A stretch of 61,097 nt of DNA, counting the filler. It is 8 parts of 8 records of this genome, joined end to end, with 100 filler letters (N's around TTAATTAATTAA, not from the genome) between each part and the next. Parts side by side here need not be neighbours in the genome. Positions count along the whole stretch, not along the records: positions 1 to 8,163 come from SRR31156797_20221; 7 more parts are not named here. One strand, 5' to 3'. Below the pieces are notes generated by a model. It was not told where the DNA came from, made no database searches, and saw only the letters and a program-made list of their open reading frames with translations. The translations under genes were made by a program, and so were the position numbers. The number at the start of each line of letters is the position of its first letter. Position 1 is the first letter of the stretch. This document shows, piece after piece, positions 1 through 61,097 of this stretch.

Positions 1-354
1 TCCCTCAGGGTAATTTTTATACACATAAGTTTTCATTCGCTTGTGCGGATAATTAGAAGATGTACTCCCTTCCTTATCCATTGCATCATTAAAGATCTTC
101 CAAAAATTTTTTCCATAATCCGGAGTGCATATTAAAGAGTCAACCTGATATGAGTAATAGCTATAACATTTAGAACAACTATGCCCAATTTGAAGATACA
201 ACATATCCCCATCTGATTTTTTATATGATAGTGTATCTTTTAAATACACAAATTCATAAACACACTTCAAAAAAGACTCATCCAATTTTTTCTGTGCATT
301 ACAAAATATAGAGGTTAAAATTATGCAGATCGACAGTAATATTTTTTTAAGCAT
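1..354 (-). CDS. GLPGLI-family protein, paralog 2 (3' end runs off the window; absent from the ORF track)
   Basis: Hand translation from ATG 354: MLKKILLSICIILTSIFCNAQKKLDESFLKCVYEFVYLKDTLSYKKSDGDMLYLQIGHSCSKCYSYYSYQVDSL...YPHKRMKTYVYKNYPEG. Has a signal peptide and shares LQIG, YSYY and PHKRxKTYVYKNYP with 726..1565. Confidence 0.85.
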   Translation of the reverse strand, partial: MLKKILLSICIILTSIFCNAQKKLDESFLKCVYEFVYLKDTLSYKKSDGDMLYLQIGHSCSKCYSYYSYQVDSLICTPDYGKNFWKIFNDAMDKEGSTSSNYPHKRMKTYVYKNYPEG

Positions 355-383
355 ACATAGGATAATTTATAAAAAATAATAAA

Positions 384-417
384 GAAGAGATCGCATTATT
401 ATAAATGTATCTCTTCT
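384..417 (-). terminator. Stem-loop between peptide gene and downstream GLPGLI gene
   Basis: AGAAGAGAT...ATCTCTTCT inverted repeat, T-rich on the minus strand after the stem. Confidence 0.5.
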
Positions 418-431
418 ATATATATACAATT

Positions 432-596
432 TTAGCAACCAGCTCTCCTAGCACCTTCTCTGGCACCTTCTTTAGCTGCATCGCTAAGCTCGTTATTCAA
501 AACTATCATTAATAAAGTAGAACAATACTCTTCTTTTGTTGTTACTTTTCCACCCATTAATTGGTCTAATTCCTGATCATTTAATAATTCTAACAT
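432..596 (-). CDS. Double-glycine-leader precursor peptide B (54 aa; absent from ORF track)
   Basis: MLELLNDQELDQLMGG|KVTTKEEYCSTLLMIVLNNELSDAAKEGAREGARRAGC*. Leader has an L-x-x-x-E-L-x-x-x-x-G-G pattern; core has two Cys. Confidence 0.85.
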   Translation of the reverse strand: MLELLNDQELDQLMGGKVTTKEEYCSTLLMIVLNNELSDAAKEGAREGARRAGC

Positions 597-726
597 GATA
601 TAATTTTTTAGAATAAAATATTTCGAGAACTACTTCGACGGATCTCATCGTCATTCAAAATTAAGTGGGCATATGCTTAAAATGCTTCTAGAAATTGCGC
701 TACATTTTATGTATGCTCCCACCTTT
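550..726. repeat. Copy 2 of an ~175-bp direct repeat (LytTR 3' remnant + intergenic region + peptide leader); copy 1 at ~1748-1920
   Basis: TTTATGTATGCTCCCACCTTT, GGGCATAT, CTACTTC and AATAATTCTAACATGATAT are shared with 1748-1920. Confidence 0.85.
654..723 (-). pseudogene. Degenerate remnant of the LytTR gene 3' end
   Basis: Translates as GGSIHKM*RNF*KHFKHMPT*F*, versus intact GGSIHKVSRNSWKYFKDMPAKF* at 1849-1917. Confidence 0.75.
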
Positions 727-1565
727 TAATATTCACGCTCAATTAAATCGTAACGCATAACTTTTTGTGAAGAATTGCTTCCTAAATCAATTCCGGTTTC
801 CATTTCTGTATAGCCTACAGAATTCATCAAGTAAGCCTTTTTTGCTTTTATAAATTCAAGTCGTTTCGTTTTTTCAAACTTTTTACTTGCCATGTAGGTC
901 TTGCTAAATACAATTGGTTCTTCTTTTTTTTCTATGCCTATCATCACAAAATGATATTGCTTGCCAATGTCATGTACCTCCATAATCAGACCCGGCAAGC
1001 CTCCAAATTTCCATGGACCATCGCTTATGGGAATTTCAGATGTAAACCATGCTATCCATTGTCTGCCTCGAAAAGTACACTTGGCCAATTGGCAGGAATT
1101 GTCCAAAATCGTTTTGGTACTATCCAAAACTTCCCAGTTCTGAGTATTTAGTTCTTCTTCATATATGTAGCCTTGCAAGGAAATTCCATCGGTAACAGTC
1201 ATTTTATCTCGTGGATAATTCTTATACACATATGTTTTTGATCTTTTATGAGGAAAACCTATTGGAATACCACCATTGGCCTTTTTTATTGCTTGTTTAA
1301 CCAGCATGCGACGCTTTTCTTTTCCCTTAGGGGTCTTACTCAGAGAATCCGATTGAAAAGTATAATAGCTATAGTTTTTAGAGATATCCTTTCCTATTTG
1401 CAGAATAATTAAATCATTTCTTACAATACTATTTAAAGTATCAAATTTCCATTTTACACTATACTGACAGATCAAATTTGTATTTCCAAACCTAGTATCC
1501 TTCTGGCATCTAACATTCAATCCCAACACTAACAAACAACTCAACAATATCAATTTAATATACAT
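726..1565 (-). CDS. GLPGLI-family exported protein
   Basis: Signal peptide and the motif AWFTSEIPISDGPWKFGGLPGLIMEV. Confidence 0.92.
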   Translation of the reverse strand: MYIKLILLSCLLVLGLNVRCQKDTRFGNTNLICQYSVKWKFDTLNSIVRNDLIILQIGKDISKNYSYYTFQSDSLSKTPKGKEKRRMLVKQAIKKANGGIPIGFPHKRSKTYVYKNYPRDKMTVTDGISLQGYIYEEELNTQNWEVLDSTKTILDNSCQLAKCTFRGRQWIAWFTSEIPISDGPWKFGGLPGLIMEVHDIGKQYHFVMIGIEKKEEPIVFSKTYMASKKFEKTKRLEFIKAKKAYLMNSVGYTEMETGIDLGSNSSQKVMRYDLIEREY

Positions 1566-1619
1566 AAGTCAAACTATTTTCTGAACAGAAGAGAGAAGCA
1601 ACTTGCTCCCCTTGTTTCA

Positions 1620-1793
1620 CTATAAACAATGTTGCTCCAATGCTGCTGCTGCAGATTCTTGCTCGCCACTGCTCCAAGAATCCCAATTGTTATCAATCAA
1701 CTTATACAATGTATTACAATATTCTACTCTTGTTGTAAGATGAGCACCCCCCATTAAATGGTCTAATTCTGCATCATTCAATAATTCTAACAT
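1620..1793 (-). CDS. Double-glycine-leader precursor peptide A (57 aa; absent from ORF track)
   Basis: MLELLNDAELDHLMGG|AHLTTRVEYCNTLYKLIDNNWDSWSSGEQESAAAALEQHCL*. Leader is 14/16 identical to peptide B; two Cys. Confidence 0.85.
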   Translation of the reverse strand: MLELLNDAELDHLMGGAHLTTRVEYCNTLYKLIDNNWDSWSSGEQESAAAALEQHCL

Positions 1794-1848
1794 GATATTA
1801 TTTTTTAATATTAATTTCGAACACTACTTCAACCGATCTCGTCGTCAT

Positions 1849-2157
1849 TTAAAATTTAGCGGGCATATCCTTAAAATATTTCCAGGAATTGCGCGACACT
1901 TTATGTATGCTCCCACCTTTCAAGCTTATTAATCTGCCAGGCTTTTTGCCTATATAAAATTTTGAATTAATTAAGGTAAATTGGTTTATTTTCAAAACAC
2001 CAGGAAAGTCAATATTCTTCTGAATATCATCCAATGAACATGGTAACATTAAATTTTTCCCATCAATATCGAAAACAAAACAAGTATTTGCCTTCCCAAT
2101 TATAAAAACGATAATATTAAAATCAATTTGTTCCAATGTTTTGTAATCATTTTTCAT
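1849..2157 (-). CDS. Stand-alone LytTR-domain protein (divergent)
   Basis: 102 aa with LytTR-like layout (I-x-F-I start; SLDDIQ; KINQFTLIN in place of RxHRSxIVN; LKGGSIHKVSR). Confidence 0.65.
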   Translation of the reverse strand: MKNDYKTLEQIDFNIIVFIIGKANTCFVFDIDGKNLMLPCSLDDIQKNIDFPGVLKINQFTLINSKFYIGKKPGRLISLKGGSIHKVSRNSWKYFKDMPAKF

Positions 2158-2205
2158 TTCTTATAGTTGAGCTCCCTATACAATCTTTATTAATTTATTG
2201 TAGGT

Positions 2206-2478
2206 TTTAGGTTCCGAAATATCCCATTTAGGTTTGCTAATGTTCTGTTTGGGTTCAGAACTGATAATTTGAGGTTAACAACTCATAAGTTTAGCTTCGG
2301 AATCCAAAATTTGAAGTTTCCTACTCATCTGTTTAGGTTAGGGACCGTAAATTTGGGGTTGCATAAGCTAAACGCTTCTATAAAAAACCCTACTGTTTCT
2401 ATTCGGAACCTAAACACTTCTATTGGTTATTTTTTAGTTCCAATTTAGAACCTTAAATCTTCTATAAAATACCAGATT
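2206..2478. repeat. Degenerate tandem array, 13 units at exact 21-bp period
   Basis: TT(T/G)RGGTT-like motif at 2206, 2227, 2248, 2269, 2290, 2311, 2332, 2353; then NYTTCTAT-like motif in the same phase at 2374, 2395, 2416, 2437, 2458. Confidence 0.85.
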
Positions 2479-2498
2479 GTATCAATTCTTATGTAAAC

Positions 2499-2990
2499 TT
2501 ATTCTTGCTCACTTGTTTCTTCTTCACCTTCCTTTTTGGTACGACTAAAGAATTGTTTTAACTCATTTTGTTTAGATTCATAGCCCGGAGCTGATGTTCC
2601 TACTTTATAGTTGGTGTAAGAATAATCATCCAAGGCTGCCTGATAATTGTCGTAGTCATGTAAAATTTTGGCATTGCTAAGACCTGTAAGCAGGTTTTCC
2701 AATCGAGAAATAATTCCCTCTAAAACAATACGACTGTTAAAATCTTTTGTATACTCATCCCAATCTACATCAGGGCTTTTTAATGCCGGCTGATTTATTG
2801 CATAGTCGTTAACTTTATTTACAAGCAATTTATTTTGCTCACTTATACTACCATACTTACGGCGTTCATCACTACTCAGGTTACTCACCGTAGCTGACAA
2901 TTCTGTTTCTAAAGCAGCCAAAGTTGTATTTACACTTTCTATTTGTTCTGCACTTAAATGTGTATTATTCAGATTTTTTAAGGTACTCAT
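2499..2990 (-). CDS. Conserved-type hypothetical alpha-helical protein (Bacteroidota)
   Basis: ORF track 2499..3011; ATG at 2990 (MSTLKN) is the more likely start. Motifs NLSSDERRKYGSISEQNKLLVNKV and LKQFF. Confidence 0.75.
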   Translation of the reverse strand: MSTLKNLNNTHLSAEQIESVNTTLAALETELSATVSNLSSDERRKYGSISEQNKLLVNKVNDYAINQPALKSPDVDWDEYTKDFNSRIVLEGIISRLENLLTGLSNAKILHDYDNYQAALDDYSYTNYKVGTSAPGYESKQNELKQFFSRTKKEGEEETSEQE

Positions 2991-3077
2991 AGATATAAAA
3001 TTAATTCGCAAATGCTTTAAATTTTCACACTCAAATACAAGTATTTAACATGAAATACTAATTGTTTTAAAGAATAC

Positions 3078-3209
3078 CTATATGTAAACTTTAGTTGGTT
3101 TCCCATCAATAATAATAACATAGTATTTCCTATCATCACCTCCTTTTAGCAAGGCTAATTCCTCTAAACTTAGTTTCTCGAATTCTTTATGATTTTCTAT
3201 TCTTTTCAT
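3078..3209 (-). CDS. Double-glycine-leader precursor peptide C (43 aa; absent from ORF track)
   Basis: MKRIENHKEFEKLSLEELALLKGG|DDRKYYVIIIDGKPTKVYI*. Canonical F-x-x-L-S-x-x-E-L-x-x-x-x-G-G leader. Confidence 0.85.
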   Translation of the reverse strand: MKRIENHKEFEKLSLEELALLKGGDDRKYYVIIIDGKPTKVYI

Positions 3210-3656
3210 AATTTTAAATTTTAATACCGTTTAAGTTTTGTTGTTAGTCATTTACACAAAACAAATACTAAATTGAAATACCTATATAATAGCAGTAGTT
3301 TTATACATTAAACATATATCATAAATTCAATAAAAAAGATTAGGTTTTAAATCCTGTATAATTAGAAATCTAACCAAATAAAGGTTGTTTTCTAATCGAC
3401 ACAGTAAAATTGATTAGGCTATAAACAGAACTATGTAGTATTAAATAATACAAGCAACAAGCACACTAAAGACAGGTGAAAAATACTGATGTAATTCTCT
3501 TTTATAATCGCTAGATTAGATTTCTACTACATTTGATTAGCTAACTCAATTGGTTTCGGTTAAATAAATATTAAATTTTATTTGTAAATTATGTAATTTA
3601 TAATAGTTCTATTATAATTCATTTTCTTTTTGAGAAATGATCAATATATTTACTTT

Positions 3657-5027
3657 ATGAAAACTAAATTATTCCAAAGTCTGGTTGTAACTATGATATT
3701 AGTACTTACCTTACTTGTTTTTTCTCAACTAATGTGGTTGAATCAACAAATGGTGCAGGAAAAAAAAACTTTTCAAGTCAAACTGGAAAGAAGTTTGCAA
3801 AGCATGCTTAACTTTCATGCTTTGCAAGGTTATACTACTCCCAATCCCAAAAAACCTAACACAGCCACAATTAATATCGAAGAAACAACAACAAAAGAAA
3901 TAGACAAAGACCCCTCGAATAGATTAGGACAATATGAAATTAGCACTAAAAACTACACTACAAATTTTTCTTTATATAAGGCTCTTGAAGCAGTTTACAC
4001 AGATATCAGTTTAAATAGAAAAAAAATACATTTAAGCGTTGTAGACTCTTTGTTTCGACACAATTTTACAGAATTGAACTTTATAGAAAGTTACAACATG
4101 CGGCTTTCTAAAAATGGAGAAACGATCGATAGCGTATCCTCTAATAAAGATCCTGCATTAAAACCCTCGCAAAATATTACTCACATAATTATTCCACTTG
4201 GAACAAAAAAAGAATATGTTTTCACTGCTAATTTCAGGCTAAAAAGCTTACCCTTCTTGCACTCAATGTTATACTCTATCAGTATTTCTGGTATTGCTGT
4301 TATTCTTGTAGCCCTTTTTATATTGTGGTTACTTATTAAACTGAATCAAAAAATAAATGAATTGCAATGGCGCGAACAGGCTGTTAGTGGCATTGTACAC
4401 GATTTAAAATCGCCTGTATCGTTCACCTATACATTTTTGGACTACCTCGCTAGCAAAGAAGATTCTCCTTCAAGGCAAAAACAACTATATAATGCAAGCT
4501 CAAATATCTCCAAACTAAGCCATAAAATTGAACTAATTTTGACCTTGTTTCGCGGCAATAAGAAGGAAATTGTTATGACCCCCAAAATTTTTCCTCTTTC
4601 AAAAAAATGTGATGAAATATTATCAGAATTAAATGTTATCTATCAAGAGAAACAAGCAAAATGTGATGTAAACATTGACCAAGATCTAAATTTAAGAGTA
4701 GATCCTTTGTATTTTGAGATGGCATTACGAAACCTGATCGATAATGCCTTTAAATATTCTAATACTCCTGCTAAAATAAATATTACTGCTAAAAGTGTTA
4801 ATAAAGAATTATACATTTACATTAAAGATTCAGGAAAAGGCATTCCACAAAATGAACAAAAGAAAGTATTTCTGGAATTTTATCGTGCCAACAATAACAT
4901 AAAAGGACACGGCATCGGCTTATCGTTTAGTAGGCAAATTATAAAAGCCCACAATGGCAAAATTGAATTGAAAAGTAAGATTGGGGAAGGAAGTACTTTT
5001 TGTATCGTCTTACCTCTGGAAAATTGA
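3657..5027 (+). CDS. Membrane sensor histidine kinase
   Basis: Two TM segments; H-box HDLKSP, N-box NLIDNAFKY, G1 DSGKGI, G2 GHGIGL. ATG at 3657 is preferred over TTG at 3630. Confidence 0.95.
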   Translation: MKTKLFQSLVVTMILVLTLLVFSQLMWLNQQMVQEKKTFQVKLERSLQSMLNFHALQGYTTPNPKKPNTATINIEETTTKEIDKDPSNRLGQYEISTKNYTTNFSLYKALEAVYTDISLNRKKIHLSVVDSLFRHNFTELNFIESYNMRLSKNGETIDSVSSNKDPALKPSQNITHIIIPLGTKKEYVFTANFRLKSLPFLHSMLYSISISGIAVILVALFILWLLIKLNQKINELQWREQAVSGIVHDLKSPVSFTYTFLDYLASKEDSPSRQKQLYNASSNISKLSHKIELILTLFRGNKKEIVMTPKIFPLSKKCDEILSELNVIYQEKQAKCDVNIDQDLNLRVDPLYFEMALRNLIDNAFKYSNTPAKINITAKSVNKELYIYIKDSGKGIPQNEQKKVFLEFYRANNNIKGHGIGLSFSRQIIKAHNGKIELKSKIGEGSTFCIVLPLEN

Positions 5028-5057
5028 AACATGAGTTAAAACAGAGACTTTTATAAC

Positions 5058-5741
5058 ATGAAACAGTTGAAAGTAATATTTGTTGATGATGATATTAACT
5101 TAGGTAAATTTGTTAGTAGTGTACTGGAAAGTGATTACAATTACAAGGTGCATTTCCAAAATACAACGTTAGGAATCAATCATATTATTGAAGATTTCAC
5201 CCCTGATATTATTATTTTAGACGTCGAAATTGGAGACACAAATGGAATTGAAACTGCCGAAAGTATTATTGTCAGTCATCCACAAATTCCAATACTTTTT
5301 GTATCATCTCACAGCGAGGAAGAATTTATAACCCGAGGAATTGATGTTGGAGGAAATGCTTACATCTCTAAGCCAATATCTATTCCAATTCTTGTTTCCT
5401 ATATAAAACGTTTTACTTCAAATAAAACAATAGAACAATCACTAATAATATCTGATTATAAATTAGACCTTGAAACCAACAATTTATATTTTGAAAATAG
5501 CTTGCTAAAAAAACTTAGCCCCTTTGAAAAAAATGCTTTAGAAATATTGATACTAAATCCTAATAAAATAGTTAGTAAAGAACAGTTAGCTGAAAAACTG
5601 TGGGGATACTCCTTGGAAAAACAAAATCCGGCTAGTATACACAATACTCTATCTAAATTGAGAGATTTATTTAAAGAAAATAAGTCTATTCAAATTGATA
5701 CGATAAGAGGTGTTGGCTACATTTTCCATTATAAAAAATGA
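5058..5741 (+). CDS. OmpR-family response regulator
   Basis: Receiver domain (VDDD, ILDV, SKP) plus winged-helix C-terminus (TIRGVGY). Confidence 0.95.
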   Translation: MKQLKVIFVDDDINLGKFVSSVLESDYNYKVHFQNTTLGINHIIEDFTPDIIILDVEIGDTNGIETAESIIVSHPQIPILFVSSHSEEEFITRGIDVGGNAYISKPISIPILVSYIKRFTSNKTIEQSLIISDYKLDLETNNLYFENSLLKKLSPFEKNALEILILNPNKIVSKEQLAEKLWGYSLEKQNPASIHNTLSKLRDLFKENKSIQIDTIRGVGYIFHYKK

Positions 5742-5770
5742 GGAAAATAATATATCACTTTCCTCATTTT
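5735..5770. terminator. Bidirectional terminator between convergent genes
   Basis: AAAATGAGGAAA / TTTCCTCATTTT perfect 12-bp stem. Confidence 0.75.
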
Positions 5771-5780
5771 CTTACTTTAT

Positions 5781-6107
5781 CTAAGCTTGTCCTGTCGGTC
5801 CAAAATTCATTGGAATTACCGGACCTTGTGGTCCTTGATTTGGTTCCACATTTTTAATAGGTCCATTCATTGCTTCAAACTTACTGATGTTATCCTGAAG
5901 AGCTAGCATTAATCTTTTAGCGTGCTCTGGTGTAAGTATAATTCGAGATTTAACATCTGCTTTTGGTACTCCCGGCATTACTCTAACAAAATCCACAACA
6001 AATTCTGAAGACGAATGTGTAATAACGGCAAGGTTAGAATAGGTTCCTTGTGCCACTTCTTCTGTCAATTGAATATCTATTTGATTGGATTGCTTTTTAT
6101 CGCTCAT
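5781..6107 (-). CDS. DUF3467 family protein
   Basis: GTYSNLAVITHSSSEFVVDF...RIILTPEHAKRL; usual position downstream of rpoC in Bacteroidota. Confidence 0.88.
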   Translation of the reverse strand: MSDKKQSNQIDIQLTEEVAQGTYSNLAVITHSSSEFVVDFVRVMPGVPKADVKSRIILTPEHAKRLMLALQDNISKFEAMNGPIKNVEPNQGPQGPVIPMNFGPTGQA

Positions 6108-6190
6108 GATAAATTCATTTATAGTTTTAAAAATTGTGTATAGGTAAAATTAGGAAATATATTTTGAAAGAAGCATTAAATATGAACAAT

Positions 6191-6224
6191 AAAAAAGGGT
6201 GTTTCCAAATTGGAAACACCCTTT
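6191..6224 (-). terminator. rpoC intrinsic terminator
   Basis: AAAGGGTGTTTCCA-AAT-TGGAAACACCCTTT with a T-tract on the minus strand. Confidence 0.85.
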
Positions 6225-6242
6225 ACTTATAGAGTTCTTATC

Positions 6243-8163
6243 TTAGAAATCTGATTTGGTTTCAAGAAGTTTTTCATATTCTTCTTTCGCTCCAACAACA
6301 ACATCTTTGTATTCTCTTAAACCTGTACCAGCAGGAATCAAGTGTCCACAAATAACATTCTCTTTCAGACCTTCTAATTTATCAATTTTACCGCTAATAG
6401 CAGCTTCGTTCAGTACTTTCGTAGTTTCCTGGAACGATGCAGCTGAGATGAAACTCTTAGTTTGAAGAGCAGCACGAGTAATACCTTGCAAAATCTGAGT
6501 AGATGTTGCGGCAATAGCCTCACGTCCTTCAACTAATTTCAAGTCTCTACGTCTTAAGATAGAATTCACATCTCTAAGCTTTCTAGCAGTTACGATTTGA
6601 CCAGCTTTCAATTCATCAGAATCACCAGCATCAACAATGACTTTCTTACCGAAAATTTCATCATTTTCCTGCATGAATACCATCTTGTCAATAACTTGTT
6701 TTTCCAAGAATTTAGTATCTCCCGGATCAGCGATAATTACTTTACGCATCATCTGACGTACAATAATCTCGAAGTGCTTATCATTAATTTTCACACCCTG
6801 CATACGATATACATCCTGTACCTCGTTCACGATATATTCCTGAACTTTTGTAGGTCCTTTAATAGATAGAATATCTGCTGGTGTTGTAGCACCTTCTGAT
6901 AACGGAGTACCAGCTCTTACATAGTCATTCTCCTGAACAAGGATTTGCTTAGAAAGAGGTACCAAGTACTTCTTAACATCTCCTGCTTTGGTTGTAACTA
7001 CAACCTCACGGTTACCACGCTTAATTTTACCAAAAGTAATCTCACCATCAACCTCAGATACAACAGCTGGATTAGATGGATTACGAGCCTCGAATAACTC
7101 AGTAACACGAGGAAGACCCCCGGTGATATCACCTGCTTTACCAAGAGCTCTAGGAATCTTAACAACAGATTGACCAGAAACAACCATCTCTCCTTCTGAA
7201 ACAGAAATGTGAGCACCTACTGGTAAGTTATAAGATTTTAGAACCTCACCTGATGAGCTTAAGATCTTAACACTTGGGTTTTTAGTCTTATCCTTAGATT
7301 CTGTAATTACTTTTTCAGCAAAACCAGTCGCTTCATCCGATTCCTCAGTATAAGTAACACCTGCGATTAAGTTTTCGAAGGTAACCTTACCAGAGAATTC
7401 AGTAACGATCATTGCATTATAAGGGTCCCATTCACAAATAAGATCACCTTTCTTAACATCCTGACCATCCTTAATATACAATTTAGATCCGTAAGGAATT
7501 GTATGAGTAGTCAATGTAATGTTTGTATTCTTATCGATAATACGTAATTCAGCCAATCGACCAATAACAACGTCGTGCTTAGCACCTTCTTCAGGAGTAT
7601 GCTCAACCGTTCTTAATTCTTCAAATTCAGCGTAACCATCGTATTTTGATTCAACAGAGTTTTCGGCAGAAACGTTACCCGCAGTACCCCCTACGTGGAA
7701 GGTACGAAGAGTAAGCTGTGTACCCGGCTCACCAATTGACTGAGCTGCAATAACACCAACTGCTTCACCTTTTTGAACTGCTTTACCTGTTGCAAGATTT
7801 CGTCCGTAACATTTAGCACAAACACCTCTTTTTGATTCACAAGTAAGAACTGAACGAATCTCAACTCTTTCGATTGGAGATTTCTCAATTACTTGAGCAA
7901 TTTCCTCGGTAATTTCAACACCCGACTTAACAATTAACTCTCCTGAAATAGGATTGTAAACATCATGAACGGTTGTTCTACCAAGAATTCTCTCGTATAG
8001 CGAAGCTACAATTTCTTCCTGATTCTTAATTGCTGTTGCAGTTAAACCTCTAAGAGTTCCACAATCTTGCTCATTAATAATAACATCCTGAGCAACATCA
8101 ACCAAACGACGAGTTAAGTAACCCGCATCAGCAGTTTTAAGAGCCGTATCCGCAAGACCTTTA
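6243..8163 (-). CDS. rpoC: RNA polymerase beta' subunit, C-terminal part (5' truncated at contig edge)
   Basis: [69 protein letters not shown]. Confidence 0.99.
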
Positions 8164-8263
8164 NNNNNNNNNNNNNNNNNNNNNNNNNNNNNNNNNNNNN
8201 NNNNNNNTTAATTAATTAANNNNNNNNNNNNNNNNNNNNNNNNNNNNNNNNNNNNNNNNNNNN
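8164..8263. other. Artificial contig linker
   Basis: N-run + TTAATTAATTAA + N-run, 100 nt. Confidence 0.98.
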
Positions 8264-8290
8264 TCGAAGGTTCGAATCCTTCCACACTCA
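8264..8290 (+). tRNA. 3' fragment of a tRNA gene (isotype not determinable)
   Basis: T-arm GAAGG-TTCGAAT-CCTTC followed by acceptor strand CACACTC-A at the contig start. Confidence 0.7.
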
Positions 8291-8291
8291 C

Positions 8292-8325
8292 AACAGTCCT
8301 TGAATTCAAGGACTGTTTCTTTTTT
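8292..8325 (+). terminator. Terminator after tRNA
   Basis: Palindrome AACAGTCCTTGAATTCAAGGACTGTT followed by a T-tract. Confidence 0.75.
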
Positions 8326-8386
8326 ATATGGTATTTTTTCTTCAATTTTACTATTTTCAATTTCAATTAAAATGGAGACTAAACAC

Positions 8387-10333
8387 ATGCAGCAGACCCT
8401 TATCGAGAAGATCGTGCAGCGATTCGTCGTTCAGCACGAAGGAACAGTACACAGCGGTGATTATGTAATGATCCGTCCTAAACATGTTTTAACGCACGAT
8501 AATACGGGAGCGGTGATACCCAAATTCAATGAAATAGGTAAAATGACAGTCAATGACCCAAGACAACCCGTCTTTGCTTTGGACCATAATGTTCAAAGTA
8601 CCGATGAGAAAAATCTAACCAAATATGCAAAGATCGAAGCATTTGCAAAAGAATATGGAATTGACTTTTATCCTGCTAAGACCGGTATCGGTCATCAGAT
8701 CATGTGTGACGAAGGATATGCCTTCCCCAATACACTAGCTGTAGCCTCGGACAGCCATTCCAATATGTATGGCGGTTTGGGTTGTTTAGGCACTCCAATA
8801 GTCCGAACAGATGCAGCGGGATTATGGGTAACCGGCGAAACGTGGTGGCAGATCCCCCCTATTGCCAAAGTCATTTTAAAAGGGAAACCGGCAAAGGGTG
8901 TTTCCGGTAAAGATATTGCATTGGCTTTGTGCGGGCTTTTCCCTAATGACGAGGTATTGAACCATGCCCTTGAGTTCGAGGGTGAAGCTTTGGAACATAT
9001 CAGTGTTGAACAACGATTGACCATAGCAAATATGACCACCGAATGGGGCGCTTTGGTCGGTATTTTCCCTGTTGATGTTAAAACGATCGAATGGTACGAA
9101 AATAGGAATAAAACCATCAAGGAACGCGGACTTATGGGCCTTGCTTCCGATGAAGGTCAAAATGTTCATCCCAGGATCAACGATGATACGATCAAGGAAT
9201 TAAAAGAAAATCCTCTTTCAGCGGATACAGATGCATATTACGCTAAGGTTGTAACACTTGATGTCAGCACGATCTCTCCTATTGTTTCAGGTCCCCACGG
9301 TGTAAAGCTGATGTATTCGGCTAAAGAAATGAATGATAAAAAGATCCCTGTTAATAAAGCCTATCTGGTTTCTTGTGTGAACGGACGTTATGAAGACATG
9401 GTAACAGCCGCTGAATATATGAAAAACAAGAAAGTCGCCGAAGGTGTTGAATTCTATGTTGGATGTGCTTCCAAAGAGATCCAGAAAAAGCTGGAAAAGG
9501 AGGGCCATTGGAAAACACTGCTTGATGCCGGTGCCATCGAACTCCCACCGGGTTGCGGTATGTGTATAGGTCTTGGAAAAGGTTTATTAAGTGATGATGA
9601 GGTGGCTATATCTGCTACAAATCGCAATTTTAAAGGCCGTATGGGCTCAAAAGATTCAGAAGCCTACCTTGGGTCACCACTGACTGTCGCAATGTCTGCA
9701 GAGGCCGGATATATCCTTGCTGAGGATAATGAAGCATCTGCACCCGTATGCACAATCAAAGGATCACCCAAAGTGGAACGAAAGGTATCGACTACTATTC
9801 TTGAAGGATTTCCGGAAAGCGTAGAAGGTAAGCTGATCTTCTGTCCTCAAGATAATATGAACACTGATGGTATCTATCCCGGTAAATATACCTATATCGA
9901 TACCATGACCGCAGAACAACAAGCTGAAGTCGTAATGGAAAATTATGATCCCGATTTTATTAAAATTGCTGGCTCCGGTGATATACTTGCAGGTGGATTT
10001 AATTTTGGTACGGGCTCTTCACGAGAACAAGCTGCCACAGCTTTTAAATACAAAGGCATCAGGATGGTCATAGCGGGTTCTTTCAGTGAAACCTACAAAA
10101 GAAATGCACTTAATAACGGTTTCATCGTTATTGAATGTTTAGAGTTGATAAATGATCTGAAGACAGCCTTTAAAGATGGATTGACCATTGATACCGGGAT
10201 CGATCTCAGCGTTGATTTCAAAAATGCGCAGATCAAAGCCGGTGATAAATCATATACATTTAATCCTTTGGGCGAGGCAGCTCAACGCTTGATCATTGAA
10301 AGTGGTTTACTTCAAATGATCAGAAATAACTAA
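8387..10333 (+). CDS. lysF: Homoaconitase, single-chain (large + small subunit fused)
   Basis: HDN, DSHSNMYGG, VRTDAAGLWVTGETWWQIPP, SCVN, CGMCIG, TNRNFKGRMG, NTDGIYPGKYTY, NFGTGSSREQA. RBS GGAG before ATG 8387. Confidence 0.8.
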   Translation: MQQTLIEKIVQRFVVQHEGTVHSGDYVMIRPKHVLTHDNTGAVIPKFNEIGKMTVNDPRQPVFALDHNVQSTDEKNLTKYAKIEAFAKEYGIDFYPAKTGIGHQIMCDEGYAFPNTLAVASDSHSNMYGGLGCLGTPIVRTDAAGLWVTGETWWQIPPIAKVILKGKPAKGVSGKDIALALCGLFPNDEVLNHALEFEGEALEHISVEQRLTIANMTTEWGALVGIFPVDVKTIEWYENRNKTIKERGLMGLASDEGQNVHPRINDDTIKELKENPLSADTDAYYAKVVTLDVSTISPIVSGPHGVKLMYSAKEMNDKKIPVNKAYLVSCVNGRYEDMVTAAEYMKNKKVAEGVEFYVGCASKEIQKKLEKEGHWKTLLDAGAIELPPGCGMCIGLGKGLLSDDEVAISATNRNFKGRMGSKDSEAYLGSPLTVAMSAEAGYILAEDNEASAPVCTIKGSPKVERKVSTTILEGFPESVEGKLIFCPQDNMNTDGIYPGKYTYIDTMTAEQQAEVVMENYDPDFIKIAGSGDILAGGFNFGTGSSREQAATAFKYKGIRMVIAGSFSETYKRNALNNGFIVIECLELINDLKTAFKDGLTIDTGIDLSVDFKNAQIKAGDKSYTFNPLGEAAQRLIIESGLLQMIRNN

Positions 10334-10343
10334 GGAACATGAA

Positions 10344-11009
10344 ATGAAAAAAATAGTTTTATTTCTATTGATCATCAGTGTTTTCCTGGGATGTTCAACC
10401 ATGTATTACAATAGGGTCCCTATGCAAGTAAGTGAGATCGACCAGATATACAAGGAGACCGGACTTGAACCGGTGATGAAAAAAGAAGTATTTCAAATGG
10501 CTATGACAGGTTATTCAAAGATCAGGCCAAAAAAAGACACGATCATCAGTGTTATTGACTTCTCAATGCCATCAATCGAGAAACGGTTTTTTCTCATTGA
10601 TCTAGCAAACAAAACCTTGTTGCATCATACCTATACTTCTCATGGTGTAAATACCGGCGAAAACATGGCTGTTTCCTTCTCCAATACTGAGGGCAGCCGA
10701 CAAAGCAGTCTGGGCTTTTATAAAACTGCTGAAACATATGAAGGCAAACACGGCACATCTTTGAAACTTGATGGTCTGGAAAAAGGCTTTAATCACAGAG
10801 CCAGAAAAAGATACATCGTGATCCATTCTGCAGATTACGTGACAGATAGTTTTATTGAAGAAAATGGTCGTTTGGGACGAAGTTGGGGTTGTCCGGCATT
10901 ACCTCCAAAGCTTACTCAGGAAATTATCCAAACGATCAAAAAGGGGTCTGTCCTCTTTATATATGCCAATGATGAAGACTATTTGAATAACTCAAAACTT
11001 ATTCGATAA
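10344..11009 (+). CDS. Murein L,D-transpeptidase catalytic-domain lipoprotein (YkuD_2-like)
   Basis: Lipobox FLGC; SSLGFY, IVIHSADY, GRSWGCPAL. Confidence 0.9.
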   Translation: MKKIVLFLLIISVFLGCSTMYYNRVPMQVSEIDQIYKETGLEPVMKKEVFQMAMTGYSKIRPKKDTIISVIDFSMPSIEKRFFLIDLANKTLLHHTYTSHGVNTGENMAVSFSNTEGSRQSSLGFYKTAETYEGKHGTSLKLDGLEKGFNHRARKRYIVIHSADYVTDSFIEENGRLGRSWGCPALPPKLTQEIIQTIKKGSVLFIYANDEDYLNNSKLIR

Positions 11010-11028
11010 TAATTTAACTCACATAAGC

Positions 11029-11058
11029 AAAAAAGGCCCGCGGAGAGCGGACCTTTTT
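11029..11058. terminator. Bidirectional terminator
   Basis: AAAAAAGGCCCGC-GGAGA-GCGGACCTTTTT between convergent genes. Confidence 0.75.
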
Positions 11059-11075
11059 CTATGATAGATGATTTT

Positions 11076-12323
11076 TTATTTTAATAATGTCATTTTCTGA
11101 GTATTGACTTCATTGCCAATAATAGTCCTGACAAAATAAATTCCTGAATTAAGGTTTGAGGCATTTACTCTCAATTGATATTGACGCGCTTCATAATAAC
11201 CGTCAGCGATCAACATCACTTTATTACCTCTAATATCGTACATCGCAATATTCACATCCATCGCTTTCATAAGCTCAAATGGAATAGTAAAACTTGGATT
11301 AAATGGATTGGGGTAATTCGATCCCAATCTAAAATCTTCATTTTCAACCAGCATGCTCTCTGGAATAATGATACTGATCGGACCATGTGAAGTAAGCATT
11401 CCATTAAAATCAACATCTTCAAGCATGTATAAATATGTCACACCGGGCTTTACCTTAGTATCATAGAACGTATATTCATTTTGTTGCGTTGTCGTACCCG
11501 CACCGATCAGATCATCGTTCTCAAGATAGGTGGAAATAACTTCATACTCTGATATGTCATTATCGGAATATTTAATTGCACGCTTAATAATATAACCGAG
11601 ATTCTGTGTTTCACTTTCAGTCGTCCAATTTAACACAACCTGTGAAGCTTCATACTGAGCAGCAAAATTCTTCAGTGAAATGGCCAAAGCCGGATCACCT
11701 GTATCTGAATAAGTAATAGTTGTTGTTTCATTGGCATTTGTTATTGACAAGGCATCGTATGTGCTTCCCGCACCACTATTCGTTCCATCATGCTCTCTGA
11801 ACAAATTGTTTATACCTGTAACACTGCTTGGCCAATCAAGATTTGATGAACCGGATACACTTGCTTCCAGCTTAATACGCATGATCGTTGTAAGGGACGA
11901 TGACGAGGTGGATATGTATGTAGATGAACCATACCAGCCTGAATCATATGCCTGTGTTGCTTCAAAAGCTACGGAGAACGCATCAGCATATGTATCGTTA
12001 CCACCGCTCGGAATGATGTTATATAGTAAACCGCTGCTTTCGGCTAAAGGACCCATCTTTGTAATGGATGTTATCTTGCTGTTATCTACAACATTTGATC
12101 CAAATACCGTTGTATCATATTCAACATAAATCTGACCCTCACTGAAGACGTTTGACCCATCACCACTGCTAACGTATGCCTGTACATCAAACTCGTAAAA
12201 AGTCTGTGTATCGGAATATGATACGGTTCCATTGTTATAATACAGAACAACCGTACCGGTTTCGGCAAAAATAGCAGTCGCTAAGATCAATACTAACAAC
12301 AATGTCAGAATTGTTTTTTTCAT
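11076..12323 (-). CDS. Secreted protein: cohesin-like N-domain + Ig-like domain + T9SS type-A-like C-terminal sorting domain
   Basis: Signal peptide; WTTESETQNLGY; NYPNPFNP...SGIYFVR...QKMTLLK. Confidence 0.75.
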   Translation of the reverse strand: MKKTILTLLLVLILATAIFAETGTVVLYYNNGTVSYSDTQTFYEFDVQAYVSSGDGSNVFSEGQIYVEYDTTVFGSNVVDNSKITSITKMGPLAESSGLLYNIIPSGGNDTYADAFSVAFEATQAYDSGWYGSSTYISTSSSSLTTIMRIKLEASVSGSSNLDWPSSVTGINNLFREHDGTNSGAGSTYDALSITNANETTTITYSDTGDPALAISLKNFAAQYEASQVVLNWTTESETQNLGYIIKRAIKYSDNDISEYEVISTYLENDDLIGAGTTTQQNEYTFYDTKVKPGVTYLYMLEDVDFNGMLTSHGPISIIIPESMLVENEDFRLGSNYPNPFNPSFTIPFELMKAMDVNIAMYDIRGNKVMLIADGYYEARQYQLRVNASNLNSGIYFVRTIIGNEVNTQKMTLLK

Positions 12324-12499
12324 TCTTCTCCAAGAGCATTGCTCTTTACAAACAGGGAGGATATCTTATTATGAAACACTTTCTTGCAACTCATAAGAAG
12401 GTATTCTCTCCATTATTATCTTATCACCTTTCGGTGTTTTTCAATTATCCAGGGCTAAGCCCATATATAAACGTTCACGTTGTTTGTGAACTTAATATT

Positions 12500-13735
12500 C
12501 TATTTCACAAGCATCATTTTCTGAGTACTGACAATATTGTCAACCTGGATCTTCAAGATATAAATTCCTGATCCCAGATCATTGCCGTTCACCATCAACT
12601 GATAAGTACCTGCTGCGAAATCCCTATTGGCGATCTCTTTGACCATCCGGCCTTTTACATCGTATAATTTGATATCAACCGATGTTGATGAATATATTTC
12701 AAATGGTACTACGAATGCTGGGTTAAAGGGATTCGGGTAACTGGCAGTAAATTCAAATTTATCGTTTGAAATGACTTTGTTGCTCTTAATTGATATCACA
12801 ACCGGCTCACATTCGCGAATGTGACCGCTTGCATCAACATCTTGTAATACATAAGCGTAGGTTACACCCGGCTTTACCGATTTATCCCAGAACATGTAAT
12901 CTGTTTTCTTTGTGGTTGTCCCGGCGCCAAGTAGGTCATCGTTGGTGATATAACTGTCTATTTCTTCAAAAATGCCATAAAGATCTTCACCGAATACTAT
13001 TGCTCTTTTTACGATAAATCCCAAATTCTCAGTTTCGCTTTGTGTTCTCCATCTTAGGCGAACCTTGCCACCTTTGTTATCGGCATTGAAATAATCCAAT
13101 TCGATCGAAGTATAAGGTTCTCCTGTAACGGGACCTTCAATATAGACCGGTTCAACAGCTTCAGAAAGGTCATTGGGACCTGCATATTGAAGATCAGCCA
13201 AGGTCCAGAACTGTTCATCGGAATTGCTTACTCTAGCATGAGGAAAAGATACTTCACCGCTGCCAGCAGCAATAGCTTTTATCTTAATATGAAATAGATC
13301 TGAAGGAGCATTAGGATCACTTGAAATTTGAGGATAATAACCGGGATTACTTGGAAATGCAGCTTCAAAGGTCAGTGCAAAAACATCAGAAAATGTATTT
13401 GCTGCTGAGTTATTAATAACATTATAGGCATACATACCGGGTAGCAATTCAGATGCAAGCAGTCCGGTTCTGGTATATTCGAGTGAGCTGGTTCCGCCAA
13501 TAGTATTGCCGAAAAGTTCCGTATCGTATTCAACATAAACATTGGCACTACCGAATAACAGATCATCGGCATTGCCTGTACCAGTCACATAAGCTTGAAT
13601 GTCGAATTCATAGAATGTATCATCACCTGATGTTGTAACAACGCCATTATCAAATACAAAATGCACGACACCCGGCGTAGTGGCAGCCATTAGGCCTGTA
13701 AGCAACGCTATAAGCAGTATCAATGTTTTTTTCAT
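12500..13735 (-). CDS. Paralog of 11076..12323 (cohesin-like + sorting domain)
   Basis: Shares FYEFDxQAYV, YVEYDT, DxFxxxFEA, LGAGTTT, VKPGVTY, YPNPFNP; ends QKMMLVK. Confidence 0.75.
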   Translation of the reverse strand: MKKTLILLIALLTGLMAATTPGVVHFVFDNGVVTTSGDDTFYEFDIQAYVTGTGNADDLLFGSANVYVEYDTELFGNTIGGTSSLEYTRTGLLASELLPGMYAYNVINNSAANTFSDVFALTFEAAFPSNPGYYPQISSDPNAPSDLFHIKIKAIAAGSGEVSFPHARVSNSDEQFWTLADLQYAGPNDLSEAVEPVYIEGPVTGEPYTSIELDYFNADNKGGKVRLRWRTQSETENLGFIVKRAIVFGEDLYGIFEEIDSYITNDDLLGAGTTTKKTDYMFWDKSVKPGVTYAYVLQDVDASGHIRECEPVVISIKSNKVISNDKFEFTASYPNPFNPAFVVPFEIYSSTSVDIKLYDVKGRMVKEIANRDFAAGTYQLMVNGNDLGSGIYILKIQVDNIVSTQKMMLVK

Positions 13736-13842
13736 TTCTTTTCTCTCCGTCTCTTTCTCTCAGTTCTCAATCATTTCTTATATGCCAAAAGCACTTCATC
13801 AAAGTGCTTTTAACTATTTAATTCTCGGGGCATCATATAATC

Positions 13843-14538
13843 CTACTGGCTGGGTACCTGAGATGCTTTACCGACATTACTTTGATAAAAAGCACTTTTA
13901 TCGTTAGTCTGAACAAATCCGTTCATATCGTAATCAGCAGACTTATATCCGGATTGACCTGTTTGTCCATTCCAGGTACTGCTTTTATCAGTAGTTTGGA
14001 TCTGTTCATTTCCATCACCGTCACCGGCGATCATCGCATAGTCACTACCAACTTGCTTTACTGCAAGTGTGTTACCGCCATATGCGGCACCACTGACAGT
14101 AAAATCATGCTCTTCACTGGCAAAACTATCAGTTTCATCAATCGTAACGGCAGCATTGCTCATTACGGCAAGATGGTTTCTATGTTTTACTACAACGTAG
14201 TAATCGGTACCAGATTCCAGTCCCGTAAATGCTAATCCATTAATGCCTGTAGTATCGGTTACATTTCCATTCTCAAGTAGGCAACCGACTGCTTGTGCAA
14301 CCGTAGCGCCACTTGTAGTGGCACGCAGTTCAACAAGCACCCAGTCAACCATATCTGACGGCAATCCATCTACAACAGTCGTTGTTCCCAAATAAGGATC
14401 AGTTGCAGGAATAACTCCAAAACCAGTTTCGCTTCCGGCAAATGTAGCGTCTCTCAAATGAGTGTTCATTGTTGTCTGTGCAAAAAGAAAACTTACGCTT
14501 AGAAAAACCATCAGCGTTACAGTCAGTATCTTTTTCAT
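13843..14538 (-). CDS. Secreted protein with C-terminal dockerin-like duplicated Ca-binding loops
   Basis: Signal peptide from ATG 14538; DWVLVELR, HRNHLAVMS; GDGDGNEQIQTTDK and ADYDMNGFVQTNDK. Confidence 0.7.
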   Translation of the reverse strand: MKKILTVTLMVFLSVSFLFAQTTMNTHLRDATFAGSETGFGVIPATDPYLGTTTVVDGLPSDMVDWVLVELRATTSGATVAQAVGCLLENGNVTDTTGINGLAFTGLESGTDYYVVVKHRNHLAVMSNAAVTIDETDSFASEEHDFTVSGAAYGGNTLAVKQVGSDYAMIAGDGDGNEQIQTTDKSSTWNGQTGQSGYKSADYDMNGFVQTNDKSAFYQSNVGKASQVPSQ

Positions 14539-14573
14539 TTTTGTGTTTCTCCGCATTTCTCTCTCATATACTC

Positions 14574-14673
14574 NNNNNNNNNNNNNNNNNNNNNNNNNNN
14601 NNNNNNNNNNNNNNNNNTTAATTAATTAANNNNNNNNNNNNNNNNNNNNNNNNNNNNNNNNNNNNNNNNNNNN
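14574..14673. other. Artificial contig linker
   Basis: Same 100-nt N/TTAATTAATTAA spacer. Confidence 0.98.
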
Positions 14674-14677
14674 TTGC

Positions 14678-14706
14678 TTTACAAACGTGTCTAATTATTA
14701 TATAAT
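14678..14706 (+). promoter_or_regulatory. Sigma-70-type promoter
   Basis: TTTACA-17 nt-TATAAT upstream of mreC. Confidence 0.75.
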
Positions 14707-14769
14707 GTATGTGATTGTATTTTTTTTGATAGTACAAAAAAATATTGGAAAAGCTTGGAGAAATGAAGA

Positions 14770-15564
14770 ATGAGATTAAAAGAATTCAAAAGAAGAAAAA
14801 GAATTGTTACTGGAGTTTTAACTTTAATAGCTGTGATATTCGTTTTTAGATTTACGCTTAACAATTTAGCGACATTGTTAAACGGTGCACTGCTTCCAGT
14901 TAAAATTTTAGCTTATAAAGTTAGTAGGAATTCAAAAGAAACATTTGATAATTTAAGAGATATCAATGGAATATTGAATGAGAATAAAACCTTAAAAGAA
15001 GAGAATTATGCTTTGAAACTGGAAAATTTTAAATTAAATAATATGAAAGAGGAAAATAAAAGATTAAAAACTCTTCTTGAAATGAAACAAGAGGAGAATA
15101 TTGACTTTCAAATAGCTAATATCTCGTTTAGAGATCCGCTAAGTGTTTATGATGAGTTTTTTATAAATAAAGGAAAAAAAGATGGTATCAAAGAGGATAT
15201 GATTGTTTTAAATAAAGATACCTTGTTAGGAAAAGTAAAGAAAGTATATGAAACGAACTCTGTTGTAGAATTAATTACTAAAAATGGAATTTATACAAGT
15301 ATTTTAGTAGGTGATGGGAACTACTTAGGAGTTTTAAAAGGAGTTAACTCTGAAGAGTTAGCTGTAGAGTATATTACTAATGATATTGAAATAGAGGCTG
15401 GAGACAGAGTGATAACATCAGGAGTAAGTGATGTTTATCCAAAAGGTCTTTATTTAGGGGATATAATTAGCGTAAAGAATGATGATGATTATCTATATAA
15501 AGAAGTGAAGATGAAACTTCCTTATAACATATTTGAAATTTATGAAGTAGTTATACTTAAATAA
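14770..15564 (+). CDS. mreC: Rod shape-determining protein MreC
   Basis: TM, coiled coil (EENKRLKTLL), INKGKKDGI, GDRVITSGVSDVYPKGLYLG. Confidence 0.93.
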   Translation: MRLKEFKRRKRIVTGVLTLIAVIFVFRFTLNNLATLLNGALLPVKILAYKVSRNSKETFDNLRDINGILNENKTLKEENYALKLENFKLNNMKEENKRLKTLLEMKQEENIDFQIANISFRDPLSVYDEFFINKGKKDGIKEDMIVLNKDTLLGKVKKVYETNSVVELITKNGIYTSILVGDGNYLGVLKGVNSEELAVEYITNDIEIEAGDRVITSGVSDVYPKGLYLGDIISVKNDDDYLYKEVKMKLPYNIFEIYEVVILK

Positions 15565-15574
15565 AAATTGAGAG

Positions 15575-16138
15575 GTGAATTACATGAAAAAATTAATATA
15601 CTTATTACTAATGATCTCAATAGCGCTTTCCAGTTTTGCCGGATATTTTGAAAATGTTAATGAATTTTCAGCTGATGTGAGTGAAGAGACTTTTTATAGT
15701 CAGGATAAAAAACTAAAAAAATATATATTAAAAATAGCTTTTCCAGATAAAGTATATAAAGAGATGCTTTTTCCGCAGTTAAATGCCGGAGAAAAATACA
15801 TCTACGATGGTGATGTAAAACTTACATACTATCCAATTCTAGAAGAGATGATTGAAGAAACGATTGATGAAGATGAAAATGCAATTTTAAAAACCCTGAA
15901 AGATATTAAAAGTGATAATGAGCAAATTATAAAGATTGAAAAAAATGGAGAACTTGAAAAAATAATATATAATGATGGCTATGAAGTTCACTTTTTTCAA
16001 TATGCAATTGTTGATGATTTAAATTTCCCCCATATGATCGAGATCTATGAAAATGGATATTTAATTAGTAAGTTATCTCTTGAAAATATTGCAATTAATA
16101 ATGAGTTTTCTTTTGAGGAGTTAAAGCTAAATGAGTAA
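15575..16138 (+). CDS. Exported hypothetical protein, possibly LolA-like
   Basis: Signal peptide; beta-rich, FPDKVYKEM...GEKYIYDG. Confidence 0.55.
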   Translation: MNYMKKLIYLLLMISIALSSFAGYFENVNEFSADVSEETFYSQDKKLKKYILKIAFPDKVYKEMLFPQLNAGEKYIYDGDVKLTYYPILEEMIEETIDEDENAILKTLKDIKSDNEQIIKIEKNGELEKIIYNDGYEVHFFQYAIVDDLNFPHMIEIYENGYLISKLSLENIAINNEFSFEELKLNE

Positions 16139-16856
16139 AGAGATAAAACTTAAAGCTTTAGTAATAAAAAAGACTGATTATAATGAAGCTGACAGGATTA
16201 TTAGAATTCTTAGTGAAGAGTATGGGAAAACAGATGTAATTGTTAAAGGTATAAGAAAAAGCAAAAAACGAGATAAAACAGCAGTTGATGTTTTCACCTT
16301 GACAGACTTTGTTTTAAATTATACAAATAATAGAGTTATAGCGAAATCATTTGAAACTGCAAATCCATTCATTAAACTAAGAATGGATCTGTTTAAAATG
16401 AATGCTGCATATTATATACTAACAGTATTAAATGAAATAGAAATTGAGAGTAATATACAACAAAAAATAGCAAAACTGACTTTTAATTCTATAGAATATA
16501 TTAATAAAGAAGAAAATAAACACAATATAATACTTTTGCTGGTTTATTATTTATATAAAATTATCAGATATGAAGGACTTAATTTTAAAATTACTAATGG
16601 AAGTTGGTTTGATATAAGCAAAGGTTTGATCTGTGACAATAAAGGTCAAAGCGGCTTTAAGTTAACAGATACAGAGAGAAGTTATATAGTACAGTTAAAT
16701 TCAGTTGACATCGAGGGTATAAATAAGTTAAAATCAAGAGAAAACACACATTTTAAGATACTTGAGATGTTAGAAAAGTACTTGAACTACCACATGACTA
16801 CAAATATAAATATTACAAGACTGATTGGGAGGAATTATTTAGATGAATTTAGTTAA
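16131..16856 (+). CDS. recO: DNA repair protein RecO
   Basis: KKTDYNEADRIIRILSEEYGK...KGIRKSK N-terminal OB fold. Confidence 0.88.
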   Translation: MSKEIKLKALVIKKTDYNEADRIIRILSEEYGKTDVIVKGIRKSKKRDKTAVDVFTLTDFVLNYTNNRVIAKSFETANPFIKLRMDLFKMNAAYYILTVLNEIEIESNIQQKIAKLTFNSIEYINKEENKHNIILLLVYYLYKIIRYEGLNFKITNGSWFDISKGLICDNKGQSGFKLTDTERSYIVQLNSVDIEGINKLKSRENTHFKILEMLEKYLNYHMTTNINITRLIGRNYLDEFS

Positions 16857-17310
16857 AATTACAGATTTTATGTCAGAAGAAATGATAAATATGAGTTTAA
16901 AAGCTAATGGAAAAGAAGAAGTTCTTAAGGAATTAGCTGGAATGTTAAGCAAATCTGAAAATGTTAATGACAATAAAGGGTGTTATGATGATCTTGTAGC
17001 CAGAGAGAAACTTGGAACTACAGGAATTGGAAAAGGAGTTGCTATTCCACATGCAAAAACTGAATCAGCAACAAAACTAACTATAGCATTCGGAAAAAGC
17101 TTAAACGGAGTAAATTATGATGCTTTAGATCAAAATAAAGTAAACTTATTCTTTATTTTTGCATCACCGGTTGAAGAGAGTAAAACTTATCTTAAGATTC
17201 TCGCAAGAATCTCAAGACTTGTTAGAAATGAAGATTTTAGAAATAAGCTATTAAAATCTGAAACAGCAAAAGAAATCCTAGATCTAATAGATTCTGAGGA
17301 GAAAAAATAG
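16843..17310 (+). CDS. PTS EIIA component (fructose/nitrogen-type)
   Basis: REKLGTTGIGKGVAIPHAK phospho-His motif. Confidence 0.9.
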   Translation: MNLVKITDFMSEEMINMSLKANGKEEVLKELAGMLSKSENVNDNKGCYDDLVAREKLGTTGIGKGVAIPHAKTESATKLTIAFGKSLNGVNYDALDQNKVNLFFIFASPVEESKTYLKILARISRLVRNEDFRNKLLKSETAKEILDLIDSEEKK

Positions 17311-17320
17311 GTGATGATAT

Positions 17321-17782
17321 ATGAAATGTCCATATTGTAAAGCTGATAACAGTAAAGTAGTTGATAGTAGAAACTATCAAGATGGTCTTGCAATTAAAAG
17401 AAGAAGAGAATGTATTCAATGTGGAAAAAGATTTACGACGTATGAAAAAGTTGAACAAAAACCTTTATATGTTATAAAAAAGAACAAGTCCAGAGAAGAG
17501 TTTAAAAAAGCTAAAGTTCTTCGTGGATTAGTTAGAGCAACGGAAAAAAGAAATATAAATGTTGAAACTTTAACAGATGCTGTAGATAGAATTGAAAAAG
17601 AAGCATATAAAAGCGGTGGGCAAGGAGAAATTGAAAGCAGACAGCTTGGTGAAATCATTATGAATGAAATTAAAGAGCTGGATGAAGTAGCTTATGTTAG
17701 ATTTGCCTCAGTTTATAAGGAGTTTAATGATTTAAAATCTTTCATAAAAGAAATAGAACAAATAAATAAGGGTGAAAAATAA
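17321..17782 (+). CDS. nrdR: Transcriptional repressor NrdR
   Basis: MKCPYC...KVVDSR...RRRECxxCGKRFTTYE, ATP cone, VAYVRFASVY. Confidence 0.97.
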   Translation: MKCPYCKADNSKVVDSRNYQDGLAIKRRRECIQCGKRFTTYEKVEQKPLYVIKKNKSREEFKKAKVLRGLVRATEKRNINVETLTDAVDRIEKEAYKSGGQGEIESRQLGEIIMNEIKELDEVAYVRFASVYKEFNDLKSFIKEIEQINKGEK

Positions 17783-18230
17783 AATGAAAATTCTTGTAAT
17801 ACACGGCGTAAATTTAAATTTTTTGGGAAAAAGAGAAAAAACACTTTATGGTACGAAGGATTTGGACGAAATAAATAATAGAATCAAAAATAGATCTGAA
17901 GAGTTAAAATTTGAAATTGAAACTTTTCAATCAAACCATGAAGGTGAAATTGTTGATAAGATTCAACAAGCATATTTTGAAGGGGTAAATTATATAGTGA
18001 TTAATCCCGGGGCATTTACACATTATAGTATTGCAATAAGAGATGCGATACTTGCAGTAAATATTCCAGCAATTGAAGTTCATATTACTAATGTATATAA
18101 AAGAGAAGAATTTAGGCATAAATCAGTAATTTCTGATATTGTTATTGGTAAAATGACAGGATTCGGAGATTATGGTTATATTATGGCTCTTGATTACATT
18201 AATAATGCAAGAGAGCAGGGGATTAGTTAA
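17772..18230 (+). CDS. aroQ: Type II 3-dehydroquinate dehydratase
   Basis: HGVNLNFLGKRE, QSNHEG, INPGAFTHYS, EVHITN. ATG at 17784 is an alternative start. Confidence 0.95.
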   Translation: MKNKMKILVIHGVNLNFLGKREKTLYGTKDLDEINNRIKNRSEELKFEIETFQSNHEGEIVDKIQQAYFEGVNYIVINPGAFTHYSIAIRDAILAVNIPAIEVHITNVYKREEFRHKSVISDIVIGKMTGFGDYGYIMALDYINNAREQGIS

Positions 18231-18232
18231 GG

Positions 18233-19075
18233 ATGAAAATGATTGAAAACATTTTAAAGGGAGCAGCTATTGGAGCAGCAAATGTAATACCTGGAGTATC
18301 CGGGGGGACTATTGCATTTGTTTTTGGAATTTATGATAAATTGACGGAAGCAATTGGAGAATTTATAACAGCTCCTATGTCAAAAAAAATTGATTTTGCA
18401 AAATTCCTTATTCAAATTGGTGTTGGAGCAGTAATTGGAATACTGTTTTTTGCTAAATTAATTGAAATTTTATATCAAAACTCTGCAGAAACAACAAATA
18501 TGTTTTTTACAGGTTTAATAGTTGCATCTATACCATTAATCTATCAAGAGGAAAAAGAAAACTTAAATAAAAAAAGTTTCGTTTACTTTGCGATTGGTTT
18601 TGTTATTGTACTTATCTTTGGATATTTGAGCAGTGCAAGTGGAGAAAAAAGTAGTATAATAACAATAACCAGAGACTTAACTCCGTTATATGGATTTAAA
18701 TTGTTTGTTTGCGGAATGTTAGCTGCCGGAACAATGGTTGTTCCAGGAGTTTCAGGTTCGTTATTGTTACTTTTATTAGGTGAATACTATAATGTGCTTG
18801 GTTTTGTAAACGATAGAAACTTAATAGCTATTGCTTTTATCGGGATGGGAGCAGTATGCGGGATTGTTATTTTTGCCAGATTAATTGATTATTTTTTAAA
18901 GAAAAAAAGAACAATGACAATGTTTTTTATACTTGGTCTAGTAGCAGCTTCAGCAGTTGAAGTTTTTCCGGGAATTACATTTAGCGGTTTAAATATTATT
19001 TTTGATATTTTAGCTTTTATTCTTGGTTTTGTTTTAGTTGTTTTAGTTCAAAAGTTAGATAAAAGAGAGAGTTAG
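18233..19075 (+). CDS. DUF368 family membrane protein
   Basis: Duplicated PGVSGG / PGVSGS motifs; multiple TM segments. Confidence 0.9.
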   Translation: MKMIENILKGAAIGAANVIPGVSGGTIAFVFGIYDKLTEAIGEFITAPMSKKIDFAKFLIQIGVGAVIGILFFAKLIEILYQNSAETTNMFFTGLIVASIPLIYQEEKENLNKKSFVYFAIGFVIVLIFGYLSSASGEKSSIITITRDLTPLYGFKLFVCGMLAAGTMVVPGVSGSLLLLLLGEYYNVLGFVNDRNLIAIAFIGMGAVCGIVIFARLIDYFLKKKRTMTMFFILGLVAASAVEVFPGITFSGLNIIFDILAFILGFVLVVLVQKLDKRES

Positions 19076-19084
19076 GAGGACAAA

Positions 19085-19495
19085 ATGAAGTTGTTTGATA
19101 AAAAATTTATAGCGCTGGAAAAGGGATTAAATGCATACTCAAAAAGAGCTGATGCAATAGCAAATAATATAGCAAATGTAAATACTCCAAATTATAAAAG
19201 AAAAGATATTCAATTTGAAAACTTTCTTCAAGACGCTCTAGGTGATACAAGTGGGCATGTCTCAGGTTATAAAACAAATTCAAAACATATTCCAATAAAC
19301 TCTATTAATAAACTAGGTGAGGTTCAGGCAGTAACAATTACAGAAAATCAAACTGCTATGAGAAATGATGGAAATAATGTTGATATTGAGAGAGAAAAAG
19401 TTGAACAGGCGAAAAATAATGTAAGATATCAAATGGCCACAACTAGAATTTCGAATAATTTTAGTATTTTGAAAAATGTTATTAAAAATAAATAA
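19085..19495 (+). CDS. flgB: Flagellar basal-body rod protein FlgB
   Basis: IANNIANVNTPNYK, DGNNVDIERE. Confidence 0.95.
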   Translation: MKLFDKKFIALEKGLNAYSKRADAIANNIANVNTPNYKRKDIQFENFLQDALGDTSGHVSGYKTNSKHIPINSINKLGEVQAVTITENQTAMRNDGNNVDIEREKVEQAKNNVRYQMATTRISNNFSILKNVIKNK

Positions 19496-19530
19496 TTTTG
19501 TGTCTATTACACTTTAAGGAGGGAATCTAA

Positions 19531-19977
19531 ATGGGTGTTTTTAGTATAATGAATAAAGGTGCTTCGGGAATGACAGCTGAAAGATTTAGAATGGATGTAA
19601 TTGCAGATAATATAGCAAATGCAAATACAACTGTAACGGAAAGCGGAGAAGCATATAGAAGAAAAGTTGTAGTTTTTCAAGAAAAGAAAAAGCAGGAATT
19701 CAGAGTTCCAATGAACGATAAAAAATTTAAAAGTTCACTTGAATCAAGTGAAGGGGTAAAAGTTGCGCAAGTTGCTGAGGATAAAACTCCTTTTAATTAT
19801 GTATATGACCCTAATCATCCGAATGCAAATGAGAAAGGTTATGTAGCAATGCCCAATGTAAATACAGTTCATGAAATGGTAGATTTAATTACAGCACAAA
19901 GAGCTTACGAGGCTAATGCAACAGTAGTAACGAATGCTAAAGGAATGGCAAATGCTGCCCTTCAAATTGGAAAATAG
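19531..19977 (+). CDS. flgC: Flagellar basal-body rod protein FlgC
   Basis: NIANANTT, YDPNHPNA, MPNVN...EMVDLITAQRAYEAN. Confidence 0.96.
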   Translation: MGVFSIMNKGASGMTAERFRMDVIADNIANANTTVTESGEAYRRKVVVFQEKKKQEFRVPMNDKKFKSSLESSEGVKVAQVAEDKTPFNYVYDPNHPNANEKGYVAMPNVNTVHEMVDLITAQRAYEANATVVTNAKGMANAALQIGK

Positions 19978-20001
19978 TAATTTAAGAGAGTAGAGTTTTA
20001 A

Positions 20002-20331
20002 TTGTTGAACAATCTTGGATGGGGGAATCATATTATGATAGTTAAAAACAATTTACATGTAAATAGTATAAAAAAAGGAATCGCGAGTGAAGGAAAAAAA
20101 TCTGGAGGAGAAACAAATTTTGGAAATATACTAAAAGATGTTGTAATGGAAGCAAATACTCTTAAAAAGGAATCAGATGCCATAACAAATGACTTCCTTG
20201 CCGGTAAAACTGATAATCTTCATGAAGTGATGATATCTGCCCAAAAAGCTGAAGTATCAATTTCATTTGTTACAGAAGTTAGAAACAGAATTATGGAAGG
20301 TTACCAAACTTTTGCTAGTATGCAGGTATAA
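20002..20331 (+). CDS. fliE: Flagellar hook-basal body protein FliE
   Basis: LHEVMISAQKAE...EVRNRIMEGYQ...MQV. ATG at 20035 is a possible start. Confidence 0.92.
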   Translation: MLNNLGWGNHIMIVKNNLHVNSIKKGIASEGKKSGGETNFGNILKDVVMEANTLKKESDAITNDFLAGKTDNLHEVMISAQKAEVSISFVTEVRNRIMEGYQTFASMQV

Positions 20332-20349
20332 TATTGGAGGAAATAAGTT

Positions 20350-21813
20350 ATGAACGAATTATTTGAGAGACTTAAAAGTCAGTTCCTAGAAGTATGGGGA
20401 GCAATGAAGAAAGTACATAAAATAGCAGTTGGTGCCATAATCATCAGTCTGCTGGCTTTTATAGTGCTTTTTTCCGTAATGAGCACAAGAGTTGATTACG
20501 AACCTTTGTTTTCTGATATGGAACCAAAAGATGCTGCTATGATAAAAGCTAATCTTGATAAAAAAGGAGTAGAGTATAGAATATCTGAAGACGGAAGAGC
20601 AATTGAAGTCCCAAAAGATATGAAATATTCAATAAGACTTGACCTAAGTAAAGAAGGGGTTGTCCCTGACAGTACTGTTGGTTTTGAGATTTTTGATACA
20701 GCGAAAATTGGAGCAACTGAATTTGATAAAAAAATGATGTTTTTAAGAGCTCAAAAGGGAGAACTTGAGAAAACAATAAAATCTCTTTCTCAAGTAAAAA
20801 AAGCTGTTGTAAATATAACACCTGCAAATGATTCACCTTTTGTAGAAGAAAAAACAGATGCGAAAGCCTCTATTTTGATTCAGCTTGAAGCATTTGAAAC
20901 TTTGAGTGAAGAGAATATTAAAAGTATTATAGTATTAGTTGCCGGAGGAATAGAAGGGTTAAATAAAGATAGTGTAGAGATAGTGGATTCGAATGGAAAT
21001 ATTTTGTCTGATAGAGTTGATTTTGAGGATGATGGAGACGGAGCCTCAAGGAAGAAAATTGAACTTCAAAAAGAAATTGAAAAAAAATTAGAAAGAAACG
21101 CCAATGGAGTATTAAGTGTACTTGGTAGTGGAAACTATAGAGTAAAAGTTTCAGTTGATCTTGACTTTAACAGAGAAAGTTATCAGAAAGAGATCTATAC
21201 AACACCAACAGTATCTGGTGAACAATTAACTTCTGGACTAATTAGAAGTGAACAACAAACAGGAAAAGAGTATAATTCAGAAGTCCCTGCAGCAGCAGAA
21301 GGAGTACCGGGAACAACAAGTAATATTCCTGGATATGTAGCTGAAGAGAGTCAAGGGAACGATGGTGACTATAGAGAATCAAGTTCAATATTAAATTATG
21401 AACTTGATAGAACTAATTCTATTTACGAAAAATCTGTCGGGGCAATAAGAAGAATGACAGTTTCGGTTAACTTAAATAAAGATGCTACATATTTTAAAGA
21501 TATGGAAGAAATAACTCCTGAAGAAACATCGAAATTTGAAAACATGGTTAAAACTGCAGTTGGATTTGATGACAACAGAGGAGATAGAATAAATGTAACT
21601 GTTATACCATTTGATTTTGAAATAAAGAATAGATTTGATTCGCAATTACAAGAAGAAGAAAAATGGGAAAAATACAAAATGATTGCAGCTCTATTTATTG
21701 CAATCGCTCTAATTACTTCTTTAGGGGCGTATATCCTATTTAGAAAACTTGAGCATAGACGTATTAGGGAAAGAGAAGCAAAAGCCATGGAAGACCTACT
21801 TCCTCAGCTTGAT
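20350..21813 (+). CDS. fliF: Flagellar M-ring protein FliF (3' truncated)
   Basis: Two TM segments; GFEIFD, RAQKGELEKTI, GVPGTTSNIP, NYELDR, AVGFDDNRGD. Confidence 0.95.
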
Positions 21814-21913
21814 NNNNNNNNNNNNNNNNNNNNNNNNNNNNNNNNNNNNNNNNNNNNTTAATTAATTAANNNNNNNNNNNNNNNNNNNNNNNNNNNNNNN
21901 NNNNNNNNNNNNN
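21814..21913. other. Artificial contig linker
   Basis: Same spacer. Confidence 0.98.
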
Positions 21914-22979
21914 GCGCCTCTGCATCCAACAATGGGTCAACTCTTTTAACCACCTTAATGTTCTGCATTTCCCCTTTTGCATCCACAAAAAAGCTTACAT
22001 ACACTTTCCCTTGAATTCCTTTTATCTGAGCTTCAGAAGGGTATTCAAGACGGCTAGCAATATCCCTTCGCAATTTTTCTTCACCTCCCGGATATGCCGG
22101 CATTTTTTCTGCCATCATATAAATTTTATCCGGATCCGGTTCTTCCGGCACCTCAATTGAAAAATCAAGAGGAATAACATACGTAAAATCGCATTTCTTT
22201 TGTGTTGAAACCGCAGGTCTCCATGGTGTCCCTACTTGTTCGCAAGCATTCAATATTGCCCGGTCAGTGGCAGGTCTTCCTGCATTTAAGAGGTGTGCAT
22301 TCGCCAGCTCCCCTTGTTCGTCAATAGTAAACGACAATAAAAGAAATAACTCTTGCAAATCACCAGAAGTAACATTATCCGGAAATATAATCTTTCCTGA
22401 TAAATCATTTAAAAACTGATCACCTCCCCCGGGATATTGTGGAACCTGGCCGACCTCATTCTCGGGCAACAATACGCCTTCAATTTTAGGTTGATGTACA
22501 CTTTTATATACCAGGTTATTATAATAATAACTAATATCCGGATCTTTTTTCTTACGACCTGAATATTGCTTACAAATTCCGTGATAAACTTTTGGAAAAA
22601 CAGATAACACCTCAGCTTCTGTCATACAAACTCCCCTACCGTCATATTCTTCAATAATAAACCCACTCTCGGTTGTATCAATAACAGCCAGCTTATTTTT
22701 TATTCCCAGGTACCCGAAAGAATAGGTTTCAATAAGGTATTGGTTATTCTTTTTTGCAGTTACAATAATCTTGTTTACCCCTTTCACCCATTTTTGCCCA
22801 GTTTTCTCATATTCAAGAAGTTCAATCTTCTTTTTGGAAAGCGAATGTTTTTCATATTTGATTTCGGCATCTTTTTCATTCGTAACCAACATGCCATTTT
22901 TGGCAAAATATATGTACTCATTTTGAGCCATACCATGCAAGCCAAAAAGAACGATTAAAAGAATGAGGATTATTTTCAT
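21914..22979 (-). CDS. TonB-family protein with two TonB C-terminal domains (3' truncated)
   Basis: PQYPGG...FTIDEQG and MPAYPGG...YPSEAQIKGIQGKVYVSFFVD. Confidence 0.85.
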
Positions 22980-23010
22980 AAAAAACAGTTTTATTGATTT
23001 AAAAATTATT

Positions 23011-24966
23011 CTATTTCAGTAGAATGTGAATTGCAACTCCACCGCTCGCCCCTAAATCAAAACTCAACTTAGTAGCACTGTTTACATTTACTGTTTTTAT
23101 ATTCACATTGGTACGGCTATTCAGTTTTTCGTCGTCATAATAAATGGTTGCGCTGTATTCCTTTTCTTTTTCAAGGAAATCGAATGATAGCTCAACAGTA
23201 CGTGAATCATTGTTGGTAATCGCTCCTACAAACCATTCTTCTCCTGATTTTCTGGCTACTGTAATGTATTCTCCAATTTCGCCATTCAGTACCTTTGTAT
23301 CGTCCCAAACGGTTTTTACTTTATCGAAAAATTCCACTTCTTTTTCTCCATGGTAAAGCCCGGGATTATCGTACCAATAGATAAACTGGATTGGGCTGTA
23401 ATACACCACCGAAAGTGCCAACTGGTGTGCATGTGTTGTTTGAATGCGGTTGTTGTAATAACAGATGGTATAATCAGCCGCCCCGGCTAAAAAACGCGTA
23501 AATGGCAGAATGGTATTGTGGGTTGCATCAGGCATTTCTTCATTGCCCCGAACTCCTTCCTGGGTCATTAAGTTCGGATAAGTCCTGCTAAAACCGGTCG
23601 GGCGGTACTCATCGTGAATATCGACTAATAAGTGGTACTCGGCTGCTTTTTTAACGGCATCGTGGAGCCACACTGTCCAACGATTTGAACCAATATGCAC
23701 AAAACCAAACTTTACGCCTTTTATGCCCCATTTTCGGCACTGTTCAAAAACTTCATCCAAATTGCCATAAAGTGCACGCTGGTTGATATAAACAAAAATC
23801 CCAATTCCCTTTTCGGCAGCATAATTAACGATCTCATGCATATCGATGTCCCGGTTCCCATCAACTGTAGTTGCCTTTGAAGTTACATCCACCTCCGGAC
23901 CGTACCAACCTGCATCAAGGTGTACATATTGCAAATTGCGTTTGGCTGCAAAATCGACACAATCTTTGGCTTCTGTAGTGGATAAATAGGAACGAATAAC
24001 TTTCCCCGGTTTAATCCAGGAGGTATTTTGAATTTGATTCTCAGTATTCAGGTTTAATACAATGTCGTTGTTCTCTAATAACTCTCCGGGAGTATCCGCC
24101 GCCATAATTACTCTCCACGGAGTAAAGTAGGGCCTTATTACATCAACTTTACTGTACATCGATAGCTTAATTGTATTTTCTTTATCATTATCCAGCTTAA
24201 ACTTGCCACGGCTGTAATCCACCATTTCAGCTTCAAGTAATGAGACATTTAATCCATTCCTCAATTGCAAAGTTAGAGGACGTTCACATTCATCAGGCCA
24301 GTTTTTTAAAGGCAGGTAATGGTAAGGTCCCTGAGCCCATCGCTCATACCAGGCCATGGTACCTTTGGGCATGGTGTAAGTGGTTTGTTCACCAACAATA
24401 TGCAAAAACAATCCGTTGGAAGTTTCAGGAAAATAATAACGGAAAGCGATTCCCTCATTATAGGCACGCACAATAATATCCATGTTATAGCTTTTTCGCC
24501 TGTCGTAAAAAGTACCGGCATGCCCTTCTTCCAGGGTGCCTTCTTCTCCAAATTTATTGAAATGCAGAATCATTTCATTATAGTGGTTTTTAACCACATT
24601 TCGTTCTCCATAAACCGGGCTCCAGGTTTTATCAACAGTATTTTGATCTACCGACTTTAGCTCCAGGTTTTCACACCACAATTCGCTTGGATCATTTTCA
24701 ATAGCCAGGGCCGACTCGAAAAGATTATTCTCAATAAGAACACCTAATTCTGATTCCAGAACAATAGGCTCACCATTAAACGTTACGGTGTAATACATTT
24801 GTGTTTTCCCATCGCCTAGATGTTTTTGATAAAATTCAAACTTGAATTTTCTATCTGGTGATTGGATTTGATGCAAGCTGCCTTCAACCAAACTCAGTTT
24901 TTTTGCATTTACCGAAAAAGCAATAACCAGGAATAGCAATATCGTTAAGTATCTCATTTTAACCAA
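23011..24966 (-). CDS. Glycoside hydrolase family 97
   Basis: TPWRVI, SWIKPGK, LDAGWYG, GIKGVKFGF, DIHD, RTYPNLMTQEGVRGNE. Confidence 0.93.
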   Translation of the reverse strand: MVKMRYLTILLFLVIAFSVNAKKLSLVEGSLHQIQSPDRKFKFEFYQKHLGDGKTQMYYTVTFNGEPIVLESELGVLIENNLFESALAIENDPSELWCENLELKSVDQNTVDKTWSPVYGERNVVKNHYNEMILHFNKFGEEGTLEEGHAGTFYDRRKSYNMDIIVRAYNEGIAFRYYFPETSNGLFLHIVGEQTTYTMPKGTMAWYERWAQGPYHYLPLKNWPDECERPLTLQLRNGLNVSLLEAEMVDYSRGKFKLDNDKENTIKLSMYSKVDVIRPYFTPWRVIMAADTPGELLENNDIVLNLNTENQIQNTSWIKPGKVIRSYLSTTEAKDCVDFAAKRNLQYVHLDAGWYGPEVDVTSKATTVDGNRDIDMHEIVNYAAEKGIGIFVYINQRALYGNLDEVFEQCRKWGIKGVKFGFVHIGSNRWTVWLHDAVKKAAEYHLLVDIHDEYRPTGFSRTYPNLMTQEGVRGNEEMPDATHNTILPFTRFLAGAADYTICYYNNRIQTTHAHQLALSVVYYSPIQFIYWYDNPGLYHGEKEVEFFDKVKTVWDDTKVLNGEIGEYITVARKSGEEWFVGAITNNDSRTVELSFDFLEKEKEYSATIYYDDEKLNSRTNVNIKTVNVNSATKLSFDLGASGGVAIHILLK

Positions 24967-25049
24967 TTTCTAATTTTTATAAGTTTTTTATCAGCCTGGT
25001 AGCTGCCCTCATTTTTCTCACCGTTAACATTGGCTTATAATGATGCACC

Positions 25050-26480
25050 CTACCACCTTCCTCTTCCACTCATTTTTTTTGTTTTACTGTCCGGCACCAC
25101 AGAGTCTGGCGATTTTACATCAAGGTTTTGAGCTTCATCACTCTTAATTACCGGTAGTCGTTCCAGTTCGTTAATCAAAGTTACGCCATCGGTCTCAGCC
25201 GGTAAAATAGGCGAGCTCATTTCGGCATGGGCAGGCATTGCGAAACCAAGCATGATAGGAAGTGCCGGAACCGCAACCTTCGCATCATTGGTATAAAGCC
25301 GCACACGGTGATCCTTTCCTGCAATGGTAGCTATCGTATGCACCTGCGATTTTGGCATACCAGGCACCAGCTCCAGCTCTACATCTGCACCTACGGTATT
25401 TTCCCGCAAATAAAGCAATGGCCCGTATTGAATATCTCCGCGACAGTCACGTACAAGTACATTCGAACCAAGCAAGTAGCCACGCTCAACACCAAATGCC
25501 TGACAGCCTTCCAGTACCGTACGGTTTGTAGCATCTTTGGTTCCGCTAATTTCAAATCCTGCCCGTGTATTTTTGGCCGTACAGTTGCGAAGCGTTACTT
25601 TCCCAACCCCACCGTACGTACGAAAACCATCTTCGCTAAGCGATTTTGTATAGCCGGGAGTAATCATAAAACGTCCATCCCGGTTTTCATACACACTCCG
25701 AAATTGCAGTTCATAAGCAAGCCCTTCTGTTTCGCTTAGCATATCATTGGTGGTGCGCACCCTTCCTTCTGCATAACAATCTTCTAATAAAATATCACGC
25801 GTATCGTGTCCTTGCGTCTGAATATAAAAGCAATGCCCAAAAGCCCGGCTGAAAACCTTGCAGCGTCGCAGGGTATTATTTTGCCCGGCAACCATTACCC
25901 CACTTTGCTTCTGAATGGATGTTAGTACCGGTCCACCTTTACCAAAAAGGTCGCCATAACCATAAGTTGAACCCCGAACATAAACTTTGATGTCCTCAAG
26001 CAATGTATTGTTCCCAAATACCGAGAGTATATTACCATGACTCCCTTTATCTTCGGGTCCGGTGTTTCTGATCGTTAATCCTTTTAAGGTATTACCATCA
26101 CCATCAATAAAAATGCAGCGCATATAACCATAAGGCAATTTGCTATATAGTTCTGTATTAATTTCGATAGTAACCCCAGTAAAATCAAAGGTGTTATTAC
26201 TACCACTAAACCGCAGGAAATATCGCGGAGCCCTACGCTGTCTTTCTGTTCCGGGTTGAAATTCACTTATCAGATCAGCAATGCGTTCCTCGTTCAAGTA
26301 CTTATCAAGTGCATACACACCTTGTTTCATACGAATCTGTTGCCCATCCTTTGCAGCTACTTCAACTAACTCTTCAAGTGATGTAATTTCTTTTATACTC
26401 TTCTGCGCCTGCACAACCACGAAGCTGATAAACAACAGCGAAATGGTAAAAAATAATTTATAATTCATGTTTATTCTCAT
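25050..26480 (-). CDS. Secreted right-handed beta-helix protein (pectin lyase-like fold)
   Basis: Signal peptide; repeated beta-helix rungs (GNTLKGLTIRN, NNTLRRCKV, VTLRNCTAKN). Confidence 0.6.
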   Translation of the reverse strand: MRINMNYKLFFTISLLFISFVVVQAQKSIKEITSLEELVEVAAKDGQQIRMKQGVYALDKYLNEERIADLISEFQPGTERQRRAPRYFLRFSGSNNTFDFTGVTIEINTELYSKLPYGYMRCIFIDGDGNTLKGLTIRNTGPEDKGSHGNILSVFGNNTLLEDIKVYVRGSTYGYGDLFGKGGPVLTSIQKQSGVMVAGQNNTLRRCKVFSRAFGHCFYIQTQGHDTRDILLEDCYAEGRVRTTNDMLSETEGLAYELQFRSVYENRDGRFMITPGYTKSLSEDGFRTYGGVGKVTLRNCTAKNTRAGFEISGTKDATNRTVLEGCQAFGVERGYLLGSNVLVRDCRGDIQYGPLLYLRENTVGADVELELVPGMPKSQVHTIATIAGKDHRVRLYTNDAKVAVPALPIMLGFAMPAHAEMSSPILPAETDGVTLINELERLPVIKSDEAQNLDVKSPDSVVPDSKTKKMSGRGRW

Positions 26481-26529
26481 TCGTAAAATTCTTTAAATTA
26501 TCTGTTCAAATTCTATACTTATATTCTTA

Positions 26530-28176
26530 TTAATTCTTTAGCAACAGGAAGCTCCTTTCAACCGGCTCTGCTGTTTGAATCTTTGGCTCGTTGATACTTC
26601 CGTATTGCCAGGCCACTACGGTTACTTTTACCGGAAATTTGCTTCGAGGTGGTATTGGTGTAAAAACCAGCTTATCGTTTTTCACCTTTGCAGGTCCTTC
26701 TTTTACGTAGAAATAAACCGGCATGCCCGAAGATGATTTAGCTTTTAACGGAACCGTTTTTACTCCTTCCTTTTCATCCGGGATGGGGGAGAATGAAATT
26801 TGTTGCTCCTCCCCTTCTTCCAATCGGTGAGGAATGCGCATATTAAACTGTTGAACTGTGCTTTTGTATTTTTTATCGCCCGGATGCGAAGCCAGGAGCC
26901 AGATATCGCCAGTCCGTTTGGGGTTATTCAGCCCCATGCGATAATAACGCACCGTAAATGTTGTATCGTTCATTTTTTGCACCGGCCCACAAATGCGTTC
27001 AATTATTGGCTGGCCTGTGGCATGATCACCTGAGCGTGCAACCTGTGAAGTATCCGTAAATTCAGCTTTCAGGTAAAATGTAAGTCCATCGGCTTCCGGT
27101 TCAAATTTGCCTACAAAATGTGCATGGTGGTTTGGATTTCCCTGCATTAATCGCCCTGCTTGGGAGAAACCAATGTACTGTTCTTTTTTTGCATGCGCGT
27201 GAGCGTAATAGTTTTCAGTAGCTTCTGCCATTTCCTCATCGAAATACCAAAAGGCATCATGCGGATCGCCTTTGTATTTTACAGAAGGGGCTTCTTTTGC
27301 CCTTTTCTTTTGACTGGGATGCCAACGTTCCGCTAACCAACCAGCGTGAGGATCCAGTTTTTTCAACAGTACAGGTGTATCCAACGATTGTTTTTCTGGC
27401 AAACGGTATTGCGCAGCCTTTTTAAGGAAAAGCGAAAGATACTCAACCACAGCATCTGAAACATCAAAATGTCCATGCCCTGCATCACACAAAAAGGAGA
27501 TGCAACTTTCGGGGTACATCATCCGGAAAGCCAGTGCCGGATTTACCCGGGCTTCCCACCATTCATATTCACCTTCTACCATTAATCCGGGAATACCATC
27601 GATGTTGCGAGTTCTGCCCCATTCCAGGTTTTCCCGCCCATATCCGGAAAGGTTTGTCCGGGGGGCATCGCCATGATAAGAAATGATAGCCAGGGTTTTT
27701 TCAGGGTTCCAGGCTGCAAAATTCCAGGGGAAAGTAGCCATGGCTGAATGTCCCAGCGGCACAATCGGAGCATATTTTAATTCGGAATACCCACTCACAG
27801 CTGCTAGCTTTTCCATCGTTTCATCAAAAGTCTTCTGGCATCCATTATTTACGTCCCATTGTTGGTCAATTCCAGGCGTAATCCAAACAATTGCAAAACC
27901 CAATTCCGACATTGTTTCCCGAAAAACAAGATGATCGAAAATGGTTTCTTCACACATGTTATGCTGCCCAACTACTACAGCCCTAACCTGTTCACAATTC
28001 TCAGGAATCCATAAAAAGGCATTCGGATGATCGTTCGTTTCGGATGAAATATAAGAAGTTACTGGCACTGACCATTGATAAACACTTGCCTTTGCAAATG
28101 GCATAATAACAAATAAGCACCAAAACAACAGGATCAGTTTTAGTCTATATTGTAATATCTTGATTGTTATACTCAC
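26530..28176 (-). CDS. Secreted hypothetical protein, alpha/beta-hydrolase-like
   Basis: Signal peptide; PIVPLGHSAMA elbow-like motif; GHGHF. Confidence 0.55.
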   Translation of the reverse strand: MSITIKILQYRLKLILLFWCLFVIMPFAKASVYQWSVPVTSYISSETNDHPNAFLWIPENCEQVRAVVVGQHNMCEETIFDHLVFRETMSELGFAIVWITPGIDQQWDVNNGCQKTFDETMEKLAAVSGYSELKYAPIVPLGHSAMATFPWNFAAWNPEKTLAIISYHGDAPRTNLSGYGRENLEWGRTRNIDGIPGLMVEGEYEWWEARVNPALAFRMMYPESCISFLCDAGHGHFDVSDAVVEYLSLFLKKAAQYRLPEKQSLDTPVLLKKLDPHAGWLAERWHPSQKKRAKEAPSVKYKGDPHDAFWYFDEEMAEATENYYAHAHAKKEQYIGFSQAGRLMQGNPNHHAHFVGKFEPEADGLTFYLKAEFTDTSQVARSGDHATGQPIIERICGPVQKMNDTTFTVRYYRMGLNNPKRTGDIWLLASHPGDKKYKSTVQQFNMRIPHRLEEGEEQQISFSPIPDEKEGVKTVPLKAKSSSGMPVYFYVKEGPAKVKNDKLVFTPIPPRSKFPVKVTVVAWQYGSINEPKIQTAEPVERSFLLLKN

Positions 28177-28195
28177 CCCTTAAAAATCAGTTGTA

Positions 28196-29593
28196 TTACT
28201 TTATAAATTTTACACCTTCAGTGTGCTCACCAATCTTAATATTCCCATCAACAGGATTATCAATCAATTCTCCATTAATTTTTAATCCTTTAATCTGAAT
28301 ACGCTTTGCTAAACGATCTTTGTTATAACCCAGAATAACTGATGGATTGACACCAAAACCATTGTACTGAACATTCTCTAAACTTATATTTTCGATCCCC
28401 CGACCGGAAGCAGCACTGTATTTAGGGTTAAACACCACCCTGAAATGAAACAACTGACCTTCTTCAATATCTTCGATCCTTATGTTGCTATACTTAACAT
28501 TCCGAACCAGGTTGTTATCGGCACAAGCTATCGACAAACACCCTTGATAATTGCGGTCGTCTTCATCGTGTTCTAAAATATCAATATTGGTAAACGTAAT
28601 ATTTTCAATAGTATCTCCACCGGCTTCGGCATTGCCATGCCCCCCAATGTTTGTGGGGTGTGCAATGTCGGCCCAAAGGGTTGAGTTTTTTATTTCGTAG
28701 TTTTGGGCATTGCCATAAAATTGCCAACGATGCCCGTAAATAGCAATACAATCATCAGAATTACGCATAAAAACATCATCAATCACAACATCAGAACAGG
28801 ACATCATGTCGATGCCATCGCTCCAGCCCTGGTTGCTAAATGATTTAATATTGCGCACAGTCAAACCTGTTGTTTGTCCTCCATAAATGGTATAATGTTT
28901 CGGATTGATAAAAATAGGGCCATCCACTGTCACATTTTGTGAATGGCGGATTTCAACGCCTCGTTCCGGTTGAAAAACAATTCCATGCCCAATGATTTTT
29001 ACTTCATGTGCAGTATCAACCAACAACTTAGCTCTTATTACAGCACCTCCATCAATAAATACTGTTTTGCCTGAAGGAATACGAATTACATCGCCCGGCA
29101 AGTCTTTGGGTTGATGCAGGCCCGGTCCAAAATACATTACATTTGGATCTTTCGGGTCGGGTTTTTCAGTTAATACCGCATTGGCAAAAATGTGTAAGTT
29201 TTGAAGCTTATCTCCATTAATTTCAAGCGAAATTTTACGGGGTTGGTCGAGCGAGAAAGTAATCATTCGACCTTGTACTTCCGGAACAATACCGTATGAA
29301 AGTGGTCGGATACGAACATCATTTACAGTACCGTTATTCTTTCTTACCTGTACCTCAACTTTCCCGGTAAAGTCAAATGAAACCATAGAAGCAGTGCTTT
29401 TGGTATCCATATCAACTCCAACTTTATACTCGTATAAATCTTTCCATTCGCCTCCAGGAATGCGGACTTTTACAGTAAAATCATCGTTATGTGCTGAGTA
29501 GAACAGTTGCTTTGGAACTTCGTATGTAATTAATTCCTGTGCCTGTGCTACTGTTGAAAAAACAACTAAAATTATCCAAATCAGGTATTTCAT
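28196..29593 (-). CDS. Beta-helix glycoside hydrolase (GH28-like)
   Basis: YFGPGLH, SDGID, RNSDDCIAIY. Confidence 0.75.
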   Translation of the reverse strand: MKYLIWIILVVFSTVAQAQELITYEVPKQLFYSAHNDDFTVKVRIPGGEWKDLYEYKVGVDMDTKSTASMVSFDFTGKVEVQVRKNNGTVNDVRIRPLSYGIVPEVQGRMITFSLDQPRKISLEINGDKLQNLHIFANAVLTEKPDPKDPNVMYFGPGLHQPKDLPGDVIRIPSGKTVFIDGGAVIRAKLLVDTAHEVKIIGHGIVFQPERGVEIRHSQNVTVDGPIFINPKHYTIYGGQTTGLTVRNIKSFSNQGWSDGIDMMSCSDVVIDDVFMRNSDDCIAIYGHRWQFYGNAQNYEIKNSTLWADIAHPTNIGGHGNAEAGGDTIENITFTNIDILEHDEDDRNYQGCLSIACADNNLVRNVKYSNIRIEDIEEGQLFHFRVVFNPKYSAASGRGIENISLENVQYNGFGVNPSVILGYNKDRLAKRIQIKGLKINGELIDNPVDGNIKIGEHTEGVKFIK

Positions 29594-29607
29594 TTTATAC
29601 TTTTCTT

Positions 29608-30579
29608 TTAATTAATAAATATTTCTACACCCTGTGGCTTAACGGTTTTTATATTACCCTCAGCGTCAAAATTCAAACTATCAAGGCAAAGCTGTCTAAG
29701 CACAAAGTTTTCTTTTTGTGGAAAAATTCGATGATAGAGGATATAATCCTGTCCGCCATGAGAAAATACACAGTGATGACCGGGACCATAAGTCGTACTG
29801 TCTGCCGAGGTTTTTAGGATAGGGCTGTTTGGCCCTTCCTCAAATGGTCCCCAAGGGCTTTTAGCTGTAGCATAGCGAACATTATAGGTATGGTCTATTG
29901 CTTTCCCGTTGGAATACATCAGGTAGTAGGTTCCATTCTTTTTCATCATTACCGGACCTTCAAAAAAGTTAGGCGGAGAAACGTCAGTTGGTTCTTTCTG
30001 AAAATCAACCATATTTTCTGCCAAAGGAACCAACCAGCATTTTCCATTCACCCAGTTCAAACCTGATCCCCAGTACAAGTATGCCTGCTTATCATCATCA
30101 ACAAAACACTCGGCATCAATCATGTGGTAACCCGGAATCATATTGCCGGGGATTAAGGGAGTACCATCTTCTTTTGCATTTTCCCAAGGTCCAAGTGGAT
30201 GTTCTGCTGTTCCTGCCCAAACCTCATTGCCTACAGAAACATACATATAAAACTTCCCGTCGGCACCTTGCACTACTGAAGGAGCCCAAACCATATCCCT
30301 GCCAGAAGTTGGACTGGTACATGCCTTTTTTGTTGGCCAGTTTATATGTTTTTGTTCAAAGCTCTTAAAATCGGCGGTTTCAAAAACAGCAAGTTCTTCA
30401 CCACCCCAGGGGTCAATCGTTGCATATATGTAATACTTGCCTTCATACAGCACAATAGAAGGATCGGCAAAGTAACCCTCAATAATTGGATTTGACAGTA
30501 TTTCCTTTGGTTCTGTTGTACATCCGCAAATCACAATTGAGGAAAACAAAACAAACAATGATCTCTTAAAGTATCTCAT
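29608..30579 (-). CDS. GH43 glycoside hydrolase lipoprotein
   Basis: FADPS, WAPS, IDAE, EGP, GPGHH. Lipobox ICGC after ATG 30579. Confidence 0.9.
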   Translation of the reverse strand: MRYFKRSLFVLFSSIVICGCTTEPKEILSNPIIEGYFADPSIVLYEGKYYIYATIDPWGGEELAVFETADFKSFEQKHINWPTKKACTSPTSGRDMVWAPSVVQGADGKFYMYVSVGNEVWAGTAEHPLGPWENAKEDGTPLIPGNMIPGYHMIDAECFVDDDKQAYLYWGSGLNWVNGKCWLVPLAENMVDFQKEPTDVSPPNFFEGPVMMKKNGTYYLMYSNGKAIDHTYNVRYATAKSPWGPFEEGPNSPILKTSADSTTYGPGHHCVFSHGGQDYILYHRIFPQKENFVLRQLCLDSLNFDAEGNIKTVKPQGVEIFIN

Positions 30580-30649
30580 TTTAAAGTTATTATTATTTGA
30601 CATAGGTAAATAGTTATTAGTAATTGGCAATTAGCTATTGCTTTTTTGA

Positions 30650-32119
30650 TCAAAGCAGGGAGTATTTGAAATTATTAAAACGTACTTTATTATTTCCGGT
30701 GGCTATCAAGCCTATTCGAATGGCTAAAAATCCCCTATGAATATTATGCTCCATCTTAGATACATCTAAATCTTCCATCACCGTATTCCAATGTTTTCCA
30801 TCATAACTTACTGCAAAAGAACATTTATTCCTGTCGTTTTTAATTCGTAAAGAAACAGGGGCGTTGTTTGCCATCGGACTTGATTTTCTGTCGGTTGCGT
30901 TTTTATAAACAATTAAACTATCTGTACTGATTTCGATACCTGCAAAGGCTTTTTCGTTATAAAAAAGGAGCAGGCCTCCATTACTTCCTTGTCCGGGTTC
31001 AAGAGTAACTTGTACCTGGTAACTGGTATCTTGTGGAGTACATAACAATAGCTGACCATCAACAGGGGAACTTCCTTTGCCTTTCATATAAAGGCTATTG
31101 TTTTTGAGCTGAATTGCATTGCTGTCATAGTTACGCCAAGCCATCCATTGCAGTCCCGGTTCTTTGCCAGAAAAGTTGTCAGAAAGATTAAAGCCAGTTG
31201 TTTTTATCTCTGATTTTGGCAAGGCTTTAATTGGTTTTTTTGCAAGCTTAAACCATCCATCATCAGTCCATTCTAAAGGTTCAATTAAAGTTTGCCGCCC
31301 CATAGTATGTAAGCTGTTTTGATAAGCATGATAAACGATCCACCAATTACCATTTATATCATCAATGATTGTTCCATGCCCTTTAGACCACCATTCTTCA
31401 TCGGCTGAATACGTATGTACAATAGGATTATATGGCGAATTTTCCCAAGGGCCGTTTATACTTTTCGAACGTGCAGAAATAACCATATGACTTGTTGGTG
31501 GCCCGGCAGTACCTCCCTCTGCACTGGTTAGATAATAGTATTCGCCATGTTTAATAATTTTAGGGGACTCAAGCCACTTTCCCTCCGTAATCCATTCCTC
31601 AGGGAAATCCCATCCGGAATAAACGGTTTCCATTTCACCAATTGCTGCAAGACCAGTACCTGTAAGCCCTACCCGGTTTCCTCCTGAGAGGAAAAGGTAC
31701 CGATTGCCTTTTTCCCCAACGGCATGTCCGGGATCAATCTTACCAACATTCAGGTTAATGGGTTTACTCCATGGCCCATAAATATCTGTAGCCCAAATTA
31801 CCCAATTCGTTTCTGCCGATGGGATGTAAATATAAAATGTATCGCGATACATCACCAAGTCGGGAGCCATCGCACTTCCAATCATATCTGGCATTGCCCG
31901 GCAAACCGGTTCCCAATGTTCTAAATCGGTAGAATGCCAGATTAAGAAACCCGGCGTATAAATGAAAGGCGAATGGGTCATGTAGTAGTCTTTACCTACA
32001 CGAACAATTGATGGATCAGGATAATCACCCGGTAAAACTACCTTTGGATATTCTTGACCCGAAACCAGGCTTGTAAACAAACCAATACAACAAATTACGG
32101 TACTAATAAATTTAATCAT
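30650..32119 (-). CDS. GH43 beta-xylosidase/arabinofuranosidase with C-terminal beta-sandwich
   Basis: YPDPSIVRVG, APD, IDPG, ESPK, KGHG. Confidence 0.9.
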   Translation of the reverse strand: MIKFISTVICCIGLFTSLVSGQEYPKVVLPGDYPDPSIVRVGKDYYMTHSPFIYTPGFLIWHSTDLEHWEPVCRAMPDMIGSAMAPDLVMYRDTFYIYIPSAETNWVIWATDIYGPWSKPINLNVGKIDPGHAVGEKGNRYLFLSGGNRVGLTGTGLAAIGEMETVYSGWDFPEEWITEGKWLESPKIIKHGEYYYLTSAEGGTAGPPTSHMVISARSKSINGPWENSPYNPIVHTYSADEEWWSKGHGTIIDDINGNWWIVYHAYQNSLHTMGRQTLIEPLEWTDDGWFKLAKKPIKALPKSEIKTTGFNLSDNFSGKEPGLQWMAWRNYDSNAIQLKNNSLYMKGKGSSPVDGQLLLCTPQDTSYQVQVTLEPGQGSNGGLLLFYNEKAFAGIEISTDSLIVYKNATDRKSSPMANNAPVSLRIKNDRNKCSFAVSYDGKHWNTVMEDLDVSKMEHNIHRGFLAIRIGLIATGNNKVRFNNFKYSLL

Positions 32120-32248
32120 GATGATTTCCTTTTATACAATCAAAGTTCCTCTACATCCTGAAAACAGGCTTACTCCATAAGATTGGATTGAAACTCCTTC
32201 ATAAATTATGCAAATCTATTTTACTCAATCTGCCTTCAGAACCTTTCG

Positions 32249-33583
32249 TTATTCTGTTATAATCTTAAATCCCACTGCGGTTGAAAATTCCATTTTTGCA
32301 GGACATTCAATCGTAAGAGCATCATCAGTCTGTTCCCACCTCACAGGCTCTTTGCTGCCAAGCAGCTCTATCTTACTGATTTTGCCATCAAGTAAGCCGA
32401 CATTCATTCCTAGTGAAAGAATACGGAGTTCTTCTCCTGTCTCGGGAACTATCATACACCAGGCATACAAACTGCCATCTTTCCCAACAGTGAAACGGAA
32501 ATCGGATGTAGAAAAGGGATGGCTGGCATGCCTTTCATTAATTTTGCCGCCGGGTAAAACATTGAGTTTTCCATTGGCTCCTTCTCCCAGCACTTTCCAT
32601 GCCTTGCTGCCATAAATACCTTGTCCGTTGATACGCATCCACTCTCCGATTTCCTTCAACATCTTTGAACTACCCTCATCCAGGGAACCATCGGAGAGCA
32701 ATGAAACGCACAAGCCCAAGTTGCCGTCACGAGCAAGCTCCTCCAACAAATACCGGATTACAGCACTGGAACTGTAGCTAAAGTTGGGACCATAAAACCA
32801 GTCACCAACCGGCATCTCAGCTATCCAGTCCTGATCTGTCTTAATGCCCGGTGGAATACAAGTTTCCTGGGTATTAACTGCCCCATTGGTTTTATTTCGA
32901 AACTTAATGATGCTGAAAACATCAACCTCACCACGACGTTCCAATGTCTTATTATAGTAATCGGCAAGCACACGCTGCATGGCATCGCACCGATAGCCGG
33001 TCCCCGTGCCAAAGCCACTGAATGGCTGCTGATCGGTACCATCTGTATAAATAAAGTCTGGTTGGTATTTATCTACTGCATCCATCATGCGCAATGCCCA
33101 CCATTTGGCATACCATTCTGAAAAATCCAGGTGATTTGTAAAAATTCCTGCCGGCGGCGGAGTCCAGTTCGAGTTAACTGCCTTAACAACCCCTTTGTAC
33201 TCACGCAAATTAATCCCATAAAGCATACGAGGATCAAGGCCTTCCCACCATTTACCTTTTCCATCTGCAAGAGTAAGGTTTCCATCGTATGGAACACCTG
33301 CCTTGGGACCTTCTGTGTCGCTATGAAAAGCAGTTTGCCACCACCACCAGGAATACTCGTGATGAAAAGTAATTCCGAAACGAATACCTGCTTTTCTGGC
33401 TTCATGCTCCCATTCAGCCATTAAATCGCGTTTAGGACCAAGCCGGGTAGAATTCCAGGGTTGATACTTTGAGTCCCACATATCAAACTGGTCGTGGTGA
33501 ACACCCTGAATGATCAGAAAACGTGCACCTGCATCCCGGTAAATTTCAACAAGTTTAGCAGGATCAAGCTTCTCAGGATTCCA
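32249..33583 (-). CDS. Alpha-L-fucosidase GH29 (5' truncated)
   Basis: Frame extends to the contig edge through GARF...HHDQFDMWDSKYQPWNS; GPKRDL, IYTD, WMRINGQGIYGS. Confidence 0.88.
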   Translation of the reverse strand, partial: WNPEKLDPAKLVEIYRDAGARFLIIQGVHHDQFDMWDSKYQPWNSTRLGPKRDLMAEWEHEARKAGIRFGITFHHEYSWWWWQTAFHSDTEGPKAGVPYDGNLTLADGKGKWWEGLDPRMLYGINLREYKGVVKAVNSNWTPPPAGIFTNHLDFSEWYAKWWALRMMDAVDKYQPDFIYTDGTDQQPFSGFGTGTGYRCDAMQRVLADYYNKTLERRGEVDVFSIIKFRNKTNGAVNTQETCIPPGIKTDQDWIAEMPVGDWFYGPNFSYSSSAVIRYLLEELARDGNLGLCVSLLSDGSLDEGSSKMLKEIGEWMRINGQGIYGSKAWKVLGEGANGKLNVLPGGKINERHASHPFSTSDFRFTVGKDGSLYAWCMIVPETGEELRILSLGMNVGLLDGKISKIELLGSKEPVRWEQTDDALTIECPAKMEFSTAVGFKIITE

Positions 33584-33683
33584 NNNNNNNNNNNNNNNNN
33601 NNNNNNNNNNNNNNNNNNNNNNNNNNNTTAATTAATTAANNNNNNNNNNNNNNNNNNNNNNNNNNNNNNNNNNNNNNNNNNNN
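33584..33683. other. Artificial contig linker
   Basis: Same spacer. Confidence 0.98.
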
Positions 33684-35384
33684 CGGGTGGAGGTGCTCAA
33701 GGGCCCCCAGGGCACCCTGTACGGAAGGAACAGCGAATCCGGGGTGATCCATGTGATCACCCATAAGCCCGGCAAGGAGGCCAGGGCCCGGGTTTCGGGG
33801 GACGTCTCCTGGTTTGACACCCCCCACGGCAGGGAACCCGGGCAAACCTTCCAGGCCCAGGCAAGCGGCCCCCTTGTTTCAGACACCCTTTTTGCCGGAA
33901 TTGCCGCAAGCCAGCAGCATTCAAGCGGATTTCGCACCGGCCTTGGGGATGACAAGGCCGATGATGCCGACCACATGGAGGTGAGGGGCACCCTGCGCTG
34001 GATCCCCGGGGACCGCTGGGACGTCACCTGGATCACCGATCACAGCGACCACGATGATACCACCGGTTTTTACCGTTTCTTCACCGGCCCCTTCGCCACC
34101 GACCGGTTCGAGATCAATCAGGACGGGGAGAACACCACCCGCCTGGACGGAACGGGCCAGAACCTGAGAATCGAATACAGGGGCGAACACCATACCCTCC
34201 TCTCCATCACGGGATACCGGGAGTTTGAGCGGGCCTTCTCCAATGACTTCGACTGCACCCCGGTTCCCATGGGCACTAACAAATTCGATATCGACAACCA
34301 CACCCTGAGCCAGGAAATCCGGATCAACTCGGTCCGGGGGGACACCCCCTTGGGATGGACCCTGGGGATCTACGGATTTAAAGAGAAAAACACCATCTAT
34401 TTTGACATGGTCCGTAAGAATCCGGCCATGGGAGCCGACCGGCGCACCCGGACCGATGCCGACGGATGGGCCCTGTTCGGCCAGGGCAACTACACCCTCG
34501 GCAACCGCCTCCACCTGACCGCCGGGCTCAGGGTCGACCATTTAAGCCAGGAGGGCACCCAGACATTGACCGGCCTGTCCGGGAACGCATCCTATTCAAA
34601 AACCATGGACGACACCGAGGTGCTGCCCCGGGCATCCCTCTCCTATGAAATCAATCCCGATATCCAGGTGTATGCCACCTGGGCCAAGGGATTCCTGGCC
34701 GGGGGCTACGCCTACCATCTGGCAACGGATGCCGACACCCTGGTGTATGACCCGGAATACACCGTCAACTACGAGGCCGGCATCAAGTCCCGCTGGTTCG
34801 ACCAGCGGCTGGGCCTTGATCTGGCCTGTTTTTACATCGACATGGCGGACAAGCAGATCACCGAATACCTTCCCGGGGGAACCCGAAAGATCAGCAATGC
34901 GGCCAGCGCCCACTCCCAGGGGGTGGAACTGGATCTCAAGGCACGGCCCGCAAGGGGACTGGAACTGACCGCGGGCCTGGGATATACGCGGGCCGTCATC
35001 GACGACTGGCGCGCCATGGAATACCGGCCGGGATCGCCCCAACCGGTCCCCTACGACTACGGCGGCCGGGACCTGCCCAATGTGCCTGAATTCACCTATC
35101 GCCTGGGGGCCCAGTACATGGCCATGAACGGGTTGTTTGCCCGGATTGATTACCTGGGAACCGGAGCATTCTATTTTGACGCCAAAAACACCATGAAAGA
35201 ATCCGCCTATGGTCTTGTCAACCTTCGACTGGGGTATGTGGGAGAGCGCTTCGACCTCATCTTCTGGGCAAAGAACCTGTTTGACGAACCCTATGAGACC
35301 ATCAAAATCGACTGGAACGGCCAGGAGCTTGGCCAGGACGGTTCCCCCCGGCAGTTTGGAATGAAAATCAGCTGGCGCATGTAA
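33684..35384 (+). CDS. TonB-dependent receptor (5' truncated), siderophore-receptor-like
   Basis: RVEVLKGPQGTLYGRN, NYEAGIKS, KNLFDEPY, C-terminal beta-strand. Confidence 0.92.
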   Translation, partial: RVEVLKGPQGTLYGRNSESGVIHVITHKPGKEARARVSGDVSWFDTPHGREPGQTFQAQASGPLVSDTLFAGIAASQQHSSGFRTGLGDDKADDADHMEVRGTLRWIPGDRWDVTWITDHSDHDDTTGFYRFFTGPFATDRFEINQDGENTTRLDGTGQNLRIEYRGEHHTLLSITGYREFERAFSNDFDCTPVPMGTNKFDIDNHTLSQEIRINSVRGDTPLGWTLGIYGFKEKNTIYFDMVRKNPAMGADRRTRTDADGWALFGQGNYTLGNRLHLTAGLRVDHLSQEGTQTLTGLSGNASYSKTMDDTEVLPRASLSYEINPDIQVYATWAKGFLAGGYAYHLATDADTLVYDPEYTVNYEAGIKSRWFDQRLGLDLACFYIDMADKQITEYLPGGTRKISNAASAHSQGVELDLKARPARGLELTAGLGYTRAVIDDWRAMEYRPGSPQPVPYDYGGRDLPNVPEFTYRLGAQYMAMNGLFARIDYLGTGAFYFDAKNTMKESAYGLVNLRLGYVGERFDLIFWAKNLFDEPYETIKIDWNGQELGQDGSPRQFGMKISWRM

Positions 35385-35421
35385 CCAAACAAAACCTGAA
35401 AAAAGAAAAGAAAGGAAAACC

Positions 35422-36453
35422 ATGTTAAAAACAATGCCCAGGATAGAAACCCGTTTTGACACCCTGTTTGCGCTGCTAAAGGGGCCGGTGCAAATGGCAA
35501 GCCTGCTGACCGCCATCGAGCTTGAACTCTTCGACCTCACGGACGATACAAGTCCCACGGCAAAAGAGGTGGCAGCCGCCCTCGGCTCCCATAACGCCAA
35601 CACAGGGCTTCTGCTGGATGCCCTTACGGCCATGGGGCTTTTGACCAAGCGCAAGGGCCGCTACACCAACACCGCCCTTGCGGCCACGTTTCTGGTCAGC
35701 TCCAAACCGACCTGTCTCGGGGAAATGTTTCTCTCCCTGGCAAGCCTTCAGCACCGGGAACTCGGTAACCTCAAGCAACGGGTCCTCGATGGCCCGGCCC
35801 CCCTCTCCCCGGAAATGAACCTGAACCTGAAGGAAAAATGGGCGGCCGCCACCGGCTATCTGGCCAATTACCAACGGGCGGGCATGGCCCAGGATGCCGT
35901 GGCATGGATCTCCTCCCTGCCCGAATTTCCGAACCTCTCCACCATGCTGGATCTCGGCGGCGGCCCCGGCCTTGTGGGCATCTCCCTGGTGCAGGCCCAC
36001 CCCACCCTCAGGGGAGTGCTCTTTGACCTTCCGGGGGTGGCCGATGCGGCCCGGACCTGCATCCGGGAATATAGGGTGGACCACCGCATGGAAGCCATTG
36101 CCGGGGATTACAATTGTGACGATTTCGGGTCCGGCTATGACCTGATCTGGACCAGCATGAACCTCTACTATGTCAAAGGCCCCCTGGAAGCGTTCATGGA
36201 GCGGCTCTACAATGCCCTCAATCCGGGCGGGGTCCTTGTCAGTTTCCATGAAGGCCTGGACCGGGAACGCACCCATCCGGCACTTCCGGTCATTACAAGG
36301 CTGGGGGTAGCCATGGCCGGCCAGGACCTCTCCTTTGACAAGGGGCGGCTGGCACAGGCCATGCTCTCGGCCGGCTTCGATTCCGTGCACTCCATGGAAA
36401 AACAGAGCCCCGTTGGATTGATGGACCTGGACATCGGGAGGAAACGCCCATGA
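35422..36453 (+). CDS. SAM-dependent methyltransferase (O-MT type with dimerisation domain)
   Basis: AIELELFD, LDLGGGPG, FDLPGV, ALNPGG. Confidence 0.9.
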   Translation: MLKTMPRIETRFDTLFALLKGPVQMASLLTAIELELFDLTDDTSPTAKEVAAALGSHNANTGLLLDALTAMGLLTKRKGRYTNTALAATFLVSSKPTCLGEMFLSLASLQHRELGNLKQRVLDGPAPLSPEMNLNLKEKWAAATGYLANYQRAGMAQDAVAWISSLPEFPNLSTMLDLGGGPGLVGISLVQAHPTLRGVLFDLPGVADAARTCIREYRVDHRMEAIAGDYNCDDFGSGYDLIWTSMNLYYVKGPLEAFMERLYNALNPGGVLVSFHEGLDRERTHPALPVITRLGVAMAGQDLSFDKGRLAQAMLSAGFDSVHSMEKQSPVGLMDLDIGRKRP

Positions 36454-37451
36454 CGGCCCTGTCCCCACGACGGTTTTCCCTGGCAACGGTCCTCTGGCTT
36501 GTAATCCTCCTGGCGGGAACCATGACGGCACAGGCCAGAGGACTGGTCCTTTCCGGGCCCCTGACCGCGGAGAGCTACCCCTTGATCTGGATGGCCGAGC
36601 ACGCCTCCCCGTCAAGCCCCCTGGGACGGATGGCATTCATCCCCTGGAACTCCCCGGACCAGATCCGAACCCTGCTCATCCGGGGAGAAGCGGATATCGC
36701 CGCCGTGCCGACGGCCATGGCCGCCAACCTCTTCAACCGGGGCCTGCCGGTGCAGCTGGCGGATGTCTCGTTTCCCCATAACCTCTGGATCGTATCCACC
36801 GAACCGGGCATCTCCACCCTCAAGGATATGCGGGGGAAAACCATTGCCATGCCGTTCCGGGGAGACATGCCCGAAATCATCTTCTCCCTCCTGGCCCACC
36901 ATGCCGGCCTTGACATGAAACAGGACCTTTGCCTGCGTTACCCCGGCACGCCCATGGATGCGGTCCAGCTGCTGTTAATGGGCCGGGTCAACCACGCCTT
37001 TCTCGGGGAGCCCGCCGTGAGCGCGGCCCTGGTGAACAAGGGCCGCCTTCCCAAAGGCGCCGGCCCGGCACCCTATTGCAGCGTCAACATGCAGGCGGAA
37101 TGGAGACGGTACAGCGGCCAGGCATCCTACCTGCCCCTGGCCTGCACCCTGATCAACGGCAGTTCCCGCCTGGCCCCGAAAAAAATCGCCATGTTCCGGG
37201 ATGCGTACAACCAGGGGGCACGGCAATGCGCCCAGGACCCCGAAACGGCGGCACGGCTGGTGGCCGGCCATTTCCCCATGCTCAAACGCCCCATGCTCGA
37301 AGGTCTGCTCCGGGAAGGGGCACTGGACATTGAACCGGCGATCCGGGCCCGGCCGGCCCTGGACTTTTTTTTCAACCAGCTCCTGGCGGTCAATCCCAGG
37401 GTGATCGGCGGGAAGATACCGGATAACCGCTTTTACTGGAGTAAACCGTGA
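36450..37451 (+). CDS. ABC transporter substrate-binding protein (SsuA/THI5-like)
   Basis: Signal peptide; LKDMRGKTIA, GEP. Confidence 0.8.
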   Translation: MTALSPRRFSLATVLWLVILLAGTMTAQARGLVLSGPLTAESYPLIWMAEHASPSSPLGRMAFIPWNSPDQIRTLLIRGEADIAAVPTAMAANLFNRGLPVQLADVSFPHNLWIVSTEPGISTLKDMRGKTIAMPFRGDMPEIIFSLLAHHAGLDMKQDLCLRYPGTPMDAVQLLLMGRVNHAFLGEPAVSAALVNKGRLPKGAGPAPYCSVNMQAEWRRYSGQASYLPLACTLINGSSRLAPKKIAMFRDAYNQGARQCAQDPETAARLVAGHFPMLKRPMLEGLLREGALDIEPAIRARPALDFFFNQLLAVNPRVIGGKIPDNRFYWSKP

Positions 37452-38248
37452 ATCAGAACATCACCGCCAGGTCCGGCACAAGGGGCAAGGATACGGGGAA
37501 AATTCCCATGGGGATTGCCGGCGCCGTTACCGCCCTGGCCCTGTGGCAGGCCGCATCCATGAAGATGCACGGCCTGGTCATCGCCTCCCCCCTGGAGACG
37601 ATCCAGGCCCTGGCCACATTGATGGGCTCCCGTGAATTTTGCCTGGACCATTTTCTCACAAGCTTCAAACGCATGTTTGCCGGCATTTTCCTGGGAGCCG
37701 CCGCAGGGTTTGCCCTGGGCATCGCCGCAGGGGTGAACCGGGACGTCAAGCATTTCCTGGAACCGTTCTTCTGGGTCCTCATGAGCGTCCCGGCGGTGGT
37801 GGTGGTGGTGGTGGCCATGCTCTGGCTCGGCATGGGCTCCTCAATGGTGATCTTCATCGCCTCCCTGATGCTCAGTCCCGTTGTCTATGTCAACACGGCC
37901 AGGGGCATTGAAGCCGCGGATCCCAAACTCAGGGAAATGACGGAGATTTACGGTTTTTCCCGGTGGATGCGGGTGCGCCATTTCTACCTCATGTCCGTTG
38001 CCGCTCCGGTGGGGGCGGCCCTGGCCATTGTCGTGGGCAACGGGGTTCGCATCGTCATCCTCACCGAAGTGATGGGGGCGGACGGAGGCATCGGGTTCGT
38101 GCTTTCCAGGGCCAGGACCTGCCTGGACATTCCGGAACTCTATGCCTGTGTCCTCCTGAGCCTCATGATCGTGTTCATTTTCGAAATCCTGCTGATCCGT
38201 CCTCTCCGAAACGCCCTGACCCGATGGAGGGGGCCCCATGATCGTTGA
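37448..38248 (+). CDS. ABC transporter permease (SsuC-like)
   Basis: Multiple TM segments; EAA-like loop; EVMGADGGIG. Confidence 0.88.
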   Translation: MNQNITARSGTRGKDTGKIPMGIAGAVTALALWQAASMKMHGLVIASPLETIQALATLMGSREFCLDHFLTSFKRMFAGIFLGAAAGFALGIAAGVNRDVKHFLEPFFWVLMSVPAVVVVVVAMLWLGMGSSMVIFIASLMLSPVVYVNTARGIEAADPKLREMTEIYGFSRWMRVRHFYLMSVAAPVGAALAIVVGNGVRIVILTEVMGADGGIGFVLSRARTCLDIPELYACVLLSLMIVFIFEILLIRPLRNALTRWRGPHDR

Positions 38249-38897
38249 ATTTGACAGGGTTTCCAAAATCTACCAGGGAACGCCGGTGCTCCGGGATATC
38301 AGCCTCACCATCCATCACCCGGAGATTGTCGGCATTATCGGCCCCAGCGGCACGGGAAAAACCACCCTGCTGAAACTGATATCAGGCATGGAACGGCCCT
38401 CCAAAGGCCGGGTTGTCTGCCGTGCCAAACGCCTGGGATACGTATTCCAGGAACCCCGCCTCCTCCCCTGGGAAACGGCCCTGAAAAACGTGGCCCTGCC
38501 CCTGATCGCCAGGGGCGCGTCCGGACAAAAGGCCGATGCCGTCGCCAGCCAATACTTGGAACGGATGGGACTGGCCGCCTTTTTGAATGCCTACCCCTCG
38601 AATCTGTCCGGGGGCATGGTGCAGCGGGTGGCCCTGGCCAGGGCCTTTGCCGTTGAGCCGGACCTGCTGCTCTTTGATGAGGCATTCAACGGCCTGGACA
38701 AGGGGCTCAAAAGAGAAATGGTCGAGATGGTACGGACCAGGGCCGCGGAACGACCGGTCACCATCATTTTTGTGACCCATCTTCTGGAAGAGATGGAAGG
38801 ACTTGCAAACCGGCTCATCACCCTTTCAGCCCAGGAACCCATTGCCATCACCCGGCCCGGCCCTTCAGGGGAAACGGCTGTTCACAACGCTTTTTGA
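38238..38897 (+). CDS. ABC transporter ATP-binding protein
   Basis: GPSGTGKT, LSGGMVQR, LLLFDE, H-loop. Confidence 0.93.
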   Translation: MIVEFDRVSKIYQGTPVLRDISLTIHHPEIVGIIGPSGTGKTTLLKLISGMERPSKGRVVCRAKRLGYVFQEPRLLPWETALKNVALPLIARGASGQKADAVASQYLERMGLAAFLNAYPSNLSGGMVQRVALARAFAVEPDLLLFDEAFNGLDKGLKREMVEMVRTRAAERPVTIIFVTHLLEEMEGLANRLITLSAQEPIAITRPGPSGETAVHNAF

Positions 38898-39954
38898 ACG
38901 CCCTGGGAGAGAGATTGAACTGCTTTGAAAAGGCCCGGGCAAAATGGCTGGAACTGCAGAACCCCGCTTCATGGGCCGCCTGGGTCACGTTGAACCCTTT
39001 CCGGATCAAGAGCTGCCTGGCATGTTCCAGGCGCTGCCACCGGAGGTAGGCAAAGACCGTGCACCCGAACACCAGGCGAAATCCCCGGTTGAGTTTTGTA
39101 TGGCTCATGCCGGCCTCCCTGGCCAGTTCCTGGAGGGAAGGCGGGTTCTGCATCTGCCGGATAAGACTCCTGCCTGCCTGGTGGATCCTTCCGATCTCGC
39201 CCGGATCAAACCCGCCAAATTTTTTGAGGGTGGACGCCGGCCCGGCGATCTGCCCCAGCTTGTGGGCAATGAGCTCCATGGCCTTGCTCTCCAGGTAAAG
39301 ATTCCCCATGGGGGCGGGAAGGGGAGGGTTGAGAATCTGGCACAGGGTGTTCCGAATGGCCGGCGAAAATTTCTGGGTGCACTCCCAGGGGCTCTCCCCG
39401 TTTCCACCGAGGATCGACGCCACCGCCTTTGGGAAAAGGGCCCCCTGGTCTCCGACCATTTTTTCAAGATGTTCGGGGGCGATCTTGATCACAACGGCCT
39501 GGAAAAAATGACGGGGATCTATTTCCCGGGTGATGACAGTGTCCGGAAGATAATGGAGGCAGCTCTCGCCCTGCTGAAAATTAAGCCCCTCTTTCAAAAG
39601 GGAGGTCCGGGTCTCCGTATGGCCGGCAAGGGTGAAGACAAGGGTAACCACCGGGCGGTCAAACTCGATCTTCGCCAGGTAAGGGTGATCAAACCGGCAG
39701 TGGGAAATGGTCATCCGGATGCCTGAAGGAAAGCCGATCCTTCGGAACCGCCCCTTTCCAAGTTCCCGTGGCAGCTCCCAGGCCGTCTCACCGGACGTGG
39801 CCCCGGAAGCATCCTGGGAAAAAAACGCATGATCACATTTTTCGAACCGGCCCGAAGGTTTTCTGATCTTAACGATGGATCTCACAGGACTCCTTTTTCT
39901 TGTTGGTCTGGTGGTATCGGTCCTGATTTTTAAAAATAGCGGAAAGGATGTCAA
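38848..39954 (-). CDS. AraC-family regulator (PchR/YbtA-like); start uncertain
   Basis: LYLESKAMELI, PPSLQELAREAG, GFCSSSHFARAFSKQF. Confidence 0.9.
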   Translation of the reverse strand: MTSFPLFLKIRTDTTRPTRKRSPVRSIVKIRKPSGRFEKCDHAFFSQDASGATSGETAWELPRELGKGRFRRIGFPSGIRMTISHCRFDHPYLAKIEFDRPVVTLVFTLAGHTETRTSLLKEGLNFQQGESCLHYLPDTVITREIDPRHFFQAVVIKIAPEHLEKMVGDQGALFPKAVASILGGNGESPWECTQKFSPAIRNTLCQILNPPLPAPMGNLYLESKAMELIAHKLGQIAGPASTLKKFGGFDPGEIGRIHQAGRSLIRQMQNPPSLQELAREAGMSHTKLNRGFRLVFGCTVFAYLRWQRLEHARQLLIRKGFNVTQAAHEAGFCSSSHFARAFSKQFNLSPRAFKKRCEQPFPLKGRAG

Positions 39955-40032
39955 GGCTTATTTCTTCGGGTCAACTAACAAAGTTTTACAAACCAGGATT
40001 ATTTTGCGATTTTCTTCTTTCCAACGGCGTCG

Positions 40033-40833
40033 TCAGGAAGGCATCATATTCACCGAGACAGGCGCTCCCCACAGACTTGAAAGCACTGTTCCAACGGTGG
40101 GGGAACCGCTGGTCCAGAAGGCCGCGGTCCCCGCCCCCTCCCTGGACGTGAGCAGACCGTTGGCGGCCAGGGTCCGGGAAACCTGGCGGGAGACCGCCTC
40201 CCCCGTATCGATGATCCGGATCCCGTCCCCAGCCATCTCCCGGATCAGGGGGGTCAGAAACGGATAGTGGGTACACCCCAGGACAATGGTGTCTGCGCCT
40301 TTCTCGAGCAGGGGGGTCAGGTAGCGGTCCAGCAGGTCACGGGTCCTGGGGCTGGTAAAGGCCATGGCCTCCACCTGCTCCATCAGGCCGGGGCACCCCT
40401 GGACCTCCACCCGGCCCCCTTTGCAGAAGCGGTGAATCAGATTGTGGAAGGAGGCGCTCTTCAGGGTCTCGGTGGTTGCCAGCACCCCCACGACCCCGTT
40501 TGCTGTGGCGGCCAGGGCCGGCTTCACCCCCGGCTCGATGCCGATGAAGGGAACGGCGAACCGGGATCTCAAGGTGGCGATGGCGGTGACGGTGGCCGTG
40601 TTGCACGCAACCACAACCGCCTTGACCCGGTGCGCCAGAAGAAACCGGGTCAGGCAGACGGCCCGGGCTTCAACATAGCGGGAGGACCGGTTGCCATAGG
40701 GGGCGTAGCCCGCGTCCGACACGTAGATGAGGTCTTCCCGGGGAAGCTGCCGCCGGATCCAGCGAAGGACGGACACGCCGCCCACGCCGGAGTCGAAGAT
40801 CCCCAGGGGATAGTCGTTTATCGCTGTTTTCAT
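40033..40833 (-). CDS. murI: Glutamate racemase
   Basis: FDSGVGG, PYG, VACNTA, LGCTHYP. ATG at 40833 chosen. Confidence 0.96.
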   Translation of the reverse strand: MKTAINDYPLGIFDSGVGGVSVLRWIRRQLPREDLIYVSDAGYAPYGNRSSRYVEARAVCLTRFLLAHRVKAVVVACNTATVTAIATLRSRFAVPFIGIEPGVKPALAATANGVVGVLATTETLKSASFHNLIHRFCKGGRVEVQGCPGLMEQVEAMAFTSPRTRDLLDRYLTPLLEKGADTIVLGCTHYPFLTPLIREMAGDGIRIIDTGEAVSRQVSRTLAANGLLTSREGAGTAAFWTSGSPTVGTVLSSLWGAPVSVNMMPS

Positions 40834-41002
40834 TGTCACCCCTTTACCGTCTTCCATCCTCTCCATACCGTTCATTTCCCTTTTGGGAATCATGCCATGG
40901 AGGGGGATATACCCTGGAACCCGACCGGTTTCAAGGGTTTATTCCGGTCCCAACCGCGCATTGGAGGATGACAAATGCCCCTGTTTATGATATGGGACCT
41001 CT

Positions 41003-41103
41003 TTCAACGGCCGGTTTGACGGTCAAGATGGATGGCCCGTCTCAACGGCCGGTTTATCGGCAAAATGGGTGGCCCATCCCACCTGCCGGTTTGTCGGCTA
41101 AAA
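41003..41103. repeat. Three imperfect ~38-bp tandem repeats in the divergent murI/epd promoter region
   Basis: GCCGGTTT at 41010, 41048 and 41085, each followed by xxCGG; TGGCCC in units 1 and 2. Confidence 0.7.
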
Positions 41104-41131
41104 TTTTATATCAGGATGAAACACAAGACAT

Positions 41132-42154
41132 ATGAGTCACAGAGTCGCTATAAACGGATATGGAAGAATCGGACGTTCCGTCCTTCGCGCCCTTTACGAA
41201 TCCCACCACTTCCGGGCACTTGAGGTCGTCGGCATCAACGAGCTTTCAGATGCCAGGACCATGGCCCATTTAACAAAATACGACACCACCCACGGCCGGT
41301 TCTCCGGCGAAGTTGCGATCAGCGGCAAGGATCTCCATGTGAACAACACCCGAATCCACCTTTCCCATGAACCCGAGATCCGGCGCCTGCCCTGGGCCGA
41401 GCTCGGGGTGGACGTGGTGCTGGAGTGCACCGGGGCCTTCACCCAAAGGGAACGGGCCGAGGGGCACATCAAAAGCGGGGCGAAAAAGGTGATCTTCTCC
41501 CAGCCGGCCGAGGATGATGTGGATGCCACCATTGTCTACGGCATCAACGACCACACCCTGGAAGCCGACCACCGGGTGATCTCCAACGCCTCCTGCACCA
41601 CCAACTGCAGCGTGCCGGTGCTCAAGGTGCTGAACGACGCTTTGGGCATCGAATCGGGCATCATCACCACCATCCACTCGGTCATGAACGACCAGCCCGT
41701 GATCGACGCCTATCATCACCACGACCTCCGGCGCACCCGGTGTGCCGGCCAGTCGATCATTCCCGTTGATACGGAACTTGCCAAGGGCATCGACCGGATA
41801 CTGCCGGAACTTTCCGGCCGATTCCAGGCGGTATCCATGCGGGTGCCCACCATCAACGTGTCTGCCCTGGACATCACGGTGGTGGTATCCAAGCCCACCA
41901 GCGTCACCCAGGTGAACCGGATATTGGAATCCGCCACCAACGGACGCCTCTCCGGCATCCTCGGCTATACGGAAGAACCCCTTGCCTCCTGCGATTTCAA
42001 CCATGATTCACGATCGTCCGTGGTGGACGGCTGCCAGACCCGGGTCAGCGGCAACACCCTGGTGAAAATCCTTGCCTGGTTTGACAACGAGTGGGGCTAT
42101 GCCAACCGGATGCTTGACACGGCTGCGGCCCTCCTGGCAAAAGGCGATGCCTGA
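41132..42154 (+). CDS. epd: GAPDH-family dehydrogenase, probably erythrose-4-phosphate dehydrogenase
   Basis: [50 protein letters not shown]. Confidence 0.8.
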
Positions 42155-42170
42155 TTCCCTGCCGGTTTTA

Positions 42171-42311
42171 ACCATGTTTTCTTCATGCTCTTCATGTCCT
42201 TCATGGTGAATAAAAACAACAGCCCGGAGGGCTGGCGGCTCTACCATGCAAGACCATGTAACTCCTGGTCAGCCGATTGTTAAATTTCAACCATGAAGAT
42301 CATGAAGGACA
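42171..42311. repeat. REP-like 9-bp-unit repeat with inverted partner
   Basis: CTTCATGCT-CTTCATGTC-CTTCATGGTGAA at 42181-42210 and inverted CCATGAAGATCATGAAGGACA at 42291-42311. Confidence 0.65.
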
Positions 42312-42411
42312 NNNNNNNNNNNNNNNNNNNNNNNNNNNNNNNNNNNNNNNNNNNNTTAATTAATTAANNNNNNNNNNNNNNNNNNNNNNNNNNNNNNNNN
42401 NNNNNNNNNNN
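42312..42411. other. Artificial contig linker
   Basis: Same spacer. Confidence 0.98.
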
Positions 42412-42568
42412 TTTGTACATAGCTATGCTCTACCCATTTATTTCTGGCGTAACTTCCATATAAAATTACGGTATCAACTTTTCTAAATTTTGTCTCAACT
42501 AATTCAATAATCCGCTTTAATTCTTCCTGTTTATGTTCAGGTAGAAATTCAGGTATTCCTGTTTTCAA
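42412..42568 (-). CDS. Minimal nucleotidyltransferase (MNT) N-terminus, probably an MNT-HEPN protein (3' truncated)
   Basis: LPEHKQEELKRI...VILYGSYAR; GAGGTG RBS upstream. Confidence 0.75.
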
Positions 42569-43017
42569 GTTACATCACCTCTAATTTACTAGAATAATAT
42601 ATATTATAACATAAATCAAATGATGTTGAGTGGTGTTATTTTTTGAAGTTTTGGTGATAAAAGTTATAGATTTTAGTGTTTTTTGTAGTGAAGAAAAGTC
42701 GTTGGTGTTATTTTTTGTATATTGCATTGAAATTTTATGAAAATTAATCGATAATGATAATTGTGTAGGTAGAAATGAGAAAAATGATGAGGAATAAAAC
42801 TTTGTGTCAATTGGTGGCGGTACTTTTTTTTGACTAAGGGATTTACTTGATGATATAATTTGAATGAAAGTAATTTGTAGAAGTAGATTTTAGAATTCAA
42901 GAAATAATGTGAAACTGAATTGTGTATTATTTTTTGCACAGGTAAGGCGCAACTTTTTCTAAAATAGTGTCGTCTAGGGAGAAGTTAATAAAGATTCTTT
43001 AACGGAAGGAATAAATT

Positions 43018-44068
43018 ATGAAAGTTTTAATAGTTGGTTCTTTAAGTTTATTAGTAAACGAAGTTGAAAAAGAAACTTTTAAAAAAATTTGTATTAGGAT
43101 TGGAAAGAGTTTGGCTGAAAATAATTTTACTATAGTTTTAGGAAGCTCTAATCCAAAAACGGCTGACAAATATGTTTTTGAAGGTATAGAAAATAGTCAA
43201 AAAAATTGTAAAGTAATTGTTTATCGTGGTAAACATGATGATTCCAATAAACCTTTTTTTGAAGAAAAGAAAAAGTCTACAAACATCAACATCATATATA
43301 GGGCAACAAAATCAAAGCTTTTGAATGCAGGTCGAGTAGATATAATTTCAGTAGTAGATATTGTCTTAATTATTGGTGGTAAGAATGGAAGTGCTATCGT
43401 TGGTTATTCTTCGCCATACTTATTTAAACCTGTTTTAGCTTTACCTATAAAAGGAACGACCTCTCAAGAATTATGGGATTTATATTACTATAAATACGAA
43501 TTTGCAAAGATTCAAAAGACGGATCTAGAATTATTAAAAAATATTGACAATGATGAATATGGAGATTTAGTTATTAAAACTCTTAAAATATTAAAAAAGA
43601 ATAATCCTTTTAAACATGAAAGTATTATATTAAATATTTTATCAATTTTATTACTATTATTTATTATTACTATTTGGTTAGGTTTAATTAACGTAAAAAT
43701 ATTATCACCTTCTATAGATAATGACTATTTGTCATTAACGATATTTGTAGTATTAATTCTTTCATCATTAATTGGTTCTATATTAAGAATTAATATTGAA
43801 CTTTTAAAAAATGAAACTCGTTTTTCTGGAAGTAAAATTTGTAAAGAAATGTCTATTTCAATTATACTTGGATTAACTTTAACATTATTTTATTGGAGGA
43901 TTAGTTTTTAATGGTAAGCAAATTAATTTTACAGGAGATACAGTAATCAATGATTATTATAGAACAGCAATAGCCATCTCAATTATTGGAATATACGCAG
44001 GACTTCAAATAAAGGGAGCAGTTAACAAGGTTGAAAAATTATTAAACAAAACTATAAAAGAAGAATGA
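43018..44068 (+). pseudogene. SLOG-like nucleotide-binding domain + multi-TM protein, frameshifted near 43885
   Basis: ORF 43018..43911 (LGSS...ADKYVFEG, DIVLIIGGKNGS, KPVLALP). The +1 frame continues YFIGGLVFNG...TAIAISIIGIYAGLQIKGAVNKVEKLLNKTIKEE* to 44068. Confidence 0.65.
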
Positions 44069-44165
44069 TTTTTTTTAATTTTTAACAATATTTTAATTCC
44101 TGAATTGTCAAATTAAATCAGACTATAATGTCTGAATATATTATATACGAGGAGGATATATATAT

Positions 44166-46490
44166 ATGCTAAATAACCAAAAGAATGTTTCAAAAAAAAT
44201 AATTGATCTACTTATTGCAAATAAAATCAATTATCATAGTATATTAACAGGAACCCCTTACTCTACTTCAGAGAACTGGGATAGTATCCTTGATGAAAAT
44301 TTATTTTATGATCATCTATTTAATGAATTATCTTTCTATCAAAAAATGGCTTATATTCTTAATAATATGACAATTGGTGGTGAAACATATGCCCCAGTAA
44401 TTTTTCTCTATGGTTTTAAGGGAACTGGAAAAACAACTTTTATTCATTGGTTTTTTACCAAATATTATCAGAAAATTAAAGAAGAAATATTCATAGAATA
44501 TATTGATTATGATTTGGAAGAAGAAGAAAAAAGTGAAGAAGAGGAAATAAAAAACAGTGGTGAAATCAGAAAGCCTTTAGCTCAACAATTTATATATAAA
44601 ATAATGCTTGAGTATAATAATATGAGAATCGAGTTTACGGAATATATTAAATGGCTTAAACCAATTTTAAGAGAATTAAGACAAGTTTTCTCATCAACTT
44701 TTATTAGAGCACTCGAAAATATCGATATAGCTAATTCTGAAATAGATCAACATGATTATTATTATGAATTAGAAGACATTATTAATAATGCAAAATTTTC
44801 TGAAATAATTATTTTCTATCTTGTATATAAAATGAAATTTAATAGTCAAAAAAAGCATTTTATTTTTGTTTTTGATAATTTGGACTCTTTAAAACTTGAG
44901 TATATAAATGCGAAACTTGCAAAAGACATAAGTATAATTGACACTAAATTAAAATTGCTTCTTCAAAACAATAAAATTTCAACTAATCGTATATTACCTA
45001 AATATAACTTGGTATTTTTATTAAGGGATGCAAATTGTGCATTAGTGAATATGCATGTGAAAAATAAAGAAGAACTTAAAAGTAAAACTGTAGGTTTTAA
45101 TATATCAGTTGGCGAAGAAAATTTATTTGAAAGAAGACTTGATTTCGCAGAAGTTCTTATAAAAAGAAATGTTTTTAAATCAAAAACTCATAAGATTTTG
45201 GTTGAACTAAAAAACGATATCTATTCAACTAAGGTCTTTTCTCAATTATTTAATTTTGACCATAGAGAATATATAGGGTTTCTTGTAAAAATATCAGAGA
45301 ATTCAATTAATTCAAATATGAATAATATCCCTATTCTTCAAGAGTATTCAAGAATACTAAAACCATCTGAAAAAAAATTAGAGGATTATGGAAAATTTGG
45401 AGCAAGAGGTATTATATACTATTATTTAATTGATTATTTATTGACTGATGAATTTCTAAAAAACTTTGAAAAACTCAATTATAGAAAAGGATCAAATGGA
45501 TATTTTAATCCTATCAGGTTAATTCTTACATTAATTACTAACATGAATAATTTTGAAATATCTAAAGAGAGGCTAATAGACAATGATTATAAAATCAATT
45601 ATAAATTTGATTCGACTTCTATTGCAAATGTTGTAGAGCAGCTATTACCTTTATATAGCCTTGAGACTATTTTAAGCGTTATTGAAAATTATTTTCTTTG
45701 TTTTAAAAAAAGTTGGTCACACTTAGTGACAATACATGGATTTAATTTAACTAAAAAAAATCAATTATTGGATTCACTTAAAGAGAGGTTATCTCTATAT
45801 TTAAATGATGATTCCAATTCTGATAAGAAATTTTTTAATAACATACGACTAAAAGTTAATCCTTCAGGATATATTTATTTGACATATATAATTATTCATT
45901 TTGAGTTTTTTTCTAGGCGAGTTAATAATTCTCGCCCTCTATTCTTAGCAACAAATTATGATTCGAAGAAAAAAAAGTTTCAATTTGAAATATTTATTGA
46001 TAACGTTTATCGGAAAGTGAAAGACTGTATATTAGAAATGAATAAGTTTTATGAAGAAAAATTTGTAAAAAAATTAGGATATGATGATCAAGAATTTCTA
46101 AAATCAGATTTTTCCTTTAAGTTTAAAAAGAATGATATCATTGAGTCTGAAGAAAAATATGAAGCAAAATACTATAATACGGGTCATTTTTATTCTCATA
46201 GACTAATAGAAAATCATATTAGCTATATAGATTCTTTTAGGATATATATATTAAATAATGATGAACATTTTGAAAAACTTAACCCTTATAATTACGGATA
46301 TACCAAATATAAATTAAATGAAATTCTTGTAGAAAAAGTTAGAAATTATGTAGAACTATATAATCATTTGCATAGCAATGAAAGAAATAAACGAATGTAT
46401 AATGTATTTATGTCTTGTATTAATGAAATTAAAGATAGTTCATATAAGAATATGAAACTATCTATTAGCGTAAATAGGAGTGAATTTTAA
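44166..46490 (+). CDS. Large P-loop NTPase, uncharacterised
   Basis: Walker A GFKGTGKTT, Walker B FIFVFDNLD; strong RBS GAGGAGG. Confidence 0.8.
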   Translation: MLNNQKNVSKKIIDLLIANKINYHSILTGTPYSTSENWDSILDENLFYDHLFNELSFYQKMAYILNNMTIGGETYAPVIFLYGFKGTGKTTFIHWFFTKYYQKIKEEIFIEYIDYDLEEEEKSEEEEIKNSGEIRKPLAQQFIYKIMLEYNNMRIEFTEYIKWLKPILRELRQVFSSTFIRALENIDIANSEIDQHDYYYELEDIINNAKFSEIIIFYLVYKMKFNSQKKHFIFVFDNLDSLKLEYINAKLAKDISIIDTKLKLLLQNNKISTNRILPKYNLVFLLRDANCALVNMHVKNKEELKSKTVGFNISVGEENLFERRLDFAEVLIKRNVFKSKTHKILVELKNDIYSTKVFSQLFNFDHREYIGFLVKISENSINSNMNNIPILQEYSRILKPSEKKLEDYGKFGARGIIYYYLIDYLLTDEFLKNFEKLNYRKGSNGYFNPIRLILTLITNMNNFEISKERLIDNDYKINYKFDSTSIANVVEQLLPLYSLETILSVIENYFLCFKKSWSHLVTIHGFNLTKKNQLLDSLKERLSLYLNDDSNSDKKFFNNIRLKVNPSGYIYLTYIIIHFEFFSRRVNNSRPLFLATNYDSKKKKFQFEIFIDNVYRKVKDCILEMNKFYEEKFVKKLGYDDQEFLKSDFSFKFKKNDIIESEEKYEAKYYNTGHFYSHRLIENHISYIDSFRIYILNNDEHFEKLNPYNYGYTKYKLNEILVEKVRNYVELYNHLHSNERNKRMYNVFMSCINEIKDSSYKNMKLSISVNRSEF

Positions 46491-46906
46491 TGGAATCAAA
46501 TAGTAAAATTAGTGAGAAAATAGAACTAAATTCCTTAAAATATAAATATTCAAAAATATTGTTTTTAAAATCTTTTACCCAAGAATATAAAATATGTAGT
46601 GATATTGTATATGCTTTTGATTGCTTTAGTGATTACGAAAAATATAATAAACTAAAATTTAAATCTAAAAAAATAAAGAAATTAATAGCGGAAAAAAATG
46701 ATCTTGATAAAAATTTTCTAAAGGATTCTATAATAAAACCAAATATTCGATATCTAGAACTAATTATTGAAATGGAAGAATACATGAATAAAATGAAAAC
46801 TGAAAGATTGAAGATTTATATTTCTATATTAATTCCACTCCTAACTGCACTTATTGCTGGCTTAATAACTTTTATAACAACTTATATTCAATTAAGTGCA
46901 AAGTAA
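46490..46906 (+). CDS. Hypothetical protein with C-terminal TM helix
   Basis: Translationally coupled (TAATG) to the NTPase; hydrophobic tail IYISILIPLLTALIAGLITFI. Confidence 0.7.
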   Translation: MESNSKISEKIELNSLKYKYSKILFLKSFTQEYKICSDIVYAFDCFSDYEKYNKLKFKSKKIKKLIAEKNDLDKNFLKDSIIKPNIRYLELIIEMEEYMNKMKTERLKIYISILIPLLTALIAGLITFITTYIQLSAK

Positions 46907-47242
46907 TTTTTTTGATGTTTCATTTATATTCGACTTATATGAAATTTTTTCACTTACTCCTATACAGAATAATTTAAAAGTTAATTGCAAAGTGTGAGAA
47001 ATAATAAGATTTATATTCTCTATTTATGATAAAGTTTTGAATTAAATTACTAATCTAGAGACTAGTATAATTGCTAGTATCATTGAAAAAATTATCAAGT
47101 TCCTAATGGGGTGTAGTTTGATCTGAGAAATCACTTTTCTAATTACAGAAGGCGGTTAATTTCAAACTGATAAAAAATTCTTACTTTCATACAAAACACT
47201 TACGTCAGTTATGTTGCAAGAATGATATCATCACTACCACAT

Positions 47243-47273
47243 AAAAGAGGTAGAGTCTATATCGACCTCTTTT
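47243..47273 (+). terminator. Stem-loop, possible terminator
   Basis: AAAAGAGGT...ACCTCTTTT inverted repeat. Confidence 0.5.
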
Positions 47274-47333
47274 ATAATACTAAAAAATCCCTATACGGAC
47301 GTTATTTATAACGTCCTAATTTTCTCCCAAATT

Positions 47334-47356
47334 AAAAAAAGCGCCCTCCCGAGCGC
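47334..47356 (-). terminator. Terminator of the MrpD-like gene
   Basis: Minus strand GCGCTC-GGGA-GGGCGC-TTTTTTT. Confidence 0.75.
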
Positions 47357-47362
47357 ATCAAT

Positions 47363-48997
47363 CTACAATACAATTACCTTAAGCAAAAACGTAAAACTTG
47401 TAAAAAACAGAACTATCATGCTAACCATTATTCGAAAATCAAACTCAGCCTCTTTGATAAATTTGAAGAGATATATCTTGTCATATAGAAATTTATAAAA
47501 GAAAATTCCTAGTATTAACTTAACAAAATAGAGAATACTTTTATTCAAATATTTCAGTGAATCAATACTGAAATCTCGTCTGTAAAGTGCAGCCATAAGC
47601 CTCGTTCCATAAACTCCACCAAAGAAGCACAGAAGTGCAAGTATGAATATACTTATATATATTGTTGGTGAAAGTTTCTTTTTCTTTTCAGTTAACTCAC
47701 CTAAACTACTCTCTCCAAAAAGAATTGAGCCAAACTTAATAAAGCATAAAATCGTCCCTAAATTAACCAATTGCAATGAATATTTGAGTAAAGGTGTATC
47801 GATCTCCTTTGCTATGAAATATTTAGAGATACTCCCATTGAAGAATGGAGCTCCACTAACTGATAGCATAGCGATTATTAGCGTAAATGCAACATAAGGA
47901 TACTCTTTCAAGACACCTTTGATCTTTCGTACGTTACTCGTACCATAGGCATTGGTAATTATAGATAGTATTATGAATAATAGCCCCTTATAGATACTGT
48001 GATTGATACTATGATATAGCGAGCCATAATATGAGTATTCGCTTGGTAAATGAAATGCAAATATTATTAGCCCCATCTGACTAATAGAACAATAAGCTAA
48101 AATCTTTCTCAGATCATCCTGCGAGAATGCAAAGAGATATCCGACTAAAGATGTAGCAAGTCCTAATATCATAAAAACCGTATCGAGTTTGAAAGTTTCC
48201 GAAAAAACATAATCAAGCTTGTAAAACAGCACAAAACTTGATTTAGAGATAACTCCGGCTAAAACCATAGATATTACTGCCGGAACAGCTGGTGTAGCAT
48301 ATGCACGTGTTACCCAGCTCCATTGGAAGATTAATCCGCATTTAAATGTTGCAGCTGTGATAAAAAATCCATAAGGCAGAATCAGAACTTTTGTATCTAT
48401 ATTGGAATTTATAGCATAATCTCTTAATAGGTCAATATCAAGAGTTCCGAATATCTTGTAAGTAAATCCTAATGCAACCAGAAAAAAAGTCATAGCAACC
48501 ATATTAAGCAGAAAATATACTATTCCATCATATATGACTACTTTATCTTTGTTATAGGTAATGAGAATAGTTGTAATTATGGTTGAAACTTCTATTAGTA
48601 CATAAATGTTAAACAGATCATTAGAGATAAAAATACCTGCTAATAAACCTTGTAGAATAAAGCTAAGAAACATAAACTTATGATCAAAATATGTTTCCTT
48701 ATAGGAATATATGAATAAAATCAAGAAGATAAATGCAGTGAGAACGACAAATATAAAATTAATTCTATCAGCTTTTAACATAATTCCAATAGGAGCTTTC
48801 CATCGACCTGTCTGCTCAATGATAGTTCCGTTTTGAACTATGAAATTATCAACGGCAATAGAAAGTCCTAAAAAAATTGCTTGAAATACAATCGATATTA
48901 TTCTGTAATATTTTGACTTAATCAGATAAAATACTACTCCCAAGATAATGGGAAGCAAAACAAACCAAAATAGATTTATGTACATTGTGCTCCTCAC
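47363..48997 (-). CDS. Proton-conducting transporter, MrpD/MnhD-like
   Basis: W-x-APIGIMLKAD, SNDLFNIYVLIE, KILAYCSISQMG, HSIYKGLLF, GAPFFNGSISK. Confidence 0.85.
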   Translation of the reverse strand: MRSTMYINLFWFVLLPIILGVVFYLIKSKYYRIISIVFQAIFLGLSIAVDNFIVQNGTIIEQTGRWKAPIGIMLKADRINFIFVVLTAFIFLILFIYSYKETYFDHKFMFLSFILQGLLAGIFISNDLFNIYVLIEVSTIITTILITYNKDKVVIYDGIVYFLLNMVAMTFFLVALGFTYKIFGTLDIDLLRDYAINSNIDTKVLILPYGFFITAATFKCGLIFQWSWVTRAYATPAVPAVISMVLAGVISKSSFVLFYKLDYVFSETFKLDTVFMILGLATSLVGYLFAFSQDDLRKILAYCSISQMGLIIFAFHLPSEYSYYGSLYHSINHSIYKGLLFIILSIITNAYGTSNVRKIKGVLKEYPYVAFTLIIAMLSVSGAPFFNGSISKYFIAKEIDTPLLKYSLQLVNLGTILCFIKFGSILFGESSLGELTEKKKKLSPTIYISIFILALLCFFGGVYGTRLMAALYRRDFSIDSLKYLNKSILYFVKLILGIFFYKFLYDKIYLFKFIKEAEFDFRIMVSMIVLFFTSFTFLLKVIVL

Positions 48998-49196
48998 TTT
49001 CTAAAAATAAAACTAATAGGTGAAAATTTTCATTGTTGTAACCTTAAGAGCAAAAAATCAGAACTTCCTCTAAGAAGCAGACCTAAAAGCTTTTCCCCGA
49101 TATCCAAGCGATAGGTTTCTCTTTGGTCAAGAGAAACCGACAACAAGGGAGGAGTTCGAGAACTTAAACTTTCAAACTCCTTTCTATCTTTCCCTA

Positions 49197-49296
49197 NNNN
49201 NNNNNNNNNNNNNNNNNNNNNNNNNNNNNNNNNNNNNNNNTTAATTAATTAANNNNNNNNNNNNNNNNNNNNNNNNNNNNNNNNNNNNNNNNNNNN
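49197..49296. other. Artificial contig linker
   Basis: Same spacer. Confidence 0.98.
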
Positions 49297-50522
49297 TGAA
49301 CCTTCCCATCCATTCCGATTTTAAACAGATCCGCAGGAGTCCCAAGGAAGTAAGAAGCGTTTTTGCGCGGCTTGGGTGGAAGCGTGTCGTGGGATTCCAG
49401 ACCCACCAGCCCCTGCACAGGCCCCAGTTCGAGATGACCATCCAGGCCATGCGGGAGGCCAGGGCAAACCTTCTTCTTCTGCCCGTGGCCGGGGTGACCC
49501 GTCCGGGAAATTTTGACCATTACACCCGGATGCGGTGCCTTCGGCAGGTGGCTTCCCACTATCCCCCGGACTCCTTTGTCCTGAACCTGCTTCCCCTTGC
49601 ACCCAGGATGGCCGGTCCCAGGGATGCGCTTTTGCACATGATCATCGGCAAGAATTACGGCTGCACCCATTTTGTTATTGGCCACGACCACGCAAGTCCC
49701 GGAAAAAACAGCAGTGGCGAGCCGTTTTACAACTATGACGACGCCACCCTGCTTACCATGGAGGCAGCCCCGGAAGTGGGGGTCGATGTGGTCTCCTTTG
49801 AGGAGATGGTTTATCTTCCCTTTGAGGATGAGTACAGGGCCGCAAGCAGTGTCTCCGAGGAGACAGAGACCCTTTCGCTGACCGGAACGGATATTCGGAA
49901 CCGGATTCGAGCCGGAAAAAAAGTGCCTGGGTGGGCGACCTTTCCGGAGGTGGAGGCTGAATTGAGAAAGTCATATCCGCCTCCTGCCAACCAGGGATTT
50001 ACCGTGTTTCTCACGGGACTTTCCGGTGCCGGAAAATCCACCATTGCAAAGGTGCTCTACGCCAGAATCATGGAGATGGGAACCCGGCCTGTGACCCTGC
50101 TTGACGGTGATATCGTGAGACGGAATCTCTCCAGCGAGCTCAACTTTTCCCGGGAACACCGGGATATCAATGTCCGGCGCATGGGATTTGTGGCGTCCGA
50201 GATCACAAAGAACCGCGGGGTCGCCATCTGTGCTCCCATTGCGCCCTATGAAAAGACCCGGGCCGAGGTGCGGGCGGTGGTTGAGGAACATGGCGGTTTT
50301 TTCGAGGTCCATGTGTCAACCCCCATTGCCGAGTGTGAAAAACGGGACCGCAAAGGCATGTACGCCAAGGCAAGGGCAGGACTTCTAAAGGGCTTTACAG
50401 GGGTGGACGATCCCTACGAGGTGCCTGTATCCCCCGAGCTGCGCATCGATACCACCGATCTGACACCGGACGAGGCCGCCCAGGAGATCCTTCTTTATGT
50501 CAGCCAGAAGGGGTTTGCGTAA
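49297..50522 (+). CDS. sat-cysC: Bifunctional sulfate adenylyltransferase/adenylylsulfate kinase (5' truncated)
   Basis: MAGPRDA...KNYGCTHFVIGHDHASPG, then GLSGAGKST, LLDGD, RDRKGMY, FTGVDDPYE. Confidence 0.92.
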
Positions 50523-50566
50523 CGCCTGCCCCAGGATGTTTCTATTCCGGGGCCTTTGTCCGACAC

Positions 50567-51970
50567 CTATCCTTTGATCCGCTTGTTCAGGGCCTGGCGT
50601 GAGATGCCGAGTATTCTGGCGGCCTGGGCCTGGTTGCCGTTGGATCGTTTCATGGCCTCCTTGACAAGGAGGTCACAGGCGTCCTTGAGGGTGGGCAGGG
50701 TGTGGAAGGTTGAGAATTCTGCTCCGCTTTTTCGGGGTGTTTCCACCGTTTCCGATTTGGGTTGAACGCCTGATGATTCCATGTGTTTTTGGAAGACCCC
50801 GGTACCAAGGGTTGAGCCGGTGCAGGTTGAGACGGCGTCAAAGACCATGGCCTCAAGCTCCCTCACGTTTCCCGGAAAATAGTAACCGGAAAGCAGGGTG
50901 TAGATGGCTTCATCCGCACCCGGGGGATCCTTCTGAAGATTCCGGGATGCCTTTTCGATGAAATGGTCGATCAGAAGGGGAATGTCCCCGGGCCTTTTCC
51001 TTAACGGAGGCAGGTGGACATGGTGGGTCATGAGCCTGAAGTAGAGATCCCGCCTGAATTTTTTGCTGTCGTTGAGGTCGCTGCAGGCGATGTTGGTGGC
51101 CGCAACGATCCTTGCGTCCGAGTACCGGGTCCTGTCATCACCGATTCTGAGGTATTCCCGGTCCTGGATCAGGCCGAGGAGCTTAACCTGGGACAGGGGC
51201 GAGAGGTCGCCGATCTCATCGAGGAAGAGGGTCCCGGCACCGGCCTTTTCCACAAGTCCCGGTCGTGGGGTGTCGGCTCCGGTATATGCCCCCTTTGCAT
51301 GGCCGAACAGGGTGTCGGAAAACATGGTGTCGTCGAGGCCTGCCGTGTTGACCTTCACCAGTTCTCCCTCCCGTTGACTGAGCCTGTGGACGGCATTGGC
51401 GATCAGGTCCTTGCCCGTGCCGGTTTCGCCTGTGATGAACAGGGGCTGGCTCGTTGAGGCAACCGAGTCCACATACCTGAAGATGGCCTCCATGGCCGGA
51501 TCCTGGGTGATGATGGTTTCAAAGGCCGGGGCCAGGTTTTTGCCATTGTCCAGCAGGGTGGTGCTGAGGCGATTTATCTCGAGCTTCATCTCACCGTATT
51601 CGATGGTGTGCCTGCATACGGAGGCCAGCCGCCCCTGCTCCACGGGTTTTGAAAGAAAGTCGTGGGCACCTTGTTTCATGCAGGCAACAGCGGTATCGAT
51701 ATCGTTGGAGGCGGTGACCACAACCACCGGTACGTTGGGGTGGGCCTGGGTGATTTTAGATAGAAGCTCCTTGCCGGAGAGGCCCGGCATCATGAGATCC
51801 AGGAAGATCATGCTTACCTGGGTGCTTTCCAGGATCGCCATGACCTCGAGTGATGAGTTGCAGGTGATGATATTCTTGATGCCGTTGTACTTCAGTTCGG
51901 CGGAAAAGCCGGTGAGGATATGCACTTCATCATCCACGATGAGAACGGGTCTTGACGGGAAATTTGCCAA
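50567..51970 (-). CDS. Sigma-54-dependent response regulator (NtrC family)
   Basis: Receiver domain; GETGTGKD; GAYTGA; FLDEIG; PGNVREL; Fis-type HTH. Confidence 0.95.
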   Translation of the reverse strand: MANFPSRPVLIVDDEVHILTGFSAELKYNGIKNIITCNSSLEVMAILESTQVSMIFLDLMMPGLSGKELLSKITQAHPNVPVVVVTASNDIDTAVACMKQGAHDFLSKPVEQGRLASVCRHTIEYGEMKLEINRLSTTLLDNGKNLAPAFETIITQDPAMEAIFRYVDSVASTSQPLFITGETGTGKDLIANAVHRLSQREGELVKVNTAGLDDTMFSDTLFGHAKGAYTGADTPRPGLVEKAGAGTLFLDEIGDLSPLSQVKLLGLIQDREYLRIGDDRTRYSDARIVAATNIACSDLNDSKKFRRDLYFRLMTHHVHLPPLRKRPGDIPLLIDHFIEKASRNLQKDPPGADEAIYTLLSGYYFPGNVRELEAMVFDAVSTCTGSTLGTGVFQKHMESSGVQPKSETVETPRKSGAEFSTFHTLPTLKDACDLLVKEAMKRSNGNQAQAARILGISRQALNKRIKG

Positions 51971-51971
51971 A

Positions 51972-53198
51972 CTACTCTCCTTTCATGGCAGGAAATCCAA
52001 CAGTTACACGGGTGCCAAGGCCGGGTTCGGATTGAAATTCGATCCAGCCGTGGTGCTCTTTGACGATCTTCTTCGTTATGGAAAGTCCAAGGCCCGTGCC
52101 CTTGATATCGGTCTTTGTGGTGAAAAACGGCTCGAAAATCCTGTCCAGGTTTTCCTGGTCTATGCCGCACCCTTCATCGGTCACGGTGAGTATCACATTG
52201 GTTTTTCGGGTACGGGTGGAAAGGATGATCTTCCGGTCCGGCCGGGGCAGGGCCTGGCAGGCGTTGAGCAGAAGGTTGATGATCACCTGTTCCAGGCGCT
52301 GGGGAATGCCTGCCACCGTGGGGAGGGCCTTGTCAAGATCCGTCGAAAAGTGTTTGGTGGACTTTCGTATCTCATTGTTCAGGAACAGAAGGGCGGTCCT
52401 GACCACGGCATTGAGGCAAACCGGGACAAGGGCTCCATAGGGATCGGGGCGTGAGAACGAGCGGAGACTCTTGACAATGATGTCGATCCTTGAAGCCCCG
52501 TCGTTGATGCCCCGTAGAAGCTCGGGGATGGTCTCCCGGATCTCCTGATAGTCAAGCCCTCCGGCCTGGATGCCGGCCGGTTCCAGCCGGTGGTCCATGG
52601 TCTCCAGAAGGTCTGTCCAGAGCCGTTCAAGGAGGGGAGCGTTTGTCATGATAAAGGCGTTGGGATTGCTGATCTCATGGGCCATGCCGGCGACCAGGGT
52701 GCCGAGGTTGATCAGGGTCGAGGCGTGGAGCATCTGCTGGTTGGTGCACGCTTCTTCCTCCTGAAACAGGGTGTGGCGTTCCAGGGCGCGGATGTGTCGG
52801 GTGATATCCTTCTCTATCAGGGTGAAGGCGTTCAGCCTTCCCTTTGCGTCAAAGGCGGGCCAGATCAGGAGCTCCTTGACCCTCTGGCCGTGGTCGAACT
52901 GGAACCTGCTTCCGGATCGTTTTCGAATGACCTTGGCAATCTCCTCCTTCCACTCCTTTGCCAACGTGGGGGTGAGGCGTTCCCAGATGGTGCCGTGGAA
53001 CAGATCTCCTTTTTCAAACCCGTAGCGTTCCATGGCGGCGGCGTTTGCCTTGAGGAGGATGCCGCTGCCGTTGATGAGAAACAGGGGATCGTCAACGGCA
53101 TTGATCAGGGTCTCGTAGAGTTCCTTTTCCAGGTTGCTTTCCAGAAGTTCCTGTTTCAGCGCGCTGTTTTCAAGTTCCAGGGGTTCAGCCGTGTCCAA
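51972..53198 (-). CDS. PAS-domain sensor histidine kinase
   Basis: AHEISNP, NLLLNACQA, DEGCGI, FFTTK, GTGLGL. Confidence 0.93.
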   Translation of the reverse strand: MDTAEPLELENSALKQELLESNLEKELYETLINAVDDPLFLINGSGILLKANAAAMERYGFEKGDLFHGTIWERLTPTLAKEWKEEIAKVIRKRSGSRFQFDHGQRVKELLIWPAFDAKGRLNAFTLIEKDITRHIRALERHTLFQEEEACTNQQMLHASTLINLGTLVAGMAHEISNPNAFIMTNAPLLERLWTDLLETMDHRLEPAGIQAGGLDYQEIRETIPELLRGINDGASRIDIIVKSLRSFSRPDPYGALVPVCLNAVVRTALLFLNNEIRKSTKHFSTDLDKALPTVAGIPQRLEQVIINLLLNACQALPRPDRKIILSTRTRKTNVILTVTDEGCGIDQENLDRIFEPFFTTKTDIKGTGLGLSITKKIVKEHHGWIEFQSEPGLGTRVTVGFPAMKGE

Positions 53199-53511
53199 GA
53201 CGTATCTCCTAATCCATGCCCATGGAGGCTTTTACCCGTTTGATCTCTTCCTGGATTTCCCGGCGTTCCCTGGGGGTGAGGTCTGATGTCGCCAGCCGTC
53301 TTTGAAGGGCCATGAGGATCATCTCTTCCCGGTACTCATTGCATGTGTATTTGTTTGAGGCCATTGTCCGCAATCATCATTTATATTGTTAATAAGCGTG
53401 TGACCTGTTATCGTTGGGCGTTACGTTCAACCGTAACAGGCCGGCCCTGGTATGGGGGAAACTATAGTATGGATGAAAGGATTAAGTCAATGCGTAAAAG
53501 GAGTATAAACA

Positions 53512-53856
53512 GTGGGACCGGGCATTGAAAAGGTCAAGGCCCTTGAGAAGCGTCTTAAGGACCTTGGCATAAAACGGGAGGAGATCGAGGAGAAGTTCGT
53601 CAGGGCTTCCGGCCGGGGCGGCCAGAAGGTGAACAAGACCTCGGTGGCCGTGTGCCTGCGTCATGTTCCAACCGCCATATCGGTCAAGTGCGGCCGGGAA
53701 CGCTCCCAGCACCTCAACCGTTTCCTCGCCCTGCGGCGCCTTGCCGACAAGGTGGAAGCCCATATGACCGGCACTGACCCGGCCGACAAGAAGATCCAGC
53801 GGCTCAGGAAGCAGAAGCAAAGGAGAAAAAAGCGGGCCCGGGCAAAACACCAGTAA
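53512..53856 (+). CDS. Peptide chain release factor-like protein (ArfB/RF-1 domain)
   Basis: RASGRGGQKVNKT GGQ motif; basic C-terminal tail. Confidence 0.88.
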   Translation: MGPGIEKVKALEKRLKDLGIKREEIEEKFVRASGRGGQKVNKTSVAVCLRHVPTAISVKCGRERSQHLNRFLALRRLADKVEAHMTGTDPADKKIQRLRKQKQRRKKRARAKHQ

Positions 53857-53861
53857 TCCTC

Positions 53862-54149
53862 CTACCAGGAGAGGATCTCCATTTCGCTGTCGATGATCTG
53901 GGCAAGGCCCATGGCTTCAGCCATGTCAAAGACCTTGTCCATGGCTGAGTTGACGGTTCGCCGGTTGTTTCCGGTAATGGAAAAGCCTATCTCCGCCTTT
54001 AAAAGGCTTTCGTTGTAGGCTGTCTCTGCAATGGAGATGTTGAACCGGTTTCTTATCCGGTTGATCATGGCTTTGACGACGGCCCGTTTTTCCTTCAAAG
54101 AGTTGCAGCCGTGTAGCCGGACGACTATTTTTCCCGTACCTGTAACCAT
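53862..54149 (-). CDS. DUF503 family protein
   Basis: SLKEKRAVVK...RFNISIAE. Confidence 0.88.
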   Translation of the reverse strand: MVTGTGKIVVRLHGCNSLKEKRAVVKAMINRIRNRFNISIAETAYNESLLKAEIGFSITGNNRRTVNSAMDKVFDMAEAMGLAQIIDSEMEILSW

Positions 54150-54160
54150 GATTACCGTCT

Positions 54161-54592
54161 CTAAAATGCCCCCAACTGGCAGGGCTTTATCCGAAGCCCT
54201 TTGGTTTCGCAGGCCGAAGCGACCTCCATCCGTTTGAGCTTCAAGGTTTTGGCTATGTCCCAGCAGTCACGGCAGGAGATCCTGCCGTCATTGGACGCCT
54301 GGTCCAGGAGCGATACGAGGGGATCCGGGATCGTTTCCATGGGGGGGAGGACGTTGGTGCCGGCGTCATGGCCGAACAGGCCAAGGGAGCAGCGTATCAG
54401 TCTCAGCTCCAGGAGGTCGGCCTGGGCGCCGGCCTCGGCCGGTGTGATGCCAAGCTTTTTTGCGGCGCCATGGACCGACGCACAGGTTATCTTTCCCTGT
54501 CTGGCGCTTGCTTCAAGAAGTCTTTTTGCCTCAGGATCTATCTGTTTATCCGAATGTTTTTTTGCGTAGTTGCCTCTGTCTCTGTGTGTCAT
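54161..54592 (-). CDS. Conserved hypothetical protein with two Cys-containing repeats
   Basis: GKITCA...RCSLGLF and GRISCRDC...KPCQLGAF. Confidence 0.75.
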   Translation of the reverse strand: MTHRDRGNYAKKHSDKQIDPEAKRLLEASARQGKITCASVHGAAKKLGITPAEAGAQADLLELRLIRCSLGLFGHDAGTNVLPPMETIPDPLVSLLDQASNDGRISCRDCWDIAKTLKLKRMEVASACETKGLRIKPCQLGAF

Positions 54593-54756
54593 TCCAGCTT
54601 CCCATGGGTTGAATTACGATCAATGCGATTGACTCTGCATGCCTGTTGGGATATATCCCTAATTTTAGCAGTGCACAGTGAGTATGTAGCGCTATGGCCA
54701 CCCCTCACTGACAGTTTATTAATAACCCAATTATTTGACAGAATAAAGGAAAAACA

Positions 54757-55611
54757 ATGGGGTTGGTTGGAGAACTTGCAAACAACAAATTTCATATGGT
54801 TTATATTGCCTCCTGCGGAGAGGGAATCAATGCCTATCACCTGATCCAGAGCGCCCTGGTTCAGTTTCCCAACAACGACATCACCGTTGTCAAGGTCCCC
54901 CATATCAGGACAGAATCCCAGGTGGATGATCTCATCGAAAAGGCCATGGATACGGGCAGTCTCATTGTCCACACCATGGTGAATGCGGATCTCAGGCGGT
55001 ACCTGACCGTAAAGGGCATGGAGGAGGGGCTCGAGACCATCGACCTCATGGGACCCGTGCTCTCCAAGATACAGAATTTCCTCGATGATGATCCCATTGA
55101 GCAGCCCGGGCTTTACAGGAAGATCCACCATGTGGACCTTGCCCAGGTCTCTGCCATCGAATATGCCCTGGCCCATGATGACGGGGTGAATCCGGATGAT
55201 CTGACCGAGGCCGAGATTGTTCTTGTGGGACTGTCAAGGGCCGGCAAAACCCCGCTTTCAATGTATCTGGCTGTTTTGGGGTGGAAGGTGGCCAATGTTC
55301 CCCTGGTGATCGGGGTGCCCATGCCCGAGGTGCTGAAGCGGATCGACCGCAGGCGCATCATCGCTCTGAACATAAACCTGGAGCAGCTCAAGGCCCATCG
55401 AAAGATGAGGCAGGAGAGCCTTGGTACCTCGGACATGTATTCCTATACCTCCAGGGAGGAGATCAGCATGGAGATCGAAAAGGCGAGAAAATATTACATC
55501 TCCCAGGGGTACTCCATGGTTGATGTCAGCAACAAGCCCATTGAGACGAGCGCGGAGGAGATCATCGAGATGATCACGAGACGGTTTAAGTCCCAGGCCC
55601 ACAAACGGTGA
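54757..55611 (+). CDS. ppsR: PEP synthase/PPDK regulatory kinase-pyrophosphorylase (DUF299)
   Basis: AIEYALAHDDG, GLSRAGKTPLSMYLA, KVANVPL, PIETSA. Confidence 0.9.
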   Translation: MGLVGELANNKFHMVYIASCGEGINAYHLIQSALVQFPNNDITVVKVPHIRTESQVDDLIEKAMDTGSLIVHTMVNADLRRYLTVKGMEEGLETIDLMGPVLSKIQNFLDDDPIEQPGLYRKIHHVDLAQVSAIEYALAHDDGVNPDDLTEAEIVLVGLSRAGKTPLSMYLAVLGWKVANVPLVIGVPMPEVLKRIDRRRIIALNINLEQLKAHRKMRQESLGTSDMYSYTSREEISMEIEKARKYYISQGYSMVDVSNKPIETSAEEIIEMITRRFKSQAHKR

Positions 55612-55685
55612 GTTATAGCTCCTCGCATATGCATTGAGTCCGGTTCTTATTACAAAGGTAAAGCTGGTATCAATTCGATTGCGAA

Positions 55686-55785
55686 NNNNNNNNNNNNNNN
55701 NNNNNNNNNNNNNNNNNNNNNNNNNNNNNTTAATTAATTAANNNNNNNNNNNNNNNNNNNNNNNNNNNNNNNNNNNNNNNNNNNN
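55686..55785. other. Artificial contig linker
   Basis: Same spacer. Confidence 0.98.
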
Positions 55786-55999
55786 AGCAGTTGTTGATAG
55801 AAGTAAAATCAAAGTGTTACCAATCTTTGATTATATGGGACAGTTTGTAGAGCAAGAAGAGATGTATAGAACATTTAACATGGGTGTTGGTATGGTTCTT
55901 GTTGTTAATCCTGCAAATGTAGATTCTGTATTAGAAAACACTGATGGTTATGTAATCGGTGAAATCAAAGCTGGAAAAGCAGAAGTAGAATATATCTAA
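55786..55999 (+). CDS. purM: AIR synthase C-terminus (5' truncated)
   Basis: EEMYRTFNMGVGMVLVV. Confidence 0.92.
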
Positions 56000-56031
56000 T
56001 CTTTAAAATTTAGATTATTTAAAAGGCAAGT

Positions 56032-57066
56032 TTAAAAGCTTGCCTTTTTTTGTGCATAATATTTTAAAATCTCAATTGTTTTTGAGGCATATCCCCACTC
56101 ATTATCATACCAAAGTAAAAACTTAATCATTTTCTCTTTCTTTACATCTGTATATCTGTGGTCAATAATAGTTGTATAGGCTTGTTTTTTAAAATCACTA
56201 GAAACAAGAGGGTCATAGTTATTTAAAACTATAGGATAGTTTTGGTTCTTCTCAAACTCTTCAAAAAGCTTTATAATCTCTTCTTTAGAAGTTTTCTTTT
56301 CAATAAATAAACATACATTTATAGCTCCAACAGTATCTGTAGGAACTCTTAATGAGTTTGAAGAGATTAGTTCATGATTAATTTTGGGTTCTACAAAAGA
56401 ACAAGCCTTTATAGTAGTTGTATTATTTGGAATAATATTTTGTGTAGCAGACCTTCCAAACTCAAAGTTATAATCTACATCTCTAGTTGCACTTCCTACA
56501 AAACTTCCATCTAAAACCCTTTGATGATTTAATAAAGGATGGATAGTTGAAATATCACCACAAATGATTTTTTTACTTTCATCAATTATCTTTAAAGCAG
56601 GAAGTAGTGCCGTTGCATTACAAGAGCTAGTTGAAATAACTTTGTGTTTATTGGTATTAAGTTCTTGTTCATTTCCTCCAAGAATAATATTTTTGTGAGC
56701 ATTTTCATTTGCATGGGTTAAAAAGATTGCTTTTACATCAAGTTTTTCAAGGCTTTTTATATCGTGTTTGATACCACTTGCATCAATGATATAATCTATA
56801 TCTTTTAAATCTATATCAAAGATATTCTGGTGGTTTAGAATTTTGATTTTTGTTTTAGAGTTTTTTATAAAGTTTTTATCTTCTATTACAAATCTATCTT
56901 GGATATTTCCATAGGTTGAGTCATGGTTAATAGAGTAAACAATATTTTTGATATAAGGGTTTATTTCATTTATCGCAACAACCTCAAAGCCTGAATCACT
57001 AAGAGATTGTCTAAGAATAGCTTTTCCTATTCTTCCTACTCCATTTAAAAGTATTTTTTCTTTCAT
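56032..57066 (-). CDS. Divergent GAPDH/erythrose-4-phosphate dehydrogenase family protein
   Basis: NGVGRIG, DSTYG, STSSCNAT, RVPT, WYDNEWGY. Confidence 0.85.
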   Translation of the reverse strand: MKEKILLNGVGRIGKAILRQSLSDSGFEVVAINEINPYIKNIVYSINHDSTYGNIQDRFVIEDKNFIKNSKTKIKILNHQNIFDIDLKDIDYIIDASGIKHDIKSLEKLDVKAIFLTHANENAHKNIILGGNEQELNTNKHKVISTSSCNATALLPALKIIDESKKIICGDISTIHPLLNHQRVLDGSFVGSATRDVDYNFEFGRSATQNIIPNNTTTIKACSFVEPKINHELISSNSLRVPTDTVGAINVCLFIEKKTSKEEIIKLFEEFEKNQNYPIVLNNYDPLVSSDFKKQAYTTIIDHRYTDVKKEKMIKFLLWYDNEWGYASKTIEILKYYAQKKASF

Positions 57067-57126
57067 TAAGTTAAAGCCTAAAGTTTTTGTTTATTTTATC
57101 ATATTAACTTTTAGGCAAGTAATTAT

Positions 57127-57831
57127 TTACTCACTTTTCATTTCAATAAAAAGGAAATGCGAGTTTTCTAAAGCTTTTATTTCAAGGTTTCTCTCTTCAG
57201 TAATTTCCATTGCATCACCTTCATTTAGCTCAATATCATTTACTAAAGAGTTTCCTTCAATTTGTACAAAATAGATTTGCCGATTTTCATCTATTTTAAA
57301 ATCTAAAGCTTTATTTTTATCTAGTTCACTTACATAAAGGTTTACATCTTGATGAATTTTTATAGGAGCATTACCATCTTTTGAAGAGACAATATTTAAA
57401 AGCTTGTTTTCCCTTTGCTCTTTTTTAAATTTTTCTGAACCGTAAAGTCTATTTAGACCAATAGTTGGAGGGATAATCCAAATTTGTAAAAGCCTTAAAT
57501 CTTCACTTTCATGCAGATTATGTTCACTATGATAGATTCCATTTCCTGCGCTTAGATATTGAACTTCCCCACGTTTTAAAGTCTCTTCATTTCCCATTGA
57601 GTCTTTATGTGTAATTTCACCTTTAACTATATAAGAGATGATTTCCATATTATGATGGGGATGTTTATCAAAGCCACTTTTTGGATGAACTATATCATCA
57701 TTTAAAACTCTTAATACTCCAAAGTTCATATTATCTGGATTTCTATATTCAGCGAAAGAGAAATGAAATCTTGACTCAAGCCAACCAAGATTTGATGTTC
57801 CCATATTCTCTTTTTTTAGTTTTTTTAGCAT
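57127..57831 (-). CDS. Pirin family protein (YhhW-like)
   Basis: FGVLRVLNDD, HPHHNMEI, HKDSMGN, GIYHSEHN, LLQIW. Confidence 0.93.
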   Translation of the reverse strand: MLKKLKKENMGTSNLGWLESRFHFSFAEYRNPDNMNFGVLRVLNDDIVHPKSGFDKHPHHNMEIISYIVKGEITHKDSMGNEETLKRGEVQYLSAGNGIYHSEHNLHESEDLRLLQIWIIPPTIGLNRLYGSEKFKKEQRENKLLNIVSSKDGNAPIKIHQDVNLYVSELDKNKALDFKIDENRQIYFVQIEGNSLVNDIELNEGDAMEITEERNLEIKALENSHFLFIEMKSE

Positions 57832-57833
57832 TT

Positions 57834-58604
57834 TTAGTCCTTTAAATCAAAGGCAAAACATTCCATTGAGATATTTGAATACATAAATTCACTATTAAAG
57901 GATTTGCCTTTTTTATTTTTTGCACTTCCAAATATAATAAATAGAGGTAAGAAGTGTTCATCACTTGGATGATTCTGTTTATAGTTAATAGTTTTTGCTA
58001 TTTTTAGTAACCTTTCTTGGTTACCACTATTTATTATATTTATTACTTCATCGTTAAAGTTTTTTGCATAAGTTTTAATTGAATCACTTACTTGCATATC
58101 TGAAAGATTATGTGTTAATCCTCCACTTCCTATAAGTAAAGCCTCATCTTTAAAGATAGCTAACTTTTCACCTAGATTTATTAGCTGTTCTTTTGTATAA
58201 GAGCTTGGAATAGATAGTTGAATAACTGGAATATCAAGCTTATCATACATCATTGAAAGGCAACTCCATACACCATGGTCATAGTTAACTCTTGTATTAT
58301 CTATAGAGATATTAATGTCATTTTCTTTAAGATGATTTACAATTTTAAGGCTTATACTCTTATCACTTTTTATTTCATATTCGTATTCATATAACTCTTT
58401 TTCAAAACCATAAAAGTCATATAATAAATCATTGTTTTCATAGTTTATGATTTTTAAGTCATTTGTCACATAGTGTGCAGAAAAAATGATTATATATTTA
58501 GGTTTTTCTAAACCCTTAGCAAAGCTTTTAATATTTGCTTTACTAAGAGAGTCTTGAAGAATAATATTTGGTGCTCCATGTGAAATAAATAGTGACGAGT
58601 ACAT
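57834..58604 (-). CDS. DODA-type class III extradiol dioxygenase (YgiD-like)
   Basis: SHGAP, SAH, YDFYGF, DHGVW, GSGGLTHNL, HPSDEHFLPL. Confidence 0.92.
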   Translation of the reverse strand: MYSSLFISHGAPNIILQDSLSKANIKSFAKGLEKPKYIIIFSAHYVTNDLKIINYENNDLLYDFYGFEKELYEYEYEIKSDKSISLKIVNHLKENDINISIDNTRVNYDHGVWSCLSMMYDKLDIPVIQLSIPSSYTKEQLINLGEKLAIFKDEALLIGSGGLTHNLSDMQVSDSIKTYAKNFNDEVINIINSGNQERLLKIAKTINYKQNHPSDEHFLPLFIIFGSAKNKKGKSFNSEFMYSNISMECFAFDLKD

Positions 58605-58612
58605 TTAAATCC

Positions 58613-59182
58613 TTATTTTTTTAGAATACCTTCTAATTCAACAATTAGTTTTACTTTTTCACCAACTGCTACTCCACCAGCTTCTAATACAGAGTTATAT
58701 TTAATTCCATAATCCATTCTATTAATTTTACCTTCAAGAACTAAACCAGCTCTTGTATTTCCCCAAGGATCTTTAATTGTTCCATTTGTTTCAACATCTA
58801 AGATAACATCCTTAGTAACACCTCTCATAGTCAGTTTTCCATAAGCTTTATCATCTTCTACTTTGTTAAGATCAAAAGTAATTTGTGGGTATTTTTCTGC
58901 TGCAAAGAAGTCTGATTCTTTTAAGTGTTTATCTCTTTTTTCATTTGCAGTATTTACTGATTTCACTTCAACAACACCATTTAATGATTTTAAAGAGTTA
59001 GTCTTTTCATCATATTCAAATGAACCATTGAAGTTATCAAATTTACCAGTAACATTTGAAATCATCATATGTTTTACTTTGAATCCAACATTTGAGTGAC
59101 TCTTATCTACGTTATATGTTCCACCAAATAGTGCACTTGCTGTTAAAACTGAAGCTAATCCTAGTTTTACTAATTTTGTCAT
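58613..59182 (-). CDS. YceI family periplasmic lipid-binding protein
   Basis: HSNVGFKVKHMMISNVTGKF, RDKHL, DFF, DPWG. Confidence 0.94.
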   Translation of the reverse strand: MTKLVKLGLASVLTASALFGGTYNVDKSHSNVGFKVKHMMISNVTGKFDNFNGSFEYDEKTNSLKSLNGVVEVKSVNTANEKRDKHLKESDFFAAEKYPQITFDLNKVEDDKAYGKLTMRGVTKDVILDVETNGTIKDPWGNTRAGLVLEGKINRMDYGIKYNSVLEAGGVAVGEKVKLIVELEGILKK

Positions 59183-59204
59183 TTTTTATTCCTTTTTATT
59201 AAAT

Positions 59205-59222
59205 TATTACTAGTTAGTAATA
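59205..59222. promoter_or_regulatory. Palindromic operator copy 1 (upstream of yceI)
   Basis: TATTACTAGTTAGTAATA. Confidence 0.7.
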
Positions 59223-59238
59223 TAAATGTAAAATTTTT

Positions 59239-59691
59239 TTAGTTTGCTTTATAGACCTTATTTAAAAGTTCATATAAAGTATCAAGCTCTTCATCACTTA
59301 AAATTTCAAGTGATTTTTTTAGGTTTTTTGCATGATTTGGAAATACCTTTTCAATTACTTCTATTCCTTTTTTTGTAATAGTTAAAATAGAAGCTCTTTT
59401 GTCTTCTGGGTCAGAAATTGTTGTTATCCATCCATCTCTTTTAAGATTTCTTACTACAACAGTTATATTACCAGGAGTACTCATTGTAAGCTTTGTAATT
59501 GAACTAATATTTAAATCACCTCTATGATAAAGTACTTCTAGCACTTTAAACTGGTTAAATGTTAAGTCAAATTCATTTAAATAGTTCACTAATCTATTAT
59601 GAAACTTTGATCTAATTCTCTCTATTCTAATAATAGTTTTCATAGATTTATCTGTTCTTTTTCCATAACTTTTCAGTGATTTTGTATTCAT
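59239..59691 (-). CDS. MarR-family regulator (MhqR-like)
   Basis: LTFNQFKVLEVLYHRG, GNITVVVRNL, DPEDKRA, LTITKKG. Confidence 0.92.
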   Translation of the reverse strand: MNTKSLKSYGKRTDKSMKTIIRIERIRSKFHNRLVNYLNEFDLTFNQFKVLEVLYHRGDLNISSITKLTMSTPGNITVVVRNLKRDGWITTISDPEDKRASILTITKKGIEVIEKVFPNHAKNLKKSLEILSDEELDTLYELLNKVYKAN

Positions 59692-59712
59692 GTATTTAAC
59701 TCCTTGAATGAA

Positions 59713-59778
59713 AGTATATTACTAATTAGTAGTAAATGTCAAGTAGCTAAGAGACTAAAGTAGTACTAGTTAGTAATA
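59713..59778 (-). promoter_or_regulatory. marR promoter with operator copies 2 and 3
   Basis: Minus strand TTGACA (59742-59737)-18 nt-TATACT (59718-59713). Operators TATTACTAATTAGTAGTA at 59717 and TAGTACTAGTTAGTAATA at 59761. Confidence 0.7.
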
Positions 59779-59830
59779 AAATGCTAATAAAAGTTCTATA
59801 AAAAGGGCTTTTATAAAATTTTAAAATTTA

Positions 59831-60454
59831 TTAAGCTCTTTTTGTTGTACTCATAAATATAGCTGCTAAAATTAAAAAACTTCCAGTAATTCTATTTTGT
59901 ACTTTCATTGCTTTTACATCTTTTATTAAAAACTTTAATTTAGATGCCATTGATGAATAACCTGTCATTACAAAGATATCAATTACACATAAAGTTAAGC
60001 AAATTATTCCAAATTGAATCCATAAAGAGTACTCAGGATTTAAAAACTGAGGAATAAATGCAACTAAAAATACAGTTGCTTTAGGGTTTGTTAGATTTAT
60101 TAAAGTTGCACTAATAAAGGCTCTTTTTGCACTATATGCTTTTAAATGTTCTTCTTCATCTATAGTCTCTACTTTTTCAAAGATTTTTGAAAGACCTAAA
60201 TAAATAAGATAAAAAACACCAATCCATTTGATTATATTAAAAAGCATAACTGATTTTGCAATTAATGCTCCAAGTCCAATTACTACTACAAAAGTTTGTA
60301 TTAATAGTCCAGCTTGTAAACCAAAGATTGCAGCATATGATTTTTTCAGCCCATATTTAATTCCATAGTTCATAGAAACAACAGCTCCTGCTCCAGGAGA
60401 AACAGAAATAGCAATAGTAGCAAGTAATAGTGTTAACCAAACATTTAATTCCAT
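59831..60454 (-). CDS. RhtB/LysE family amino acid exporter
   Basis: SPGAG, IKWIGVFYLIYLG, NLTNPKA, FIPQF. Confidence 0.92.
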   Translation of the reverse strand: MELNVWLTLLLATIAISVSPGAGAVVSMNYGIKYGLKKSYAAIFGLQAGLLIQTFVVVIGLGALIAKSVMLFNIIKWIGVFYLIYLGLSKIFEKVETIDEEEHLKAYSAKRAFISATLINLTNPKATVFLVAFIPQFLNPEYSLWIQFGIICLTLCVIDIFVMTGYSSMASKLKFLIKDVKAMKVQNRITGSFLILAAIFMSTTKRA

Positions 60455-60507
60455 AGTAGTTCTTTTATTTTAAGATTGTAGAAGATTATATAAAAAGTTT
60501 TATTAAT

Positions 60508-60536
60508 AAAAAAAGGCAGTCGGGAAACTGCCTTTT
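60508..60536 (-). terminator. Terminator after the Lys/Ala-rich gene
   Basis: AAAAGGCAGT-CGGGAA-ACTGCCTTTT with T-tract on the minus strand. Confidence 0.8.
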
Positions 60537-60556
60537 GGAGGGAATAAATTTAATTA

Positions 60557-60742
60557 CTATGCAGCTTTTTTAGCAGCTTTTTTAGCAACTTTCTTAGCTG
60601 CTTTTACTTTTGTTGGGTTAGTTTTTAAAACTTTTTTAGTAACTTTCTTTGCAACTTTTTTTACGTCTTTTTTCTTAGCTACTTTTTTAGCTGCCTTCTT
60701 AGCGATTTTTGCAACTTTTTTTTCTTTTAATTCTTTTGCCAT
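60557..60742 (-). CDS. Small Lys/Ala-rich, histone-H1-like protein
   Basis: Repeated AKKVAKK/KKAAKK; RBS AAAGGA upstream and its own terminator. Confidence 0.75.
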   Translation of the reverse strand: MAKELKEKKVAKIAKKAAKKVAKKKDVKKVAKKVTKKVLKTNPTKVKAAKKVAKKAAKKAA

Positions 60743-60944
60743 TTTAAATGTCCTTTAATTGTAAAATTATCTATTACTTATTGAAAAAAGTAATATAATA
60801 TGGGGATTATATATTAAAAAAACAATAATGTCAAGTGTTATAACTAAAATAAAGCTTAAAAAATGTTTTTCTTTTGTTTAACCATTTAATTATAAACACT
60901 TGGATATAATATCGAGTTTTACTAAAAGCTTATAAGGAAATTAT

Positions 60945-61097
60945 ATGTTACTAACACCAGGACCAACGCCTGTACCAGAATTTGTAAGAAAAGCTATGGC
61001 AGATGTTACTATTCACCATAGAACACCAGAATTTGAAAAAATATTTGAAGAAACAAGAGAACTATTATTTGAATTATATGGAATGGATGAAGTTGTA
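60945..61097 (+). CDS. Class V PLP aminotransferase (3' truncated)
   Basis: Hand translation MLLTPGPTPVPEFVRKAMADVTIHHRTPEF; RBS AAGGA. Confidence 0.88.
   Translation, partial: MLLTPGPTPVPEFVRKAMADVTIHHRTPEFEKIFEETRELLFELYGMDEVV

Follow-up and report, generated by a model that had tools for sequence, protein, structure and literature searches.

Two-cysteine peptides with double-glycine leaders encoded directly upstream of GLPGLI genes in Bacteroidales, and a candidate carrier role for the GLPGLI protein

The window analyzed here, a 61,097-nt stretch of DNA, consists of eight unrelated contigs joined by separators of the form N44-TTAATTAATTAA-N44, and the locus described below is confined to the first contig (positions 1-8163), whose break at position 1 falls within the second of two GLPGLI genes. 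The locus contains two modules, each made up of a small ORF for a two-cysteine peptide with a double-glycine leader and a GLPGLI gene, together with candidate regulatory features, a third small peptide gene and a two-component system (Table 1). Two small ORFs with near-identical leaders and a retained core motif, each directly upstream of a GLPGLI gene, had been described in an earlier note on this DNA. Both ORFs were found again on the minus strand as members of a conserved family, and the arrangement was borne out, with 78 nt between the end of pep1 and the GLPGLI ORF at the contig edge and 55 nt between the end of pep2 and the complete GLPGLI gene, all on the same strand.

Table 1. Features of the locus, with positions counted along the window.
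Feature	Position	Strand	Remarks
GLPGLI gene, partner of pep1	1-354	-	N-terminal 118 codons (of ~276 residues); ends at contig edge
U-run hairpin, terminator or attenuator-like	379-421	-	Between pep1 and its GLPGLI gene; -14.1 kcal/mol, z -2.8; structure prediction
pep1	432-596	-	54-aa precursor: 16-aa double-glycine leader and 38-aa two-Cys core, type 'NELSDAAKEGAREGA'
Conserved upstream block, module 1	597-729	-	Putative promoter and 5′ leader; opens with relic of LytTR ORF 3′ end
GLPGLI gene, partner of pep2	726-1565	-	Complete, 279 aa; signal peptide; predicted LolA/RseB-like fold
Terminator-like hairpin	1592-1612	-	Between pep2 and its GLPGLI gene; z -1.4, weak
pep2	1620-1793	-	57-aa precursor: 16-aa double-glycine leader and 41-aa two-Cys core, type 'NNWDSW'
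Conserved upstream block, module 2	1794-1923	-	Overlaps final LytTR ORF codons
Stand-alone LytTR-type DNA-binding protein	1849-2157	-	102 aa; probable local regulator
GAACCTAAAC-like box array	2205-2415	.	21/42-nt spacing, period 21; candidate regulator-binding region
ORF, no family assigned	2499-3011	-	163-170 aa; same place conserved in Marinifilum L001
Third double-glycine-leader peptide	3078-3209	-	43 aa, no Cys, core DDRKYYVIIIDGKPTKVYI; heads operon
Divergent two-component system	3630-5741	+	Histidine kinase 3630-5027, OmpR-type response regulator 5058-5741; Pfam

The leaders of pep1 (MLELLNDQELDQLMGG) and pep2 (MLELLNDAELDHLMGG) are the same at 14 of 16 residues, and the precursors are 53% identical overall. 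The leader pattern is MLELLNDxELDxLMGG, in which L5, G15 and G16 are invariant among 14 family members, and both leaders have the size (~15-20 aa), GG end and spaced hydrophobic residues of double-glycine leaders. The two cores have in common TTxxEYCxTL...NN and a cysteine within the final two residues, and both precursors score strongly against the family profile (E 5e-22 for pep1, 3e-24 for pep2). In a model of pep2, a leader helix precedes a hairpin of two helices whose paired ends carry Cys26 and Cys56. We infer that a single disulfide joins the two cysteines of each core, which lie toward its opposite ends. Throughout the family, cysteine and often also histidine are conserved near the core ends, the histidine not being invariant. 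The net charge of the core is −4 for pep2, −1 to −11 for 11 other computed family members and 0 (counted by hand) for pep1. A public protein (P0014) is 95% identical to pep2. Against TIGR04149 (GG_sam_targ_CFB, rSAM-modified RiPP precursors), pep2 scored 12.3 bits, below the threshold of 25 bits, and pep1 gave no match; the public homologue P0004 most likely bears the TIGR04149 name through its leader.

The ∼130 nt 5′ of each peptide gene, together with the leader-coding segment, are 85% identical between the modules, a repeat absent from the earlier note. A search of Rfam with positions 1-4000 gave no match at E ≤ 1, and thus the upstream block is not a known RNA. By eye, the module 1 block contains a TAnnTTTG-like motif, judged against what we take to be the consensus. 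A sigma-70 promoter scan, which uses a model unsuited to Bacteroidota, performed no better than in shuffled sequences (19 versus 21). The LytTR-type ORF fell below threshold for Pfam LytTR (E 0.06), had an Atlas features value of 0.94 with 30 of 30 matches to LytTR clusters, gave no significant sequence match in the PDB and was not found in the genomes of five relatives. The GAACCTAAAC-like boxes occur 12 times in the window compared with 4.2 expected; six of the 12 lie in the array, and this region is ∼80% conserved in Marinifilum L001. Relatives of the third peptide occupy the equivalent place in L001, L004, L034 and L043. The same divergent kinase and regulator pair is found in L001, L002 and L034 and does not adjoin most peptide loci (L003, L005, L006, L007 and L035), and for this reason the two-component system more likely only regulates the locus.

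The two-cysteine family is rare, comprising 37 clusters among 5.8 billion, and a metagenome scan with pep2 as sole query gave no match. Where the peptides do occur, they are linked to GLPGLI. Strong relatives (E < 1e-10) number 15 across the window and the fetched loci, and all have a GLPGLI gene downstream on the same strand at a distance of 15-183 nt; these include the matches at E ≤ 1e-10 from a genome-wide profile search of 306 genomes, nine of nine of which are linked. The linked members span at least five families of Bacteroidales, and cultivable carriers include Bacteroides neonati and Proteiniphilum. Downstream of each strong member come one to four GLPGLI genes and then, usually, a gene for a TonB-receptor-like barrel. 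One weak match (L037, E 5e-6) lacked a GLPGLI gene. The pairing of peptide and GLPGLI genes is not due to chance. The reverse dependence does not hold: the nearest relatives, Marinifilum L001 and Ancylomarina L002, retain orthologous GLPGLI genes without any two-cysteine peptide, and thus GLPGLI does not need one.

The complete GLPGLI protein scored 193 bits against TIGR01200 (curated cut-off 50 bits), and the partial copy, with only 118 of ∼276 residues present, scored 41 bits (E 1.8e-10). The 279-aa protein has GGLPGLI at residues 188-194, in columns that are invariant, and the partial copy stops short of the motif. The N-terminus of the 279-aa protein is hydrophobic and ends ...VRCQ. The two proteins of the window are just 38% identical to each other; the partial product is 87% identical to the third GLPGLI protein of Marinifilum L001. 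The family is large (13,478 clusters at 50% identity, E ≤ 0.001), and a full-text literature search for GLPGLI (TIGR01200, PF09697 Porph_ging) found no published function. The 279-aa protein models (pLDDT 87, pTM 0.82) as a LolA/RseB-like half-barrel, that is, an open beta half-barrel with a helical lid. The best Foldseek match was the N-domain of PNGase F-II (4r4z; E 3.5e-9, TM 0.47-0.49), followed by P. gingivalis LolA3, RseB, LolA and EPDR1 (E 1.6e-5 to 1e-3, probability 0.98-1.00, TM only 0.23-0.34). The predicted protein thus resembles the LolA/LolB and RseB binders (PDB 9tp6, 3m4w, 8v1k) and the PNGase F-II N-domain in its helix-closed open beta half-barrel, and resembles LolA and RseB in periplasmic location and Sec-dependent export, but the TM-scores are low (0.23-0.49) and there is no sequence similarity to these proteins except for a Pfam PNGase_F-II_N match just below threshold.

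The mature core of pep2 co-folded with the mature form of its own GLPGLI protein with a score of 0.88, compared with 0.31 for the best control; this was the one pairing co-folded, and the test does not distinguish cognate from non-cognate partners. In calibration, 51 of 78 solved complexes and 2 of 108 mismatched pairs came up to this mark, and 7 of 44 blind neighbor pairs also passed. At least 89% of contacts agreed between runs, with a partner pLDDT of at least 83. The core was placed on the helical lid, whereas the ligands of LolA-type proteins are acyl chains held in the cavity. Residues at the predicted contacts vary more than those elsewhere in the protein (3.11 versus 2.30 bits, p 6e-7), which may simply reflect surface exposure, and the invariant GRQWxAWF...GPWKFxGLPGLI stretch lies outside the predicted interface. 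This controlled co-fold supports, as a prediction, binding of the mature core by the adjacent GLPGLI protein. Charge complementarity between peptide cores and GLPGLI lids, a separate idea, was absent (the correlation was positive if anything) and was dropped.

According to the earlier note, each peptide and its GLPGLI protein form a co-diversifying cognate pair. The linkage and the co-fold add to this view, as does the comparison of distances that the note had suggested, in which peptide cores and GLPGLI proteins were correlated (Mantel r 0.32, p 0.003, 12 pairs); this correlation shows inheritance as modules, not functional co-evolution.

Neither an exporter nor a modifying enzyme had been visible in the window, but this turned out to be an artifact of the joined contigs: the locus contig covers just positions 1-8163, and a search of it, including for the C39 exporter or outer-membrane barrel that the earlier note had suggested looking for, turned up no gene for an exporter, oxidase or barrel. 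The arrays of relatives extend further, with genes for a C39-like/VKOR/thioredoxin fusion, a CarboxypepD_reg/Plug barrel and PCAT exporters. Among the ten peptide arrays with visible downstream sequence, eight were followed by the barrel, four by the C39-like/VKOR gene (one a fragment) and two by PCAT. PCAT adjoins the arrays of L009 and L076, and a PCAT fragment is present in L006. The C39-like domain of the fusion is missing its catalytic cysteine and histidine. A barrel also follows the array of Marinifilum L001 that is orthologous to the window locus. NCBIfam holds no name for the barrel, the VKOR fusion or the 170-aa ORF.

A broader pattern emerged when GLPGLI genes were sampled independently of the peptides. 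The earlier note had predicted that small double-glycine ORFs would be enriched upstream of GLPGLI genes across Bacteroidota. For the two-cysteine family itself the prediction failed, with the peptide in 1 of the 301 genomes sampled from the order and GLPGLI in 76 of them, but small exported cysteine proteins in general are enriched there, mostly of the Sec type. In the unbiased sample, such an ORF lay directly upstream of GLPGLI at 10 of 30 loci (nine Sec-type, one GG-type), and in a sample partly biased by the fetching of loci, small exported cysteine ORFs lay ahead of 24 of the 80 GLPGLI genes at array heads, compared with only 4 of 207 other genes. The barrel adjoins GLPGLI genes in 12 of 12 extended loci, and all nine Sec-type loci have the order small exported cysteine protein, one to three GLPGLI genes, TonB-receptor-like barrel. 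In Chryseobacterium (L028), the peptide at the head of a GLPGLI array has a double-glycine leader and seven cysteines and is unrelated to the two-cysteine family. Both window modules place a small cysteine protein directly upstream of GLPGLI, but with a double-glycine export leader instead of a Sec signal, and their double-glycine relatives add PCAT and the dead-C39/VKOR/thioredoxin oxidase. We read the window locus as a double-glycine variant of this cassette of small cysteine protein, GLPGLI and barrel, which is itself not in print.

Our main reading, to which we give about even odds as a whole scheme, is that GLPGLI is a periplasmic carrier that takes the disulfide-joined core to the outer-membrane barrel. 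The precursors would be members of a rare family with double-glycine leaders and anionic or neutral helical-hairpin cores of ∼40 residues, and a C39-peptidase ABC exporter, encoded off the contig, would cut the leader and move the core into the periplasm. The two cysteines would be joined, in relatives by the dedicated VKOR-thioredoxin oxidase with its dead C39-like, putatively leader-binding domain. The adjacent Sec-exported GLPGLI protein would then receive the folded core at its helical lid, which is variable, and pass it to the CarboxypepD_reg/TonB-receptor-like barrel encoded at the array end, with one GLPGLI adaptor for each peptide and a barrel common to all. Co-regulation of the cassettes would fall to the conserved 5′ block, together with the LytTR protein and the divergent two-component system. 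All of the transport steps are what we infer, as is the peptide's final role. We favor outward passage of the core through the outer membrane, with import the alternative: in the passages of PMC6434023 that bear on this, PopC secretion requires an Oar-type TonB-dependent transporter, but import is the usual direction for TonB-dependent barrels, which counts against export. Our best guess among the three relations offered in the earlier note is that cargo and chaperone fits best and toxin and immunity worst.

If the peptide were a bacteriocin, GLPGLI would be a periplasmic immunity protein that sequesters it, and any GLPGLI gene lacking a peptide would be an orphaned immunity gene. This idea would be consistent with the tandem cognate pairs, in which leaders are conserved while cores and partners have diverged, with the predicted binding, with co-inheritance by module and with the arrays of peptide-less GLPGLI genes. 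However, the mature cores have a net charge of 0 to −11, whereas bacteroidetocins are basic in the description given in PMC6671954; neither the invariant GLPGLI motif, kept across the thousands of clusters counted above (13,478), nor the tie to the barrel is required for immunity; and most partners in the unbiased sample are small Sec-exported proteins, not bacteriocin-like precursors. We consider toxin and immunity unlikely.

Another possibility is a scavenger, comparable to the hemophore system HasA/HasR, in which the released cysteine peptide would capture a ligand or metal and return through the TonB-dependent barrel to be received by GLPGLI in the periplasm. Every extended locus (12/12) combines in one operon a small exported protein, a binder in the periplasm and a TonB-receptor-like barrel, the parts that such a shuttle would use, cysteine and often histidine are conserved near the core ends, and import is the usual direction for these barrels in the passages cited (PMC6434023). 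Its improbability comes from the dedicated VKOR-thioredoxin oxidases of the double-glycine loci, which suggest a disulfide and not free metal-binding thiols, from the histidine that is not invariant and from the lack of a linked inner-membrane importer.

The kinase and regulator pair kept in the window, L001, L002 and L034, the stand-alone LytTR protein with its periodic boxes and the resemblance of the GLPGLI fold to RseB raise the question of whether the peptides are secreted signals, with GLPGLI as an RseB/LuxP-like periplasmic receptor that reports to the adjacent histidine kinase, possibly after re-import through the barrel. Five Riemerella GLPGLI genes are direct PhoP targets according to part of PMC9603813, which is in keeping with such a link. 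We doubt this reading too, as the two-component system is not adjacent in five other peptide loci (L003, L005, L006, L007 and L035) and the Sec-type cassettes have no linked sensor in the stretches examined. The weakest alternative, that the peptide genes are cassettes inserted at a convenient intergenic site and the co-fold is a false positive, could draw on the close relatives without peptides at orthologous GLPGLI genes and on the 7/44 blind pairs that pass, but is made very improbable by the 15/15 linkage across at least five families, the L028 peptide and the array-head excess (24/80 versus 4/207, partly biased sample).

Gram-positive three-component regulated class II bacteriocin loci encode an inducer peptide, a kinase and a LytTR regulator. 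The window locus resembles them in that several double-glycine peptides are encoded next to a LytTR-type protein and a kinase/regulator pair, and in the common upstream elements of its cassettes. It differs in its diderm host, in its OmpR-type regulator, in a LytTR protein without a receiver domain and in the partner, a large periplasmic binder where those loci encode a small membrane immunity protein.

The closest described peptides are the bacteroidetocins (proposed class IIf), for which the statements here follow portions of Coyne et al. 2019 (PMC6671954). The two groups have in common a double-glycine leader of 15-16 aa, a mature length of ∼40 aa that includes two or more cysteines (38 and 41 aa with two each for pep1 and pep2), limitation to Bacteroidota, and a thiol oxidoreductase and C39 ABC exporter at the locus, which here are seen only in relatives (L003, L006, L034 and L009). 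By the same description, bacteroidetocins are basic four-Cys peptides, whereas those of the present family are helical hairpins that have two cysteines and are anionic or neutral; this sets the two-cysteine family apart, as do its GLPGLI genes and barrel. The four-gene bacteroidetocin locus encodes a TM protein, the peptide, the thiol oxidoreductase and PCAT, and a gene for the TM protein was not noticed in the relatives. Bacteroidetocins A and B were made in E. coli from four genes without a GLPGLI protein or barrel (PMC6671954, in part), and thus double-glycine peptides do not in general rely on a GLPGLI/barrel route. The bacteroidetocin-like peptides of Supplementary Data 2 in that paper may include members of the two-cysteine family.

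For the barrel, the comparison is with Oar and PopC of Myxococcus xanthus, again as given in passages of PMC6434023. In each system, a barrel of the outer membrane that has a plug and an N-terminal CarboxypepD_reg extension is linked to a protein that collects in the periplasm first, but those passages describe no GLPGLI/LolA-like adaptor, the PopC cargo is a large protease, and at GLPGLI loci a role for the barrel is suggested by synteny alone. A more general version of our carrier reading, which we put forward tentatively and think somewhat doubtful, is a phylum-wide route in Bacteroidota in which a disulfide-stapled small protein would be taken by a private LolA-like GLPGLI adaptor to an Oar-type TonB-dependent barrel and so to the outside, the window locus being a variant fed by a C39 ABC exporter and a VKOR oxidase. 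If true, it would give a function to >10,000 GLPGLI clusters and a route across the outer membrane to peptides with such leaders. Bacteroidota lack general disulfide-forming machinery according to Coyne et al. (PMC6671954, in part), and the links to the barrel and a private oxidase bear on how these bacteria make and release disulfide peptides; the barrel link bears also on protein export by TonB-dependent barrels outside Myxococcus. A specific small ligand, a controlled co-fold and strict synteny make this orphan family testable at the bench, and its carriers include oral and veterinary pathogens.

The association between the two-Cys, double-glycine-leader peptides pep1 and pep2 and the GLPGLI (TIGR01200) genes is real, and the locus is best read as a variant, with double-glycine leaders, of a widespread and unpublished cassette that joins a small Cys protein, GLPGLI proteins and a CarboxypepD_reg/Plug TonB-receptor-like outer-membrane barrel. 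As the earlier note described, the peptide genes directly precede GLPGLI genes (pep2 the complete gene, pep1 the truncated one), and their leaders are nearly identical (14 of 16 residues). The GLPGLI family assignment is firm by profile score. The precursors are 53% identical overall, and the ~130 nt upstream plus the leader are 85% identical between module 1 (pep1 and its GLPGLI gene) and module 2 (pep2 and its GLPGLI gene); identity between the two GLPGLI proteins is only 38%. The 102-aa ORF runs with its final codons into the start of the conserved block of module 2, and the block of module 1 begins with a relic of these codons (700-729), KGGSIHKM-stop, which suggests copying of the 5′ block from one module to the other. 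These blocks had no match in Rfam. Proteiniphilum locus L035 shows the same mosaic, with the upstream DNA and leaders of two modules almost identical and divergence from the GG on.

Features of the locus contig and spacers of the window (TIGR01200 cut-off, 50 bits)
Feature	Position	Strand	Description
Third double-glycine peptide	3078-3209	minus	43 aa, no Cys; operon head
163-170-aa ORF	2499-3011	minus	
GAACCTAAAC-like boxes	2205-2415		21/42-nt spacing
102-aa ORF	1849-2157	minus	precedes pep2
pep2	1620-1793	minus	57 aa
Complete GLPGLI gene	726-1565	minus	279 aa; TIGR01200 193 bits
pep1	432-596	minus	54 aa
Second GLPGLI gene	1-354	minus	cut at position 1; TIGR01200 41 bits
Spacers	8164-8263, 14574-14673, 21814-21913, 33584-33683, 42312-42411, 49197-49296, 55686-55785		

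The absence of an exporter from the window, remarked on earlier, carries no information, because seven N44-TTAATTAATTAA-N44 spacers divide the window into eight contigs and the locus contig spans only 1-8163, ending inside the GLPGLI gene on the left and inside rpoC on the right. Since G+C ranges from 24% to 62%, the contigs may derive from different organisms. In two RNA-library contigs (runs X6 and X17), 1174-1199 is joined to 1-98, positions 1199 and 1 being separated by six other letters; the product would be a hybrid of the two GLPGLI paralogues that lacks the pep1 module, and may represent a strain variant or another paralogue.

A species-genome scan with the 279-aa GLPGLI protein as query returned 33 loci, and GLPGLI arrays with a related two-Cys double-glycine peptide at their head occur in Bacteroides neonati (L003), Proteiniphilum (L004), Petrimonas (L005), an unclassified Bacteroidetes (L006), Porphyromonas levii (L007) and a Muribaculaceae genome (L009). 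A genome-wide search with a nine-peptide profile (A2) revealed additional copies in the genomes of Proteiniphilum and P. levii, and one more carrier among 301 genomes sampled evenly from the order. All 15 members at E < 1e-10 are followed on the same strand, 15-183 nt away, by one to four GLPGLI genes; ten of these came from loci fetched by GLPGLI similarity, and the other five, as well as all nine genome-wide matches at E ≤ 1e-10, were reached by the peptide alone. Because L006 and L007 are near-duplicates, ∼13 of the 15 are independent. The single weak match (E 5e-6), a distant 47-aa two-Cys double-glycine peptide in Marinifilum sp. (L037 158-5099; G001 contig 14), is followed not by a GLPGLI gene but by genes for a 449-aa CarboxypepD_reg protein, a 234-aa unknown protein, a thioredoxin-like protein and a C39 peptidase ABC exporter (PCAT). 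The family comprises 37 clusters in a 5.8-billion-cluster protein collection, nearly all named "hypothetical" and one misnamed TIGR04149; cluster P0014 is 95% identical to pep2.

Over 14 members, one leader Leu, the GG, the first Cys, a Leu three residues on and the last Cys are invariant. The precursor is modelled as a leader helix followed by helices 22-39 and 42-56 (pLDDT 86-91), a hairpin that would set Cys26 and Cys56 at paired ends. Net charge of the core (the part after the GG) is −4 for pep2, −1 to −11 for 11 other computed cores and 0 for pep1 by hand count. The window peptides resemble bacteroidetocins in leader, size and Cys but lack their basic character, and membership in that class is not established.

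The proposal that peptides and GLPGLI proteins form co-diversifying pairs holds in part: core and GLPGLI distances are correlated (Mantel r 0.32, p 0.003; 12 pairs), which shows inheritance as modules but not functional co-evolution. In a quick maximum-likelihood tree, GLPGLI proteins encoded directly after Trp-rich "W-type" peptides form their own clades (3 label changes vs 7.7 in shuffles), and modules of one genome cluster with like modules from other genera. The window GLPGLI proteins have their orthologues in a three-gene Marinifilum array (L001), as its first (81%) and third (87%) products. This array has neither two-Cys peptides nor a LytTR gene; the peptides are thus dispensable for these GLPGLI genes. 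The 163-170-aa ORF occupies the same place in L001 (E 9e-89) and matches no family of Pfam or NCBIfam.

To assess generality we took the 30 best GLPGLI matches of the 301-genome sample, picked blind to peptides. By a fixed rule, a small exported Cys ORF lies directly upstream of a GLPGLI gene in 10 of 30 loci, nine of them Sec-type and one double-glycine; reading by eye added L047 and L058. Over all loci, peptide-fetched ones among them, such ORFs precede 24 of 80 array-head GLPGLI genes vs 4 of 207 others (Fisher p 2e-11). A barrel adjoins the GLPGLI genes in all 12 extended loci. The nine Sec-type loci run from small Cys protein through one to three GLPGLI genes to the barrel, with neither oxidase nor PCAT; in the two double-glycine loci a PCAT or VKOR fusion lies close by. 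Among the peptide loci, Pfam and local searches identified a ∼870-aa barrel downstream in L003, L004, L005, L006, L034 (fragments), L035, L036 and L038, and also in L001; a ∼535-aa C39-like/VKOR/thioredoxin fusion in L003, L006 and L034 (fragment in L004); and PCATs in L009 (fragment in L006). The catalytic Cys and His, present in true PCATs, are missing from the C39-like domain of the fusion. In Chryseobacterium gossypii (L028, 3719-7449), two GLPGLI genes and a dead-C39/VKOR fusion come directly after an unrelated 70-aa seven-Cys double-glycine peptide, so that this architecture is also found in another class, there with a different peptide family.

GLPGLI proteins are abundant (13,478 clusters at 50% identity with E ≤ 0.001, 10,698 at E ≤ 1e-10; above cut-off in 76 of 301 sampled genomes), and our literature search found no functional study of them; GLPGLI-related proteins are reported from P. 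gingivalis outer-membrane vesicles (PMC13744359). The structural model (pLDDT 87.1, pTM 0.82; 57-sequence alignment) best matched the PNGase F-II N-terminal domain in Foldseek (E 3.5e-9, TM ∼0.47), followed, at E 1.6e-5 to 1e-3 and low TM-scores, by P. gingivalis LolA3, RseB, several LolA and ependymin-related proteins. GLPGLI is thus Sec-exported and has the fold of a LolA/RseB-like half-barrel, closed by a helical lid.

Co-folding of the pep2 core (residues 17-57) with mature GLPGLI (residues 21-279) scored 0.88, 0.87 and 0.88 in three runs (controls 0.00, 0.31, 0.00), with at least 89% of contacts agreeing and partner pLDDT of at least 83. The mark is attained by 51 of 78 solved complexes vs 2 of 108 mismatched pairs, but also by 7 of 44 blind neighbour pairs, and the test does not separate cognate from related partners; the model thus supports binding without proving it. 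The predicted contacts involve helices 72-101 and 246-265, loop 105-110 and strand 127-130. Variability is higher in these columns than in the rest (3.11 vs 2.30 bits; Mann-Whitney p 6e-7), and the invariant W144/G167/R168/W173/P184/L190/G192 cluster lies outside them, a pattern that would fit a variable cargo face and a constant face, although surface positions vary more anyway. No charge complementarity was found across pairs.

We give about even odds (roughly 0.5) that GLPGLI is a periplasmic, cargo-specific carrier acting with the barrel. In that case export would be the more likely direction, by analogy with the Oar-PopC precedent (PMC6434023). A toxin with its immunity protein, a signal with its receptor, and a scavenger shuttle are each unlikely alternatives, with much the same low probability.

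In the window, L001, L002 and L034, the operon lies next to a divergent pair of a histidine kinase and an OmpR-type regulator. The first gene after them encodes the third double-glycine peptide (core DDRKYYVIIIDGKPTKVYI), a candidate inducer or further GLPGLI cargo; relatives occupy the corresponding position in Marinifilum L001, Proteiniphilum L004 and L034, and G280 (L043). The boxes recur in L001 (3600-3850), within a ∼300-nt non-coding stretch ∼80% conserved between the window and Marinifilum, and are probably a regulator-binding array. Its matches (Pfam LytTR E 0.06; Atlas 0.94, 30 of 30 matches LytTR) make the 102-aa ORF a probable stand-alone LytTR protein; it had no match in five relatives' genomes. 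RNA-library contigs cover 567-863, 1123-1303 and 1839-2142 at ≥99% identity (three libraries, one marine-sediment study), weak evidence of transcription because DNA carry-over is possible. Hairpins follow the peptide genes in the window (z −2.8 and −1.4) and L035 (z −8.5); the latter, between peptide and GLPGLI genes at 4197-4244, is a perfect 21-bp hairpin (−35.9 kcal/mol), and the weaker ones in the window lie at the same position.
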